64,000 bases of DNA from Candidatus Bathyarchaeota archaeon (GCA_963832745.1 CAWHVC010000003.1:576001-640000); one strand, 5' to 3'. Shown: positions 1 to 64,000, numbered from the stretch's first letter. Numbers and translations are program-made. The notes: generated from the sequence alone by a model not told the origin.

Positions 1-2
1 GT

Positions 3-872
3 GACACTTCAGAATCTGACATTCTTGAGTACCTTCTTTATGACGAAGAAACTCATGCTGTTCTCATTTACCTTGAAGACATTAAATCTGGTAAAGAATT
101 CCTTGAGGTTGCCAAAAAAGTTTCACTTAAAAAACCAATCGTTGTAATTAAATCAGGCAAATCTGAGGCAGGTGCACGTGCAGCAGCTTCTCACACTGGC
201 GCAATTGCTGGTGCAGACAAAATCTACGATGCTGCATTTGAAAAGACTGGTGTTATTCGTGCTAAGAACATGAATGAATTTTTTGACATCGGTAAGGCTC
301 TTTCAAGCATGAAACCATCCGTTGGTTCAAACATTGGTATTTTAACTGACGCAGGCGGACCAGGTGTCATGTGTGTTGACGAATGTGAAATCGTCGGCTT
401 AACTGTTAACAAATTTAGTGACGCAACTATTCAAAAGTTTGAGGAACTCAAAGAAAACGGCAGCATCTTAAAAATTTCAGCAACTCACAATCCAGTTGAC
501 TTAACCGGTAGCGTTACCGATGACCAATTCATCGTTGCAGCAGACCTCATGTTCCAAGAGCCATCCCTTTGCGGCATCATTTTCCTTGGCCTTCACCACA
601 TGCCAGGCTTGCAAGAGAAATACATTACAGGCGTTGCAGAAATCGCAGCTAAATATGACAAACCAATTGTTGCATGTGACATTGGCGAAACTGAAATGGC
701 GCTTTACACAAGAAGTCACTTTGACCGTTTAGGCTTGCCCTCGTACTCTTCACCAGAAGATGCAGCCCACGCAATGAAAGCTTTGCTTCAATACGGCACT
801 TTCCTGAAAAAGAATGGCGCTCTTGAAGCTTACATTGCAGAATACAATAAACGTAAAGCAGAAAAACAGTAA
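3..872 (+). CDS. acdA: Acetate/acyl-CoA ligase (ADP-forming) alpha subunit, 5'-truncated by the window edge
   Basis: Frame is open from base 3: YLEDIKSG...KPIVVIKSGKSEAGARAAASHTGAIAG (phospho-His motif), followed by TDAGGPGV and NPVDLTG motifs. Confidence 0.9.
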   Translation, partial: DTSESDILEYLLYDEETHAVLIYLEDIKSGKEFLEVAKKVSLKKPIVVIKSGKSEAGARAAASHTGAIAGADKIYDAAFEKTGVIRAKNMNEFFDIGKALSSMKPSVGSNIGILTDAGGPGVMCVDECEIVGLTVNKFSDATIQKFEELKENGSILKISATHNPVDLTGSVTDDQFIVAADLMFQEPSLCGIIFLGLHHMPGLQEKYITGVAEIAAKYDKPIVACDIGETEMALYTRSHFDRLGLPSYSSPEDAAHAMKALLQYGTFLKKNGALEAYIAEYNKRKAEKQ

Positions 873-932
873 CTAAAAGTTACTGCTTCCACTCTTTAAT
901 TTCATTTTTTTGTTTCTTTAAAAAATTGTTTG

Positions 933-1319
933 TTAAATGTTTACTGTAACTGTTATGGTGTCCTCATCTTTGATGTTGAAGCGGTTTCTTAGGTTGTCGG
1001 GTGCTATGATTTCGAGTAGGTTTTTTGGGTAAGTTGGCACGTCGGGTACTACCACGTAGCAGTCTTGGTTGAAGATTTTTGCTTTGTAAAGGTAGCCGGG
1101 TAGGTAGCCATCTTGGGGTTTGACTAATTTTCCGTTCTGCGATGTAAGGTGGCAGCGTTGCTCTGTGCTTTTTGCGGTTAACCGCAGGTTCAAGGTGCCA
1201 AGGTACGGTGTGAAACCTGTAATTTCCTGTAGTTGCTGCATTACCCATGGCATTTCAACAAAAAATTTGCCGCATCCTTGTCCCGAGTAGGCGGTGCCAA
1301 TGAACTCTATTTTTTGCAA
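933..1319 (-). CDS. ribK: CTP-dependent riboflavin kinase
   Basis: SGQGCGKFF, GFTPYLGTLN and LEIIAPDNLR motifs. Confidence 0.85.
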   Translation of the reverse strand: MQKIEFIGTAYSGQGCGKFFVEMPWVMQQLQEITGFTPYLGTLNLRLTAKSTEQRCHLTSQNGKLVKPQDGYLPGYLYKAKIFNQDCYVVVPDVPTYPKNLLEIIAPDNLRNRFNIKDEDTITVTVNI

Positions 1320-1345
1320 AAATTTTGCCTCAAAAAAGGGTGTGT

Positions 1346-1714
1346 TTATGGTTGTTGTTTTAGCCAGTCTGCGACGTCTTTGAGAACTGGGTCGGAAGAA
1401 ATGTCCACGACGGGTACAATCATCCTTTCTTTGGTCTCAATTACCGGCGCAAACTTGGGCATAAAAGCGTAACCTAAATACGTCCAATATACCTTGCGTT
1501 TTTCGAGTAGTTCCTTGGCGACTGCGGTTGTGGAGGCTGGAAGCGGGAAATACAGAAACACGACGCCGTCAACCCAGTACAAGCCAGCCATTTTGCCTCC
1601 TGCAATAACGGAAGTAAAACGTGCAAGTTCATCGGGACTACTGAAATGGTTCTTCTCCATTACAGCAATTTCTTGAAAAGGCTCATACGAAACCGTAACT
1701 TGAGGTTTGCTCAT
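1346..1714 (-). CDS. Conserved archaeal hypothetical protein
   Basis: ORF with plausible codon usage; start placed at MSKPQ; LYWVDGVVF motif. Confidence 0.7.
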   Translation of the reverse strand: MSKPQVTVSYEPFQEIAVMEKNHFSSPDELARFTSVIAGGKMAGLYWVDGVVFLYFPLPASTTAVAKELLEKRKVYWTYLGYAFMPKFAPVIETKERMIVPVVDISSDPVLKDVADWLKQQP

Positions 1715-1981
1715 GAATAATACCAACCTAACTAGGTAACAAAGAAGCAAACGCTCCCCTTTTAATATTACCATGTCAATTGCAGCTTCGATTTGTGTGC
1801 CTTAAAATTGTGGTGCAAGTGTTCTAAAGTATAGATATTTATCAAATTGATGGCGATAATTGTAACGTTATGATAAAAGTACTTGCTGTTACTTTAAATA
1901 TTTATGACAATTAAGAAAAAATCTGGTAGTTTACCATAATAACTCTGAGCTCTTTGCCTAAAAACTGAGGTTACACTGAAG

Positions 1982-2614
1982 TTGGAAAATCAAGTAAAAC
2001 CAGTCATCCTGATGCTGTTTTGTTTAGCATTGCTTATCTTGGCTCTAAGCGTCTTTACTTTACAACCAAACAAAGCTCCAGTACCTGATCAATTAGAAAA
2101 CAATATTGGCGATGAACATTTAATGATTTGGACTCTTGGAACAAACGACTTTATAGAATCATTACAGACCAACCCACAAGCTGAAGGAACACCTGTAACC
2201 AGCTTATCAATAGAAGATTTTAATTCAAATTCTGAAATGCGTTCAATGGTTCTTAATAAATCGTCAATCATTATCTTTGACAGCATCTGGCTAAACCAAA
2301 ACGACAACCAATCAACATATGACTTTGTAAATGCATCTGCAAGTGAAATTGGTTCATTTTTCGCTGTTGGTGGTTCAAATGCGAAACTTTATGAAATATT
2401 AGAAAAAGCTGATGTTTACACAATGGGCAGAGATGACAATGGAATCCCTCGAAATCCTGCTAGCCATAGTATGCCTATTATTGGTTTTCGACTACAATTA
2501 GTTAGAGACATTGACGGATCACAACACTATGCAAATTGTCATTACAGCAACGGCAACTTAAATGGGCCCGATTTACTCGAAACTATAGTTGAGTTTCTAA
2601 ACCATCATGGGTAG
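1982..2614 (+). CDS. Hypothetical protein with N-terminal signal/membrane anchor
   Basis: 210-aa ORF with hydrophobic N-terminus, in an AT-rich region. Confidence 0.65.
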   Translation: MENQVKPVILMLFCLALLILALSVFTLQPNKAPVPDQLENNIGDEHLMIWTLGTNDFIESLQTNPQAEGTPVTSLSIEDFNSNSEMRSMVLNKSSIIIFDSIWLNQNDNQSTYDFVNASASEIGSFFAVGGSNAKLYEILEKADVYTMGRDDNGIPRNPASHSMPIIGFRLQLVRDIDGSQHYANCHYSNGNLNGPDLLETIVEFLNHHG

Positions 2615-2777
2615 ATAAAACTAAATCAAAACTCGCAAAATCCAGTTGTTTGTTTTATGTCTAAATGTGTTTCTTGATAACAATTAGGTTTAATTCAATT
2701 ATTTCATTTTTTTATGACTCTAAGAAATTGCCATTACAAAATGCTTTAGCGTTCTCTTCTAATTTTTACTGCCTCTT

Positions 2778-2950
2778 CACACCTTGAAAGCTTGGACAAC
2801 TCCTGCCCGAAGAGGGTTCGCTACAAGCTGCAATAGGCACCACACATCGACTACTTCGTAGGATACGAAAGAGGAAAAAGAACAAACAACCTAACGTATC
2901 TGCATAAACACATAATTGAACAATTTTTCTTTTATCGAAAAGAGCCTTAA
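2778..2950 (+). pseudogene. Degenerate C-terminal fragment of a tyrosine recombinase/integrase
   Basis: RRGFAT (box II-like), then after a frameshift HIDYFVGYERGKRTNNLTYLHK (box III-like plus candidate catalytic Tyr). Confidence 0.4.
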
Positions 2951-3029
2951 GGCAAGGGCTATCGTTCAGTTTTTAGGATAATTCGTAAGAGCTAATATTT
3001 ACTTTCGTTAATACGAATTGGTTCTATTG

Positions 3030-4248
3030 TCAGTTGATCGATATTTCTGTAATAGGTTGAATAATCCCAAGTCCTTTGCTAGTTATGGTAATGGATTGGT
3101 TTCCATCATTAACAAAAACCCAATAATACGGCTCAGATTTTGCAAATTCTCCAATATAATCAGGGCTTCCTAAATGTAAAATTACTGTCCCATTGGAATT
3201 TGTGATAAAGTTACGATCAGTAGCAGGCAGAGTTTGAAGAATGCCCCCCGATTTCATTTCAAAAATATGTTTGAGTTGAACGTTGGCTCCACAGACAGGC
3301 TCCCCATTTCGAGTAACTTTGATTGTTATTAAATCTGTTTTATTTGTGTAGTCTTGTATGAGCTCGATAAAAGAATTATCTGTTATTGTGCAGACATAGG
3401 TGAGTGAACCTATGCTATTTATTCGATTCTGTAACATTTCGTTTCTAGAAATTACCGTAGCACCGTCACCCACCATCCACACTCCATCGATTAAAACTTC
3501 GGTAAACTCGTGATTTTCCCCAGAAACTATAACCTCTCTTGACTCAAAACCCGCATCAATCAAGAGTTGCTTTTTTGTCATTGCCATCTCTCCACATTTC
3601 CCTACCCCAGTAAGCATAAATTTCCAATAATCGTTGTTTGCTCTGAAGTAAGAACCAAAACAACTCATGTATTCAACACTTTTACAGATATAAGATGCCC
3701 TTTCCGAACTGTTGCTAATCGATGCCGTGTTATCTATTATTGTATTAGTTGCTAATGCCACAGTTATGTTGGGTAGAATAAGGACAAATATTAGTGCCGA
3801 AACTGCAAGCCACTTGTATTCTATTAGTTTACTTGTAAAATTTAGCTTTCCGTAAATAAAAAGCATTAACGGGATAGGTGCCCAAAAGATATAGTATTCA
3901 GGGAATACGTAAAGGTGGGGAAATTTTACAGCTATAATAGTAAGGCTCACATAGAAAAACAAAATAATGGCAAAGCAAATCAGAAGATATGCTCTAAAAA
4001 TTCCTGTTTTGTGTTTATCTACAAAATCAATAATATAAAAAAGTGAAATAATTGGGAGAACAAGAAAGACAACAACATAAGATATTAAACTTAAAACTCT
4101 GTAGGTTGTGTCAATAGTGATTATTGTTCCTTAACCAGATTGAGGCTGAAAGGATAACTGAGAAAACAATGAATAATGTAAATACAATTTTTGGAGTTAA
4201 TTCTGTAAGAAGTCTCCCAAAATTATCCATTTTTTCCTTTAACTTCAT
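3030..4248 (-). CDS. Membrane-anchored transglutaminase-like domain protein (one +1 frameshift near 4132)
   Basis: GVGKCGE...NHEFTEV...W..GD Cys-His-Asp triad. Removing one A from TGG TTA A GGA ACA joins an upstream ATG (MKLKEKMDNFG...) and further TM helices to the ORF. Confidence 0.75.
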
Positions 4249-4454
4249 TTTGTTAATCTTTTCAGCGGGACCTCAAAAAGTTTGCGTCTGAAACAATGTT
4301 ATCCTAATAAGTAAGCAATAAATCAGTATGGCAATTTAGTCATCTTCAAAATACATTTTTGGGTTATTATTTTCCTATTGTTTTAGAAAGGTTTGTAGCT
4401 GCTTTTGTATCTGGTAGATGTGTCGCTTAAAATTATGGATTAGGCTGGTTTGAA

Positions 4455-4643
4455 TCATGCTATTTTTTCTATAGTTAGTTTTTTGTTTGTTGGGTCTATT
4501 TTGATTTTTATTTTTTCGTTTGGTTGGAATGGGAATGCTGAGTCTTTGGCGAGTTCTGTGGGTATGTAGATGAAGAGTTTGTCGTATTGTTTGCCGGCTG
4601 TTGTGGATGGTCTGTTTACTATTTTGCTTTCGGCTTCCAACAT
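4455..4643 (-). CDS. Small AbrB/MazE-like DNA-binding protein
   Basis: 62 aa with an FIYIPTEL...FPFQPNEKIKIKID swapped-hairpin pattern. Confidence 0.65.
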   Translation of the reverse strand: MLEAESKIVNRPSTTAGKQYDKLFIYIPTELAKDSAFPFQPNEKIKIKIDPTNKKLTIEKIA

Positions 4644-4691
4644 TTTTGTTCCCTAATTTGGTGACACAATACGAGCAGATTAGTATTTTTG

Positions 4692-4718
4692 TATGCAAAT
4701 TGCAAAACAAATTGCATA
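4692..4718. promoter_or_regulatory. Inverted repeat upstream of the AbrB-like gene (candidate operator)
   Basis: TATGCAAATTG-N5-CAAATTGCATA, 10 of 11 arm positions complementary. Confidence 0.45.
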
Positions 4719-4948
4719 ACAAAATTTAAAAAGCAACCCAACCTAAACACTACCGAGGCAAAAAAACATGACAAACCCAAACAACCCAACCAAAAAAGCA
4801 ATCCTCGTAATAGAGTTAGGTTACGAGTCCACCCAAGCATCAAACACCCAAATAGAAAAAGACATTCAAAAGGAAGCGCAGATTCCATGGTGTAGCAGGA
4901 TTCGCCGAATTGACGTTTACAGCAGCAAGTAGTCCCGTGGTGAAGCCC

Positions 4949-5074
4949 ATGGTTGCTTGTCCACGATGCGGCAAAAACGTAGCCAAATCCGTCCGAACGC
5001 TGGAAACGTTCATGTTTAAGATAGAAGATTACGAATGCGACGGCTGCGGGAAACGTTTCGAAGCAATCAGTTAA
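4949..5074 (+). CDS. 41-aa zinc-ribbon protein (CxxC...CxxC), possibly Cren7-like
   Basis: MVACPRCGKNVAKSVRTLETFMFKIEDYECDGCGKRFEAIS with a GGTGA SD upstream; below the ORF-track size cutoff. Confidence 0.7.
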   Translation: MVACPRCGKNVAKSVRTLETFMFKIEDYECDGCGKRFEAIS

Positions 5075-5083
5075 GTTAACCAG

Positions 5084-5195
5084 CCTATTTGGATCCTAAT
5101 ATCAAATCATTGCAGAAAAAGACAGAGGGGGTCAAAGAAAATCCTAAGGGGGGTAGGTGCTATTGACGCAAAAACAAGCCAAAAGTATGTTGAAA
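5084..5195 (+). repeat. Dispersed intergenic repeat, copy A
   Basis: CCTATTTGGATCCTAATA-N9-TGCAGAAA...GAAAATCCTAAGGGGGGTAGGTGCTATTGAC-N10-GCCAAAAGTATGTTGAAA; matches the copies near 14312 and 39251/42378. Confidence 0.75.
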
Positions 5196-5408
5196 TTCAG
5201 TGCTAATTTTTGCACTGTCCCTGTTTTTAATGTGTTTATTTTAAGGGCATTTTAACGCCAAAATTCTTTAAAGGGCACGCTAGGCTGCTGGTTTAGCCAT
5301 TGGAGCGTGAGAAATGCTTTAGCTTTGCCAAATGGGTCATGCTAGAACCCGAATGCATTGCGCTGTTCACTGCTTTCTATTTGCCTTTCACTAACCTATC
5401 AGAAACTT

Positions 5409-5453
5409 TATGCAGAAACCTGTAGAGGGTCTATCTTTCTGGGGATGGGTAGG
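5409..5453 (+). repeat. Partial copy D of the dispersed repeat
   Basis: TATGCAGAAACCTGTAGAGGG matches copy C TATGCAGAAACCTATAGGGGG at 19/21; GGGTAGG follows downstream. Confidence 0.5.
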
Positions 5454-5527
5454 CTCTTGCTGTCAGCAACCTTTTTTTTTAGCTTACCGCTAATCTTTCT
5501 GTATCTAACTTTTGGAGTGTTTTTAGC

Positions 5528-5704
5528 ATGGAGAATCATAAAGAGCATACGCTTGGAAGACCAACTTCTCAAGAAGAACCCGTAAAAGGTGTAGCACCAA
5601 ACAAGTTTCCCTGCCCCGTCTGCAACAAAACTTTCAACACCCAGTCAGAAATGGAAAGACACCGAGACACGGCACATCACGAAACAAAAGGCCACAACCA
5701 ATAA
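5528..5704 (+). CDS. 58-aa C2H2-type zinc-finger protein
   Basis: FPCPVCNKTFNTQSEMERHRDTAH fits F-x-C-x2-C-x3-F-x5-(L/M)-x2-H-x4-H; GGAGTG SD upstream. Confidence 0.8.
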   Translation: MENHKEHTLGRPTSQEEPVKGVAPNKFPCPVCNKTFNTQSEMERHRDTAHHETKGHNQ

Positions 5705-5860
5705 CCTCAACCCTATAATACTGCCTGAAAACTGTACGCTTGTCCACCGCATCACGGAAACAAAAATCCCAATGTCCTCCCAGTTTTACCCTCATAGGCG
5801 TGTAGCGCTCGCCTGCTTTTTAACAGAAAATTAATATGGCTTATCTCAATGACATTTTAA

Positions 5861-6889
<1,029 letters not shown>

Positions 6890-6956
6890 CTCGGGTCACG
6901 CAAGCAAACTTAAATAAAACCAATTTTTCTTTACCCCTAAACCATCTTGAGAGTGC

Positions 6957-8213
6957 GTGGGAAAAATGGTAAACTTCAAAACATTAGACGACTTTGACGT
7001 AAAAAACAAAACCGTGATTGTACGTGTAGACTTTAACTCAGAAGTTGACCCGCAAACCAAACAGGTCACAAACGACACACGTATACGCGCATACTCAGCA
7101 ACTCTTCAAGAACTCGCAGAAAAAGGCGCCAAAGTTGTCGTCCTCTCCCACCAAGGACGCAAAGGCGACCCCGACTACACCAGCCTAAAACAACACGCAG
7201 AAATCCTCCAACAAATCCTCAACTCACCCGTAAAATATGTTGACGACCTTTTCGGCGAAAAAGCCAAAAACGCAATCAAAAACCTCCAAAACGGAGAAAT
7301 CCTTGTTTTAGAAAACGTCCGCAGTTGGGCTGGAGAAACAAAAAAAGGCAGCCCCGAACAGCAAGCAAAAACTGAACTTGTCCAAAACCTTGCACCACTC
7401 GCCGACTTGTTTGTAAGCGACGCTTTCTCAGTTGCACACCGTGACAACGTCTCCATGGTCGGCTTCACCGCGGTTCTACCCAGCGCCGCCGGACGCATCA
7501 TGGAACGCGAACTAAAACATTTAAGCAAAACATTGGAAGACCCACATCACCCATGTGTTTACGTTATGGGCGGAGCAAAAGCTGATGACAGCTTAGAAAT
7601 CAGCAAATACATCCTAAAGAACAAAGTTGCCGACCACGTGCTACTGGGCGGAGTAACTTCTCAACTGTTTATGGCGGCTAAAGGTGTCGATTTAGGCAAA
7701 AAAACTATGGATTTTTTGGCAAAAAAAGAACTTCTCAAATTTATTCCAGGAATACAAACGCTTTTTGCAGAGTATCCAGACAAAATCTTGTTACCCGTCG
7801 ACGTAGCTTTAGATGTTGATGGCAAACGAAAAGAAATCTCAGCCAACCAGTTGCCTTCTGAATACCCAATTTTTGATATCGGCACAAAAACCGTCCAACA
7901 ATATGTAGCAATAATTGAAGAAGCGAAATCAATTGTGGTGAGTGGTCCACTTGGCGTTTACGAAAACAGCGAATTCTGCTACGGAACAAAAACCGTTTTT
8001 GAAGCAATCGCCAACAGTAATGCTTTTAGTCTTGCAGGCGGAGGAAACACGATTGCGGCAATTGACCAGTACGGTTTAACTGACAAAATTAGTTACATTA
8101 GCACTGCGGGTGGAGCGTTAGTTGAGTTTTTGATGGGTAAAAAGTTGCCGGGTGTGGTAGCGTTGGAGAAGGCCGTCAAAACAAAAAGGGTTGCAATACC
8201 CGCAACCGTATAA
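6957..8213 (+). CDS. pgk: Phosphoglycerate kinase
   Basis: VRVDFN, LSHQGR, LENVR and ISTAGGA motifs; directly downstream of gap. Confidence 0.95.
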   Translation: MGKMVNFKTLDDFDVKNKTVIVRVDFNSEVDPQTKQVTNDTRIRAYSATLQELAEKGAKVVVLSHQGRKGDPDYTSLKQHAEILQQILNSPVKYVDDLFGEKAKNAIKNLQNGEILVLENVRSWAGETKKGSPEQQAKTELVQNLAPLADLFVSDAFSVAHRDNVSMVGFTAVLPSAAGRIMERELKHLSKTLEDPHHPCVYVMGGAKADDSLEISKYILKNKVADHVLLGGVTSQLFMAAKGVDLGKKTMDFLAKKELLKFIPGIQTLFAEYPDKILLPVDVALDVDGKRKEISANQLPSEYPIFDIGTKTVQQYVAIIEEAKSIVVSGPLGVYENSEFCYGTKTVFEAIANSNAFSLAGGGNTIAAIDQYGLTDKISYISTAGGALVEFLMGKKLPGVVALEKAVKTKRVAIPATV

Positions 8214-8231
8214 AAAACCTTTAAAAAAAGG

Positions 8232-8708
8232 TTAATATTTTTTGCGCATTTTCTCGTTTCTACGGGCTCTGTACAGTGCGTAGCCAAATGAGACAATTAT
8301 TGATACGACGACCGCGACGATAATAATTACTACAAATGTTAAGGGGAATCCCACAAAGTTTGCCTGCCTCTCTGAAGTCGCTGATTCGCCCTGAGCGTTA
8401 TAGGCTGTCACTTTAATTGTGTGTGTACCTTCAGTATAGTTACCTGTATTGAAGTTCCAGCTAAAAGGTGCACTTGTAGCGTTGAGTTGCAGTTGGTCAT
8501 CGAGATAAAACTCAACATACCGCACGTCGGAAGAGACTTCTGTATTGATGGTCCATTCACCGTTCATGTCTTCTCCCATGCCGTAACCATTGTCCTTGTA
8601 AAAATTCAGGGTTAAAGTGGGTTTAGCTTCAGCGTTAAGACAGATTGCAGTTAATGATGCCGCTAAAACTAAAACAAGTAAGCAGGCAAACGCATTAGTG
8701 TGTTTCAT
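8232..8708 (-). CDS. Membrane-anchored Ig-like domain protein
   Basis: Signal peptide, VEFYLD...PFSWNFNT...GTHTIKVTAY Ig-like pattern, C-terminal TM helix plus basic tail. Confidence 0.8.
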   Translation of the reverse strand: MKHTNAFACLLVLVLAASLTAICLNAEAKPTLTLNFYKDNGYGMGEDMNGEWTINTEVSSDVRYVEFYLDDQLQLNATSAPFSWNFNTGNYTEGTHTIKVTAYNAQGESATSERQANFVGFPLTFVVIIIVAVVVSIIVSFGYALYRARRNEKMRKKY

Positions 8709-8730
8709 TTTAATTTCTCCTATTTTTTTA

Positions 8731-9981
8731 TTATTTCTTGGAAGGTGTCCTTAAATCTTTGGCAATTATGTCTCTTTTTTCAGGATGCCTTTTTTTGCTT
8801 ATTAGAAAAATTATGCTCGAAACGGCCAGCATTATGCTCAGAGAAAAGAACAGTCCCACGTATTGTAGGCTGGTTGCGAAGATTACTCCGCTGACAATTG
8901 GACCCAGCGTTTGACCGATATCCATCATTGTCGATAGGAACCCCATGGATGCTCCCACTAAACTTGCTGGCACTATCTCGCTAATTAATGGAGAAGTTGA
9001 TGATAAAACTGCTGCAAAGGCGACGCCGTAAGCAATGATCAGTATCAGCATTACTGAAAAAGATGTTGTGAAAGGTACTGCAGCAATGATTAGGCAGCTT
9101 GCAATTATTCCTGTTACGATGGGTTTGGTTCGGCCTATCTTGTCTGAGACTCTTCCGATTAAGGGGCGTGCAATTACTAAAGCAATAATTTGGCTACCCG
9201 TAACGATGCCGATAGAGAAAAGGTCTAAGCCTGCAACATCCTGCAAGTAACCTACTAAGAAGAATTCGACTGCGCCAAAAACGTAGTATTGCGCTGCCTG
9301 AACAAAACTAACGCCAAGAACGCCTGTGTTTCTGATAAGTTCAAGCCAACCGCTGAACATTTTTCGGGCAGGTTTATTTTCACGTGTTGTAGCTTGTGGA
9401 ATATTTTTTCTCTCGGCAAGGAAAAACAGGGCAATAACAAAAGCGGTAACACCTGCAATGCCAACGGCGGTGTATAGTGTAAAGAAACTGTTGTCTGTAG
9501 CGAAAAGGATGTAGCCTCCCAGAAACGGCGCTAAAGCTCTGCCTACAGCGGTTGCGGAGTTGAAGAGTGAGATACGTTCTCCACGTTTGGTTGGGTATAA
9601 TTCCGCTATTGAGGCCTCAGCTACTGGTACAAAGATTGCAGTGGCGAAGCCGTGGTAAAAACGTACAAGCGCAAGCATCCACCATTCGGTTACGCCTAAG
9701 TACAGAAATGGTGCAGAGGCGAAAACGAAAGCGGCAAAAAGCAGGACTTTGCGTCTTCCAAAAATGTCTGAGAGTGAAGCTGCTGGAAGACTAATTAGGA
9801 TGCCTGGGATGGTTGAGGCTGAAGCCACTATTCCCAGAAGATCCGCTGGTGTGTCAAGGCTTGTTGCAAATGGTTTAAGGACAGGATTCTTTGACATTGT
9901 AGAGCTTAGAATTGCAAATAAGCCCATTATGCAAATTATGACAAAGAAAGCTTTTATCTTCCAGTTAGCCTTAAACACCAT
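8731..9981 (-). CDS. MFS transporter
   Basis: About 12 TM helices; motif A in both halves (SLSDIFGRR, GRVSDKIGR). Confidence 0.92.
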   Translation of the reverse strand: MVFKANWKIKAFFVIICIMGLFAILSSTMSKNPVLKPFATSLDTPADLLGIVASASTIPGILISLPAASLSDIFGRRKVLLFAAFVFASAPFLYLGVTEWWMLALVRFYHGFATAIFVPVAEASIAELYPTKRGERISLFNSATAVGRALAPFLGGYILFATDNSFFTLYTAVGIAGVTAFVIALFFLAERKNIPQATTRENKPARKMFSGWLELIRNTGVLGVSFVQAAQYYVFGAVEFFLVGYLQDVAGLDLFSIGIVTGSQIIALVIARPLIGRVSDKIGRTKPIVTGIIASCLIIAAVPFTTSFSVMLILIIAYGVAFAAVLSSTSPLISEIVPASLVGASMGFLSTMMDIGQTLGPIVSGVIFATSLQYVGLFFSLSIMLAVSSIIFLISKKRHPEKRDIIAKDLRTPSKK

Positions 9982-10067
9982 TTAACCTCTGCACGATAGT
10001 ATTTAGAGCGGAATATATTTTTTATCAACTAAAAGAACGTTCACATTGATGAAAAAATGAAAAGGAC

Positions 10068-10637
10068 TTATTGACTAGCTTTTTGTGCTAAGTCTTTTGT
10101 CCAGTTACGGATTTCTTCCCAATCCCGCAAGTCATAAACTCCCGGCGGTGACTCAGTGAAACCGTCTTTTTCAAGTTGCGGACGAATAGCGCCAAATGTT
10201 TTGCGGGTGAATATGTTCATCTTGTTAAAGTCTAAGACTCCGCCGAAAAAACCGATAGCAATTGGGTTTAAATTAAACTTGGCAATTTTGTCATCAATCT
10301 CGATTTTTCGGTCTTTGGCTAGCTCCTCCTGTTTGCCTTCTCGTTCAAGGACTGATTTCATTGAAGAAACAAACAGGGCAACCTTCTTTTGGGGCAGCTC
10401 ATTTTTGAAGCGTTTAACAAAATCTTCAATCTCGCCAGTCCATCTACCCAGTTGTAAGCCTGTTCCGATAACGATTAATTCGTATGAGTTTATGTCTTTG
10501 ATTTTTTCTTGTTTCGCGTTAACAACTTCGACCTCAAAGCCTTCGGTTTCTAGGATTTTGGCTACTTCTCCTGAAGTAGTGGTGGTTGCTCCGTATCTGG
10601 TGCCGTAAACAATTAAGGTCTTCAATTTTTGTACCAC
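10068..10637 (-). CDS. Flavodoxin-domain protein (HemG-like family)
   Basis: LIVYGTRYGAT FMN-binding loop and C-terminal DLRDWEEIRNW. Confidence 0.85.
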   Translation of the reverse strand: MVQKLKTLIVYGTRYGATTTTSGEVAKILETEGFEVEVVNAKQEKIKDINSYELIVIGTGLQLGRWTGEIEDFVKRFKNELPQKKVALFVSSMKSVLEREGKQEELAKDRKIEIDDKIAKFNLNPIAIGFFGGVLDFNKMNIFTRKTFGAIRPQLEKDGFTESPPGVYDLRDWEEIRNWTKDLAQKASQ

Positions 10638-10751
10638 AAACTAGGTTAACTGTTTAGCGTTATAAGACTGTTGACTCCAAAATTTTTTCAAGGGCTAAAT
10701 CAGAAATAGTTTAAAGTATTCGTTAACAAATTAAGCAAGCTTATCGAAAAA

Positions 10752-11129
10752 ATGCAATGTGGGAGAAATAAAAACGTGAATAACGCAAAAAGAAGTGCCA
10801 TCGATAACAAAGTCTTAGATGGTTTAGCTTGGGGTTGTTTCTTAATTCTTTTGGGTCTCATCTGGTTCGCGTCAACACTTTACCCTATTGATACAGGCGC
10901 GTACGTTGCAATCGGTATAGGTATAATACTGGTTGTAGTTAACCTGACACGGCTTGCAATAGGTATTAAGGTGAGCAAGTTTAGTCTTTTTATTGGTGTT
11001 CTTGCTTTCGCCTTAGGCACTGCAGGATTAATCGGTTACTCACTACACTTGGTGCCAACGATAATTATTCTAATTGGTCTCTTCATTGTTGCTGAAGGAT
11101 TACAACGGGCAACAAGAAACCGTCAATAA
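10752..11129 (+). CDS. Four-TM membrane protein
   Basis: Hydrophobic ORF; start uncertain (possibly GTG at 10776). Confidence 0.7.
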   Translation: MQCGRNKNVNNAKRSAIDNKVLDGLAWGCFLILLGLIWFASTLYPIDTGAYVAIGIGIILVVVNLTRLAIGIKVSKFSLFIGVLAFALGTAGLIGYSLHLVPTIIILIGLFIVAEGLQRATRNRQ

Positions 11130-11220
11130 CCTTCTTTTATTTCAAAAAAGTAAGTACAGAAAACCCTTAGGGCTGGGTGCTATTCGCTGAATTTCAACCA
11201 AAAATGTGGTGGGAAAGGGT

Positions 11221-12567
11221 TTAGCGTAGTTTCATTAGAACCATTTCTGCAGCTAAAACCATTGGTTCCCAAGTTTCACACATTGGCGGCGCATATGCCG
11301 TGTCTGCTTTAGCAAGGTCACGCACAGTCATCTGCTTCTGAATCGCAAAACTCAGCGCGTTAATGCGTTGGGTTACTGCTTCTCCACCGACGATTTGAGC
11401 ACCGATTATGCGTTCTGACTCTTTTTCAACAATCAGTTTTACTTTGATGGGTTTTGCTGTGGGGTAATAGTCTGCTTTAGTTTTGCTACTTATTGCGCCG
11501 ACGACTACTTCAATGTGGTTTTTTGCAGCGGCAGTTTCGCTTATGCCTGTTGCGCCTGCTTCAATATCAAACAGCATAGTGATTGCAGAGACTAAGGCGC
11601 CCGTGAATTGGGCGTAAGCTCCTGCCGCGTTTGTACCTGCAACCTTGCCTTGCCGAACAGCGACTGTGCCAAGCTGTGGGCAAATTGGTCTGTGAGTTAT
11701 AATGTGCAATGTTTCGGCGCAGTCGCCAACTGCATAAACATCTTTTATGTCGGTTTCCATTCGTGAATTAGTTCTAATTGCCCGTGTATCCCCTAATGGT
11801 ATGCATGAGTCACAGGCGAGCTTAGTGTTAGCCCGAACACCAAAAGCGCTGATGAACATGTCAGCAGTGAGTGTTTCGCCACTTGCAATTATCCCAGTTA
11901 CTTTGTCGTCGCCAAGGATTTCTTCTACTCGTTTGTTTAGAAGAATTTTCATGCCTTTACTTTCAAGATGGTCCTGCACTAGTTTTGCCATATCCGCATC
12001 AAGCAGTTGTGGCAGAATCTGAGGTAACATTTCAACAATTGTAACCTGCAAGCCTCGCTCAATTAGGGCAACACCAAGTTCCAACCCGATTAAACCTGCT
12101 CCCATTATTATAGCTGATTTTGCTCCAGCTTTTACGGCTTCATCAATTTTTTCGCCGTCTTCAATATTGCGTAGGCTTAGGATGCCGGTTTTTTCTTTGC
12201 CTTTAATGGGCGGCATAAATGCGTCAGCACCGGTTGAAATTATCAAGCTATCATAAGACAAATCTTCAGTCGTGCCTTCAGCGGTTTGGATTGTAACTTT
12301 TTTCTCTGCTGTGTTGATGACGGTGGCGGTTGTTTGAGTGTATAGGTTAAGTTTAAGCATTTGAAAATATGCTGGAGGATAAACGATTAAGTCTTTGAAT
12401 TGGGGGATTGCTCCACTGATGACAAATGGTAAGCCGCAACGGGAGTAGCCTGCAGTTTTTTCTTTAGTGACAAGAGTGATTTCTGCCGTTCGGTCTTTTT
12501 TGCGTGCTGCAGAAGCCGCGTCAATACCGGCGGCGTTTGCGCCGATTATGACTATTTTTCGAGGCAC
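11221..12567 (-). CDS. FAD-dependent pyridine nucleotide-disulfide oxidoreductase (NADH oxidase / CoA-disulfide reductase family)
   Basis: IIGANAAG, YSRCGLP single redox Cys, GAGLIGLE, AVGDC and YAPP motifs; GTG start after GGAGG. Confidence 0.9.
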   Translation of the reverse strand: MPRKIVIIGANAAGIDAASAARKKDRTAEITLVTKEKTAGYSRCGLPFVISGAIPQFKDLIVYPPAYFQMLKLNLYTQTTATVINTAEKKVTIQTAEGTTEDLSYDSLIISTGADAFMPPIKGKEKTGILSLRNIEDGEKIDEAVKAGAKSAIIMGAGLIGLELGVALIERGLQVTIVEMLPQILPQLLDADMAKLVQDHLESKGMKILLNKRVEEILGDDKVTGIIASGETLTADMFISAFGVRANTKLACDSCIPLGDTRAIRTNSRMETDIKDVYAVGDCAETLHIITHRPICPQLGTVAVRQGKVAGTNAAGAYAQFTGALVSAITMLFDIEAGATGISETAAAKNHIEVVVGAISSKTKADYYPTAKPIKVKLIVEKESERIIGAQIVGGEAVTQRINALSFAIQKQMTVRDLAKADTAYAPPMCETWEPMVLAAEMVLMKLR

Positions 12568-12589
12568 TATTTTCAGTCCTCCCCTTTTT

Positions 12590-13006
12590 TTATTTTCCTT
12601 GGGCTTGAGCTTTGTGCCATTCAACAGCTTTGTCGAAATCCATTAGGTTTGCAAGTTCTTCTTGTAGGTTGGATGGTTTTATGATGAGTAACCATGCTTT
12701 GCCGTATGGGTCCTCGTTTAGGGTTTCTGGTTTCGAGAGTACTTCTTCGTTAACTTCTTCTATAACTCCGCTTGCTGGCGATACTAGGTCGGAAACGGCT
12801 TTTACGGATTCAAGAGTTCCGTACGGCTCGTTTTGCTTAACTTCAGTGTCTGCTTCAGGCAGTTCAGCGTAAACTATTTCACGTAGAGCTTTTTGAGCAT
12901 AATCTGTTATGCCCACACGTATTTTATCGCCTTCAATTTTTAACCAGGCAAAATCCTTTGAATAATATAATCCTTCAGGAACCTCGTATCCTTCAACTTT
13001 AACCAT
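12590..13006 (-). CDS. gcvH: Glycine cleavage system H-like lipoyl-carrier protein
   Basis: RVGITDYAQ, ESVKAVSD (lipoyl-Lys) and NEDPYGKAW motifs. Confidence 0.92.
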   Translation of the reverse strand: MVKVEGYEVPEGLYYSKDFAWLKIEGDKIRVGITDYAQKALREIVYAELPEADTEVKQNEPYGTLESVKAVSDLVSPASGVIEEVNEEVLSKPETLNEDPYGKAWLLIIKPSNLQEELANLMDFDKAVEWHKAQAQGK

Positions 13007-13107
13007 AAACAATACCTTCAGATGTTATTACAATAAGCTAAGCTAAAATCAAAAGCATTGTTGCTTAAAAGTTTTCACAAAAACAAAAAATAAAAAAAGA
13101 AAAAGGT

Positions 13108-14193
13108 TTACCGTTCGCGTTTACCAGCAATCCAGTCTTCTGTGTCCTGACGGGCTTGGCTGTCTGGAACTTGGACTGGTGGATGCTTAAAAGCGTATGA
13201 GGGCATACTCAAGAGTGCGCCGCTGATTTTGCGGTCAAGAGCGATTTTTGCTGCACGGATTAGGTCGATGACGACTCCGGCGCTGTTTGGTGAGTCTTCG
13301 ACTTCAAGTTTTGCGCTGATGCTTATGGGGCGGTCGCCGAATGCTCGTGTTTTTATTGATAGGTAACAGATTTTTTTGTTGCCTAGAAACTGTACGAAGT
13401 CGCTTGGCCCGATTCTTGTGGGCAAATTGTATGGTACAAGGCTTGTGACTGCTTCTGTTTTGCTGATTCGTTTGCTTGTAAGGCGGTTTTCTACGGTCAT
13501 GTTTTGGAAGTCGGTATCTCCGCCCAAGTTTAGCTGGTAAGTTTCATCCACGATTGCTCCTCGGTCAAGACAAAGCCGTACAAGCTGGCGGTGAAGGATG
13601 GTTGCGCCGACTTGGCTTTTAATGTCATCACCAAGGACTGGTAAACCGGCTTTTTCGAATTTTTTAGGCCACTCTTTTGTTGCGTCGCTGCCGATGAATT
13701 CTGGCATGCAATTTACAAATGCACAGCCTGCATCGATGGCGCATTGAGCATAGAAACGTACTGCATCATGACTGCCGACTGGCAAGTAATTGACTAGAAC
13801 TTCTGCTTTTGCGTCTTTGAGCGTTTGAACTATGCTTTCTTTTGTGGTGTTGCTGTCGTCATAAACGTTAAAGGTTTCACGCATGTGTGGAGCGACACCG
13901 TCAAGGATGATGCCTGGCGAAATTTTAACGCCAAGATTTGGGACGTCGCTGAATTTTTCACAACAGTTTGGTTTCATCCAGATGGCTTCTGAGAGGTCTT
14001 TTCCGACTTTGTCTTTGTTAACCTCGAAAGCTGCGACAAACTTTATGTCGTTTATATGGTATCCGCCATAGTTTACATGCATAAGGCCGGGAACTGTTTC
14101 GCCGTCTTTGGCGTTCTTGTAGTATTGGGTTCCCTGAATCAGGGCGCAGGCGCTGTTGCCCACGCCGATAAGTGCTACACGAATTTCAGGCAT
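13108..14193 (-). CDS. ino1: Inositol-3-phosphate synthase
   Basis: IGVGNSA, GDDIKSQVGAT, RLTSKRISKT and DSPNSAG motifs. Confidence 0.95.
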   Translation of the reverse strand: MPEIRVALIGVGNSACALIQGTQYYKNAKDGETVPGLMHVNYGGYHINDIKFVAAFEVNKDKVGKDLSEAIWMKPNCCEKFSDVPNLGVKISPGIILDGVAPHMRETFNVYDDSNTTKESIVQTLKDAKAEVLVNYLPVGSHDAVRFYAQCAIDAGCAFVNCMPEFIGSDATKEWPKKFEKAGLPVLGDDIKSQVGATILHRQLVRLCLDRGAIVDETYQLNLGGDTDFQNMTVENRLTSKRISKTEAVTSLVPYNLPTRIGPSDFVQFLGNKKICYLSIKTRAFGDRPISISAKLEVEDSPNSAGVVIDLIRAAKIALDRKISGALLSMPSYAFKHPPVQVPDSQARQDTEDWIAGKRER

Positions 14194-14311
14194 AAACTAA
14201 CCTTCCAAAGATTCTAATGGTGTTGAAAGCCTTAATGTTCCGCTACGCTAATAACTTTTTCTAAAAGTATCCTTCAGAGAAACAGCAAAAGACCCAGAAA
14301 ATCACGACATT

Positions 14312-14382
14312 TTTCAACATATTAATGGCGCAAAAAAACTGTCATTAGCACCTACCCCTCTTAGGTTTTCAACATACAACCC
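14312..14382 (-). repeat. Dispersed intergenic repeat, copy B
   Basis: Minus strand reads TATGTTGAAAACCTAAGAGGGGTAGGTGCTAATGAC-N11-GCCATTAATATGTTGAAA; GGGGTAGGTGCTAWTGAC is 17/18 identical to copy A. Confidence 0.75.
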
Positions 14383-14651
14383 TTAATGTTAATCAGTAGT
14401 TCTTGATTAAGACCAATTGGGTTTGGAGTCGTGCTAAGGAAGGCTTGAGACTGAATTTGTTTGTCAACTGTTACGCCTGAGGGTACTGTTTTGTATGCCC
14501 AGTTAGGTGATGATGGGTTTCCGCCATGCATTGATTCTTGGGCTTGAGTTGGTAGAATCGCTAACATTGATGATGCCCTAAGAATGCTAAGAATTGCAAC
14601 CGCAAACATTTTTTGTAGTTTATAATTTGGGTTGTTGTTTATTTTTTTCAT
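14361..14651 (-). pseudogene. Truncated N-terminal fragment of a large secreted surface protein
   Basis: Signal-like N-terminus and AFLSTTPNPIGLNQELLIN, resembling the start of bathyarchaeal PQQ-type surface proteins; the ORF runs into repeat copy B and stops. Confidence 0.5.
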
Positions 14652-14978
14652 TTTTAATGCCTTTGATTCAAAATTTTATTGTAAGTTATAGCTTACCTTA
14701 TTGGTTTCTTTATAAGGTTTGCTCAGTTTTACGGTTAAATGTGCTAAAATAGGCATTTAAAACGGAAAAAAGCAATACTTTTTAAGTTATAATCATAAAT
14801 GGCGCTTATTTGTGGGTTTTCACAAAAAGTGTGTATGTTCAAAATAAAAATGTATTAAACGATTTTTAACATGTTTTTGTTTCGCATAGTTATATGAAAT
14901 ACATATTGCTCTATCAAAATTAGTGCTAACGGAAAATCATCAAATTTTGCCGCCCCGCAACATTTTTGTCTCCGAACA

Positions 14979-16250
14979 TTACGTAATTTTTATCTGTGCT
15001 ACTTCTCCAGTATCTGCCCAAACAGTAACAGCTACACTATTTACGCCACCTAAGTATGTCTTGTCCAAATAAAGTGTGACATACCAGCACGGATACAACT
15101 GTGTACCCTGTCTAGTGTTCGGATGAAAAACGGTTAAAACCGGCGACTCAAGAAACTCCAAACTTGATACGGTTTGCCCATTGATGGAATAGCTGAATGT
15201 TTTGGCGGCATTTCTGGCTATTTCTATAGCGTAATCTTGGTTGATGTTGACGTTTGTGTTTCCAACGCTGAATAGGTACATGCCATCGGTAAGTGAAGTT
15301 AAAACGCGGCCTTCAAAAACCAAATCAACACTTTTTGGTGAATAATCTACACTATTTTCCGTGTACATCCAAAACAGATGCGTCGTGTCACCGCTAAATG
15401 ATACGTTGAGTTTTAGGTTACCTTGTTTAATCTCAATGTTCTCCTCTTTCTGTACGAGGCTTAACATTTCACTCATGTTGCCCAAGTATGCGGTGTCTTC
15501 GTAAACGCTTAAACGGTCAAGCAGGCTTTTAGCGGTATCCAACTTGCTTATGGGTTGCCCTACACTGAAGATGGGTGTGCCTTCAAAAATGCTGATTTGA
15601 TAACGTGACAGTTGACCGTCACGGAAACGGAAGACAACGTCAAGTTTGCTTTCGCTACTGGTTAACGAGTAACGCATGATTTCCTCAACTACGCCGCCTA
15701 AATCTTTACGGTGCTCAACAGTTCGGCTAAGAAGTGTCGCTTGGTATTTGCCTGTGTCGATTTGGGCTACATTCTGCAGGAAGGTGATGGCGTCGTCAGT
15801 GCTACTGCTCCAAGACAAAAGCTGGTTATAACGTGACTGCAGGTTGTCACGGTCGCTTGCCAATTGGCTGTTGACGCCGAATTGGATGTAAGTAAAGCTT
15901 GCCAGAACAATAACGCCAACAAGCAGAATGCCTAAAACTGTTTTCCACTTCACACTTAATCCCAATCGTTGGCGGGGTTGAACAGGTGGGGCTTCCTCGA
16001 CAACTTTCATGGTGTTAACTGATGCTTGACCAAAAGTGGATAACCTATAGGTGCCTGTGTCTGTTTTGGTTACGAGTTCGCCGAGGTTTTCCAAATGATA
16101 AGTAAGGTTAGAGCTTGATACGCCGAGGTATTCCAGCATTTCAGAAAAAGTCATTGGCTTATCGGCGAGCATACGCAGAATTTTGCGGCGAGCTGGATGT
16201 TTGAGTGAACTGAACATTGTTGAGTAGATTTCTTCTTTGGAATCAGCCAT
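14979..16250 (-). CDS. Membrane-anchored ArsR-type winged-helix regulator with extracellular domain
   Basis: SLKHPARRKIL...LTYHLENL wHTH, one TM helix, ~290-aa outside domain. Confidence 0.85.
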   Translation of the reverse strand: MADSKEEIYSTMFSSLKHPARRKILRMLADKPMTFSEMLEYLGVSSSNLTYHLENLGELVTKTDTGTYRLSTFGQASVNTMKVVEEAPPVQPRQRLGLSVKWKTVLGILLVGVIVLASFTYIQFGVNSQLASDRDNLQSRYNQLLSWSSSTDDAITFLQNVAQIDTGKYQATLLSRTVEHRKDLGGVVEEIMRYSLTSSESKLDVVFRFRDGQLSRYQISIFEGTPIFSVGQPISKLDTAKSLLDRLSVYEDTAYLGNMSEMLSLVQKEENIEIKQGNLKLNVSFSGDTTHLFWMYTENSVDYSPKSVDLVFEGRVLTSLTDGMYLFSVGNTNVNINQDYAIEIARNAAKTFSYSINGQTVSSLEFLESPVLTVFHPNTRQGTQLYPCWYVTLYLDKTYLGGVNSVAVTVWADTGEVAQIKIT

Positions 16251-16387
16251 TATAAGCCCTTATATCATGAGGCACTGGCATAAGCTTAAAACTTTGTCTT
16301 TGTCAAGGTTTTTAGACTAAACATTTTTGTTTTGTCATTTTTTCCTTACAAGAACCCTTTTATCAAATAGATTAAGAGAAACAAATT

Positions 16388-18316
16388 ATGAAGAAAATGT
16401 TTGCTGTCTGCCTGGTATGCTTCCTTCTGTTGCCCACATTAGATTGGGTTGTGCCTGTTAATGCTTCAAGAACGCTTACAGTACCCAGCGAATATTCAAG
16501 TATTCAACAAGCCATAAACGATGCAAACGCCGGTGACACAGTTTTTGTAAAAGCAGGCACATACAAGGAACAATTAGTTATTGATAAACCATTAATTCTT
16601 AAAGGGCAAGACAAAACCAGCACTTTCCTTGTTTCTGCAGATTCGGGCGCAATTGTGAAGGTAGGCAGTAATAATGTTGAGTTTTCAGGTTTCACGGTTC
16701 GACATGACGGTTTAGGCAGCGGTTACCCTTTGTGGTATTGGAGTTCAGGGAAAGCTGCAGTGCACCTTCTTAATGCGGAAGACTGCCATATTTACGATAA
16801 CCTGATTGCCAGTAGGGGTTGCGGTATCTGGCTCTACAACTCGCACCATAACAATTTACATGACAATACTGTTAGCGAATGTGATTACGGCATCACTTTG
16901 CAGCAATCAAGCCAAAACACGCTAACCAACAATACACTGACAAACAACACCAATGGTTTATCCTTTATGTCCTCGTCCAGTAATACCCTAAAACAAAACA
17001 TTTTAACTGATAATTCCTACAATTTTGAGATTTCAAGTGAAGACCTTTCAGGCTACCTCAACAGTGTGGATGAGTCAAACTTGATTGAAAATAAACCTGT
17101 AATTTATTGGGTAGACAAGACAAACCAAAAAGTTCCCTCGGATGCCGGTCTTGTTGTTTTGGTTAACTGCAAAGACATCACAGTCGACGGCTTAACACTA
17201 TTTCCAAGTACACAGGCAGCTATTACCTTAGCTGGAACCCAAAACTGCCAAGTTAAAAATAACCACATATCTAACAGCAGTGTCGCTATCCAACTTTTCA
17301 ACGCTAAATATGACTTCATTTACAATAATACCCTAAAAGCCATCAACGTAGGTGTCCAATCAAACGGCAACGGAACCACAATACAAAACAATAATATTAT
17401 TGCTGCTACCGGCGTTAGCATCGGCGGTTACTACCAAACCGTAATAGGTAATGCCATAAACTTAGAACAAACCAGTTACTTTGGCGACTACGCAATAACC
17501 TGTACTGGCTCTTATAACAACATAAGCTTAAACCGAATGCAAAATGCAATGCGGGGCATAAGCATAACCGCTTCAAACAACGTGTTTTATGGCAACATCT
17601 TGGACGACTGCAACGAAATTCTGCTTGAAAAAGTAAACGGCAACTTTATCATCAGAAACACCTTGACTTCAACAGGTATCAACATACATGAAGGGTCTGA
17701 AAATGTGCTTTGTGGAAACAAGTTAACTGGCGGTCGTGGCATTAACCTCCTTTTTGGTCACAACAACACGGTATATTCCAACACGGTAGCGAATAGTCAA
17801 GTGGGCGTTCAATGGGGCAGCAAAGCAGAATATGTATCAAACAACCTGTTTTACCATAATAATTTCGTGGGCAATGACCGTCAAATTGGGAAAAGCTGTA
17901 GCAGTTACGCTGTTAACTTTTGGGATAACGGCGAAGAAGGCAACTACTGGAGCGATTATAGCGGCAGCGACTGGAACTTTGATGGTTTGGGCGATTCTGT
18001 TTATGAACTCAAAAGTTACTATGATGGTACAGACGGCGAAGTGACTTACACTTGCGGCATCGATAATCACCCTCTCATGAAGCTTTATGACATCTCCAAA
18101 GCTACCGTGGATCTGCCCGTTTGGGTTGACCCTGAAAAACCTCAAGAAGCCACCCAACCAAACGATTTGCCACCCGTGAATATTCCTCCAATTGACCAAG
18201 AGCCGCCATTATCAACAGCTCAAATCATAGCCATAATAATTGCAGTCTTAGCCACGATAACAGTAATCCTGTACCTGAAACGGAACCGCAAAGCTGGCAA
18301 GCTGCAGACTAGTTGA
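16388..18316 (+). CDS. NosD/CASH-type parallel beta-helix cell-surface protein
   Basis: Signal peptide, VPSEYSSIQQAIN..GDTVFV, Asn-rich beta-helix repeats, GNYWSDY, C-terminal TM anchor. Confidence 0.9.
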   Translation: MKKMFAVCLVCFLLLPTLDWVVPVNASRTLTVPSEYSSIQQAINDANAGDTVFVKAGTYKEQLVIDKPLILKGQDKTSTFLVSADSGAIVKVGSNNVEFSGFTVRHDGLGSGYPLWYWSSGKAAVHLLNAEDCHIYDNLIASRGCGIWLYNSHHNNLHDNTVSECDYGITLQQSSQNTLTNNTLTNNTNGLSFMSSSSNTLKQNILTDNSYNFEISSEDLSGYLNSVDESNLIENKPVIYWVDKTNQKVPSDAGLVVLVNCKDITVDGLTLFPSTQAAITLAGTQNCQVKNNHISNSSVAIQLFNAKYDFIYNNTLKAINVGVQSNGNGTTIQNNNIIAATGVSIGGYYQTVIGNAINLEQTSYFGDYAITCTGSYNNISLNRMQNAMRGISITASNNVFYGNILDDCNEILLEKVNGNFIIRNTLTSTGINIHEGSENVLCGNKLTGGRGINLLFGHNNTVYSNTVANSQVGVQWGSKAEYVSNNLFYHNNFVGNDRQIGKSCSSYAVNFWDNGEEGNYWSDYSGSDWNFDGLGDSVYELKSYYDGTDGEVTYTCGIDNHPLMKLYDISKATVDLPVWVDPEKPQEATQPNDLPPVNIPPIDQEPPLSTAQIIAIIIAVLATITVILYLKRNRKAGKLQTS

Positions 18317-18369
18317 GGCAAATTACAAATAACCCAGCAACCCAGTATTCTACATTGTAGGGTATTGTT

Positions 18370-19917
18370 ATGACTGATGTCGTGTTTACTTTTGAGGTTC
18401 ACCAGCCACACCGGCTAAAACGCAGCTTGTTTTGGGAAGGCAAAATCTTCAAACGCTTAACCAAAAACGAACTCTTCGACTACTACTTTGACAATGAAGG
18501 CGACCGCGAAATTTTCAAGCGGGCAGCACGCAAATGCTATTTTCCCTCAAACCAAATCCTGCTTGACCTCATCGACCGACACCGTCACGAACGCAAACCC
18601 GTAAAAGTTGCTTTCAGCCTTTCCGGCGTCTTTTTAGAACAATGCGAAATGTTCGACAAAGACCTACTTGAAACCTTCAAACAACTTGCAAAAACAGGCA
18701 AAGTTGAGTTTCTTGACCAAACTTATTACCACTCCATTGCAAGTCTTTATCCAGACAAAACCGAGTTCATTGAACAAGTGCAAATGCACCGTCAACTCAT
18801 CCAAGACCTTCTCGGCTACACACCAAGCGTTTTCGAAAACACTGAACTGCTCTACAACAACACCATTGCCAAAACCGTGGAAAGTATGGGTTACAAGGGC
18901 ATCTACACTGAAGGCGTAGAAAAAATACTCGGCGAAAAATCGCCCAACTTTCTTTATACCCCAAAAGGCTGCAAAAAAATCCGCACATTACTACGCAACT
19001 ACAAGTTAACCGACGACATCGGTTTCCGTTTCAGTGCTCGCTGGTGGCCTGATTGGCCTCTGACAGCTGAAAAATATGCCGGTTGGCTTGCAGGCACAAA
19101 AGGTGAAGTTATCAACATTTTCCCCGATTACGAAACCTTTGGAGAGCATCATTGGCCAGAAACAGGTATCCACGATTTTCTACGGCATATGCCTGAAAAA
19201 CTGCTTGAATATGACAACCTGAAAATGATTACCCCGTCTGAGGCGGTTGAGCGCCATATTCCAGTGGGCGAGATTGATGTTCCCGAAACCGAGTTTACCG
19301 TTTCTTGGGCGGACGTGGCAAGAGATTCAACAGGTTGGCTTGGCAACGTGATGCAGTGGGCATACTACACTTCACTCCGTAGGCTGGAACCTTTAGCGAA
19401 AGAAACTGATGACCCTGAATGGTTGCGGCTTTGGCGTGACTTTCAAACAAGCGACCACCTTTATTACATGTTCACCGCTGGAGGTGGACCCGGCGAAGTT
19501 CACTCGTACTTTAGTCCATACGAGTCACCCATGGATGCATTCGCGGTTGCTCAATCATTGCTTAACGATTTTGAGTCACGCCTACGCATGGCGATTTTAA
19601 CCGCTAACGAACCATTCCTTTTCTACACTGGCACTGGTAAAGCATGCTACACTGGCGTTATGGCATGGAGCCTCTGTGGATTCATAAAAGTCGTCCAAAC
19701 AGTCGACTCCGAAGCGCTTGAATTCCACGTTGGTAACGGTGATTTCGAAAGCTGGATCAAGTTTTCCCTTAAAGATGAAGAGTTAGCTGAAAAAATTCAT
19801 CAAATTGCCGCTTCAAAGAAAAAGAAAGAAGCCCTAAGACGTGCAATTGTTACTGCAGCAAAGACTCGTTACACGACTCTTTTAGGTAAAGCGCAGGAAG
19901 CTACACGGCAATTCTGA
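18370..19917 (+). CDS. Glycoside hydrolase family 57 alpha-amylase-like protein with C-terminal DUF5752-like domain
   Basis: FEVHQP, NTELLY, DYETFGEHHW and QTSDHLYYM motifs; C-terminal EPFLF...FHVGNGDFESWI. Confidence 0.92.
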   Translation: MTDVVFTFEVHQPHRLKRSLFWEGKIFKRLTKNELFDYYFDNEGDREIFKRAARKCYFPSNQILLDLIDRHRHERKPVKVAFSLSGVFLEQCEMFDKDLLETFKQLAKTGKVEFLDQTYYHSIASLYPDKTEFIEQVQMHRQLIQDLLGYTPSVFENTELLYNNTIAKTVESMGYKGIYTEGVEKILGEKSPNFLYTPKGCKKIRTLLRNYKLTDDIGFRFSARWWPDWPLTAEKYAGWLAGTKGEVINIFPDYETFGEHHWPETGIHDFLRHMPEKLLEYDNLKMITPSEAVERHIPVGEIDVPETEFTVSWADVARDSTGWLGNVMQWAYYTSLRRLEPLAKETDDPEWLRLWRDFQTSDHLYYMFTAGGGPGEVHSYFSPYESPMDAFAVAQSLLNDFESRLRMAILTANEPFLFYTGTGKACYTGVMAWSLCGFIKVVQTVDSEALEFHVGNGDFESWIKFSLKDEELAEKIHQIAASKKKKEALRRAIVTAAKTRYTTLLGKAQEATRQF

Positions 19918-19980
19918 AGCTGTTCGCATTGATTTATAAGACCCATTTTTCCTTATTTTAAGTGAATTGAGGTCACATTA

Positions 19981-20232
19981 ATGAGAGAAGAACTTCCATT
20001 TCCCGACAAGGTTCTGCAGACCCTTCATAACCTTTGTGCAACTGCCGCTGACCTGTCAAGGCGCAGTGATGAGGTAGCAAGAATTCTGCAGAAGGATCCT
20101 AATGAGATTGAAGGCATCCTTGACAAGTACAAGTCTGAAGGTTTCGCTGAAAGCTTTGTTGACAACGAAGGCAAAAAACGTTATTACCTTAACGGTAGAG
20201 GCATAATCAAAGTCTGTTCACTCTTTACATAA
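19981..20232 (+). CDS. Small winged-helix-like hypothetical protein
   Basis: 83 aa with GAGGT SD and KKRYYLNGRG wing-like end; within the glucan operon. Confidence 0.65.
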   Translation: MREELPFPDKVLQTLHNLCATAADLSRRSDEVARILQKDPNEIEGILDKYKSEGFAESFVDNEGKKRYYLNGRGIIKVCSLFT

Positions 20233-20244
20233 AGTGACCTGTTT

Positions 20245-20868
20245 ATGCGCGTAATACTGTTTTCTTGGGAGTATCCGCCTAGGGTTGTGGGGAAACTTGC
20301 TGAATACGTTAGCGCGCTATCTACTAACTTGGTAAAAAGTAAAGTTGACACTTATGTTGTCACTTATCACGATTACTTGACTGGGTTATCGGTTGAATCT
20401 TCTGGAGTAAAAACTTTCCGCGTGACTAACCCAGTGAAAACTCACATCGGCGTTTTAACATGGGTGCTGACTCTTAACCAAGAGGTTGAACGAGCCGCAG
20501 CCAACATTTATTACGATTCAAAAAAGAAAGTTGACTTAATTGACGTGTATGATTGGCATTTAGTTCCAGCCGCTGTGGCACTAAAAAATGGGCTTGGAAT
20601 ACCATTTGTTTACTCTGTTGAAAGCCTAGAGGATCACCGTTCACTATCTTCAAACTCACCCTATAATATGGCAATCAAAAGTATCGAGTGGCTAGGCTGC
20701 TACGAGTCAAGCGTTATCAGCGTAAAATCTGAATGGATGAAAGAAGAAATCATTCGCATTTACAACGTGCCCAAAGAAAAAATCGTTACTCTCTCAACCG
20801 AACCTGAAACATGGCTGAAAAGTGTTCTTGAAACCTATAACTTAGCAGTTGGAGGCGCTAAAGCTTGA
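20245..20868 (+). CDS. Stand-alone GT4 glycosyltransferase N-terminal domain
   Basis: SWEYPPRVVG motif; paralogous to the N-terminal half of the next gene; no C-terminal nucleotide-sugar-binding domain. Confidence 0.8.
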   Translation: MRVILFSWEYPPRVVGKLAEYVSALSTNLVKSKVDTYVVTYHDYLTGLSVESSGVKTFRVTNPVKTHIGVLTWVLTLNQEVERAAANIYYDSKKKVDLIDVYDWHLVPAAVALKNGLGIPFVYSVESLEDHRSLSSNSPYNMAIKSIEWLGCYESSVISVKSEWMKEEIIRIYNVPKEKIVTLSTEPETWLKSVLETYNLAVGGAKA

Positions 20869-22074
20869 AGCATGAATTAAGTGTTATGATGCTATCTTGG
20901 GAGTATCCGCCAAGAGTAATCGGCGGAATTTCGCCACACATTTATCACTTGTCTAAAAGCTTAGCCAAGCAAGGGGTAAAAGTTTACGTTGCAACATGCG
21001 ATTTCCCAGGTGCACCAGCTCATGAAACCACTGTTGACGGCGTAGAAGTTTACCGCATGGACAGCTATAAAACTCCAGCGCCCGATTTTGCAACTTGGGT
21101 TTACCTCATGAACTTAAACATGCAAAAAGAAACCGCGGCAATTGTCCGTAAACTCGGAGACAAAATCGACGTTTTCCATGCACACGACTGGCTTGTTGCT
21201 AATGCTGGTATTGGGCTTAAGCACATTTTCAGAAAACCGTTGCTGGTAACCATGCATTCCACTGAGATGGGACGTCGTGATGGCACACACACATCTACAG
21301 AGAAGATGATTCATGAAACTGAAGCTTGGCTAAACTATGAAGCTTGGAAAGTTATCTGTTGCAGCGATTACATGATTCAACATGTAAAGTGGGCTTTTGG
21401 GTTGCCAAGTGATAAACTAGTCGATGGTTCCTAACGGCGTAGACACAAAAAGTTATGATGCAGCCAACAGTGATATGAAAGCTTTCAGAAGCCGATATGC
21501 TTTGCCTGAAGAAAAAATTGTCCTCTATGTTGGCAGACTCGTATACGAGAAAGGTATTCATATTTTAATTAATGCGGTGCCCAAAATCTTAAGCAAAGTC
21601 AACGCCAAATTCATAATTGTGGGCAGTGGCTACATGAAAGAGCAATTGTTAAACATTGTCCGCAGCATGGGTTTGGAACATAAAGTGCTTTTTGAAGGCT
21701 TCGTGGATGAAGATAGCCTGATAAAACTGCAGAAAGCCGCTGATGTTTCTGTTGTGCCTAGCCTGTTTGAACCCTTTGGCATTGTAGCGTTGGAGGCAAT
21801 GGCTGCAAAAAGTCCAGTGGTTGTTTCCGATACGGGCGGCTTATCTGAGATTGTTGAGCATGACGTTACAGGTGTGAAGGTTTACCCTAACAATCCTGAA
21901 TCGTTGGCTTGGGGCATAAGCAAGTTGCTGCTTGATCCTGTTTACGCGGGTAAAATTCGCGAGAACGCTTACCGCACGGTTCTTGAGAAGTATGATTGGG
22001 CTAAAATCGCTCAGCAAACCAAACAGATCTACGAGAATGTTCTGGGTGAGTACTCGAAAAGTTTTTGGGCTTAA
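20865..22074 (+). CDS. GT4 glycosyltransferase (putative glycogen synthase), split by a +1 frameshift near 21423
   Basis: SWEYPPRVIGG and HAHDW in the first ORF; VGRLVYEKG and EPFGIVALEAM in the second; deleting one G in GTC G ATG restores LVMVPNGVD. Confidence 0.88.
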
Positions 22075-22305
22075 TCTTTACCCAGTCAGCGGAGTAGGGT
22101 CTGTCTCGTAAAAAGAACTATATCCTTCTTTTACTTTTAGCAAATACTGACTAAATAGAAGCTGAACGGGTACACCGTTCCGGCAAAGTTTTTAGCACTC
22201 AAAAACGGCAGCACCTTTCTGTTAATCCTTTAAAGAAACAGGAACTGCTTGAGTTCTAAACATTACGCTTCTTGTTTAGCGGAGCTTATGTTTGGAGGTG
22301 AAAAC

Positions 22306-24411
22306 ATTAAGAAAAAAATTTTTTTCGCAGCTTCATTTTCAGTCATTTTTGTTTGTTCACTCTTGGTTTTAAATTTGCAGGCAAACGCGTCCATAAGTGA
22401 CGATCTTCAAATTACGCCTGTTCCAAACTTTTCAGGTCAAATGTTTTCATCTTTTTTTGCTCCAAACGGCACCTTGTTTGCAGGAGACATAAACTATAAC
22501 TTGTATCGTAGTGACGATTATGGCTCCACGTTTAGGCTGATTTATCAGTTTCCTAAACCTGATAACCCCGTAACTATGGTGACAGGGTATGTTTGGACAA
22601 TTTTTGTTGATTCAAGAAACAACCTTTTTGTTTCAATCCCCTGCACCAACCGTTTGTACCGTAGCACTAATTACGGAGCAAGTTTTTCAACGGTTCTTAA
22701 CACAAATGGCACGCAAAACGATGGTTTCTATATCGCGGTCACAGAAGATTCTCAAGGAAGTCTTTACACTGCAACCTACTGTAACAGCATCTACCCCAAC
22801 CAGCCGACACTGCTGAAAAGCACTAACGGTGGTGCTTCATGGCGGATAATACAGCAAGCATCTGCTATACATTATCATAACATCAAGTTTAACCCTTCAA
22901 ACGGTTACCTTTACGCTTGCACAGGAGAATGGACTCCCGGCTACAATAATGCTGACCGTGAACGGGTTTACCGAAGCAAAGACCTTGGACAAACGTGGAC
23001 CATAGTCATTGACAGGACAACGCAGGGTGAAGAATACGGCAACACCATTTATCTGCCGATGCTGTTTGATGGCAACTGGGTCTATTTAGGAACAGACCAA
23101 GCGTACCGACCGAACTGGATAGACCGCTTCTACGACACAGGCATAAACACGCTTTTCCAGCCCCAGACAGTCTACTCTTTCCCCAGCGACAGTAACTTTC
23201 CAGTAATCTCCGCTGTTTGGCTGGGTAACACGATGCTTTTCTCTTCAACCTCCGAGTTTTACGACGGCACAGAACGTGTAGTTGCAAGCAGAGACGGCGT
23301 AAACTGGGAAGTAATCAAAGAAGACTATGTTACCCAAAACCTTCACCACACAAACATGCTCACCTGCAATCCTAAAGGCATCGTTTTTGGGTCTAACGGT
23401 CCGGACAAAACTTTTGCGATAACACAAAAAACTGTTCAGCCAACACCCACCCCAACCGTGCAACCAACACCAACTCCGACAACGTCGCCAACACAAGAAC
23501 TCTTCAGAGCAGACTTTGAAACCAGCAGTTTTAGTGAATACCAAGGCATTAGCGGAGGCGGGACTCACACAGAAACAGTTGAAACAGCTAATCCTCATCA
23601 CGGTAGCTACGACGCCAAATTCGTAACAGGCTCGTCCAGCGAAGGATGGGCATACAAAACACTCACAAGCACACCTGTAGCCTACTATCGGCAACTAATC
23701 AAAATTGGGTCCTTGCCAACCACTAATGGTTACCTGTACTTGGGCAGCCTCCAAAACTCTAACTCCCAAAACACTGTTGACCCCTTTATCCACAACAGCA
23801 ACGGGCAATACTACTGGGGCACGGTGTCAGTAATTAATGGAGTATTCTTCTGGGACCAAGAAGCCACACCAAGCAACCCTAAAACTGGAACCTACTACAA
23901 CGTTGAAGTTCTCCGTGACGTAACTAACCATAAAACCCGTCTTTGGATTGACGGAAACCAGAGAGTTGACGCCACCCGTACGCATGTTGGAAACACGAAT
24001 TTGCTCTGCACAGGGATTTCTTGGAGTGACAGCGCCGCTTTGATTTATGTCGATTGTGTACTTGTAAAAACCTTGTATGTTGGTCCTGAATCATCTCCTC
24101 AACCAACTCCCACGCCAACGCCTACTCCTACGCCAACACCAACGGTTACACCTATGCCTTCTGATGCAGCATTAACACCGGCAATCCAAGTAAGCGCAAA
24201 CGTAACAGTAACAGCCATCAACTTCAGACAATCAACAAGCCAACTCTATGTCACCATAAGCAAAAACGGCACAAACCTTATCGAATCAACCATAAACAAA
24301 GCTAGCTTGCCAAGCATTGCGCAACTCAGGGTTTACATTAACAACAGCCAAAAAGCCTACACCTACACTGACCTGGGAAACTCATGGAAAATGACTGTTA
24401 AAACAACCTAA
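22306..24411 (+). CDS. Secreted Asp-box (BNR) beta-propeller protein with PT linkers and beta-sandwich domain, paralog 1
   Basis: Repeated SxDxGx(T/S)(W/F) motifs and two Pro-Thr linkers; start is ATT 22306 after GGAGGTG (alternative ATG 22288). Confidence 0.85.
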   Translation: MKKKIFFAASFSVIFVCSLLVLNLQANASISDDLQITPVPNFSGQMFSSFFAPNGTLFAGDINYNLYRSDDYGSTFRLIYQFPKPDNPVTMVTGYVWTIFVDSRNNLFVSIPCTNRLYRSTNYGASFSTVLNTNGTQNDGFYIAVTEDSQGSLYTATYCNSIYPNQPTLLKSTNGGASWRIIQQASAIHYHNIKFNPSNGYLYACTGEWTPGYNNADRERVYRSKDLGQTWTIVIDRTTQGEEYGNTIYLPMLFDGNWVYLGTDQAYRPNWIDRFYDTGINTLFQPQTVYSFPSDSNFPVISAVWLGNTMLFSSTSEFYDGTERVVASRDGVNWEVIKEDYVTQNLHHTNMLTCNPKGIVFGSNGPDKTFAITQKTVQPTPTPTVQPTPTPTTSPTQELFRADFETSSFSEYQGISGGGTHTETVETANPHHGSYDAKFVTGSSSEGWAYKTLTSTPVAYYRQLIKIGSLPTTNGYLYLGSLQNSNSQNTVDPFIHNSNGQYYWGTVSVINGVFFWDQEATPSNPKTGTYYNVEVLRDVTNHKTRLWIDGNQRVDATRTHVGNTNLLCTGISWSDSAALIYVDCVLVKTLYVGPESSPQPTPTPTPTPTPTPTVTPMPSDAALTPAIQVSANVTVTAINFRQSTSQLYVTISKNGTNLIESTINKASLPSIAQLRVYINNSQKAYTYTDLGNSWKMTVKTT

Positions 24412-24451
24412 TCCCCAGTTTTTAAACAATTTTTTGATTTAAGGTGAAAAA

Positions 24452-26494
24452 ATGAAAAACAAAACACTATTTTTCACAATTATCCTACTCTTAAGCTTAA
24501 TAGCTTCTATTTTCATAGTTCAAACTAAAAGCGCTCAATCCTTAACTTTCAATTCTACAACACTTACCAAGCCCATAGAAGCGTCATGTATCACCAAAGA
24601 CGGCACCACATACGCCGCATCATCAGGCAGCATCTACAAAAGCATTGACCAAGGCAAAGCATGGTCCACCGCACTAATAACAATCGCAAACGTAGACGAC
24701 ATAGGCTGCTTTTTTGCAGCATCAAACGGTTACATCTACTTTTCGCCCTCAGGAAACAGCCTTAGCCAATCAAACATTGGACTATGGCGAAGCACAAACC
24801 AAGGCCAAACATGGACACGAGTTCTCGCATTAAGCACTTCAGAATGCATCTGGGGAATCGACGAAGACAGCCAAGGTAACCTTTTTGCCGGCGTATACAC
24901 GACTGGCGATTTGAATTCTAACGCAAGAATCTACAAAAGCACAAACAACGGCACAGGTTGGACTTCAGTCTATTACGACTCAACAGCCCGACATGTTCAC
25001 TGCATAAGGGTCGATAAAAGCAACAATTACATCTACGCAACAGTCGGTGACAATTTTGGCGTATGGAATACAGCTTACGTTTTGCGGTCAACCAATGGTG
25101 GTTCAACCTGGACAAAAATCCTCGCTGGTATGCCTCAAATGGTAGCGATTGAAATATTGCCGGGTGTAAGAATTTTTGGAACAGACTTTTACGCTGCCAA
25201 CGGCCTTTTCAGAACAACTGACGACAACTCTTTCACTCAGGTTTTGGACGTTGGTGCCAGTTCGTACTGTTTTTGGATACGCAAAAGTGACATGGAAAAT
25301 CTTGTGGTTGCTGGATTCTGTGGAGGAGAGGGTTCTCCAAGAACTGCCGGTGTTTATGTAAGCACTGATAACGGTTTAAGCTGGACTTTAGCAGAAAGCC
25401 TTCCAACCCAAAAAGCCTACGATGGAACCAAAACGGCAAGCAATTATGTTCAAGGCGTACTTTACCATGATGTAATATTAAACGGAGTTTTACAAAACGG
25501 CAAATCCATAATTTCAACCATGCCCACGCCTACTCTGACACCAACACCTACGCAAACACAAGTGCCCACACAGGAACTTTTCAAAGCTGACTTTGAAACC
25601 GGAAGTTTTAGTGAGTATCAAGGCGTAAACGGAGCAGGTACATACACGGCAAATATTGAAAACGGCAGCCCTCACCATGGCTCATACGACGCCAAATTTA
25701 CTGCCGGAGCCTCAAGTGAAGGTTGGGCATACAAGACCCTCACCAGTTCACCAACCATCTTTTACCGTCAACTACTAAAAATTGGCACGTTACCTCAATC
25801 AGGCTCTTACTTGTACTTGGGAAGTATTCAAAACTCCAACTCCGAAAACACGCTTGACCCATTCATCTACAACGCCAATGGTCAGTATTATTGGGGAACA
25901 GTTTCAGTTATCAACGGTGCATTCTATTGGGACAGGGAATCCACTCCGAGTAATCCGCAAACTGGAGTCTACTATAACGTGGAAATCTGCAGAGACACAG
26001 CTGGACACCACAGCCAACTATGGGTAGACGGAACCTCAAAGGTAAACGCGGTCAGGGCTCATGTTGGCAACACTAATTTGCTGTGCACAGGAATTTCTTA
26101 TGCAGAATCAGCCTCAACGGTTTATGTTGACTGCGTCAGGGTCAGCACAGCCTATATCGCTCCCGAGAGTGCACCTCAACCAACACCCACACCAACCGTA
26201 ACACCAACGCCGACTCCCACACCCACGCCTACACCTAAACCCTCAGACGCGCCAGTAACAAACGCCGTTCAAATCAGCGCTAACGTAACCGTAACAGAAG
26301 TCAACTTTCAGCAATCAACAAGACAACTAAACATAACCATAATCAAAAACGGCACAAACCAAATAGAAGCAACAATCAACAAAAACAGTCTACCCACAAT
26401 TTCAACACTTAAAGTCTACATTAATGGCAGCCAAAAAACCTACAACTACACTGACAATGGCGACTCGTGGAAAGTCACCATAAAAACAACCTAA
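24452..26494 (+). CDS. Secreted Asp-box beta-propeller protein, paralog 2
   Basis: Signal peptide, SxD/NxGxTW repeats, PT linkers; C-terminal ~310 aa closely similar to paralog 1. Confidence 0.88.
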   Translation: MKNKTLFFTIILLLSLIASIFIVQTKSAQSLTFNSTTLTKPIEASCITKDGTTYAASSGSIYKSIDQGKAWSTALITIANVDDIGCFFAASNGYIYFSPSGNSLSQSNIGLWRSTNQGQTWTRVLALSTSECIWGIDEDSQGNLFAGVYTTGDLNSNARIYKSTNNGTGWTSVYYDSTARHVHCIRVDKSNNYIYATVGDNFGVWNTAYVLRSTNGGSTWTKILAGMPQMVAIEILPGVRIFGTDFYAANGLFRTTDDNSFTQVLDVGASSYCFWIRKSDMENLVVAGFCGGEGSPRTAGVYVSTDNGLSWTLAESLPTQKAYDGTKTASNYVQGVLYHDVILNGVLQNGKSIISTMPTPTLTPTPTQTQVPTQELFKADFETGSFSEYQGVNGAGTYTANIENGSPHHGSYDAKFTAGASSEGWAYKTLTSSPTIFYRQLLKIGTLPQSGSYLYLGSIQNSNSENTLDPFIYNANGQYYWGTVSVINGAFYWDRESTPSNPQTGVYYNVEICRDTAGHHSQLWVDGTSKVNAVRAHVGNTNLLCTGISYAESASTVYVDCVRVSTAYIAPESAPQPTPTPTVTPTPTPTPTPTPKPSDAPVTNAVQISANVTVTEVNFQQSTRQLNITIIKNGTNQIEATINKNSLPTISTLKVYINGSQKTYNYTDNGDSWKVTIKTT

Positions 26495-26597
26495 CAACTC
26501 CGTTTTCTAAAGAAAAAATTGACCTCTAACAAATTATTTGCTTGACAAAATAAATTATCAAAAAACCTAAAAAGCAATAACATTGCATCTAAATTTC

Positions 26598-27296
26598 ATG
26601 AGTTCTGAAGATGACTCGTTACACAAGATTCTGAAGGATAAAACAAGAAGAAAAATCATACTCTTGCTAAATGAAAAAGGTAGTTTGAGTTATACCGATT
26701 TACTTGATGGTTTGGAAGATGTTAGCACTGGACTATTGAATTACCACTTAAAAGTTCTTGACGACCTTTTGGCAAAGACTGAGACGGGACAGTATGTTCT
26801 TACAGAAAAGGGTAAGATTGCGTTACGACTGTTGATAGAGTTTCCTAACGGCGGCAGTCTTGGACGGCTGCATAAATGGGAGCGTAAGTTTTGGGTAGCG
26901 GCGCTTATGGTTGCTGTCGGTTTGTTGGTTACTCATTTTGTGGCATATTTTTTAGGTTACATTGATTTAAGTGGCATATACCGAGGTTTGCTTTGGATTA
27001 TTCCTGCTATAAGTGTCGTTTACCTTATTGAACATGTACTGAGAGACCTTGTGTCGCTAAAAATCCGTTCAAAGTATTTGATTGCTAACTATTATGCTAG
27101 GGGATTAGTTTTTGGTTTGTTGCTATGGTTTGCCTTGACTATCGGTTTAGGCTTAGGCATATCAAGTGGGCTAATAAGTCTGGCTTTTCTTGGACGCGGA
27201 GGCCAAATCACTTTACAAATAGGTAGCCTAATAGTATGTTGCGCAATAGGTTCGTTAATTAACAAATGGCAATGTGGGTCTCCACCAACTGAGTAA
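26598..27296 (+). CDS. Winged-helix regulator fused to a multi-TM domain
   Basis: LKDKTRRKII...LNYHLKVL...YVLTEKG followed by four hydrophobic helices. Confidence 0.85.
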   Translation: MSSEDDSLHKILKDKTRRKIILLLNEKGSLSYTDLLDGLEDVSTGLLNYHLKVLDDLLAKTETGQYVLTEKGKIALRLLIEFPNGGSLGRLHKWERKFWVAALMVAVGLLVTHFVAYFLGYIDLSGIYRGLLWIIPAISVVYLIEHVLRDLVSLKIRSKYLIANYYARGLVFGLLLWFALTIGLGLGISSGLISLAFLGRGGQITLQIGSLIVCCAIGSLINKWQCGSPPTE

Positions 27297-27326
27297 GCAC
27301 CTTTTAGCCTACTTTAAAAAGAAAGG

Positions 27327-28688
27327 TTATTTGCCGATTACTCGGACATTCTCCACTTCAATCCACGGCGCAATCAAACCGCCCACTTGCCGCTCATTGC
27401 TGCCGACAACAGTGATGTTTTTCAGAACCTCAAAAATGTTGCCTGCAAGCATGACGCCTCTTGAAGCGTAATCGATTTCGCCGTTTTTGATTTTCCATGC
27501 CGGCGTTGCTACAACTGAGAATTCGCCGCTGACTGGGTTGCTGCTGTGTGCACCTTGCAAGTAATAAACCAGTAACCCGTCATCAACTTGCCGTAGCATG
27601 TCATCTGCTGAGAGGGTTCCCGGCATGACGTGGAAGTTTGTTGTGTCAATGCCCGGAGTAGACAGGTAACCTGCACGTGACGCGTTGCCAGTGCTTTCCT
27701 TGCTTTCTTTTTTGGCAGCATAATTGTCGTAAATGAAATTCTTCAGAATCCCTTTCTCGATTATCGGAGTTTTTCTATGCGGTACGCCTTCGCCATCAAA
27801 AAGCCAAGTCCTCATGCCGCCCGGATATAAGCCGTCATCGTAAATAGTCAAGTTTTCAGAAGCGACTTTTTCGCCGATTTTTCCTTTAAACGGTGACTGA
27901 CCCCGCTGTACACTATCTGCCCTAACGGCGTTAATCAGGGTGTAGCTGAGCAGGTCTTGCAGGGCAAACTGTGTTAAAATTAGTTTGGTAGTTTTGGTTT
28001 CGATTGACTTGTTTTTTAGGGCTGAAACTGAGAGTTTTGCAGCTTCTCTTCCAACCCATGCTGGGTCAATTTGGTAGTTTCTTGCAGCGTTAAACTCAAA
28101 ACAAATCGGCGTCACCTTGCTGCCGTCTTTGGCCAACGTGGCAAGGCTACATTCAATAACTGTGCCTTTGTCGAAGCCTAAGACGCCGTTTGAGTTGGCT
28201 ACTGCGTTGGAAATGTAAGCGTTTCCTATTCCGCCTTCAGCTGCAAAAACCTTCTTATCAACTTGGGTTGCTGAATCAATCATTGTCTGTGAAAGATTCA
28301 CTAACTCGTCAGAGCTAATCTCTAAGACTTTGTTGTCAAACGTGCCCTCCAAAGCGGCTGTATAGGACTTTTTTTGAGTAAAGCCTTTCCAGTCTGCGTC
28401 GGGTTTGCTGGCTTTAGCTGAACTTAAAGCGTTATTAACGATTTTTTCTATGGCGTTTGGATCGTTAACTATGTTCGTGTAGGCAAATCCTACTGCTTTG
28501 TTCACCACTACTCTGATGCCGACTCCTCGGTCGATAATCTGGTTAGTTTTGTTAACTTGTCCAAGCTCAATACCTATGTTGGAAGCTTGCCCCTCGTAAA
28601 CGTAAGCTTCAGCTTCAAAGGCACCTTTAGCAACTGCTGCTTGGACAGTTTTTTCCGCTATACTTAACATTTCATTTTTTTCAAGCAC
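27327..28688 (-). CDS. pmbA: TldD/PmbA family protein (PmbA/TldE-like)
   Basis: FDGEG, STGNASR and NPVSGEFS motifs; lacks the HExxxH motif; paired with TldD. Confidence 0.9.
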
Positions 28689-30066
28689 TGCCACCAATAA
28701 CCACCTCATTTATTCTAATGTGCGGTCCACCATCACCGATAAAAGCGGTTTGGCCTTTGCCGCATCTGCCCGAATCTATGGCGAAATCTTTGCCTACCGC
28801 ATCTACTTTTAGCAGGGTTTCAAGTGTATTGCCGCTTATTGAAGCATCCCTTACTGGGGCACCAATTTCGCCGTTAACAATTTCGTAGCCTTCTTGTATG
28901 CCAACTTGGAAGGTGCCGTCAAGATTTGCTTGGCCACCCCTAAAACTCTTAAAGAAATACCCAGACTTTACGCCTTCAAAAAGCTCTTCAAGAGTGTGGT
29001 CTCTTGGCGCCATGTAAGTATTGCGCATGCGTATTATGGGTTCTACACGGAAATCTTCTGCACGTGCGTTGCCTGTTGGTTGGGCATTAAATTTTTGGGC
29101 TGTTTCGCGGTTGTGCATAAGCCCAATTACAACGCCATTTTCTATAAGTAACGTTTTCTGTGCTGGAACACCTTCATCATCATATTTGAATGAGCCAAAG
29201 GCGCCGGGAACTGTGCCATCATCATAAAACGTTACAAGGTCTGAACCAATCTTTTTGCCCATCGCATTAAACAAAACGCCGCCTGACAATGCTAAATCTG
29301 CCTCGGCAAGATGCCCAAAGGCTTCATGAACAAACACTCCCACCACGTTTGGACCCAACACGACGGGAGCTTTACCGCCTTTAAGTGATTTAGCGGATAA
29401 CTGTTCGACTGCACGTTTAGCAGTTGTTTCGCCAATAATCTCTGGAGTTTCTGTGTCAAAGACTTCATAACCCAGCGTGGAGCCTACTTCTTCACGGCTA
29501 AAAGTAAAAACGCCCTTACTTTCAGCTGAAGCAGTGATTCTTGACCAGACATACATTTTGTCCTGCTGAATGCTACTGCCTTCACTGTTAACAAAAAAAC
29601 TGGAGCCTGTCAAGTCTAAATAGTCAACTGTGCAGCTTTTAATTCGTCCATCATAATGCTGGATTGTCTTGTTAATTTGAGCGATGTCTTTGATTTTATC
29701 TTCCACCGCTATGTCCGAGGGATTCTTTTTTGCTTTTACTTCCACGTGGTCGTTGACGGTTTTGGCTGAAGCAAGCTTGATTGGGTTTTTGAGTCGTTGG
29801 CTTGCGGTTTTAGCCATCACGCACGCGTTTGAAACTGCACCCAACAAAATGTCGCTTTCCAAAGAGCCAACAGAAGCAAAACCCCATGCACCGTTGACGA
29901 GTACGCGCAGGGCGACGCCGTTTTCGATTCCCGTTTTTGCGGCTTCTACGCGTCCTTCTTTAAGCGTTAGCATGGTTTTGTAGAGTTTTTGTGCTCTTGC
30001 CTCCGCGTAGTTTGCTTCATATTTTTGTGTTGCTTCTTGGATAATTTTTGAGAGAACTTCCTGCAA
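28681..30066 (-). CDS. tldD: TldD metalloprotease
   Basis: [24 protein letters not shown] and CGKGQ motifs. Confidence 0.93.
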
Positions 30067-30171
30067 GTGTAATCAAACCTTTTGTTAAAGAAACAGTTAC
30101 TAGTGGGTTTTGCGTGGATTAAATTGTTTTGTTTCTATAAAGGGAAATAGGGGTTTATTGCTGCTTCTTTT

Positions 30172-30420
30172 TTATGCCTCTATGGTGCCTATTGCATGTA
30201 GTATTCTTGTTTGTACTGGTATTGCCCCGCTGCTTAGGCAGTCTTCGAGTCCTTTGGAGAACAGGTCTAATTTGAGGCTGAACTGGTTTGGTGTTAGTTG
30301 GTAGTTGTTTTCTAAGTATTTGTATATGTAGAAGGTTCCTTTTGTTCCAAAAACTTCGGTTAGGACGTTGTTGATGATTTTGTTTATGGAGTCACCAATT
30401 TGTCTGTTACAGGTTTCCAT
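30172..30420 (-). CDS. Small helical hypothetical protein
   Basis: VLTEVFGTKG..IYKYLE..F..GLE pattern common in small Thaumarchaeota/Bathyarchaeia proteins. Confidence 0.6.
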   Translation of the reverse strand: METCNRQIGDSINKIINNVLTEVFGTKGTFYIYKYLENNYQLTPNQFSLKLDLFSKGLEDCLSSGAIPVQTRILHAIGTIEA

Positions 30421-30522
30421 CCATACACCCACTCGTAGTCAGAATCCGACTCCGCCAAACTAATAAGTGTTCTCACCCAACTGTCAAACAAAAAAACACA
30501 AAATTCTCCATAAAATCCATGC

Positions 30523-31818
30523 CTACCAAAAATCAGACATATTCAACTGTTGAACACGTTTCACAGCCGGCTTAACCCTAACCTGCGGCAACGATGGCAC
30601 ATCCAAAACCAGCTGCCCATAAACCCCATCATAACCCGGAGTAACCTTAAGCGCACCCTCACGCACCTTAACAATAGTCTCCGCAAGCACCCCATCAACA
30701 ACCGCTGCCAACGCCTCCTTAGACGCATCAATAAGTACCGTGTATTCATCCCCAAACTTGCCGATCAACGCATTATATTTACTCCAAACCGCCTGAGTAG
30801 ACGGCGAATCAACCCCAAGCACAGTGGCAATAATCTCCGACAAAGGCAACAAATGCATAAATTTGGGTGCGCCATCGCGTTTAAAATCGGCTGGTCTGTC
30901 CGCCAGTTCTTCCACGCGTTGCTCGACGCCTTTGGTTAGTCGTCGTCGGCAGACTGGGCAGACATTTCCAAATTTTATGGCTTCTTGTGGTGGATATGAG
31001 ACTTTGCAGTTGCGGTGGCCTGTCCAGTGGTATTTGCCGTAGGCTGGGTCAGTTTCAATAGTGAACTTTAACCGTTCTGGGTCATTAGTTTTTATTGCAT
31101 CGATGACTTGGCTGTAAGTGAATTGTTCAAGTTCAAACACGTTGGCTTCTCTGCCGATTCTCCACGGCCAAAAACTATGACAATCACTGTTCGATAACAG
31201 CGTGAAGCGGTCGAGTTTGCTTATCCGCCAGTTCATAGCAGGGTCAGAAGAAAGCCCTGTTTCCAATGCGTGAATGTGTTTTGTCATGTCTTGGTAACAA
31301 TCTTCAATGCTGTCAAAACCGCTAAACGCCCCAAAAAGGCTAAACCATGGTGTCCAAGCGTGAGCAGGAAAAACCATGTTCCAATCCGAAACCGCCATAA
31401 CTTCCTCAACAAGCTGTGGTGCAGTCATGTTCAAAATTGGCCTGCCATCCGAGGCTAAATCACCAAAACGTGTCAGCCGTTCGTTAATTTGTTCAACCGC
31501 CTCAAGACTCGGCGATAATATGACATGGTGTATCTTTTTTGATTCGCCTTTGTAATCAAAGATTGTGCAGACTTCAGTTGTAAGCATGAACCGTGTCTGG
31601 GAGTCGGGGTTGCCTGCGATTCTGAAAAGATTAGTGTCGCCGTCGGGGACGAGGGTTTGTTTTATTTCTTTTAGCCAATCTGGTTGTGTGAAGTCACCTG
31701 TGCCGATGAGGTTTAAGCCTTTGATTTTTCCGTACCGCCCAATTTCTGAAAGGTTCATTTGGCTGCTTGTGGCTCGACTGTAACGACCATGAATGTGCAG
31801 ATCAGCAATTACTCGGAT
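30523..31818 (-). CDS. endoQ: Endonuclease Q family protein (PHP domain plus zinc finger)
   Basis: In-frame N-terminus IRVIADLHIHGRYSRATS upstream of the ORF call; GTGDFT, NSDCHS, GKYHWTGHRNC, CPVC, GVEQRVEELAD and PGYDGVYG motifs; start codon ambiguous. Confidence 0.9.
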   Translation of the reverse strand: MRVIADLHIHGRYSRATSSQMNLSEIGRYGKIKGLNLIGTGDFTQPDWLKEIKQTLVPDGDTNLFRIAGNPDSQTRFMLTTEVCTIFDYKGESKKIHHVILSPSLEAVEQINERLTRFGDLASDGRPILNMTAPQLVEEVMAVSDWNMVFPAHAWTPWFSLFGAFSGFDSIEDCYQDMTKHIHALETGLSSDPAMNWRISKLDRFTLLSNSDCHSFWPWRIGREANVFELEQFTYSQVIDAIKTNDPERLKFTIETDPAYGKYHWTGHRNCKVSYPPQEAIKFGNVCPVCRRRLTKGVEQRVEELADRPADFKRDGAPKFMHLLPLSEIIATVLGVDSPSTQAVWSKYNALIGKFGDEYTVLIDASKEALAAVVDGVLAETIVKVREGALKVTPGYDGVYGQLVLDVPSLPQVRVKPAVKRVQQLNMSDFW

Positions 31819-31920
31819 TAGACAACATCCCCCTTTTGGTACTTGAACACTTGTTAGTGTGCTTGTTTAGGGGTTTAATGGGTAGGTAATAGAAAAGCGT
31901 TGCTTATTGACTTAAGCGCA

Positions 31921-32289
31921 TCATTTTAGTTGGTTATCAAGAAAAGATTGTTTTAAAGCTCCAAGTGCCAAAGCATTATTAATTAACCGCTCTAGGATTT
32001 CATAGTCAGAATGCTGCACGGTTATTTCCTTAGCGCTCAAATAATTGTTATTTTTTGCTTCTATTACCCATTTTTCAAGTTCTTCATCAAAAATTCCTTT
32101 AGTCAAAATTGGTTTGCCATCAAGCATTCTTAAGTCGCAATCAAGGCAGTATTCAAAAACGAACTCCATTTTTCGACCTTTGGAGTTTCCCTCGTCAAAA
32201 TATGTTAAGTCACCTAGTTTAGAAAATAGGACATCGTCAAATTCGATAAATGAGATGCATGTTTTTTTGATAACATGTTTGTGCGTCAA
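31921..32289 (-). CDS. Hypothetical protein
   Basis: 122-aa ORF in an AT-rich region; GAGG before the TTG. Confidence 0.55.
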   Translation of the reverse strand: MTHKHVIKKTCISFIEFDDVLFSKLGDLTYFDEGNSKGRKMEFVFEYCLDCDLRMLDGKPILTKGIFDEELEKWVIEAKNNNYLSAKEITVQHSDYEILERLINNALALGALKQSFLDNQLK

Positions 32290-32582
32290 ATTGGCTGCCT
32301 CTTTGTTCGAGTTTTCATAAGTGGTTGCATTTCAAATAAGTTTAACTTTCTTAAGGGTTGCATAGAATTCGGGTTTGAAGCATAAGTCTATCGTTAGTTG
32401 CACTTCAACAATTATGTTAACCTATTTTCGGTAAAACTGGCGGTTCAGGCTTAGCGCTCCAGTAAAGCTTTCATGCTAACAAACAATTATAAGGTTTAAA
32501 GAGTAAAACTAGATTTGCAAAGACTGAGAAGCACGTCTCAACTTGTTTTTCTCAAATAACAGAAAATTCTAAAAAATAGGGA

Positions 32583-33917
32583 ATGGTGATTTTTTTGAGT
32601 CAAATTAAGCGTTTTGAGCATAAGCGTTCTTCAATGCGGTTTTCTGTGAACGATTTTGGAGCCGTAGGCGATGGCGTTTCTGATGACAGCAAAGCCCTTA
32701 ACGACGCAATTTCAGCCGCAGAAACTGCAGGTGGCGGTACGGTTGACTTTCAAAAAGGCGTTTACAAGTGCATGGGTGTAAAGCCTAAAAGTTTAGTGAC
32801 CCTGCAGGGACGAGGTTGGGGCGAGTCAATAATTAAGGGTTTTGACAACAAAAGTGACCAAGCAATTATTGATGGAACAGGATATTACTCTCAAACCTCA
32901 CCATTAACGGAATTCAATGTTTATGATCTTGAAATCGACGGCAGAGACATGAACCGTGTGGGCTATCATTATAACCGGAAAGGTATTGGAAATCAATGGA
33001 TGAAAAACTGTGTTTTCAGGAACGTTTTTGTTCATGATACGCCTGCAACCGGTATCGGTACTGATTTTATTATTAATGGGTACTTCGTGAGTTGTCTTGT
33101 AACAAAATGTGGAACCATCGGCAAAGTCGGCAATGGCATTGGAAGTAACGGGTTTGGAATAGGCGTAAGTGACGCGACAGAAGTTGTCGTGTTCAGCGGG
33201 TGTCAAGCTATTGAGATTGCAAATAACGGTTTTACTTTGGAAGCCCAAGTCACTCAGGGTGTTGGTTATGCATCAATTACTGATTGCTATACTGAACGAT
33301 GTGGGAATTCAGGATATTCAAATTCTGGCTCTAAAGGAGTAAAGATTGATGGTTGCACTGATAACGCAAGTAAATATGGCGTCTACATTAGTGCCAATGC
33401 AAATCAGCCTGGCGATCAAACAATGATTTCAAGTTGCCAATTTCTAAATCAACCAAGTCACGGGATATACTCTGATCAAGCTGAGAATAATTATCTTCAG
33501 GTAAGAGGTTCTCTGTTTGAGTCATGTGGCGGTTGTGGCATCAACAGTGTTGGAAGTTATTGCAGTTTTGTAAATAACACCTTTAAAGCCTGTAAGGACG
33601 TTACAATATTGTGCAAACCAGCAACGGGCGCTATAGGCAAGGGTTACCTTATTGCGGATAACATCATGACTGGCGGCAATTCCGTTGGTATCAAAATAGA
33701 TCCTACAGACCAACCAATTACTGGTTTACTTGTTAAGGGCAATTTAGTAATGGATTGTAAAGGTGTTGCAATTCAGGCGGTATGTAAACCGGGTGTTGAA
33801 ACTGGTAACTATTTTTCAGCAGTTATAGAAGGTAACGTTTGCTATGGTAACAAGAGTCCTCAAGTAGAGTTAATGGGTTCCTCAAGTAATCTCATAACCC
33901 GAAATAATATTGAATAA
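32583..33917 (+). CDS. Pectate lyase-3/GH28-related right-handed beta-helix protein
   Basis: VNDFGAVGDGVSDDSKALNDAI..GGTV..GVY followed by beta-helix repeats; no signal peptide. Confidence 0.85.
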   Translation: MVIFLSQIKRFEHKRSSMRFSVNDFGAVGDGVSDDSKALNDAISAAETAGGGTVDFQKGVYKCMGVKPKSLVTLQGRGWGESIIKGFDNKSDQAIIDGTGYYSQTSPLTEFNVYDLEIDGRDMNRVGYHYNRKGIGNQWMKNCVFRNVFVHDTPATGIGTDFIINGYFVSCLVTKCGTIGKVGNGIGSNGFGIGVSDATEVVVFSGCQAIEIANNGFTLEAQVTQGVGYASITDCYTERCGNSGYSNSGSKGVKIDGCTDNASKYGVYISANANQPGDQTMISSCQFLNQPSHGIYSDQAENNYLQVRGSLFESCGGCGINSVGSYCSFVNNTFKACKDVTILCKPATGAIGKGYLIADNIMTGGNSVGIKIDPTDQPITGLLVKGNLVMDCKGVAIQAVCKPGVETGNYFSAVIEGNVCYGNKSPQVELMGSSSNLITRNNIE

Positions 33918-34028
33918 TTCTTAATTGCTTACTTGAGAAACGTGTTGTTTTGTAAGTTGCTGTGTAAACGCAGTAACTCGATTTTTTATGCATCAATATG
34001 TTTCAATTAAAAGGTCGGTGTAGGAGCT

Positions 34029-34268
34029 TTGGAATTTGATAGTAGCTACAAAACGGAAGATGCTGTCTTTGGTATTGCAAATGTTCAATCAGGCGCGTGT
34101 AGTCTTACAATTGGGTACTTTTTAAGTGACACTCAGCTTACTGTTTTACTGCCCGAATCCTGCTATTATTGTCAAAAATCAACTGTTTGTAGCCGAGAGT
34201 TTGGTTCACAAATAATTCGGAAGCTTAATGAAAAGGACAAAGGAAAAGTAACCTATTCCCTAAGGTAG
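34029..34268 (+). CDS. Hypothetical small protein with CxxC motif
   Basis: AGGAG SD before the TTG; CYYC...C. Confidence 0.5.
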   Translation: MEFDSSYKTEDAVFGIANVQSGACSLTIGYFLSDTQLTVLLPESCYYCQKSTVCSREFGSQIIRKLNEKDKGKVTYSLR

Positions 34269-34360
34269 ACCCCAACTTTGTCTTCTGAAGTCTTGTGGCC
34301 TGAAAATGCCTAAATTTATAAGCAATCTTGGGCTCGTTATGCCTGAATGGTGCAGACTAA

Positions 34361-35506
34361 TTGCATAAACTGGCGCTTGCAGGAACATTTGCTCTTTTGC
34401 TTTTAACACTGGCAATAGTGAGTAATAGTTGTGTTTATGCTGACAGTATAACTCAGGATTCATGGATTACCCTATCACCTTCAACAGACAAAATCGTCAG
34501 CGCTGTTGGCAATATTATTGGTGCTGCCGCTTTAGATGACAAAATTTTTCTAATAGGTACCAAGTCCTGTGCAGTTTACACTTTAAGCATAAACTCTTGG
34601 GCGCCCATAGCTTCACCATCAACTTACACTTATGGACCAGTTGTGGCTTGCCAAAACAAAATTTACCTAATATGTAATTCAACACAAGTCTATAACCCGG
34701 CAACAGACACATGGGAAACCAAAACAGCCATACCTCAAGCACTCAACGGCCAAAAAGCCTGTGTTGTGGACGATAAAATCTATGTAATGAGCGGAAAAAA
34801 TCCTGCTCCTATAGGAATTGTTAATCCTTCTGACGCAAATTATGTTTATGATCCTGCCACTGATTTATGGTCCTCGCGGGAACCTGTTCCTGTGCCTGTT
34901 GCCGGACCCTCAGTTGTAGCCTTTAATAACAAAGTATATCTTGTTGGCGGTGGGGTAGGCACAAGTCTTGTTGAAAACGCAACCAATCTTGTCCAGATAT
35001 TTACTCCACAAACAAACACTTGGATTACTGGCGAACAAATGCCGACAGGAGTTATTTATTCCGCGGCTTTTTCAACCTTGCAGTTTGCGCCTGAAAGAAT
35101 TTATGTTGTTGGCGGCTCGCTGATGTATGATGGCGGCGGTTTAATGGGTGGAGACCGCAGTGAGAGTACAGCAACTAATTTGACACAGAAGTATGACTTT
35201 ATGACTGGTCAATGGTCTTTTTCAAAAACTGCTCCTTTAAACACTTTGTATTCAGCGTCTGCAACTGTAAATGAAGTTCTTTACCTCGTACAAAACGACC
35301 TTAAAATAGTACTGTATGTTCCAGAAGGCTATCAAGCAGAACTGCCAGCAATTCCCACCGCTACGCCAGGTGCTTCCGACTCATTTGTTATTATAAGCCT
35401 GATTTACTTTCTCTTGATTGCTGCTACTTTGGCAATAATTGTTATTGCTATACTGTTAAAATTGTTCAAGAAAACAGGATTAGAAGAAGACGAACAGGCG
35501 GGTTAG
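34361..35506 (+). CDS. Membrane-anchored Kelch-repeat protein
   Basis: KIYV.GG..YDP.TD.W repeats, signal peptide, C-terminal TM helix. Confidence 0.88.
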   Translation: MHKLALAGTFALLLLTLAIVSNSCVYADSITQDSWITLSPSTDKIVSAVGNIIGAAALDDKIFLIGTKSCAVYTLSINSWAPIASPSTYTYGPVVACQNKIYLICNSTQVYNPATDTWETKTAIPQALNGQKACVVDDKIYVMSGKNPAPIGIVNPSDANYVYDPATDLWSSREPVPVPVAGPSVVAFNNKVYLVGGGVGTSLVENATNLVQIFTPQTNTWITGEQMPTGVIYSAAFSTLQFAPERIYVVGGSLMYDGGGLMGGDRSESTATNLTQKYDFMTGQWSFSKTAPLNTLYSASATVNEVLYLVQNDLKIVLYVPEGYQAELPAIPTATPGASDSFVIISLIYFLLIAATLAIIVIAILLKLFKKTGLEEDEQAG

Positions 35507-36066
35507 GCTTTTTGTGCTAACTGGTTAGTCCATGCCGCAAGGGCTTCAAGCAGTTGCCTAATTAGCTTCAAGGTAACTTCGTTTGTTAGGTTGCCGTTTT
35601 CGTCAACGTTGTGTGGCGCGTCAGAAAGCATGACTTCCGGCCGATTAATTGGGTGCATATTTAAAAACACAAATGTCTGGCGCAGATGATATTGCGCGCG
35701 GGCGCCGCCAAGTCTGCCGGTTGATGCGCTCATGATGGCTACGGGTTTGCCTTCTAAGGGGTTACCAATGTTTGGTCTTGAAGCCCAATCAATCGCGTTC
35801 TTCAAAACTCCCGGTATTGAGTAGTTGTATTCTGGAGTAGCTATTAGCAGGGCGTCGGCTGCTTTTATTTTGCTTTTGAACTCAACAACTTTTTGCGTTG
35901 GCTGGTTTTCTAAGTCGGCGTTGTATGGCGGGATGCCTTCAAGGTCAAAAACTTCAATTTCCATGTTGTCAGGTTTAACTTTAACAGCTGCACGGACAAG
36001 TGCCTTGTTGTAAGAGCCTTTTCGTAGACTACCTGCGAAAGCTAAAACTTTGATTGGCTGCTCCAT
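35503..36066 (-). CDS. NAD(P)H-dependent FMN reductase (ChrR-like)
   Basis: GSLRKGSYN and TPEYNYSIPGVLKNAIDWASR motifs. Confidence 0.93.
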   Translation of the reverse strand: MEQPIKVLAFAGSLRKGSYNKALVRAAVKVKPDNMEIEVFDLEGIPPYNADLENQPTQKVVEFKSKIKAADALLIATPEYNYSIPGVLKNAIDWASRPNIGNPLEGKPVAIMSASTGRLGGARAQYHLRQTFVFLNMHPINRPEVMLSDAPHNVDENGNLTNEVTLKLIRQLLEALAAWTNQLAQKA

Positions 36067-36128
36067 ATTTTTTCCTCAAAAACTTGTTAAAGTACTAAAG
36101 TAGTAGGCGGCTTAAACTGTTTTCTATT

Positions 36129-36899
36129 TTAAATGGGTTTTACTGTGATTTCTGTACCCATTTTTATCCTGTACTTTTCTGCAGCGTTTCCCCGGTTAAC
36201 AGCGATTTCAAGAAAACCGTGACTACCAATAAGAGCCATTGTGTCTTTAGGTTTTGTTTCTCCATAAGATTTTTTGAGTTTAAGTTTAAGCTGAGTGTCT
36301 TGAATTTTTATGTTTAGGTTTTCGCTTGGTACATCTGCTTTTTTCAGGTTGGTTATTATATTGCCAAATGAATCCACATGAAGAACCCTGCAGATGATAA
36401 AGTCTTTTTCATGTCTAACCTGCACAAATTCTGGCAGCACCGGTTCATCAACCCTGGGACCAAACCTTGCAGGTTTTACTCCTTTTTCAAGATGTGCCGC
36501 TGCAGGCGCAAAAACGTCTCTTCCATGGAATGTGCCAGATATTTCTGGTAGCATATACTTTGGATTAGTCAATTCGTAAATGCCCGTTATGCCTTGGCGT
36601 TCTGCAGCTAAAACCAGTAGACCGTTGTCTGGACCGATAAAGTAACCTTGTTTGGTTTCAATTAGTAGTGCGCGCCTTTTTGTGCCAACGCCTGGGTCTA
36701 CTATTGCAACGTGGATTGTTCCATTGGGAAAGCATGGGGCAGCTGAAGCCAGCATGAATGCGCCTGTTTGAATGTTAAACTTGCTTATTTCATGTGTAAT
36801 GTCCACTATCGTGGATGATGGGTTTATGCTTAGTATTACTCCTTTCATTTGTGCAACATAGGAGTCTACAAGGCCAAAATCGCTTGTTAAAGTAATCAA
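36129..36899 (-). CDS. SAM hydroxide adenosyltransferase (DUF62, chlorinase/fluorinase family)
   Basis: TSDFG, VDPGVGT, GPDNG, TFHGRDVFAP and DSFGN motifs. Confidence 0.93.
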   Translation of the reverse strand: MITLTSDFGLVDSYVAQMKGVILSINPSSTIVDITHEISKFNIQTGAFMLASAAPCFPNGTIHVAIVDPGVGTKRRALLIETKQGYFIGPDNGLLVLAAERQGITGIYELTNPKYMLPEISGTFHGRDVFAPAAAHLEKGVKPARFGPRVDEPVLPEFVQVRHEKDFIICRVLHVDSFGNIITNLKKADVPSENLNIKIQDTQLKLKLKKSYGETKPKDTMALIGSHGFLEIAVNRGNAAEKYRIKMGTEITVKPI

Positions 36900-36905
36900 A
36901 TTTTT

Positions 36906-37193
36906 TTATCCTCCATGTACAACTGGAATAAATACTACTTCGTCGCCTTCAGAAAGCAGAGTGTCCAGTCCATTTAGAACGCTGATTTCCCGGTCATTTA
37001 CAAGAATCAACGCAGATGTTTTCATGGCGCCGTCTGTTTGCTGGTCAATAATGCTTGTTTTTATCTGCGGCTGTTCTTGAACTAATTTTTGAATCAAATC
37101 CTTTATGGAATAGTCTGCCGAGTAATCTATTGTAACTTTGGGTTTGCCTATTATATGGCGTAAGGCGCCGACAAATTTTACATTTATAGCCAT
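36906..37193 (-). CDS. MoaD/ThiS-family ubiquitin-like small archaeal modifier protein
   Basis: Beta-grasp pattern ending in PVVHGG. Confidence 0.9.
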   Translation of the reverse strand: MAINVKFVGALRHIIGKPKVTIDYSADYSIKDLIQKLVQEQPQIKTSIIDQQTDGAMKTSALILVNDREISVLNGLDTLLSEGDEVVFIPVVHGG

Positions 37194-37259
37194 CAGTACT
37201 GCTCTCGTAAAGAGAGAGATTAAGGGTTGGTATTTAAAAATTGTTTTAATTTCAAAAAT

Positions 37260-37634
37260 TTATTGCTGATACTTTTCTTGAGTTAAGGTTTCAACTATGT
37301 CAGTTGCAACGTTAACTAGTGTGTCAGCTTGTTTCATCATTATGTCGCTGTTTACTTCTTCTACCTGTGAAAGTGCTTGCACTGTGCCTTCAAGTTCGAT
37401 TAAAAATTTAAGGATTGAATCGTTGGTTTGAGGGTTTTTTGCAACCTCTTCTCTTAGAAGGATTTCAATAAAGGCAGGCTCGCCTAGACTGTAATAGATT
37501 GCGTTTCGGGCTTTTCTTATTGCCTCCAAAACAAGGCTTGGTGCCATGTAGGGCATTTTTTGTGCTGCTTCGAGTTCAGCTTTTGCCTCCCGAAGATACC
37601 TGAAAGCCCAGCCTTTCCTATATTGATCCATCAT
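37260..37634 (-). CDS. Hypothetical helical protein (HEPN-like N-terminus)
   Basis: WAFRYLREAKAELEAA; co-oriented with rps17e. Confidence 0.7.
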   Translation of the reverse strand: MMDQYRKGWAFRYLREAKAELEAAQKMPYMAPSLVLEAIRKARNAIYYSLGEPAFIEILLREEVAKNPQTNDSILKFLIELEGTVQALSQVEEVNSDIMMKQADTLVNVATDIVETLTQEKYQQ

Positions 37635-37656
37635 TAAGTGTATCCAACTTGGTTGT

Positions 37657-37887
37657 TTATTCTTCTTCTATTTCGTCTTCTGACTCGATTTCTGAACCAG
37701 CTTGTGACAACGCAACTGTCCTTGTGATGTAACCTGCAACCTTGTTTCTAACACGTGTGGTTGTACCCTGTGTTAATGTGTTAACTGCTATTTTGTTTTC
37801 ATCAAAGTTGCTTGTGAATTTGCTTGGAAAGCGTGTCATGAGTTCTTTGCCGGTTCTTTTTATCTGTTCAGTTTTTACTTTTCCCAG
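37657..37887 (-). CDS. rps17e: 30S ribosomal protein S17e
   Basis: GKVKTEQIKR...FDENK...RNKVAGYITR; CTG start 7 nt after GGAGG. Confidence 0.95.
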   Translation of the reverse strand: MGKVKTEQIKRTGKELMTRFPSKFTSNFDENKIAVNTLTQGTTTRVRNKVAGYITRTVALSQAGSEIESEDEIEEE

Positions 37888-38019
37888 TGTGATTCCTCCG
37901 ATTATCAACGGTTTATTGTTTCTCCGACGCTTTAAAGCGTAGAAGCAACGTTTCAATAGAATAGAGGCTTAATTTAAGCTTACGCCTAGATATCGGATTT
38001 CAGGGAAGAAAAAACGGTT

Positions 38020-38811
38020 TTAGGGCGATTTATTGTCGAGTTTAATGTTAAAGAAAGTTTCAAAGTTTTTGGCGACCTGCTCAGCGACGTCGTTGACCTG
38101 CATGTTTTTGATTTCAGCAACTGCTTCCAGCACTGTTTGTATGTAGGAGGGCTTAGTTAATTGTCCACTGAACGGTTTTTTCCAGTAAGTTACTGGACCG
38201 TCGGTTTCGCTTAAAAAATTGGTTATCGGCGTTTGCTTTACAACTTCACGGATGCCGTTGGAGTAAACAACTGGTGGACCTTCAGTGATAAAGTAGCCTT
38301 GGTCTATTGCTTTGCTCAGTGTTTCCATTGGATGACTAAACCAGTGCAGCAATACGCGTTTCAAACTGTAAGACTGCAGCATTTCTACGATTTTGTCTGT
38401 TGTACCTCTTGAGTGAATGATAACTGGCAGGTCAAGTTGCTCGGCGAGATGAAGCATTTTATCAAAAACAAGCATCTGGTTTTCCCAAATGGTTTCGTAC
38501 TTGTAGTCTAAACCGATTTCTCCAATGGCTGCGAGACGTCTTTTTTGGCTTTGTTGTAGGATGAAATCTATTGTTTCTTGCAGTTCATCTTCTTTTAGAT
38601 AGTTTACGTTCCACGGGTGTATGCCAAGCGCTGGATAAATCAAGTCAGGATACTGTTCTGCAAGTTTTATGTCGTTTTGGCAGGTTCTTAGGTCCATTGA
38701 GTTTGTGACGAGCGCGGACATTCCTGCGTTTTTAGCGTCTGCTATCACTTCATCTAAATGCCCATTGTATTCTGTATCGGAAAGGTGAATATGTGCATCT
38801 ACTAGTTTCAT
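38020..38811 (-). CDS. tatD: TatD family hydrolase
   Basis: DAHIH, GIHP, IGEIGLD, IHSR and ETDGP motifs. Confidence 0.93.
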   Translation of the reverse strand: MKLVDAHIHLSDTEYNGHLDEVIADAKNAGMSALVTNSMDLRTCQNDIKLAEQYPDLIYPALGIHPWNVNYLKEDELQETIDFILQQSQKRRLAAIGEIGLDYKYETIWENQMLVFDKMLHLAEQLDLPVIIHSRGTTDKIVEMLQSYSLKRVLLHWFSHPMETLSKAIDQGYFITEGPPVVYSNGIREVVKQTPITNFLSETDGPVTYWKKPFSGQLTKPSYIQTVLEAVAEIKNMQVNDVAEQVAKNFETFFNIKLDNKSP

Positions 38812-38960
38812 CTTTGTCAGCGCCTAATAACGTCACGACATTTTTATAACTTTTCTTATTGCCCCTTAACTCTAGCGGTAGAAGGGTAATTTAAAGAAAT
38901 AACTTACAACAAAGGTTAAATATTGCTTTAATTAGAAAAAGAGGCTGCAGAGATGTCGTT

Positions 38961-39182
38961 ATGACTGAATTAGAAATAGCTGTAGCCCCCATGCATAGAT
39001 TATGCAAGAAAGCAGGAGCAGACCGCGTAAGTGAAGCAGCAGCCAAAGAACTCGCCAAAGCCTTAGAGGAAATCGGCGTAAAAATCGCCAAAGAAGCACT
39101 CGATTTTGCAATGCACGCAGGCAGAAAAACCATCAAGTCCGAAGACATAGAAATTGCCGCCAAAAAAGTAATGGGCAAGTAA
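38961..39182 (+). CDS. Archaeal histone
   Basis: AGADRVS...[12 protein letters not shown] histone-fold signature. Confidence 0.95.
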
Positions 39183-39250
39183 GGTAACGTTCACTAGTTA
39201 ACCAGTTTCCCTTTCTTCTTTCTTTTTGTATTTTAACCGCTGAAAGTCTT

Positions 39251-39312
39251 TTTCAACATTTAATGGCTCAAAAAGCGCTTAACTGACCTACCCCCTATAG
39301 GTTTCTGCATAG
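39251..39312 (-). repeat. Dispersed intergenic repeat, copy C (part 1; interrupted by the transposon)
   Basis: Minus strand reads CTATGCAGAAACCTATAGGGGGTAGGT...GCCATTAAATGTTGAAA. Confidence 0.75.
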
Positions 39313-39596
39313 GGTTCTGTTTCCTTGTCGTCTGTTTTGTCTTTCCATTGATTGCCTGTTACCATTCGTCTGCTCAACGGTTCAATAATGGATATAGCTT
39401 TTCTTGGCACAACCTCAAACGTATAAAGCGTACCATCTATGCCTTGTCCATTAACTAATTTTTTATTGCCATACGAACCATCAAAAATTTCAGTTACCTC
39501 AATAATTTTACATTTTTGTATAGGAACATCACAAGTATGAGTAGCGAAATCTCTTTCAGCAAACATTTTCCCACAATGTGAACATTTAACTAACAT
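39288..39596 (-). CDS. Transposon passenger: small zinc-finger protein reading through the left TIR
   Basis: CSHC..F...HTC motif; the C-terminus is encoded by the TIR and the stop lies in flanking host DNA. Confidence 0.65.
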   Translation of the reverse strand: MLVKCSHCGKMFAERDFATHTCDVPIQKCKIIEVTEIFDGSYGNKKLVNGQGIDGTLYTFEVVPRKAISIIEPLSRRMVTGNQWKDKTDDKETEPYAETYRG

Positions 39597-40159
39597 TTCG
39601 ATAAATCCCCAATTTCACTATCATTATCACGAATGTATTTGTTTATGATAGCCTTTTTTTTCGCTAATTTATCGTTTAATTTCTGTAATTTTTCATTTCT
39701 TTCCTTTAAAACTAAGTTTTCTTCTTCAAGAGCCTTTAGTTTTTTACCTAATCCAATTTCATCAATTAAGTTGTTAGTATCAGCCCTTTCAATATTGTCA
39801 AAGAGAGCAACGACAACATCATTCCTTCGTTTCTTTAAGGCATTTAATGTATTCATGGCAGTAATGAAGGAACTAGATAAGATGGAATCAGGTTTATTTT
39901 CTTGTTTGGAATAGAATGCAACCGTTTCATCCATAAGACATTGAACTTTAGTGTACTCTGCAATATGTTCTGCAATAATATCAGCCAATGAAAATTCTTT
40001 TTTGATAGAACGCCCAAAAAAATCTGTTCCCATTGTTCTTTCCACTATTAAAGTTCTTGCTTCAGGTTTTAGGATTAAATCTTTTTCATGGAACTTTTTA
40101 ACAAATGCGTCTACTCTTTTATAAATAGGGTCTGTATCTTCTCTTATTTCTTCAGTCAT
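39590..40159 (-). CDS. Transposon passenger: hypothetical coiled-coil protein
   Basis: 189-aa AT-rich ORF with heptad-rich C-terminus. Confidence 0.7.
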   Translation of the reverse strand: MTEEIREDTDPIYKRVDAFVKKFHEKDLILKPEARTLIVERTMGTDFFGRSIKKEFSLADIIAEHIAEYTKVQCLMDETVAFYSKQENKPDSILSSSFITAMNTLNALKKRRNDVVVALFDNIERADTNNLIDEIGLGKKLKALEEENLVLKERNEKLQKLNDKLAKKKAIINKYIRDNDSEIGDLSKC

Positions 40160-40162
40160 TTT

Positions 40163-40339
40163 TTACACATCGGTTAATTTTTTGACTACAGCAACTCTTT
40201 TGCCGTCAATTATTTCCATTTTCCATTCAAGCTTATCATTGTCTGTCAATTCAAGAAAAGCTACTATTCCTTCGGGAACTGTTGCACGTAGAGAACTTGA
40301 GCCAGGTCTTGCTTCTGTCAGTTTGCTTTTTAAACTCAT
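40163..40339 (-). CDS. Transposon passenger: AbrB/MazE-type DNA-binding protein (58 aa)
   Basis: MSLKSKLTEARPGSSSLRATVPEGIVAFLELTDNDKLEWKM...; below the ORF-track cutoff. Confidence 0.8.
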   Translation of the reverse strand: MSLKSKLTEARPGSSSLRATVPEGIVAFLELTDNDKLEWKMEIIDGKRVAVVKKLTDV

Positions 40340-40361
40340 AGTATTGCCTCAACTATCAATA

Positions 40362-40442
40362 TACCTACAGGTTGTATTTATAACTACTGATTAATCAGCC
40401 AACAAGTTTATATACACATACCTGTATAGTAACCTGTAGGTA
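40362..40442. promoter_or_regulatory. Divergent promoter region with 12-bp inverted operator pair
   Basis: TACCTACAGGTT (40362-40373) and AACCTGTAGGTA (40431-40442); TATA-like TTTATAA and TTTATATA; central palindrome CTGATTAATCAG. Confidence 0.7.
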
Positions 40443-40449
40443 GAAACGT

Positions 40450-41574
40450 ATGTCAACAAGACCAACAACCACAAGAACAGAACGGGGACAAGCAATAGCA
40501 AACGCTAGCAATCAAGTAACAAGAATAGACGAACTCCTTTACATCGTACAATCACAAAGCGGACACGGCGAATACGCAGTCAACAAAATAAACCATGAAT
40601 GGTACTGCGACTGCCCCGACAACAAACACCGAAAAGTGACATGCAAACACATCTACGCCGTATTATTCTCACAATCCATAAGAGCAGAGGTTAAAGCAAA
40701 AACAACAAGAACAATCGCCCCAATAGGCAACCTATCAACATGCATCTATTGCAGTTCAAGCAACCTAAAGAAAGACGGCATACGCAAAAACAAAACAGGC
40801 GCAATCCAAAAATTCTATTGCCGAGATTGCCATAAATACATGACTTTTAACATAGGCTTTGAACGAATGAAACATAATCCCCAAGCAATCACAACAGCCA
40901 TACAACTATACTTCTCAGGGGAATCGCTAAGAAACACAATGGAATCCTTAGAACTCTTAGGCGTTAAAGTTTCTCATAAGACAATTTTCATGTGGATAAA
41001 AAAATATGTTAAACTGATGAAAGACTACGCTGATAAATTAGTTCCCGATGTCTCAGACGCATGGAGAGCAGACGAAATACGCTTCAAGGTAAGAGGCAAC
41101 ATGAAATATCTTTTTGCCGTGATGGATGATGAAACACGCTTTTGGATTGCTCAAGAAGTAGCAGATACAAAACATAGCCATGACTGTTTTAACCTGTTTA
41201 AGCAAGCTAAAACCGTAATGGGCAAACAACCAAAGAAAATTATTACTGATGGGCTTTACTCGTTTGCGGCTGCTGCCGAGGTAGAACTTGATGATGCAAA
41301 ACACATACGCCACATTCGCTTAAGAGGAGATGTACACAACAATAAGATGGAACGCCTCAACGGTGAAATCCGTGATAGAGAAAAGACCATGCGAGGACTC
41401 AAAACAGTAAAAACCGACATATTCAACGGAATGCAAATCTATCATAACTTTATCCGACCACATGAAGCCTTAGAAGGCAAAACACCCGCCGACGCATGTG
41501 GCATAGAAATTCAGGGCAAAAATAAATGGATAACCCTAATACAGAATGCTACTCATGATAGACAATCGTGTTGA
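40450..41574 (+). CDS. IS6-family DDE transposase with N-terminal SWIM and zinc-ribbon domains
   Basis: CDCPD...CKH (SWIM), CIYC...CRDC, WRADE / ITDG / NKMER DDE triad, YHNFIRPH..L.GKTPA. Confidence 0.92.
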   Translation: MSTRPTTTRTERGQAIANASNQVTRIDELLYIVQSQSGHGEYAVNKINHEWYCDCPDNKHRKVTCKHIYAVLFSQSIRAEVKAKTTRTIAPIGNLSTCIYCSSSNLKKDGIRKNKTGAIQKFYCRDCHKYMTFNIGFERMKHNPQAITTAIQLYFSGESLRNTMESLELLGVKVSHKTIFMWIKKYVKLMKDYADKLVPDVSDAWRADEIRFKVRGNMKYLFAVMDDETRFWIAQEVADTKHSHDCFNLFKQAKTVMGKQPKKIITDGLYSFAAAAEVELDDAKHIRHIRLRGDVHNNKMERLNGEIRDREKTMRGLKTVKTDIFNGMQIYHNFIRPHEALEGKTPADACGIEIQGKNKWITLIQNATHDRQSC

Positions 41575-42250
41575 CAATAGCAGTGTCTAAAGAGGGCACA
41601 CTATTTTCTAATTTTCCAATGCTTATACTTTTTACTCTTAATTCTCCGCAATATTTCATCTTTTTTTCTATGCCTTCAGCTATCAGTCGAATGTATATTT
41701 TTGAAATTAACTGATTAATAGAAATAGTAACAGATTTAGCGTTTTTAGGCATGATTATTATTCTTTCAAATATCTTGTTTTTTATGACGTTTTTCTCAGG
41801 GGCAATTTCATAAACGGAAAATTGTACTGCATGATTTGAGGGTTTACCTTTTGTGATAATGTTTCCAGTTTTTTCTAATTTCGTGACGTCTTCAATGTAA
41901 GTCAGTGATAGGTAGTAGGGAGAAATCCAGCTTGGGTCTTCACCTACGAATAATTTTGTTCTAGCTTTAGGTACTCCGTTTTCTATCCAAGGATAAATAG
42001 CATTATTGAATTTTGCGTATGCCTCGTTTAATTCTTTACCCTGCTCTATAGTGATGCCGAAACCCATTGTTTCTGAGTGTTTGGTTGGCGTATTAGACAA
42101 GATATATGGAGCCACAGAAACATTCATTTTTAGTCTGTTAAAATAAGCGTTCAGTCGTTCACCAACCACGATAACTGCAACTCCCCCAATAAAACCAAAA
42201 AAGCCTGCTATGATTTCGTTTGATGACATGATGCTTAGTTGCTTTCTCAT
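41549..42250 (-). CDS. Transposon passenger: hypothetical protein with N-terminal membrane anchor
   Basis: 233-aa AT-rich ORF inside the TIRs, convergent with the transposase. Confidence 0.7.
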   Translation of the reverse strand: MRKQLSIMSSNEIIAGFFGFIGGVAVIVVGERLNAYFNRLKMNVSVAPYILSNTPTKHSETMGFGITIEQGKELNEAYAKFNNAIYPWIENGVPKARTKLFVGEDPSWISPYYLSLTYIEDVTKLEKTGNIITKGKPSNHAVQFSVYEIAPEKNVIKNKIFERIIIMPKNAKSVTISINQLISKIYIRLIAEGIEKKMKYCGELRVKSISIGKLENSVPSLDTAIVNTIVYHE

Positions 42251-42377
42251 AATATTTAGATTTTACCAAATTAGTTCTAGCCGTGAATTTTAGGACAGCC
42301 AGCCCAACATACCCCCAAAACCTTTGAGCAGACGAAAAGTAACATGGAGAAGGTACAGACGAAGAGGTAACAGAACA

Positions 42378-42410
42378 CTGCATAGAACCACTATTTGGAT
42401 CCTAATAGGT
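42378..42410 (-). repeat. Dispersed intergenic repeat, copy C (part 2)
   Basis: CTATTTGGATCCTAATA (42391-42407) is identical to 5085-5101. Confidence 0.75.
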
Positions 42411-42536
42411 TGATATGAAAAGTAAAGCTGTAGTTGGGCGATTGGGTGTTTTCTGCTTTTTTTGCTTTTCAGTTGGCGAAAGTGGTTTTGGGCGAACTCT
42501 TAAATCTAAACGCTGTCAGTGCTTCTTTGAGACATT

Positions 42537-43769
42537 ATGCGACTCTCAATCGTTGCTGTTGTTATCACTGTTACACTTGTTTTCAGTGTATCCTTTTCAG
42601 GGTTCTTTTTGCATTCAGTTATTGCCTCAACAGTAAAGACAGACGAACAGCCTCTAACAAAACCCATGCTGCTTTGGAATTATACCGTAGGCACCCCCAT
42701 TCTTTCTCCAGTGGTTTCTAACGGTGTAGTTTACGTTTGCTCAAACACCGAAGTTTTTGCTTTCAACACACGTAACGGTTTGCAACTTTGGAAATCGGTT
42801 GTCCCTCAGTCAATAGTGGCGCCGCCTGCTATGTTCAATGATGTTCTGTATGTGGGTGGCTGGAACTATGTTTTAGCCTTAAACGTCAAAACTGGTGAGC
42901 AACTCTGGGTTTTCTCGCATACTAAAGGAGCCATTGATTATACTGCCCCTGTAGTTACAGACAATATTGTATATTTTGGTGCTCAATCAGACGGTTTTAC
43001 AGCCTTAAACGCGAAAAACGGTGCCCGATTGTGGTATTATCTTAAAGATGAGCAAGTTGGCAACTCTTTGCCTGTTTATTCAGCCCCTGACATATACGGC
43101 GGTAAAGTTATTTTTAGCTGCTCTGACGGCAATGTTTACGCATTAAACGCTACTAATGGTGAAAAGCTTTGGAATTATACAGTTGGCAAATTCGCTATAG
43201 CCTCTCCTACCGTAAACGATGAAGTAGTGTACGTTGGCTCAAATGACGGTTTTTATGCTATAACTGCTGTTAACGGTGAGCAATTGTGGAACTTTACTGG
43301 TCAATTGGTTTCATCGAAGCCCAGCATTAAGGACGGCATTGTTTACTTTGATTGCTATGATGGAACTCTCTACGCTTTGAACGCCACAAATGGTCAAGTA
43401 GTCTGGATTTTTAACGTTGCTTCCTATTTGAATTCAGGTTTACTTTTTTCTTCATCTCCAACCATTGACGAAAGCACGCTTTATGTCGGCTCAGGAAATG
43501 GAACCATTTATGCATTGGATGCTAAAAATGGCAGTAAGCTTTGGAACTTTACGGTCAGTGACGCCGCTTTATCGTCGCCTACAAAAGCAAACGGCGTACT
43601 ATGCATAACCTCTCAGGATGGCAATATTTACGCTTTACAAGTTTCATCGGTCCCAGTATCGCCTACGCCATCTCCATTGCATATTTCATTTTCGAACCCA
43701 ACGACAATCATATCTATAGCTGCATTGTTAATTGTCGCAGTAGCTTTGATAATATTTCAAAAAAAATAA
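42537..43769 (+). CDS. PQQ-like beta-propeller surface protein
   Basis: Repeated YALNA.NG..LW / SSP motifs, signal peptide, C-terminal TM helix. Confidence 0.92.
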   Translation: MRLSIVAVVITVTLVFSVSFSGFFLHSVIASTVKTDEQPLTKPMLLWNYTVGTPILSPVVSNGVVYVCSNTEVFAFNTRNGLQLWKSVVPQSIVAPPAMFNDVLYVGGWNYVLALNVKTGEQLWVFSHTKGAIDYTAPVVTDNIVYFGAQSDGFTALNAKNGARLWYYLKDEQVGNSLPVYSAPDIYGGKVIFSCSDGNVYALNATNGEKLWNYTVGKFAIASPTVNDEVVYVGSNDGFYAITAVNGEQLWNFTGQLVSSKPSIKDGIVYFDCYDGTLYALNATNGQVVWIFNVASYLNSGLLFSSSPTIDESTLYVGSGNGTIYALDAKNGSKLWNFTVSDAALSSPTKANGVLCITSQDGNIYALQVSSVPVSPTPSPLHISFSNPTTIISIAALLIVAVALIIFQKK

Positions 43770-43958
43770 AGCATCTAATTAATTAAACAATCCAACAGGT
43801 TTACCAGCTCCCATATTTGCTAATTTTTTCGGCAGGGAGCATTTTATAGGAATTTTTAAATCTTAAACATAGCAGTGCTTACTTTTGTATGCTACATTCC
43901 TGTTACCTTTTTAAAATGGAAATAGCTGGTGTCAAGCACAATAAGAGGTAAGATAGAA

Positions 43959-45230
43959 ATGAAATGTTGCGTTTTTTGGCGTTTTCTTTTCGTGTTTATG
44001 CTACTGGTTATCTTTTTAACGGTTCCAGTTCATGCTACTGAGTTTTGGAGCACTGTCACGTTAGACAAAAGCACGCCAGATCTAAATGACTATTGTCCTA
44101 TTGTCTTGGACTCTAACGGTTATCCCCAAATAGCTTATACTAGTAACAGTTTTGGCGTAATGTATGCAAGCTGGAACGGTTCAGCTTGGAAAACAGAAAA
44201 AGTTGCAGGCGGCTTCGTATATGACCTTAAGTTGGATTCAAAAAATAATCCGCACATCTTGATTGATGGCGCAGACAATGGTTTGCTATATAGTAGTTGG
44301 ACTGACTCAAACTGGGTAACTCAAACTGTAGATAAAGAAAGCAGTTATTTTGGGCGATACAGTTCACTTGCCATAGATTCAGCAGGAAACCCGCATGTAG
44401 CCTACACTGACAACAGCAAAGTTGTGAAATATGCAAGTTGGACGGGGGCAAACTGGGATATCCAAGCTGTCGATACTTCTCAATCAGAATACTCGCCTAG
44501 GGTTTCTGTGGCTATTGATAAAGAAGGGACTGTATACATAATGTACGGTTCATTATCAGATGTTAAGCTTGCAGTTTTTAACGGTACAAATTGGGTAACA
44601 CAAACAATCGTTTCAAACATGGATGGTTTAGGCAACCTTGTTTTAGACTCCAAAGGTAGCCCTCATTTCATTTATACTCACGACTACGGGCAAAACGGAG
44701 ACTACAATAACGTGATATTGTATGTAAGTTGGGTTGAGCAAACATGGCACATACAACAGGTCATATCAAACGTTAGTGTTGGCGGCATAGGCACAAGAGG
44801 TGGCTTTTTCACGATGGGCTCTTTGTCATTAGATTCCAATGACATACCACACATTGCTTATGTCACTTCATCTCCTGATGGTGCATACAATTGGGGTTTT
44901 CTGGCGTATGCAAGCCAAACTGGGCGTGACTGGAAAATTCAACGAGTAAACTCAACTATTGTTGCCCAATCATGCAACTTAGCAGTTGATGTTAAAGGCA
45001 ATCCCCACATCAGCTTTGTGGGAGTTATCCACGGGTCAGATGAGGAGCACCTGATAGACGCCTATTCTTGGATTGCCCCCGTCATGTACGCCACAACCAC
45101 CGAATCTGTGTACTCTTCTAATTTGTCTCTTGAAATCGTGCTCGTGCTGGTGATTGTAACTTTAGTAACCGTTTTTCTGGTCCTTTTGGTATTAATAAAA
45201 AGAAGGACAGCCCTGAAGGTACCTGAATGA
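43959..45230 (+). CDS. Membrane-anchored repeat (beta-propeller-like) surface protein
   Basis: Repeated LDS.G.PHI.Y...YASW.G..W units; signal peptide and C-terminal TM helix. Confidence 0.85.
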   Translation: MKCCVFWRFLFVFMLLVIFLTVPVHATEFWSTVTLDKSTPDLNDYCPIVLDSNGYPQIAYTSNSFGVMYASWNGSAWKTEKVAGGFVYDLKLDSKNNPHILIDGADNGLLYSSWTDSNWVTQTVDKESSYFGRYSSLAIDSAGNPHVAYTDNSKVVKYASWTGANWDIQAVDTSQSEYSPRVSVAIDKEGTVYIMYGSLSDVKLAVFNGTNWVTQTIVSNMDGLGNLVLDSKGSPHFIYTHDYGQNGDYNNVILYVSWVEQTWHIQQVISNVSVGGIGTRGGFFTMGSLSLDSNDIPHIAYVTSSPDGAYNWGFLAYASQTGRDWKIQRVNSTIVAQSCNLAVDVKGNPHISFVGVIHGSDEEHLIDAYSWIAPVMYATTTESVYSSNLSLEIVLVLVIVTLVTVFLVLLVLIKRRTALKVPE

Positions 45231-45274
45231 TTTTAGGCTCACAGCTCAGATAAAATCTTGAGAATAGCTTCCTT

Positions 45275-46132
45275 TTACCAGTTCATTTCTGCTTGGTAGA
45301 AGACTCTTCCTTGCCCATACTCGTAAGTAAACGCGTAAACCAATCCGTCAGCCCATCGTGCAATAACTGTTGCGTCACTATTCAAGTCAGCCAAGGCGTA
45401 GCACCCATAGGCGTCAATATGGTACACTGTTGTGCCGTTTTCAAGGTTTATTCCAAAGGGCTTGTCAACAACAAGGTTGGCGCTTCCGCCAGAGTTCGCG
45501 AATTGGCTGCTGCCAAACCAGTCGCTTAAGCCTGTGAGGTTTGTTCCCCCCGTGACGTATGGCCACATGTCTCTGCAGTACGTGGCGAAATAGCAGGGTG
45601 CGCCGCCAATGACAGCAACATTGCCACCGTTTGCCAAGTAATCTTTTACAAGTTGACTATGTTTAGGTTCCACAGCAAACCACGACTCAAAAATAACCAG
45701 GTCATACCCCTCAAGATTTTCAGGCACTTCGCCAGTACATGTTACATTAAAACCCAACTGCTCTAACAGGTTAACTGTAACATTCTTGATTTCTGACAGT
45801 TGACCTTCTCTCCACCATGGACCCCAAGTTGGGTCAGAAACATTATGAGCGCAAAAAGTGTCATACCAGTTGACGTAAAGTGCTCGACTGCCGTTGTTGG
45901 CTGCCCAAGTAATGCCTGCCGAAAACAGCGCCATTGATGGGTCTAAATCGGTTAACTGGAGAGTCGGCAAAGACGTAGGTGACGGCAGAATTGTTATGTT
46001 TGAGTTTACGTCTAAATCAGTCGGCGAGACATTCAGGGGCTCCTCTGGAGGGGAAGTCTGATTTAGTGCAGCATAAGCGCTTACAATTCCAGTGCTTGCC
46101 AGCAGCAAAGTTAAGATAACCAAAATTTTCAT
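45275..46132 (-). CDS. Secreted hypothetical protein, class I glutamine amidotransferase-like (ThuA-type) fold
   Basis: Signal peptide; LEGYDLVI, DYLANGG and YGQGRVFY motifs. Confidence 0.7.
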   Translation of the reverse strand: MKILVILTLLLASTGIVSAYAALNQTSPPEEPLNVSPTDLDVNSNITILPSPTSLPTLQLTDLDPSMALFSAGITWAANNGSRALYVNWYDTFCAHNVSDPTWGPWWREGQLSEIKNVTVNLLEQLGFNVTCTGEVPENLEGYDLVIFESWFAVEPKHSQLVKDYLANGGNVAVIGGAPCYFATYCRDMWPYVTGGTNLTGLSDWFGSSQFANSGGSANLVVDKPFGINLENGTTVYHIDAYGCYALADLNSDATVIARWADGLVYAFTYEYGQGRVFYQAEMNW

Positions 46133-46267
46133 GTGCGCTTCAATGTTTTTTGTGAACGCCAACTTTGTTATCTCCATTAAGAAAGGCGGGTTGTTTATGT
46201 ATAAAAGCTTGTCAGTCAAGATTTCTTGACTAAACAAACCTTTTCAGGTTTCAAAAATATTTGCAAA

Positions 46268-47035
46268 CTATACCATTGCTGAAGAGTCCCACAGGAACTG
46301 GAAGTATTCCCGGGCAAACCCAACTAGACCGATATGATTGCTCCAAATTACAAGGCTTGGTTTGTCTTCTCCCAGAAACAGCATGGCTTCCTTGCCGTCA
46401 ACAATTATGCCGCCGCCAAACATGTGGTCACGCAGACGGACCTCACTTATACCTCTGTATTTTTTAAGAAACGCCCAATCGTCACTGTTGCCTGCCGCCA
46501 TAAGTTGAATTTTAACGTTCTTTTTTAGGTTATTGAATAAGGGGTCAGCTAAACTGATTATGGGTTTGGCAAATTCGGGGGCTGCAACCACCATTTCTTT
46601 AGAAGTCATTTTAAGCATTTCATCAAGCTTAGCCAAAACCGCTTGCTGCCCTCGGAGAATTAGCATGTCAGGGCGTTCAACAATTTCCTGCTGCTCATAG
46701 AGCGGTTGAAGATTTTCGGCTATCATGTTCTCCCACATGGCGTATTTATCTTCAAGCCGAAGTTTAGTGAACCTCGCCGCTTCCAACGGTGGCACAGGGA
46801 AGTATTTGGTGGGTCGGCTTTCTCCACTTTTTATCCAGCCCTTCTCTTTTAGGGAGTTGAGAACTTCGTAGATTTTGCTGTAGGGTACTTTTGCTTTTTC
46901 ACTGATTTCCATTGCCGTCATTTCTCCGCCTTCAAGCAGCGCAGTATAAGCATCAATTTCATAGGCGTTTAGCCCCATCTCATGTAATGTATTACGCGTG
47001 TTCTCGTTAATTGTCAATGTTTTCCCCTCAATCAC
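46268..47035 (-). CDS. TrmB family transcriptional regulator
   Basis: GLNAYEIDAY...VPYSKIYEVLNSL.EKGW and C-terminal YFQFLW. Confidence 0.9.
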   Translation of the reverse strand: MIEGKTLTINENTRNTLHEMGLNAYEIDAYTALLEGGEMTAMEISEKAKVPYSKIYEVLNSLKEKGWIKSGESRPTKYFPVPPLEAARFTKLRLEDKYAMWENMIAENLQPLYEQQEIVERPDMLILRGQQAVLAKLDEMLKMTSKEMVVAAPEFAKPIISLADPLFNNLKKNVKIQLMAAGNSDDWAFLKKYRGISEVRLRDHMFGGGIIVDGKEAMLFLGEDKPSLVIWSNHIGLVGFAREYFQFLWDSSAMV

Positions 47036-47123
47036 CTTAGGAAAGTTCTGGAAACCTTATTATTGTTACTTTGATTCTTAAGGACTTCGACAAAACAGCT
47101 TACACGTTAGAAGGCACTTTAAA

Positions 47124-48614
47124 ATGAAAGATATCAAAACTACAAGAAGCATTTGTCCTGAATGCCTCCAACAGTTAGATGCAACAATTTACGAAGACAA
47201 CGGAAAAGTCTTCATTAAAAAAACCTGCCCCGAACACGGGCCATTTAATGAACTTTACTGGTCAGACTACGACCAATATGTGCGTGCAGAAAAATTCCGT
47301 TTTGACGGCGAGGGTATCGATAATCCTAGAACCGAGAAAAAAGGCGGTTGCCCCCTTGACTGTGGAATCTGTCCCGAACACAAATCCCATACTGCACTTG
47401 CAATTATCGACGTAACTAACAGGTGCAACTTAACCTGTCCAGTCTGTTTTGCAAACGCTTCAGCTGCAGGTTATGTTTATGAGCCAACAAAAGAGCAAAT
47501 TTATGGCATGCTGGAGAATCTGCGTGCTAACAAGCCTGTTCCTGCTACTGCACTACAGTTTTCAGGTGGAGAACCCACAATCCGAAAAGAACTGCCTGAT
47601 TTTATACGCAAAGCCAAAGAACTCGGTTTTAGCCACGTAGAAGTTAACACTAACGGTCTTCGTCTTTCTCAAAGCGTGGATTATGCTAAAGAACTTAAAG
47701 CTGCAGGTGTAAGCACAATTTATCTACAGTTTGATGGTTTAACCTCAGACGTTTACAAGTTCATTCGTGGCGTTGACCTTCTTGACATTAAAATGAAGGC
47801 TCTTGAGAACCTTCGTAAGGCTGGTATTGACAGTGTTGTTCTCGTAGTTACCTTGGTAAAAGGGGTGAACGACGGTCAACTGGGTGACATCATTAATTTT
47901 GCCGTTAAAAACTTTGACATAATAAGATGCGTCAACGTTCAACCAGTAAGCCTCTGCGGTCGTTTACCTGCAAAAGAACGCGAAAACATGCGCATTACCA
48001 TTACTGACTTTATGAAGAACGTTGAAGAACAAACAAACGGTGCAGTTAAAGCTTCAGACTTTTACCCAGTGCCCACTGTTGCCCCAATCTCAAAAGCCGT
48101 AGGTGCCTTAAAGGACCGCAGATACGTCGAATTTACTGCTCATCCCCACTGCGGCATGGCAACATACTTGCTTGTTGAAGACGGTAAAATCACGCCCATC
48201 ACCAAACTGGCTAACGTTGATAAATTCGTTGCAACAATGAACAAAGTTTACGAGCTCGCATCAAAAGGCAACAAGAACGAAGCCAAACTGCACTTAGTGG
48301 CTGCAATGCGTCATGTTAAACTTGGGTTCATGCGCAAATACGTTCTAGGCGTAATAACGAAAGGTGACTACAAATCCTTAGGTGACCTTCAAAGAAAATC
48401 CCTTCTGCTAACTTCAATGCACTTTATGGATCCATACAATTTTGACCTTGAACGTGTTGAACGTTGCCTAATTCACTATGCTGTTCCAGACGGCCGCATC
48501 ATACCTTTCTGCACAATGAACTCTATTCACCGTCAAGCTGTAGAAAAGAAACTTGGCGTTCCAATCAAAGAATGGAAAGAGCAGCATAAGGTTGAAATAA
48601 CTCAGCCATTCTAG
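47124..48614 (+). CDS. tes: Radical SAM tetraether lipid synthase (Tes/GDGT-MAS family)
   Basis: N-terminal CPEC...CPEH, GCPLDCGICPEH, CNLTCPVC, HPHCG and RCLIHY...IPFC; 496 aa. Confidence 0.85.
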   Translation: MKDIKTTRSICPECLQQLDATIYEDNGKVFIKKTCPEHGPFNELYWSDYDQYVRAEKFRFDGEGIDNPRTEKKGGCPLDCGICPEHKSHTALAIIDVTNRCNLTCPVCFANASAAGYVYEPTKEQIYGMLENLRANKPVPATALQFSGGEPTIRKELPDFIRKAKELGFSHVEVNTNGLRLSQSVDYAKELKAAGVSTIYLQFDGLTSDVYKFIRGVDLLDIKMKALENLRKAGIDSVVLVVTLVKGVNDGQLGDIINFAVKNFDIIRCVNVQPVSLCGRLPAKERENMRITITDFMKNVEEQTNGAVKASDFYPVPTVAPISKAVGALKDRRYVEFTAHPHCGMATYLLVEDGKITPITKLANVDKFVATMNKVYELASKGNKNEAKLHLVAAMRHVKLGFMRKYVLGVITKGDYKSLGDLQRKSLLLTSMHFMDPYNFDLERVERCLIHYAVPDGRIIPFCTMNSIHRQAVEKKLGVPIKEWKEQHKVEITQPF

Positions 48615-48649
48615 AAGTGGAGAAATACTCAAGTTAATTGGTGAAAGTA

Positions 48650-48982
48650 ATGGGCGGAAAAAAGAAGCTCGGCATTAAACAGATGGAAAAGCAGCAAGTG
48701 AAAACTGACGAAGACAAAGCTGCAAAAGACGCTAAAAAGAAAGAGAAAGCAGGACCTCCACGTGAAAAGAAGCAGTTAGCAATTTTGCCTCCAGACGTTA
48801 AAGACCAAAAAATTGTCTCTGAGGTTAAAAAGATGGGTGCCTTGACACCTTACGCTATTGCAACACGTTTTGGTGTACGTATTAGTGCAGCAAAAGACTT
48901 TCTTGAACAGCTTGAAGCAACTGGTCAAATCCAGCTTGTCTCGGGTAGTCACAACCTAAAAATATACAAAGCCGCAGCTTAA
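48650..48982 (+). CDS. rps25e: 30S ribosomal protein S25e
   Basis: MGGKKK...TPYAIA.RFGVRISAAK..L. Confidence 0.9.
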   Translation: MGGKKKLGIKQMEKQQVKTDEDKAAKDAKKKEKAGPPREKKQLAILPPDVKDQKIVSEVKKMGALTPYAIATRFGVRISAAKDFLEQLEATGQIQLVSGSHNLKIYKAAA

Positions 48983-49046
48983 AAACTGCGAAACTTTCTT
49001 AAATCTTCTTAACCATCTTAATTACTGACCAGTTCAAGGTAATATT

Positions 49047-49526
49047 ATGAGTTTTCCACAAAAACTGTATACCACCAAAGAAGTTTGTGCCGCCAAAGAA
49101 TTAATCAACAGTGGCTACAAACATGAATTGTCTGTGGATGGCACTGAGGATTTTAAAGCAAAAGTAAACCAGGCATTAGAGCACCTAAAAACCGCTGGAT
49201 ACTATGACTTCTTTAGAACCTACATTAAAGAAATAACAGAAATCGACGGTATATCACAGTTAAGAGAAACAGAAGTCTCAATTTGGGCTAACCAGTACGC
49301 CGTAGATAATCCTGTGGATGCTGCCAGTTTGCTTGTTCAGAAAGCGTATAGCATGAAAGAGTATCTTGACGGTGAACTTTACTATGGAGGAAACGCAGAG
49401 AAACGCTCTGTAGTGAAACGTGTAGAGTTTTTGCAGGCGTTAAAAGAAAAAACTGCTGACTCCGCCGTTAAGGAAGAGTGTCAGCGACTACTTGACTTGT
49501 GGTCTGAAAGCTCATTGTCCTTCTAA
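49047..49526 (+). CDS. Conserved hypothetical protein
   Basis: 159-aa ORF with host-like codon usage. Confidence 0.75.
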   Translation: MSFPQKLYTTKEVCAAKELINSGYKHELSVDGTEDFKAKVNQALEHLKTAGYYDFFRTYIKEITEIDGISQLRETEVSIWANQYAVDNPVDAASLLVQKAYSMKEYLDGELYYGGNAEKRSVVKRVEFLQALKEKTADSAVKEECQRLLDLWSESSLSF

Positions 49527-49934
49527 GGACGAGCTTTCTGAGTTTACGTTACTTGGTAGTAACTCAATTTTTATTGCTGTTCCACTTTTTGCGGTTTTGA
49601 ACAGTTCAAGGTTTTTAGTGATTGTACCAAGGATGCTTACTGGACTGTAGGGTTGGGATTTGCCGTAAAACACGCATAAAGCGCTGCCCATAGGCCAAAA
49701 AGCGATGGTGCCGGTTTCTACAGTTGGTTTCGCTTTTTCCTCGCCCATTTTGATTGGGATTTCAAAGTAGATTTCTTCTTTGTAGAGGGCGATTCTGCTT
49801 ACAATGGGCAGTTTTCTTGTAATCATATCGATGGTCCTTGGTGCTTTGAACCTGACAAGTTCGCCTTCTGCTTCACCTAAACCTTCAAGGATAAATTTTA
49901 TTCTTATGCGAGAGATATCTTCTTCAGCACTCAA
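49512..49934 (-). CDS. Cyclophilin-like fold protein (DUF369-type)
   Basis: EIYFEIP and GTIAFWPMGSALCVFYG motifs. Confidence 0.85.
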   Translation of the reverse strand: MSAEEDISRIRIKFILEGLGEAEGELVRFKAPRTIDMITRKLPIVSRIALYKEEIYFEIPIKMGEEKAKPTVETGTIAFWPMGSALCVFYGKSQPYSPVSILGTITKNLELFKTAKSGTAIKIELLPSNVNSESSSLEGQ

Positions 49935-50077
49935 ATTTAACGCCTCAAGAGAAAATCATCCAACATTTTCTTGGAGAATAGTATAGTGATACTCGAGAAG
50001 AATATTTAACTCTTACAGTAAAAACAGCACTTCAATAACAAAAGAAACAAAAAGGTAAAAGGCAAGAAAAAAAGCCG

Positions 50078-51181
50078 TTAAAGTAACGCCAAAAGTGTCT
50101 TGCCAATGTACTCGATTTGCTCGCTTGATACGTTAGGGTGAACAGGTAAACTGAACACTTGTTTTGAAGCTTTCTCGGTTTCGGGTAATTTACATTCGCC
50201 AAAATTGTCACTGTAAAACTCCATCGTATGAACAGGATTAACGTAGTATGCTTCGGCACCGATTTCTTTTTGCTTCAACTCTTTAAGTAGTAAGTTTCGT
50301 TCCTCTTCAGTGCCATCTACCAGCTTTACCGTGTAAAGGTACCAGCTGTGACGGTTCGCTTCTGTTTCAGTTGGCAGTTTAAGACGCTTGGACTTTTGAA
50401 GAATGCTTGTAAGTTGCTGAGCATTTTGGCGACGTTTAGCAACAAACGAAGGCAGCTTTTCCAGTTGCACTATGCCTATGGCAGCTTCAAGTTCTGGCAT
50501 GCGGTAATTGTTTCCCATCAGAACAGACGTGTATTTTGCTTTTTCCCCATGATTCCGAATCAACCGTAATGTCTCGTCAATCTTATCATCGTTAGTTGTT
50601 ACCATGCCGCCTTCACCAGTAGTCATGTTTTTGCTTGCATACAAACTCCAACAGGCAGCATCTGAAAAAGACCCAGCCGGTTTACCCTGATAAGTTGCGC
50701 CGTGAGCCTGAGCTGCGTCTTCAATTAATGCCAACCCGTGTTTTTCAGCAATTTCTCTTAACGGTTTCATGTCTGCTGAGTAACCATACAAGTCAACAGG
50801 CAAAATGGCTTTTGTTTTGCTGGTTACTGCTTTCTCAACATCTTTTGGCGAGAGCGTGTAGGTTTCAGGGTCAATGTCAGCGAAAACAGGTTTTGCTCCC
50901 GCGAAAACAACAGATTCAGCTGTGGCAACAAAAGTGAAGCTTGGAACAATAACTTCGTCACCCTGCCTGACTCCGACTGCCAATAATGCAGCGTTTAAAG
51001 CGGCTGTTCCATTGTTAACTGCAACCGCGTGTTTAACACCTGCAAATTTAGCGTAGTTTCTTTCGAACTCTAACACTTTGGGGCCTTGACCTAAAGCGTT
51101 GGTTAAGGGTCCTTTGCGCATAACTTCTAAGGCTGCTTGGGCTTCTTCTTCCCCAGTTTTAGGCATGTTAATCGGAATCAC
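50078..51181 (-). CDS. DegT/DnrJ/EryC1/StrS PLP-dependent aminotransferase
   Basis: NNGTAAL, IEDAAQAHGA, SKNMTTGEGG and LPVHP motifs. Confidence 0.95.
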   Translation of the reverse strand: MIPINMPKTGEEEAQAALEVMRKGPLTNALGQGPKVLEFERNYAKFAGVKHAVAVNNGTAALNAALLAVGVRQGDEVIVPSFTFVATAESVVFAGAKPVFADIDPETYTLSPKDVEKAVTSKTKAILPVDLYGYSADMKPLREIAEKHGLALIEDAAQAHGATYQGKPAGSFSDAACWSLYASKNMTTGEGGMVTTNDDKIDETLRLIRNHGEKAKYTSVLMGNNYRMPELEAAIGIVQLEKLPSFVAKRRQNAQQLTSILQKSKRLKLPTETEANRHSWYLYTVKLVDGTEEERNLLLKELKQKEIGAEAYYVNPVHTMEFYSDNFGECKLPETEKASKQVFSLPVHPNVSSEQIEYIGKTLLALL

Positions 51182-51252
51182 TTTTAAGTCACCAATTTTG
51201 GGAAAAGGAGAAGGCAGGATTCCTATTTTAGGATTTCACAAGACCGCCGGTT

Positions 51253-52392
51253 TTACTCGACATTAAGTTCTTCCCAACGACTGTAATCAACAAGCACCAT
51301 GAATTTTTGAGCTCTGAACTCTGCATCTAAAGCTGGGTCGCCGGTGTCAACCTTTAAGCTTTTGAGGCTTCGAACCTTACCTTCTGTTGCAACAATAACA
51401 ATGTTGTCCAAGCCTACTTGCCGAATAACTCTTGAGCTGATCTGTTGGTTGCCTCTGCCAAAAATGAAGCCTTGGCCGCCAATTAAAGTTACAATAATTT
51501 TGGCTGATTTGCCGTTTAACGTTTGAAGTATCTGCTGTTCATTAACGTCCCTTTCAACAATTTGCTTGTTGATAAACAAGTCTACGCCAAGCAGAGTCTT
51601 CTTTTGATCCAACAGGTCACTAATGGTGCGTGTAGTTGTTCCTGGACCTATAATATAGAGTGTTTCTGGCTGCATGTTTTCAATAACGTAGATAGCTATG
51701 GCTGCCTGATTGCGCACTTCATCCTCCGTTGTTGGACTTGCCAGCTTGCTTACCTGAATCAAATGCGGCTCATACGGGCTAAACACGTAACCGTAAAGCT
51801 CCGCTGACAAACGCCCCTCACGGAAAGCCTGCTCATCAACATCCATAACCTCCGCTTCCCTCAACGGCAATTCACCATTCAAAAACCTAAACACAACACG
51901 CGCAGCTGCCCTTGGGTTAACCGCAAAAACTGCACTATGCATCTTAACACCAGTAGGCACCCCTAAAACTGGCAACTTTGTTTCAACCGCTCTTAGAATG
52001 TCACGAGTTGTGCCGTCACCACCACAGAAAACCAGCAAATCAGCTTTAGCGTCAACCATGCATTGAGCTATGGCTTTTGTGTCCTCTGAACTTGTCTGCT
52101 GATGCTTCTCGCCAACTACCGTATAGCTGTAGCCCTGCTTCTTTGCTTCCTCTTCGCCCATGTCTCCAGCACCAACGAGCAGGCGGATGCAGCCTTTGAG
52201 TGGTGCAAGCTCTGCAAGGAAGGCTTTGGCTCTTACTGCCGCGATGGGTTTGGCTCCGAGCGCGATGGCTCTGTCAAGGATGGCTTTTCCGTCTGTGCCT
52301 TTCAAACCTACGGCTCCACCCATACCTGCGACTGGGTTTACGATGAAGCCTATAGTTTTGGTTGGGATTTTTGCTGTCAATGGTGTTATCAA
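51253..52392 (-). CDS. ATP-NAD/AcoX kinase family protein
   Basis: NPVAGMGG..GLKGTDG, GGDGTTRD, GVKMHS and GRGNQQ motifs. Confidence 0.9.
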   Translation of the reverse strand: MITPLTAKIPTKTIGFIVNPVAGMGGAVGLKGTDGKAILDRAIALGAKPIAAVRAKAFLAELAPLKGCIRLLVGAGDMGEEEAKKQGYSYTVVGEKHQQTSSEDTKAIAQCMVDAKADLLVFCGGDGTTRDILRAVETKLPVLGVPTGVKMHSAVFAVNPRAAARVVFRFLNGELPLREAEVMDVDEQAFREGRLSAELYGYVFSPYEPHLIQVSKLASPTTEDEVRNQAAIAIYVIENMQPETLYIIGPGTTTRTISDLLDQKKTLLGVDLFINKQIVERDVNEQQILQTLNGKSAKIIVTLIGGQGFIFGRGNQQISSRVIRQVGLDNIVIVATEGKVRSLKSLKVDTGDPALDAEFRAQKFMVLVDYSRWEELNVE

Positions 52393-52578
52393 CCTGTGTA
52401 GTAAATAGGTCAGGTTTAATAAGAAATAGAATTCGGTTGTTCTAGTTAATTGAGGGCATTTGTCGTTTAACGATTGAATTCAAGAAATTGGGGAATTAAA
52501 CTGGGGGGGGGTCATCGAACGGCTTAAACACCAGAACGCTGGTTTCGTTACTTATGCAGATGTAACTGTTTGAATCAG

Positions 52579-53220
52579 TCAAGATTGCATTGGCTGGGCT
52601 GGCTGAGTTGGCGGGGTGTAATTGTATGGTTGGGTTTGGTTGTATTGTGAGAATTGTTGGTTTTTCATGCTGAAGAAGCCTATTGTAGCAAATAGCCACG
52701 AGATGAATATCAATATCAAGCCTACACCGATGATTGTCAGTATTGAGCCAATCCAGAGTAGAGTGCCTGCGGTGGCTAATGTTTGGTCACCCGTTTTTTC
52801 TGCGAGTGTGTTTAAGGTTGTTTTTAGGTTGGTTGCTGCGAGTACGTAGAATATGAACGCTACAATTAAGCTTGCCATGCCTGCTATTATGCCAGCACTA
52901 AACCCTGCTGTTGCTGCTAAGAAGCCTTCAAAGGTGAAAGCTGTTGCAGATGCTATACCTATTAAGACTGCAGCGCCCGAGAATGCTACAGCGATTATGG
53001 CGACGATGTAGTATTTTATGCCCTTCCAAGTGTTCTGGTAGACGCTTTCATCTCCATAGTAGCGTGAGAATTCTTTCATGCTTTTTACGAGCAGAACTAT
53101 GCCTACTATACCTAATACCCAGCCGACGAAGGGAATAATGCTGAGTAAAATCAGGATTGAACCCACACCAGCCATTGCTTTACTATTTTCAAAGTTTTGA
53201 GTCAAATTTTCTGCCTCCAA
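52579..53220 (-). CDS. DUF996-type membrane protein
   Basis: AGVGSIL...AGTLLWIGSILTIIGVG..W...GFFSM. Confidence 0.85.
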   Translation of the reverse strand: MEAENLTQNFENSKAMAGVGSILILLSIIPFVGWVLGIVGIVLLVKSMKEFSRYYGDESVYQNTWKGIKYYIVAIIAVAFSGAAVLIGIASATAFTFEGFLAATAGFSAGIIAGMASLIVAFIFYVLAATNLKTTLNTLAEKTGDQTLATAGTLLWIGSILTIIGVGLILIFISWLFATIGFFSMKNQQFSQYNQTQPYNYTPPTQPAQPMQS

Positions 53221-53448
53221 TTTTTGATGTTCTTATGTTCAATTCATGATTTAGCCCTAACATTTGGAAGAAAAACATCAAAAAACTTCTATGCGTTAGA
53301 GTTGGCAGCTCTAAAGGTTAGAGTTACAAAAAAAGGGCACGTCTGAAAGACTGAAAAAATTCAAGAAAAATGATTTTTTAGCCACGCCAAAACTTAGCAC
53401 AATAAAGAAAGAAAAAAATAAAAAGTTTAAAAGGAAAACTGGGGGCGG

Positions 53449-54867
53449 TTATTGTCCGCCGCTTATATACTTCTTTCTTACATCGTTGAGCCATGGGTAA
53501 AGCTTCTGAAGCTTCTCCATTGACTCAGCAACCTTCTCTGTAGGATACTCGCATGGCTGCAAGTTTCCGGCGAAATATTCACCGTAAGCCGCCATATCAA
53601 AGAAGCCATGACCAGTCAAAACAAACAGCAATGTTTTTGCCTCACCTGTTTCCTTGCATTTACGGGCTTCGTCAACAACTGCTTTGACAGCGTGTGCTGC
53701 TTCGGGTGATGGGATAATGCCTTCACTGCGGATAAAAATCTTGGCAGCATCAAAAGCGGCAACTTGGTTAACTGCTAAGGTGCTGATTTGTTTTTCTTGG
53801 GCTAAGACGCTGATGGTTGGTGCGATGCCGTGATATCTTAATCCGCCTGCGTGAATAGGTGCTGGCATGAAGTCATGACCTAAAGTGTGCATTGGGACTA
53901 ATGGTGTTAATTTTGCTGTGTCTCCATGGTCATAGGTGTATTCTCCTTTAGTGACTTTGGGGCAAGCTGTAGGTTCAACTGCTACTAACTGGGTTACTTT
54001 GGGTGCTTTCTTTGTGACACGGTCATGATAGAATGGCCAAATTAAACCCGAGAAGCTGCTGCCTCCGCCGATACAGCCGTAAATTGCGTCTGGGTAATCA
54101 TCAACCATTTCAAGCTGTTTCTGTGCTTCTAAGCCTTCAACTGTCTGATGTAAACACACGTGGTTAAAGACGCTGCCTATGGTGTAGTTGGCTTTATGAC
54201 CTGTTTTACCACTTTCCAGTGAGTCTTCAACTGCTTCGCTGATTGCGATGCCAAGTGCACCTCGGTTTTCTGGGTCTTCAGCAAGAACTTTTCTTCCAGC
54301 TGCGGTATGATTGCTTGGGCTTGCATAGACTTCAGCTCCATAAGCGTTCATCATCATTTTGCGGTAGGGTTTCTGTTCGAAGCTTGCTTTTACCATGTAT
54401 ACGGTTGCTTTGATTCCGAACATGGAAGCCGCAAATGAGAGTGCAGAACCCCATTGACCTGCGCCTGTTTCAGTGGTTACACGTTCTATGCCTTCTTTCA
54501 TGTTGTAGAAGGCTTGGGGTACGGCGCTGTTGGTTTTGTGGCTGCCAGCTGGGCTTACGCCTTCGTATTTGTAGTAAATTTTTGCGGGTGTTTTGAGTGC
54601 TTTTTCTAGGCCTACTGCTCGGAAGAGTGGTGATGGTCTCCAGATGCGGTAGATTTCTCGGACTTCGTCTGGGATGTTTATCCAGCGTTCTTGGCTTATT
54701 TCTTGACCGATGATTTCTTTGGGGAAAATTTGTGGAACTATGCCGACACCTGGTTCTTTTGTTGCAGGGTCGATGAATGGTGGAAGTGGGTGTGGTAGGT
54801 CTGGTACTATGTTGTACCATTGTTTTGGGATGTCTTCTTCTTTTAGTAAGATTTTTCGGGTTATCAT
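53449..54867 (-). CDS. trpB2: TrpB2 tryptophan synthase beta-like PLP enzyme
   Basis: [14 protein letters not shown] (PLP Lys), TETGAGQWG and HAGGLRYHG motifs. Confidence 0.95.
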
Positions 54868-54920
54868 GTTTCTTCTTTCCCGGATTGTTGTGAAATGAGT
54901 CTCGAAGCTTTATTTAAGCT

Positions 54921-54950
54921 TTTCAGTACATGAAGGTACTGAAATGTACA
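54921..54950. promoter_or_regulatory. TRP-box operator (putative TrpY binding sites)
   Basis: AGTACA-N4-GGTACT-N4-TGTACA; the first two boxes lie in the perfect inverted repeat TTTCAGTAC-N6-GTACTGAAA. Confidence 0.75.
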
Positions 54951-55036
54951 TTAACGTTTCGCTGAACAATGGAATCTCAAAACGTAAATTAACACTTTTA
55001 TACTTAAACGCACAAAAACATACACGCGAAACAAAC

Positions 55037-55541
55037 ATGTGGAACATGATAAAAGGCCATTTCGAAGACTACCCTGAAAGACTCAAAGTAGCACGAGTCC
55101 TAGTCGAAAACGGCTTAAGCGCCAAAGACGGCAAAATATATCTTAACCAAATCGAAATCCCGCCAGTACGCATAGCCCGAGTCGCCGGCGTAGACAGACG
55201 CACAGTAAACGAAACCCTAAGCGCCATAAACGAAGACCCTGAAATCAAGCTGCTCTTCCAAGAAATCCGCCCTGCAGGTCACTCTCTAAAAGAAATCGCC
55301 AAACACCTAAACTTAGGCGTAGTCGAACTTACCGTAGCCGACGCAAAAGCCCCCGGAATTTTATCGAGCGCAGCCACTTTATTAAACAACGCAAACCTAA
55401 GCATACGCCAAGCCATCGTAGATGACCCCGAATTATCCCCTGAACCCAAACTTACACTTCATTGTTGAATGCAAAATTCCTGGAGAATTAATTCCCGAAA
55501 TACTAAAGATTCAAGGGGTAGCAAAAGTTTCAGTATACTAG
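55037..55541 (+). CDS. trpY: TrpY-family HTH-ACT regulator (+1 frameshift near 55460)
   Basis: MW..IK..F..YP.R..VAR...GVDRR.V and DDPEL motifs; removing one base restores LTLIVECKIPGELIPEILKIQGVAKVSVY*. Confidence 0.8.
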
Positions 55542-55816
55542 ATGATTTCAAAAAAAGTTTCGCTTAGATTTAGAAATCAGGGTTCTCTATGGCTGTTGTG
55601 CTGTTCTAGTCTTAGCATGATTCCAACAACATCTAAAACAGAAAACCATAAACCCCATATTTGTGACCCGCAGATTATGCATAGGCGAAACCTAAATTAA
55701 TAATCAAAACCATTGAAATTTGTATAGCGTAGCTTTTCTACTTCTTAGGGTTGCTAGAAAAACTTATATTGTTAAGGGTGTTTTGTTGTTGTTCGCATTA
55801 AGGAGGTTTACCTGAT

Positions 55817-57497
55817 TTGTCATCATCACCTACACAAGCTGGCGGCGTACCAGTTCTTGTATTAAAAGAAGGAGCAAACCGTTCTCGCGGAAGAGAAGCA
55901 CAACATAATAATATTACCGCAGCCAAAGTTGTCGCGGAAAGCGTAAGAAGTTCGCTTGGCCCAAAAGGCATGGATAAAATGCTTGTTGACAATTTTGGAG
56001 ATGTAACCGTTACAAGCGATGGCCGCACAATACTTGATGAAATGGATGTTCAGCATCCAGCTGCAAAAATGCTTGTTGAAGTCGCCAAAACCCAAGATAA
56101 CGAAACTGGAGATGGAACAACTTCTGCAGTTGTTATCGCCGGCGACCTTTTAGGACGCGCTGAAGAGCTTATTGACAAAAACATTCACCCAACAGTAATT
56201 ATTGATGGGTTCAAAAAAGCTTCAGAGAAAGCTCTTGAAACATTAAATAAAATTTCTATGCCATTTGACCTCTCAAAATCTAAAGATTACCTAAGGAAAA
56301 CTGCTGTAACTTCAATGGCAAGTAAACTTGTCGCTGAATACAAAGAATACCTCGGCGACATAGTTGTCAAGGCAATGCTTGAAGTTTCAGAAAAACAGCC
56401 AGATGGTACCTTCAAAGTTGACATTGATGACGTCAAAGTGGAAAAGAAAACCGGCGAATCACTTGGCGACACAAAACTTATCAATGGCATAGTAATCGAC
56501 AAAGAAATCGTTCACTCCGGCATGCCCAAACGCGTTGAAAACGCAAAAATCGCCCTTATCGACGCTTCCTTAGAAAATGACAAGCCGGAAATAGATTCAA
56601 AAATTAACATTGAAAACCCATCCCAAATTGAAGCCTTCCTACAACAAGAGGAAGACATGCTGCGTGAGATGGTTGATAAAATCGTTGTCACTGGCGCAAA
56701 TGTTGTCATTTGCCAAAAAGGCATTGACGACATGGCACAGCATTTTCTTGCTAAAAAGGGTGTAATTGGTATTCGACGCGCTAAAAAGTCTGACATGGAG
56801 AAGCTTGCACGCGCTATTGGCGGAAAAATCGTTTCTGACATTGATGATATCTCTTCTGAAGATTTAGGTTGTGCAGCTTTGGTTGAGGAACGCAGAATCG
56901 GCGATGACAAAATGACTTTTGTTGAAGGCTGCAAGAACCCTAAAGCAGTCACGATTCTAATTCGCGGTGGCACTGAACGTTTAAACAATGAAGCAGAACG
57001 TTCAATCCACGATGCCTTATGCGTTATACGTGACCTAATCCAAGACCCACAAGTAGTAGCTGGTGGAAGCGCACCTGAAATGGAAATGGCAAACACTCTC
57101 AAAAAGTATGCCCAAACCCTTCCGGGCAGAGAGCAACTTGCCATACTGGTTTTCGCTGAAGCCTTAGAGTCAATTGCAGTAACATTATCAGAAAATGCTG
57201 GTTTAGACCCGATTGATATACTGTCCGAATTGCGGTCTAGACACGAAAAAGGAGAGACATGGGCAGGCATCGAAGTAAACAGCGGTAAAGTCCAAGACAT
57301 GACCCAAGCAGGAGTCTATGAACCCGTCGCAGTCAAACGTCAAATCATCAAATCAGCATACGAAGCAGCCTCCCTTATACTAAAAATCGATGATGTTATC
57401 GCCTCAGGCAAAAACAAAATGCCTCCTGGGCCACCTGGAGGAATGCCAGGCGGAATGGGTGGACATGGGCGGATATCCAGGTGCTGGAGAGTATTAA
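55817..57497 (+). CDS. ths: Thermosome (group II chaperonin) subunit; +1 frameshift near 57466
   Basis: [13 protein letters not shown] and ILKIDDVI motifs; corrected tail reads [15 protein letters not shown]. Confidence 0.95.
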
Positions 57498-57498
57498 A

Positions 57499-57744
57499 CT
57501 GTCTAACAACAAAATTACTGTAGGACCACCAAAAGTAACCCGTTTTGAGAAGGCAAGAATTGTTGGCGCTAGAGCTCTGCAAATTAGCATGGGTGCGCCA
57601 ATCCTTGTTGATGCTGACGAAACGGTGTCTAACCCGATTGATATTGCATTAAAAGAGATGGATGCGGCAGTTTTGCCAATAACCATCAGACGTACATTGC
57701 CTGACGGAACCTTCCAAGACATACCCCTCAAATGGCTAGTATAA
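57499..57744 (+). CDS. rpoK: DNA-directed RNA polymerase subunit K (Rpo6)
   Basis: [21 protein letters not shown]...PITIRR; probable CTG start 1 nt after the thermosome stop (GTG 57481 is an alternative). Confidence 0.95.
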
Positions 57745-58230
57745 ACCACATTTTTCTTTTTTCTTTAAGATTTCTTTAGCGCCTTTTAAAGTAGCATTTA
57801 TTTGAGTCCAGTGTGCTCCCTGCCAGTACACGTGACCGCAGTTTGGGCATTTCCAGAACTTGTCATAATACAAAAAAGTGTTCGCCTCCACGTCACCCTT
57901 GATTTGCTCTTTAGGAGTTGCTTGCAGTTTAGCGTTGCAACGTGGACAATGTGAACTGTCCATGTCGATTTCAAGCGGCAAACCGAACCTTTTCGCCAAT
58001 TCCGCAAGCCTCTCAGCCTCAGATTTACCCTGCAAATAAAACGCTTCAAGCCCCCTGCCCAAAGCACGTTGATACAATTCAAAATCTTTAGTTAACAAAA
58101 CTCTGCCCTCAGCTTTTGCCTGAGCCAGCAGTTGGTCGTCGGTGAGTGTTGTGGAATATTCTACGTTTTGTCCCAGCATTCTTAGCCAACGCGACAGTTT
58201 CCCAAGCATCGCATCAGCCAGAAACTTCAA
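57736..58230 (-). CDS. Mut7-C RNase domain protein (PIN-like plus zinc ribbon)
   Basis: [24 protein letters not shown] and [13 protein letters not shown]; TTG start after GGAGG. Confidence 0.92.
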
Positions 58231-59573
58231 GGTTTCCTCCCCGGATGATTTTTCCGTTGCCAGGTTTTTCAATGATTTCACCTTCATCCATGACCAAGAC
58301 GCCGTTAACGAAGGTTTTTACAGGTTTACCGACTACTTCCCAGCCGTTATAGGGTGAAAACTTGGCTTTAGACTTAAATTTGGAAGCGTTAATGGTCCAG
58401 CGTTGGTTATAATCTACAATTGTTAGGTCTGCGTCTTTGCCTTGCTCAAGCTTGCCTTTGCTTGTTAAGCCGAAGATTTCTGATGGCTTTTCTGCAAGCA
58501 ACTCAACCATTCGTTGCATTGTCAACTGGTTTCTCCTTACCAATGTTAGCATTAAGGGCAGCGTGGTTTCCAATCCGGGCACGCCCACTTTGACTTCCCA
58601 AACGCTGCCTAGCCGATTTTTCTTCAAGTGTATGTGGTGCATGGTCAGACCCAACTGCGTCTATGTCGCCTTGGGTTACACCTTTTCTGAGGGCTTCCTG
58701 ATGGACTACTTCGCGGAGAGGCGGTGCCATAATTGCCATCATACCATAACGTGAAACATCCGTTGATGATAACATCAAATGGTTAGGAGTAACTTCGCAG
58801 GTGACTGTTTTGCCGTCTTTTTTTGCTTCTTTGATTGCCTCTAAACCCTGCTGGCTTGTAACGTGACAAAAATGCATGTGAACCTTTGAGCCTTCACTTG
58901 CTCTAAGTAACCGTTTCATAGCATCAACTTCTGCCTGCTCGGTGTGTGCTAAAAGAAAGTTGCGGGCATCATTATGTTTGGCTTGCTTTAGCCTTTGTTC
59001 AATAGATAAAATCTGGTTTTTATCCTCAGCGTGAATCGCAACTACTGTGCCTGTTTCCCCAGCAGTTTTTAGTCCATCTTTTAGGGCTTGGTCATCGTCA
59101 ATGTTTAAACTTCCAATTTGGTTGCCCATAAACAGTTTAAACCCAACTGCACCTTGAGCCTTGATTTGTTGTAGCTCAACCAATTTTTTAGGAAACTCTG
59201 AATATAACCCCAAGTTAACAAGGGTTCGTCTTTCCGCGATTTCCATGCGGTTTTTTAGGTTTTCTACGCTGTTAGTTACTGGCTGATTGTTCGGCATATC
59301 CAAAACGGTGGTAAAGCCGCCCGCTGCCGCTGCAGAGGTGCCAGTGATAAAATCCTCTTTGTAAGCTCTTTCTTCATCTCGCAAGTGAACGTGCTCGTCG
59401 ATTAAACCGGGCAGAACCAGCATGCCGTGAAGATCAATTTTTTGGTCGGCGCTAGGCATTTGAGGTTGCCTGCCGATTTTGAAGAATTTGCCTTCTTCAA
59501 TGGCAATGCTGCATTCGAGTATTTCGCCTTTAAGGTAAGCTTTCGTGTTTATAAGGACAGAATCAACAATCAA
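58214..59573 (-). CDS. pyrC: Dihydroorotase (amidohydrolase), +1 frameshift near 58610
   Basis: IDEHVHLRD, DMPN and GSDHAPH in the first ORF; GVPGLET, DADLTIVD and SKAKFSPY in the second. Confidence 0.88.
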
Positions 59574-59679
59574 TCTAATCCACAGTCCAAGAAATAGCGG
59601 GTGGTTTGGTTAATTAAAGTTTATTTATGGTTCGTTAATGTTATTTCTGTAGGTTTTAACGTTTTTTGAAGTGGTATGT

Positions 59680-61647
59680 TTGCCTAGAAGCATTTTGCTT
59701 AGCAATGGCCAATTTGCAGTAGCCCTTGACGATAACGCTTGCATAAGAGACGTTTATTTTCCCTACGTTGGCCTTGAGAACCACGCGGTCGGTCACGCTT
59801 TCCGTTTTGGAGTATGGGCAAACGGCAATTTCGAATGGGTCAACCCAACATGGGATACTTTGATGACTTACATGCCTGAAACCTTAACCAGCCGCTACAA
59901 AATCAAAAACCAGACTCAGAGCATAGAAATGGAAGTAAACGACGCCATATATCATTCAGAAAACGTTTTTCTACGCAAAATACACCTCACCAACCAACTT
60001 GACGAGCCCCAAGAAATCCGTCTTTTCTTTACACATGACTTTCACATTTATGGTTACGAAGCAGGAGACACAGCACTTTTTGAACCACAACTAAACGCGG
60101 TTATACATTACAAAGGTAAACGGTACTTTTTGGTTGGCGGCTTAGGGGCTGGTGAAGGTTTTTATCAGTATGCAGTCGGCTACAAGGAAGTCAGCGGTAA
60201 AGAGGGTACATGGCGTGACTGTGAAGACGGTCAATTAAGCAGTAACCCTGTGGCTCAAGGTTCAGTTGATTCTGCCGTCAGCTTCCAACTAATGATTCCA
60301 CCCCACAATTACGGTTTAGTACATTACTGGATTGCCTGCGGAACAAGTTTGAATGAAGTTTCAGCCTTAAACGCAGTCGTAAAAGATGTTGGAGTTGAGC
60401 AGATGCTGCTGAAAGTAGAAAATTACTGGAGCGCATGGCTTAACCGTCTAAAACTTGATCTTAATATTTTGCCAAAAGACGTTGCTCGCCTCTACAAACG
60501 TTCCCTGCTTTTTATGCGTGCACATCTTGACGGTCACGGCGGATTTTTGGCGTCGCTGGATTCAGACATAATTGGTATTCACAGAGACACTTACTCATAT
60601 GTTTGGCCTAGAGACGGCGCCATGGCAGCCTTAGCCTTCACCACGGCAGGCTTCACAGACGTCACCGAAAAATTTTTCGAGTTTTGCCACAAAGTTATTG
60701 ACGACGAAGGTTTTTTTAAACACAAATATTTGCCCGACGGTTCGTTGGGAAGCACTTGGCATGCGCTTATTGACTCTGAAGGTCATTTGCAGTTGCCCAT
60801 TCAAGAGGATGAAACAGCAAGCGTACTCTATGCCCTATGGAAATGTTACGAGCGGACGGGTAATATAGAATTTGTAACTAAAGTTTACGATAAACTGGTG
60901 GTTAAAGCATCAGATTTTATGATGAAATATCGTGACCCAGATACGTATTTGCCTAAGCCCACGTTTGACGAATGGGAAGAGAAAATTGGTGTATTCACGT
61001 CGACTACAGCAGCTGTTTGCGCTGCATTAGATGCGGCAGCTAGGTTTGCTAAAGTATTCTATGACAGTAACCGTCAGGAAGCACTTGCTGAAGCCTGCGT
61101 TCAAACCAGAAACGCCTTAATCAAGTACCTCTATGACTCTAAACTTAAACGGTTTGTTAAAGGCATTTTGCCTAACGGTGAAACAGACTTTACACTTGAC
61201 AGCAGCATCACAACAGTCTTTGCATATAATATTTTAGACGCAAAAGATGTTTTGGTCAAAAACTCTATGGATGCTTTGACTAGTAACTTGTGGGTTAACT
61301 CGAAGGTTGGTGGATTTGCCCGTTACCAAAACGACCCTTACAGGCGAGTGGCGCTGGGTACTGCTGGAAACCCATGGTTTATTTCCACTCTTAGACTGGC
61401 AAGATGGCACATAGCCGCCGCCTTAACACCTGAGAATCTTGCGGGCGCCTTAACATTTTTACAATGGTCAACAAAAAATGCTTTACCCTCAGGCGCTTTA
61501 GCAGAACAACTTGACCCATACACGGGAAACCCAGTTTCTGCAACTCCTCTTTTATGGAGTCATGCTGAGTTTGTGCTTGCCGTAACCGAATACATAAACA
61601 AATATCAAGAATTCGCTGCCAGGTCAGAACTTGGAATGGAGGTATAA
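59680..61647 (+). CDS. Glycoside hydrolase family 15 (glucoamylase-like)
   Basis: YSYVWPRDG, QEDETA, DEWEE, LAEQ and PLLWSHAEF motifs. Confidence 0.92.
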   Translation: MPRSILLSNGQFAVALDDNACIRDVYFPYVGLENHAVGHAFRFGVWANGNFEWVNPTWDTLMTYMPETLTSRYKIKNQTQSIEMEVNDAIYHSENVFLRKIHLTNQLDEPQEIRLFFTHDFHIYGYEAGDTALFEPQLNAVIHYKGKRYFLVGGLGAGEGFYQYAVGYKEVSGKEGTWRDCEDGQLSSNPVAQGSVDSAVSFQLMIPPHNYGLVHYWIACGTSLNEVSALNAVVKDVGVEQMLLKVENYWSAWLNRLKLDLNILPKDVARLYKRSLLFMRAHLDGHGGFLASLDSDIIGIHRDTYSYVWPRDGAMAALAFTTAGFTDVTEKFFEFCHKVIDDEGFFKHKYLPDGSLGSTWHALIDSEGHLQLPIQEDETASVLYALWKCYERTGNIEFVTKVYDKLVVKASDFMMKYRDPDTYLPKPTFDEWEEKIGVFTSTTAAVCAALDAAARFAKVFYDSNRQEALAEACVQTRNALIKYLYDSKLKRFVKGILPNGETDFTLDSSITTVFAYNILDAKDVLVKNSMDALTSNLWVNSKVGGFARYQNDPYRRVALGTAGNPWFISTLRLARWHIAAALTPENLAGALTFLQWSTKNALPSGALAEQLDPYTGNPVSATPLLWSHAEFVLAVTEYINKYQEFAARSELGMEV

Positions 61648-61654
61648 TAAAGGG

Positions 61655-61957
61655 TTGTTTGCTAAATTATGTGATAAACGTTTTTTGCCTGTTGGGGAAT
61701 TGCGGTCATTCAAAGTCCGTGGTTACGAAATTTTAGCGGTTAATCTTGGTGATAAAGTGTCCTGTTTGGATGGACGTTGTTCTCATGCTGGGGCGCCTTT
61801 GGCTGAGGGGACACTTGACGGAGGGATTCTAACTTGTCCATGGCATTATTCGCAATTCAACATAACAAACGGACAAGTGATTAGAGGTCCAGCCTACAAA
61901 CCGCTTAAAGTTTACAGGGTTCAAGAAAAAGAAAACAGCGTATATGTTGACTTATAA
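61655..61957 (+). CDS. Rieske-type [2Fe-2S] ferredoxin
   Basis: CSH...CPWH motifs. Confidence 0.9.
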   Translation: MFAKLCDKRFLPVGELRSFKVRGYEILAVNLGDKVSCLDGRCSHAGAPLAEGTLDGGILTCPWHYSQFNITNGQVIRGPAYKPLKVYRVQEKENSVYVDL

Positions 61958-61987
61958 TTTAAGCATAAAAAAGAAGAGCTTACTACC

Positions 61988-62569
61988 TTACTTTTCTTGT
62001 TCTAGTTCAATGCGGCATTCGTCGCAAAGATTTTGGCCGTTGTGTTCTTTAAGGTTTTCAGAGTAAGCTTCACAGCGGTCGCAGTAACCGGACTGCGGTG
62101 CCTCTTCAAGTTCTTCTACAGGAGAACCTTCGATGCGTGTGTGTTCCTGCATTATTTCGATAAGCTCCGGCATAACACCAAGCAGGTCTTTATCTGAAAC
62201 TATGCCAACCAAGTTGCCTTTGTAGAAGACACCTAACCGTCTGATGTCTAGGCGGTTCATTCTTCTTGCAGCGTCACTTATGGTGGCCTCAGGTTCAATG
62301 GTGACAAGTGGAGTGGTCATGATTTCTTTTGCTTTAATCTCGTCTGGCTTATTGTTTCTGGCGATTACACGGATTACTAGGTCACGTTCAGTTATGATTC
62401 CAATGGGTTTTCCTTCTTTGTTGGTGACGATTACTGCTCCTAATCCTTCTTTGTCCATTGCGGTGGCGATGTTGTTGGTTGTTTCCTCTTCGTCAGCGGT
62501 TACTACTGGGCTGCTCATAACATCTTTAACTAGCATTTTTGTTCTTAATCCAAATTCTGACATTGACAT
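61988..62569 (-). CDS. CBS-domain pair protein with C-terminal zinc ribbon
   Basis: Two CBS repeats (GIITERD) and CDRC...CDEC. Confidence 0.9.
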   Translation of the reverse strand: MSMSEFGLRTKMLVKDVMSSPVVTADEEETTNNIATAMDKEGLGAVIVTNKEGKPIGIITERDLVIRVIARNNKPDEIKAKEIMTTPLVTIEPEATISDAARRMNRLDIRRLGVFYKGNLVGIVSDKDLLGVMPELIEIMQEHTRIEGSPVEELEEAPQSGYCDRCEAYSENLKEHNGQNLCDECRIELEQEK

Positions 62570-62729
62570 ATCCACTCGATAACTGAGATAATTCGCCTTT
62601 ACATGTTCAAAATAAGAAAAGCGCAATTTAAGAGTTGCCTACACAATGCTTGCAAAAATACTGTCCAATTTTTCTGCAAGTTTTATATCGCGCCCCATTC
62701 TCTTAACCCAGACGCTGAAGATGACCTTG

Positions 62730-63617
62730 ATGTTGAGAACAAACCGTGAAAAACTTGTCAAAATCTCTGTAATGGGCGAAGTAGCAAGCCCAACAACAAG
62801 AAATGTTTACAACATTTCAGCTACCGGAACCCCCTGCATATTGCCCGGTGTAGGAGGCATAACTTACAATCTGCGTGTTGGCGACCCCGCGTGTGGTTGG
62901 GAAGCAGATCACGTTGAACCCTGCGTCAGCACCGATAACAAAGAAAATGATGCACGCTCAGGTATGACAGCAAACACTGCCTATAACGTCCTCTCCTGTG
63001 TTGGTAATCAGGCTACAGTTGCAAGTGGAAGCGCCAAAGGCGAAACAGGTACAGTAACAGGAAAACACGGCGGCATAGAGCATGTACTAATAGATTTTAA
63101 ACCTGAAATCCTTGATAGGCTTGTAATCGGTGACCAGATTCTCATAAAAGCTTACGGTACAGGCTTAAAACTACTCGATTTTCCCGAAATAAAACTGGTA
63201 AATATGGACCCAAGCTTGCTTGACGCAATGAACCCTCAGGTTAATGGCGAAAAGCTTGAGGTTCCCGTTACGCATCTTATTCCTGCAGCTATAATGGGTT
63301 CTGGTTTGGGTGCTAATCAGGTTAACAGCGGCGACTATGACATTCAACTTTTTGATGACTTGGTGGTTAAGCAGTTTGGGCTTGAAGACCTGCGGCTCGG
63401 AGATCTTGTTGCTATTATGGATGCTGACCATTCTTATGGTAGAATTTATCGACAGGGCGCAGTTTCAGTTGGCGTTGTGGTTCACACCAATTGTGTAACA
63501 GCTGGGCATGGTCCGGGCGTTACAACTTTGATGACTTCTGCAAGCGGTAAAATAATTCCTCAGATAAATCCGAAAGCAAACCTTGCTTCTCTGCTAAAAT
63601 TACGGGCAGATATATAA
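62730..63617 (+). CDS. DUF4438-type protein
   Basis: PGVGGITYN, ADHVEP, GKHGG, GDYDI and AGHGPG motifs. Confidence 0.8.
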   Translation: MLRTNREKLVKISVMGEVASPTTRNVYNISATGTPCILPGVGGITYNLRVGDPACGWEADHVEPCVSTDNKENDARSGMTANTAYNVLSCVGNQATVASGSAKGETGTVTGKHGGIEHVLIDFKPEILDRLVIGDQILIKAYGTGLKLLDFPEIKLVNMDPSLLDAMNPQVNGEKLEVPVTHLIPAAIMGSGLGANQVNSGDYDIQLFDDLVVKQFGLEDLRLGDLVAIMDADHSYGRIYRQGAVSVGVVVHTNCVTAGHGPGVTTLMTSASGKIIPQINPKANLASLLKLRADI

Positions 63618-63668
63618 GATAGTTAATTCAATATTTGGAACAATAATAGATTAAAGAGGTCAAAATAG

Positions 63669-63962
63669 TTGCCAGTTAAACGTAAAAGCCGAGGAAGAGC
63701 AAAAGGTAGCAAAGGAAGCAGCAGTCTTGTTCAATGCGTAAATTGTGGGGCAATGGTGCCGCGTGACAAAGCAAAGCGGTCAACACGTAGAGTGTCTTTT
63801 GTTGAGCCACAGTTGGCAAAGGAACTTAGGCAAAAAGGTACATTCTTAGCCTCTTGGGTTGATACTAAATATTACTGTATTTCATGTGCAGTGCACCGTG
63901 GCATCGTCAAAGTACGTGCTGAAAACGAACGCCACTCAAAAGGTTACAAAAGAAGATTCTAA
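63669..63962 (+). CDS. rps26e: 30S ribosomal protein S26e
   Basis: CVNCG..VPRDKA...YCISCAVH..IVKVR. Confidence 0.95.
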   Translation: MPVKRKSRGRAKGSKGSSSLVQCVNCGAMVPRDKAKRSTRRVSFVEPQLAKELRQKGTFLASWVDTKYYCISCAVHRGIVKVRAENERHSKGYKRRF

Positions 63963-64000
63963 GCTTCTAAACGCCTTTTCTTGATATTTCTTTTTTACTT

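Follow-up and report, generated by a model that had tools for sequence, protein, structure and literature searches.

The question raised by this locus is whether a stretch of about 3 kb, bounded by two pairs of inverted repeats, is a single mobile element and, if so, of which kind. In the 64-kb stretch of Bathyarchaeota DNA that was analysed (the window), a unit of 3,065 bp (39313-42377) is flanked by the exact direct repeat CTGCATAG at 39305-39312 and 42378-42385, which confirms the 8-bp duplication described in an earlier note on this DNA. It very probably belongs, as a complete element present in one copy, to a widespread family of IS6-like DDE cargo transposons of archaea, and is as such a transporter IS (tIS). 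The coordinates of its features are given in Table 1.

Both inverted repeats claimed for this unit were recovered. The outer pair matches at 19/23 positions (manual count) and the inner pair, 39357-39377 versus 42324-42344, at 19/21. In a repeat scan, the outer pair is 25 nt long with 84% identity, 2 nt of the duplication being counted in, and the inner pair extends to 26 nt at 88% (23/26; 39357-39382 versus 42319-42344). The four end sites also have the common core that had been pointed out, TGTT-N7-CGTCTG at the outer sites and TGTT-N6-CGTCTG at the inner ones. The former has three occurrences in the window, at both outer sites and at one unrelated place (26244), for an expected 0.15, a number reached in 0/100 shuffles. 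The latter occurs twice, at the inner sites only, for the same expectation of 0.15, and 1/100 shuffles reaches this number. One transposase gene, two-site ends and an 8-bp duplication support the reading of this unit as a unit transposon; as in a transporter IS, its genes, only one of them for a transposase, are enclosed by a single pair of ends with the duplication outside. Its G+C content is 36.4%, versus 42.2% in the window, and an Rfam scan of 38500-43000 gave nothing at E≤0.1.

Table 1. Coordinates of the element and of the host repeat that it interrupts, as positions in the window.
Feature	Position	Strand	Description
Left half of interrupted host repeat	39287..39312	+	26-nt motif ending in the target 8-mer CTGCATAG (39305-39312)
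Gene A, 102 aa	39288..39596	-	C-x2-C ... H-x-C metal-binding motif, beta-rich core (predicted)
Outer left terminal repeat	39313..39335	+	Tip GGTTCTGT; homologous to tips of 65 related units
Inner (subterminal) left repeat	39357..39382	+	44 nt inward from left tip
Gene B, 189 aa	39590..40159	-	Small N-terminal alpha/beta domain, then long leucine-zipper-like coiled coil (predicted)
Gene C, 58 aa	40163..40339	-	Small putative AbrB/MazE-type DNA-binding protein, divergent from transposase gene
Divergent control region	40340..40449	.	Back-to-back pair of AT-rich TATA-like boxes between inverted copies of AACCTGTAGGTA
Transposase, 374 aa	40450..41574	+	SWIM ~50-73, four-Cys zinc ribbon 98-127, HTH region, DDE domain
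Right-arm cargo gene, 233 aa (probably 226 aa from second Met)	41549..42250	-	N-terminal hydrophobic helix
Inner right repeat	42319..42344	-	33 nt inward from right tip
Outer right terminal repeat	42355..42377	-	Tip TGTTCTGT, TG where the family has GG
Right duplication copy (42378-42385) and remaining host repeat	42378..42431	+	CTAWTAGG-type boxes

The sequence interrupted by this element is itself repeated in the host, as a string of CCTAWTAGG-type boxes. Its 26-nt motif is found, at ≤3 mismatches, in 50 copies in the 3.0-Mb genome, and a reversed control gave none. Read directly, the uninterrupted copies run through one single CTGCATAG; in these copies, from the same genome and from one relative, the regions matching the two flanks share 7-8 bp. 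What the sequence shows is a simple insertion of the unit, with duplication of 8 bp, at one of the dispersed copies of this repeat. The precise empty site that the earlier note proposed to look for is thus present as paralogous intact copies of the interrupted repeat, each with a single CTGCATAG. These copies were used as empty sites since, at the orthologous loci of same-genus genomes, the left flank is kept in 11/11 cases and followed by the right flank in none of the 11. Public reads comprised one DNA run (0.05 of the query words) and no RNA, with no read bridging the junction or an empty site; from the DNA run came two contigs of 151 nt that match exactly and lie left of the junction, as well as divergent fragments of transposase genes of relatives. 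These reads give no evidence either way. A role of the interrupted repeat as a simple promoter was considered and rejected, because 28/50 copies have no ORF of ≥60 codons within the 200 nt downstream.

All five ORFs of the unit, the plus-strand transposase gene and four minus-strand genes, have open frames. The intact SWIM, zinc-ribbon and DDE transposase of the earlier note was borne out, with an open frame and a predicted triad D208, D267 and E301. Its SWIM domain matches the corresponding model at 26.4 bits (cut-off 19.6), and residues 203-322 match DDE_Tnp_IS240 (PF13610) at 53.6 bits (cut-off 27). The assignment to the IS6 family stood only in part: the DDE domain is of the IS6/IS240 type, but the NCBIfam IS6 model NF033587 is narrowly missed (117.1 bits versus a cut-off of 125, E 8.2e-34, over positions 1-201 of 202 of the profile) and identity is limited to ~34% with ISCpe7 (residues 131-361) and ~25% with the IS257 type. 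Judged from its protein sequence, the transposase is a borderline holder of the IS6-family label. A partial transposase 94% identical to it (P0006) was found on a contig of 3,073 bp.

The left arm had to be reinterpreted. The four minus-strand genes had all been taken for passenger genes, which is wrong for three of them: genes A, B and C form a positionally conserved module, present even in minimal elements of 2.1 kb, and only the right-arm gene behaves as cargo. Among 63 related units, 58 have a small minus-strand regulator gene in the left arm, 27 of the AbrB type and 31 RHH-like, a label based on sub-threshold matches in 5/7 proteins tested. B-type genes were detected in only 23/63 units and A-type genes in only 25/63.

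Protein C of the window has no Pfam match itself and is assigned to the AbrB/MazE type only via its family alignment, in which PF04014 (MazE_antitoxin) matches 29/32 members (best E 1.6e-8). It is proposed to be a repressor, a prediction consistent with the organisation of the neighbouring control region. The inverted copies of AACCTGTAGGTA (40362-40373 on the minus strand and 40431-40442 on the plus strand) occupy the sole two places where this sequence occurs in the window, for an expected 0.17, and relatives have an analogous inverted pair, TCTACCTA / TAGGTAGA, in their control region. A sigma-70 promoter scan is uninformative for archaeal DNA.

Gene A is not wholly inside the unit: its frame continues outward across the two left repeats and ends in the flanking DNA, and comparable out-reading frames were seen in 43/61 units. 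C5, C8, H20 and C22 are invariant in an alignment of nine sequences. For the structure models of both A (pLDDT 70.4) and B (pLDDT 86.7), searches of the PDB gave no fold match at E≤0.001, the listed rows being coiled coils or chance. The profile of gene B collects 369 representatives at E≤0.001; a deeper one (53 sequences) found only coiled-coil families in Pfam and PDB sequences, and a protein language-model atlas gave no usable match for B. A complex prediction of A with B scored 0.01.

The product of the right-arm gene is, by prediction, a membrane protein. It belongs to no family in Pfam, NCBIfam, PHROG or PADLOC and, in the protein language-model atlas, falls only near unnamed clusters scoring below 0.9. 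Its 11 database homologs (62-84% identity) are all named hypothetical, and distant homologs of the gene occupy the same position in three related loci (L050, L053 and L056). More generally, searches of the four non-transposase proteins against PADLOC, PHROGs and NCBIfam gave nothing meaningful.

The unit is one member of a large family that Bathyarchaeia and Nitrososphaerales share with a few other archaea. Relatives are encoded in 295/313 candidate stretches from genomes and 596/600 from metagenomes, and 5,195 protein clusters match the transposase at E≤1e-10. In 160 sequences, 69 units with an exact 8/8 duplication were delimited, 65 of them non-redundant and 64 of these 65 with a transposase gene. 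The non-redundant units measure 2,129-7,128 bp (median 3,201). When transposase genes are bracketed by tips, 50/63 have 8/8 repeats at the nearest tips, simple insertions whose duplications do not tell a cointegrate from a cut-and-paste pathway, and 4 more have them with a farther tip. The recurrence of bipartite ends and 8-bp duplications around variable cargo, which had been suggested as a check in Bathyarchaeia and Nitrososphaeria, is thus observed: the exact 8-bp duplication in 65 non-redundant units, and two-site ends, recognised by eye, in 17/17 of the first-delimited elements. The inner sites lie 33-45 nt inside the tips, in spacing classes of ~33 and 42-45 nt. Over 92 ends, an inner site agrees with its own outer site at 12.55/16 positions on average, versus 10.32 for the inner site of another element and 9.06 for shuffled sites, which shows that inner and outer sites co-vary within each element. 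The left arm is tightly kept at ~1 kb (median 1,032 bp) and the right arm varies between 49 and 3,472 bp. The cargo of relatives, in the right or left arm, includes a fusion of DNA methylase and Mrr nuclease domains, Fic, GNAT, ParB-DUF488, Trypco2 and 8xMP proteins.

From these features, a scheme of how the element could work can be proposed. The SWIM, zinc-ribbon and HTH part of the transposase would bind the outer and the inner site at each end, and the DDE domain (D208, D267, E301) would cut the target with an 8-bp stagger. Protein C would repress both back-to-back promoters through the inverted AACCTGTAGGTA pair. The right arm would be a slot of variable cargo, here a putative membrane protein. 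A and B may be accessory proteins; a role of these two in transposition is a guess.

Other explanations of the same architecture have to be weighed against this scheme. The double repeats could be due to nesting: the inner repeats would delimit a smaller IS, located within a shell or an older copy that the outer ones delimit, and there would be no functional two-site end. The outer and inner sites are indeed related in sequence, as the ends of sibling elements would be, and nested or adjacent ends exist in relatives (e.g., L045 and L093). However, the inner pair has no flanking direct repeat, the 8 nt outside the inner sites being different, whereas the duplication lies at the outer tips in the 65 non-redundant units. 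Furthermore, the outer plus inner layout, with its regular spacing classes and co-variation, recurs at 92 ends of diverged elements, a pattern that independent nesting events would not generate. Such an origin is strongly disfavoured and appears extremely improbable. Another explanation concerns the left-arm operon (C, B, A), which could be an addiction or conflict module resembling toxin-antitoxin systems, with no role in transposition or control. AbrB/MazE and RHH are usual antitoxin folds, and type II operons generally start with a small gene. In the same way, gene C is the first of its operon, falls by fold in a family of the AbrB/MazE antitoxin type and gives way to an RHH-like gene in other elements; conflict genes abound among the cargo of relatives (Fic, GNAT, a weak PIN match, the restriction-modification fusion). 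Nevertheless, no toxin family of Pfam, NCBIfam, PHROGs or PADLOC was matched by A or B, and B is mostly coiled coil. The operator-like repeats bracket both promoters, that of the transposase gene included, which fits a regulator of the element. A module devoted to addiction is therefore considered unlikely.

As to its mobility, this copy may be a stranded relic, a member of the family that no longer moves. It is the only copy in its genome, which gives no direct indication of recent movement. Its right tip starts with TG, the sole non-G start among 130 family tips (GG in 123, GA in 6), and its left end scores low on the family end model, with 9 bits versus 20 for the right end. The TG may cripple the right end, and this odd tip argues for some decay of the unit. 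On the other hand, the five frames are open, the DDE triad is present, the duplication is perfect and the inner sites still agree at 23/26 positions. Loss of mobility is thus a serious but minority possibility beside the preferred reading of a complete member of the cargo-transposon family.

IS6 elements are regarded as minimal one-gene ISs, whose cargo is moved only as two-copy composites and whose transposition proceeds exclusively through cointegrates. According to the available portion of PMC7986276, IS6 tips begin with GG and contain cTGTt; an HTH before the DDE domain and an 8-bp duplication are further features of IS6, as far as the accessible text of PMC7986276 and PMC6807381 indicates. 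The unit shares with IS6/IS26 proper (IS26, IS257) the IS240/IS6-type DDE domain, the HTH before it, GG tips with CTGT and the 8-bp duplication. The tip pattern was found in GGTTCTGT on the left and TGTTCTGT on the right, apart from the TG start of the latter, and GG begins 123/130 family tips. However, IS26 and IS257 measure ~0.8 kb and have one gene, versus 3,065 bp and five ORFs here (2.1-7.1 kb in the family). IS6 elements in general reach ~0.7-0.9 kb, with long clades up to ~1.7 kb, and the smallest delimited unit of the archaeal family has 2,129 bp. IS6 elements proper have a single repeat of 14-20 bp per end, in contrast to the two sites of the unit and its relatives. The transposase also differs from those of IS26 and IS257 by ~130 extra N-terminal residues with the SWIM finger and the zinc ribbon.

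The best catalogued match to the transposase, at 34% identity, is ISCpe7, from a long clostridial IS6 clade that corresponds, in the available excerpts, to clade h of Varani et al. and clade VII of Harmer and Hall. Its first four-Cys zinc finger aligns with the zinc ribbon of the unit's transposase, and the DDE triads align as well. However, ISCpe7 has ~1.3 kb, one gene, no SWIM and a second zinc finger absent from the archaeal protein. No subterminal second site was evident in one non-exhaustive repeat scan of one copy of ISCpe7, which gave a 12-nt candidate pair only. ISDsp3 of Dehalococcoides is presented, in the accessible part of PMC7986276, as the only IS6 member for which a passenger gene is on record. 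It is described there as a bacterial element, 1,456 bp long, whose sole passenger is a hypothetical gene and of which one copy is known. From this description only, ISDsp3 resembles the unit as an IS6-type element with a non-transposase gene inside its ends; unlike it, the archaeal family numbers 65 or more delimited members and combines a variable slot for cargo with a conserved gene for a regulator.

Likenesses to more distant systems are restricted to single traits. Tn7, phage Mu and IS21 have several related transposase-binding sites per end. The family resembles them in end layout only, with more than one site per end and a spacing that differs between left and right; no homolog of an accessory ATPase or target selector of the Tn7, Mu or IS21 type was seen among the genes of the unit (Pfam, NCBIfam). 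The aloposons, cargo transposons of Heimdallarchaeia, are characterised, in the part of PMC8813620 drawn on here, by tandem giant genes encoding 3,000-6,000 aa, integration at tRNA genes and a MinD/ParA-like ATPase module. The unit has none of these hallmarks. In the literature searched, no SWIM-bearing IS6-like cargo transposon, two-site IS6 ends or TATA-adjacent targeting in archaea was found, and the family has apparently not been described previously.

Some newly noted traits concern the choice of targets by relatives. Neighbouring elements have tips exactly 8 bp apart, with one common 8-mer, in 16/16 tip pairs. Insertions also lie at fixed distances from TATA-like boxes, a few bases away, and, at 11/11 sites, 18 nt from a palindrome that is operator-like and located upstream of ECF-transporter genes. 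A solo two-site end was also seen (G000:C1:161944), whose partner end was not found. The yeast element Ty3 inserts at Pol III starts and IS30 targets its own repeats; the family resembles both in its nucleotide-precise, context-defined insertion points, the element classes and enzymes being unrelated. Complexes bound to DNA, or special DNA shapes, might direct insertion to the exact nucleotide. Repeated insertion at one spot would generate head-to-tail arrays of different elements with one common 8-mer, and these arrays could be a platform on which Bathyarchaeia and Nitrososphaeria gather genes for defence and conflict. The role of targeting adaptor would fall to A and B, left-arm proteins that are conserved yet evolve fast, or to the SWIM domain. 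Taken as a whole, this set of proposals is possible but rather doubtful. With the spacing rules, guided targeting by a simple DDE transposase can be put to the test, and a tool for site-directed insertion in archaea might be derived from them.

To our knowledge, almost no mobile DNA of this kind has been described in Bathyarchaeia and ammonia-oxidising archaea, for which the family provides a concrete vehicle of gene flow. It is a large archaeal IS6-like branch (thousands of transposase clusters) that is built differently, with two-site ends, a predicted repressor, an accessory module and a cargo slot. For annotation, each such unit of 2-7 kb would be better treated as one element; names are currently given to the transposase gene alone. 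Most database entries of the family are unnamed, and the rest are designated “putative transposase”, “transposase-like protein” or, twice, “transposase” or “IS6 family transposase”.

Direct reading of window positions 39200-42500 places the octamer CTGCATAG at both edges of the element, in two exact copies that enclose the transposon. The ends of this unit are formed by an outer pair of inverted repeats (25 nt and 84% according to the repeat finder, corresponding to 19/23 over the terminal 23 nt of the unit itself) and by a second, subterminal pair (26 nt, 88%, repeat finder). The earlier note had recognised a TGTT-N6/7-CGTCTG core common to all four sites, and its counts in the 64-kb window are indeed far above chance: the N7 form matches three times (0.15 expected), two of these matches being the outer sites, and the N6 form twice (0.15 expected), both being the inner sites. 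The unit is filled by five ORFs according to the window ORF calls. The frame of gene A passes through both left repeats and reaches its stop 25 nt into the flank, outside the unit. The G+C content is 36.4% for the unit versus 42.2% for the window, the lowest values within the unit (0.30-0.33) being found over genes A and B. An Rfam search of positions 38500-43000 gave no match.

Features of the element, of the host repeat that it interrupts, and of related loci (window coordinates unless a contig or locus is named; G000, the window's genome, with its contigs C1-C5; L-numbers, fetched loci of relatives)
Feature	Position or locus	Strand	Detail
Left copy of direct repeat	39305-39312		CTGCATAG
Right copy of direct repeat	42378-42385		CTGCATAG
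Unit	39313-42377		3,065 bp
Inner inverted pair	39357-39382 and 42319-42344		
Gene A	39288-39596	minus	102 aa
Gene B	39590-40159	minus	189 aa
Gene C	40163-40339	minus	58 aa
Transposase	40450-41574	plus	374 aa
Right-arm ORF	41549-42250	minus	233 aa
Interrupted repeat	39287-39312 and 42378-42431		intergenic, dispersed genome-wide
Other repeat copies, examples	G000:C3:710619, C4:35994, C5:155137		
Two-site end	G000:C1:161944	plus	another subfamily
Transposase paralog	G000:C1:544200-545030		35% identity, without first ~95 residues
Transposase fragment	G000:C2:97733-97996		N-terminal part, one TGA
Transposase fragment	G000:C5:507818-507907		C-terminal, 30 residues, 67% identity
Unit without transposase gene	L043 8175-8937		763 bp
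Units without transposase gene	L127 6369-7276 and L128 8380-9287		908 bp
Bacteria-labelled bins	L049, L062		Limnocylindrales MAG
Bacteria-labelled bin	L059		Saccharibacteria MAG
Bacteria-labelled bin	L071		Pirellulales MAG
Variable-arm cargo	L040		DNA methylase fused to Mrr nuclease domain
Variable-arm cargo	L097		Fic
Variable-arm cargo	L035		GNAT acetyltransferase
Variable-arm cargo	L070		ParB-HTH-DUF488
Variable-arm cargo	L042		weak PIN match
Variable-arm cargo	L065		Trypco2
Variable-arm cargo	L043		DUF7768 and 8xMP match just below cut-off
Array junctions	L040 4914/4923 and 8425/8434; L043 8166/8175; L059 1648/1657; L061 7253/7262; L072 9051/9060; L083 8105/8114; L100 12011/12020; L103 8561/8570; L111 9269/9278; L127 6360/6369; L129 3945/3954; L135 4050/4059; L162 3332/3341		
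18-nt palindrome sites	L039, L040, L045, L051/L141, L052, L055, L063, L129/L135, L189		
Homologous site, first contig	L155 533-3485		2,953 bp
Homologous site, second contig	L125 163-2405		2,243 bp

A dispersed repeat lies on both sides of the unit and takes in the ~27 nt of left flank and the ~50 nt of right flank that adjoin it. Elsewhere in the window's genome, and also in one of the same genus, the two flanks match the same places, where their matches overlap by 7-8 bp, and direct reading of these places reveals one copy of the 8-mer, uninterrupted. A 26-nt motif ending in the 8-mer has 50 copies genome-wide at no more than 3 mismatches (reversed control, 0), and its uninterrupted copies continue into sequence of the type that forms the right flank in the window. 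Since the left flank, one 8-mer and the right flank together make up a normal copy of the repeat, the 3,065-bp unit has been inserted and the 8-bp direct repeat is its target duplication. The precise empty site to which the earlier note had pointed as a check thus exists as paralogous copies of the repeat with a single 8-mer. For the orthologous site, the left flank was found in 11/11 same-genus loci fetched and the right flank next to it in 0/11.

The repeat itself shows, after the 26-nt motif, two or three near-palindromic CCTAWTAGG-type boxes with roughly helical spacing. Its possible identities are an RNA, a REP-like element and an array that binds protein. A function as simple promoter was rejected, 28 of the 50 copies being without an ORF of at least 60 codons within 200 nt. 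To the right of the element, the conserved ATG of the repeat (42415) starts a 73-aa frame only; a 410-aa ORF, which has beta-propeller-like repeats, begins in a different frame at 42537 (region 42415-43769), and either has its own start or reflects a frameshift or an assembly error in a T-run. The insertion cuts off the upstream repeat box from the gene of this ORF.

The transposase matches the Pfam families DDE_Tnp_IS240 (53.6 bits, cut-off 27) and SWIM (26.4 bits, cut-off 19.6). The NCBIfam IS6 model matches it end to end (E 8e-34), yet with 117.1 bits, below the cut-off of 125, and residues 98-131 weakly match a four-Cys zinc domain of IS1/IS1595 type. Among 72,556 plasmids, annotated IS6-family transposases were matched by residues ~131-361, and no match was found for the first 130 residues. 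The best plasmid matches, with about 34% identity, are Clostridium perfringens genes of the ISCpe7 family; for IS257-type genes the identity to the window's transposase is about 25%. When the window's transposase is aligned with ISCpe7 and a set of eight diverse relatives, the DDE triad falls at D208, D267 and E301, within WRADE, ITDG and NNKME, spaced by 59 and 34 residues. The first zinc finger of ISCpe7 aligns with the zinc ribbon of the window's transposase, whereas its second finger is missing there and a SWIM-bearing extension of ~95 residues is added. A paralog and two fragments of the transposase also occur in the window's genome.

Relatives of this transposase are encoded in 295 of 313 candidate stretches from one-genome-per-species contigs. 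Their hosts are mostly Bathyarchaeia but include Nitrososphaerales, Nitrosopumilus, Nitrosotenuis, one Methanoperedens and one Atabeyarchaeum. At least 596 stretches of JGI metagenomes encode relatives as well (596/600 among the matches listed), and transposase DNA 64-71% identical to that of the window is found in at least 10 of 24 same-genus genomes. At E<=1e-10, 5,195 protein clusters match; most of the cluster entries listed are unnamed, the names given being "putative transposase" and "transposase-like protein", with one "transposase" and one "IS6 family transposase". Transposases with 61-65% identity were also encountered at four loci in bacteria-labelled bins, two on short contigs (4.4-6.4 kb) and two from contigs of 17-39 kb; here transfer to bacteria and mis-binning seem equally likely.

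End models derived from a few hand-found ends were used to scan 159 loci and the window. Exact 8/8 repeats flank 69 units; removal of redundancy leaves 65, of which 64 contain a transposase gene. The delimited units measure 2,129 to 7,128 bp (median 3,201). For 50 of the 63 transposase genes bracketed by inward-facing tips, the 8/8 repeat is found at the nearest tips, and 4 of the other 13 have one with a farther tip. Two-site ends and 8-bp duplications around variable cargo, whose recurrence the earlier note had proposed to look for, are a property of the family. The transposase-less units combine two-site ends of the family type with 8-bp duplications and are candidates for non-autonomous (MITE-like) derivatives. 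Another two-site end of the window's genome, on contig C1, has no partner within 12 kb and no transposase match nearby, and may represent either a decayed element or an isolated end.

In all 17 elements first delimited, inspection by eye shows two related sites per end, an outer one at the tip and an inner one. The start of the inner site is separated from the tip by ~33 nt at most right ends and by 33 or 42-45 nt at left ends, and the half-sites vary by subfamily (for example, TGTTAC, TGTAAA or TGTGAA and CGTCTG, CGTCGG or CGGTTG). Over 92 ends, the outer site matches its own inner site at 12.55 of 16 positions, versus 10.32 (sd 1.43) for the inner site of another element and 9.06 for a shuffled inner site. 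Such a co-variation within elements would be expected if one protein reads both sites. The inner pair was also considered as a nested smaller IS; this was rejected because the duplications are in every case found at the outer tips and, in the window's unit, the inner pair is not flanked by one.

From left tip to transposase start the spacing stays close to 1 kb (median 1,032 bp), and that from transposase end to right tip ranges from 49 to 3,472 bp; the 2.1-kb minimal elements have a complete left arm and a right arm without a gene. In the left arm of 58 of 63 units, a small minus-strand gene adjoins the transposase gene, of AbrB/MazE type in 27 units and of a different, RHH-like type in 31, this last label coming from sub-threshold matches in 5/7 proteins tested. 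PF04014 is matched by 29 of 32 aligned members of the type of gene C (best E 1.6e-8), and the window's own C alone gives no match. This conserved regulator gene is accompanied by operator-like repeats. Between C and the transposase gene, an inverted pair of AACCTGTAGGTA, in its only two copies in the window, flanks two AT-rich boxes; AbrB-type relatives have an analogous TCTACCTA / TAGGTAGA pair in the control region and RHH-type relatives other inverted repeats. We infer from this arrangement that C would be the repressor of the element, acting on both divergent promoters.

Gene B belongs to a real protein family, with 369 representatives at E<=0.001, of which 165 remain at E<=1e-10; its confident model (pLDDT 86.7) shows a small alpha/beta domain followed by a long coiled coil and gave no fold or family match other than coiled coils. 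In gene A, C5, C8, H20 and C22 are invariant, and its model gave no fold match. B-type genes were detected in 23 and A-type genes in 25 of the 63 units, both being heterogeneous across the family. A frame of at least 60 codons reads out through the left tip in 43/61 units versus 6/61 for the right tip, so that the flank-dependent end of gene A is a family habit.

Searches of Pfam, NCBIfam, PHROGs and PADLOC assigned the right-arm gene of the window to no family. Its 11 homologs in the database (62-84% identity) are all annotated as hypothetical and about 226 aa long, which suggests that its start may be the second Met. Three distant homologs occupy the same position in related elements. Other relatives carry different genes in their variable arms, besides several more ORFs without identity. 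The idea of a gene-capture vehicle is borne out for the right arm.

As a mechanism, the N-terminal SWIM/zinc-ribbon/HTH part of the transposase would bind two sites per end, and the enzyme would pair the ends and insert them with 8-bp staggered cuts, by a cointegrate or a cut-and-paste pathway; C would shut off both promoters and the right arm would carry cargo along. According to the available text of two papers (Varani et al. 2021, PMC7986276; Harmer and Hall 2019, PMC6807381), IS6 members measure 0.7-0.9 kb, with clostridial zinc-finger-extension clades up to about 1.7 kb, each of their ends is a single repeat of 14-20 bp, a passenger gene is recorded for one member (ISDsp3) and the archaeal members in the catalogue are small. 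The terms "SWIM" and "subterminal" occur in neither of these available texts. In the same way, the architecture described here was not found in the available text of a 2026 archaeal IS survey (PMC13343696), of a Thaumarchaeota mobilome paper (PMC6563490), of an Atabeyarchaeia paper (PMC11529989) or of the aloposon paper (PMC8813620), aloposons being unrelated elements with giant genes and integration at tRNA genes. Literature searches found no published description, and an entry in ISfinder, TnCentral or paper supplements may still exist. The element resembles the IS6 family in enzyme, tips and duplication but differs in size, gene content and end structure; its target choice probably differs too.

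Among relatives, every right tip that has the next left tip within 60 nt is separated from it by exactly 8 bp (16/16 tip pairs, 14 once two loci present in both collections are removed). Neighbours in these head-to-tail arrays come from different end subfamilies. In arrays with visible tips nearly all tips share one 8-mer, in up to four copies, the deviating flanks differing by 1 base (one, in L043) or 2 (one, in L061). At 11/11 sites (9-10 non-redundant), a palindrome core, AGTA(A/G)CTAC, precedes the start of the duplication by exactly 18 nt; the palindrome is of TTAAGAGTAGCTACTC type, also given as AGTAGCTAC, and of three neighbour genes tested, one encodes an ECF-transporter S component and another an ABC ATPase. 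Furthermore, 25/61 sites have a TATA-like hexamer that ends at a distance of 2-8 nt from the duplication, versus 1 to 4 sites in equal windows 14-41 nt away; with two hexamers added the count is 26/61 (15 left, 10 right, 1 on both sides). These patterns may reflect either guided targeting or survival of tolerated insertions; the nucleotide precision of the 8-bp gaps and of the 18-nt palindrome distance argues for targeting, and repeated use of one context-defined spot would account for the shared 8-mers too.

The window's duplication starts 3 nt past a CCTATAGG box, a loose fit to the TATA-adjacent class of sites. Among 130 family tips, 123 start with GG, 6 with GA and one, the right tip of this unit, with TG. 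Together with the single-copy state of the unit in the 3.0-Mb genome, this tip would fit a stranded relic that is no longer mobile, a reading that we consider rather unlikely.

One homologous site in two metagenome contigs (L155 and L125) holds distinct family members with differing end subfamilies, whose duplications are CTGCATAG and TTGCATAG, respectively; the 8-mer of L155 is that of the window, in an unrelated context.
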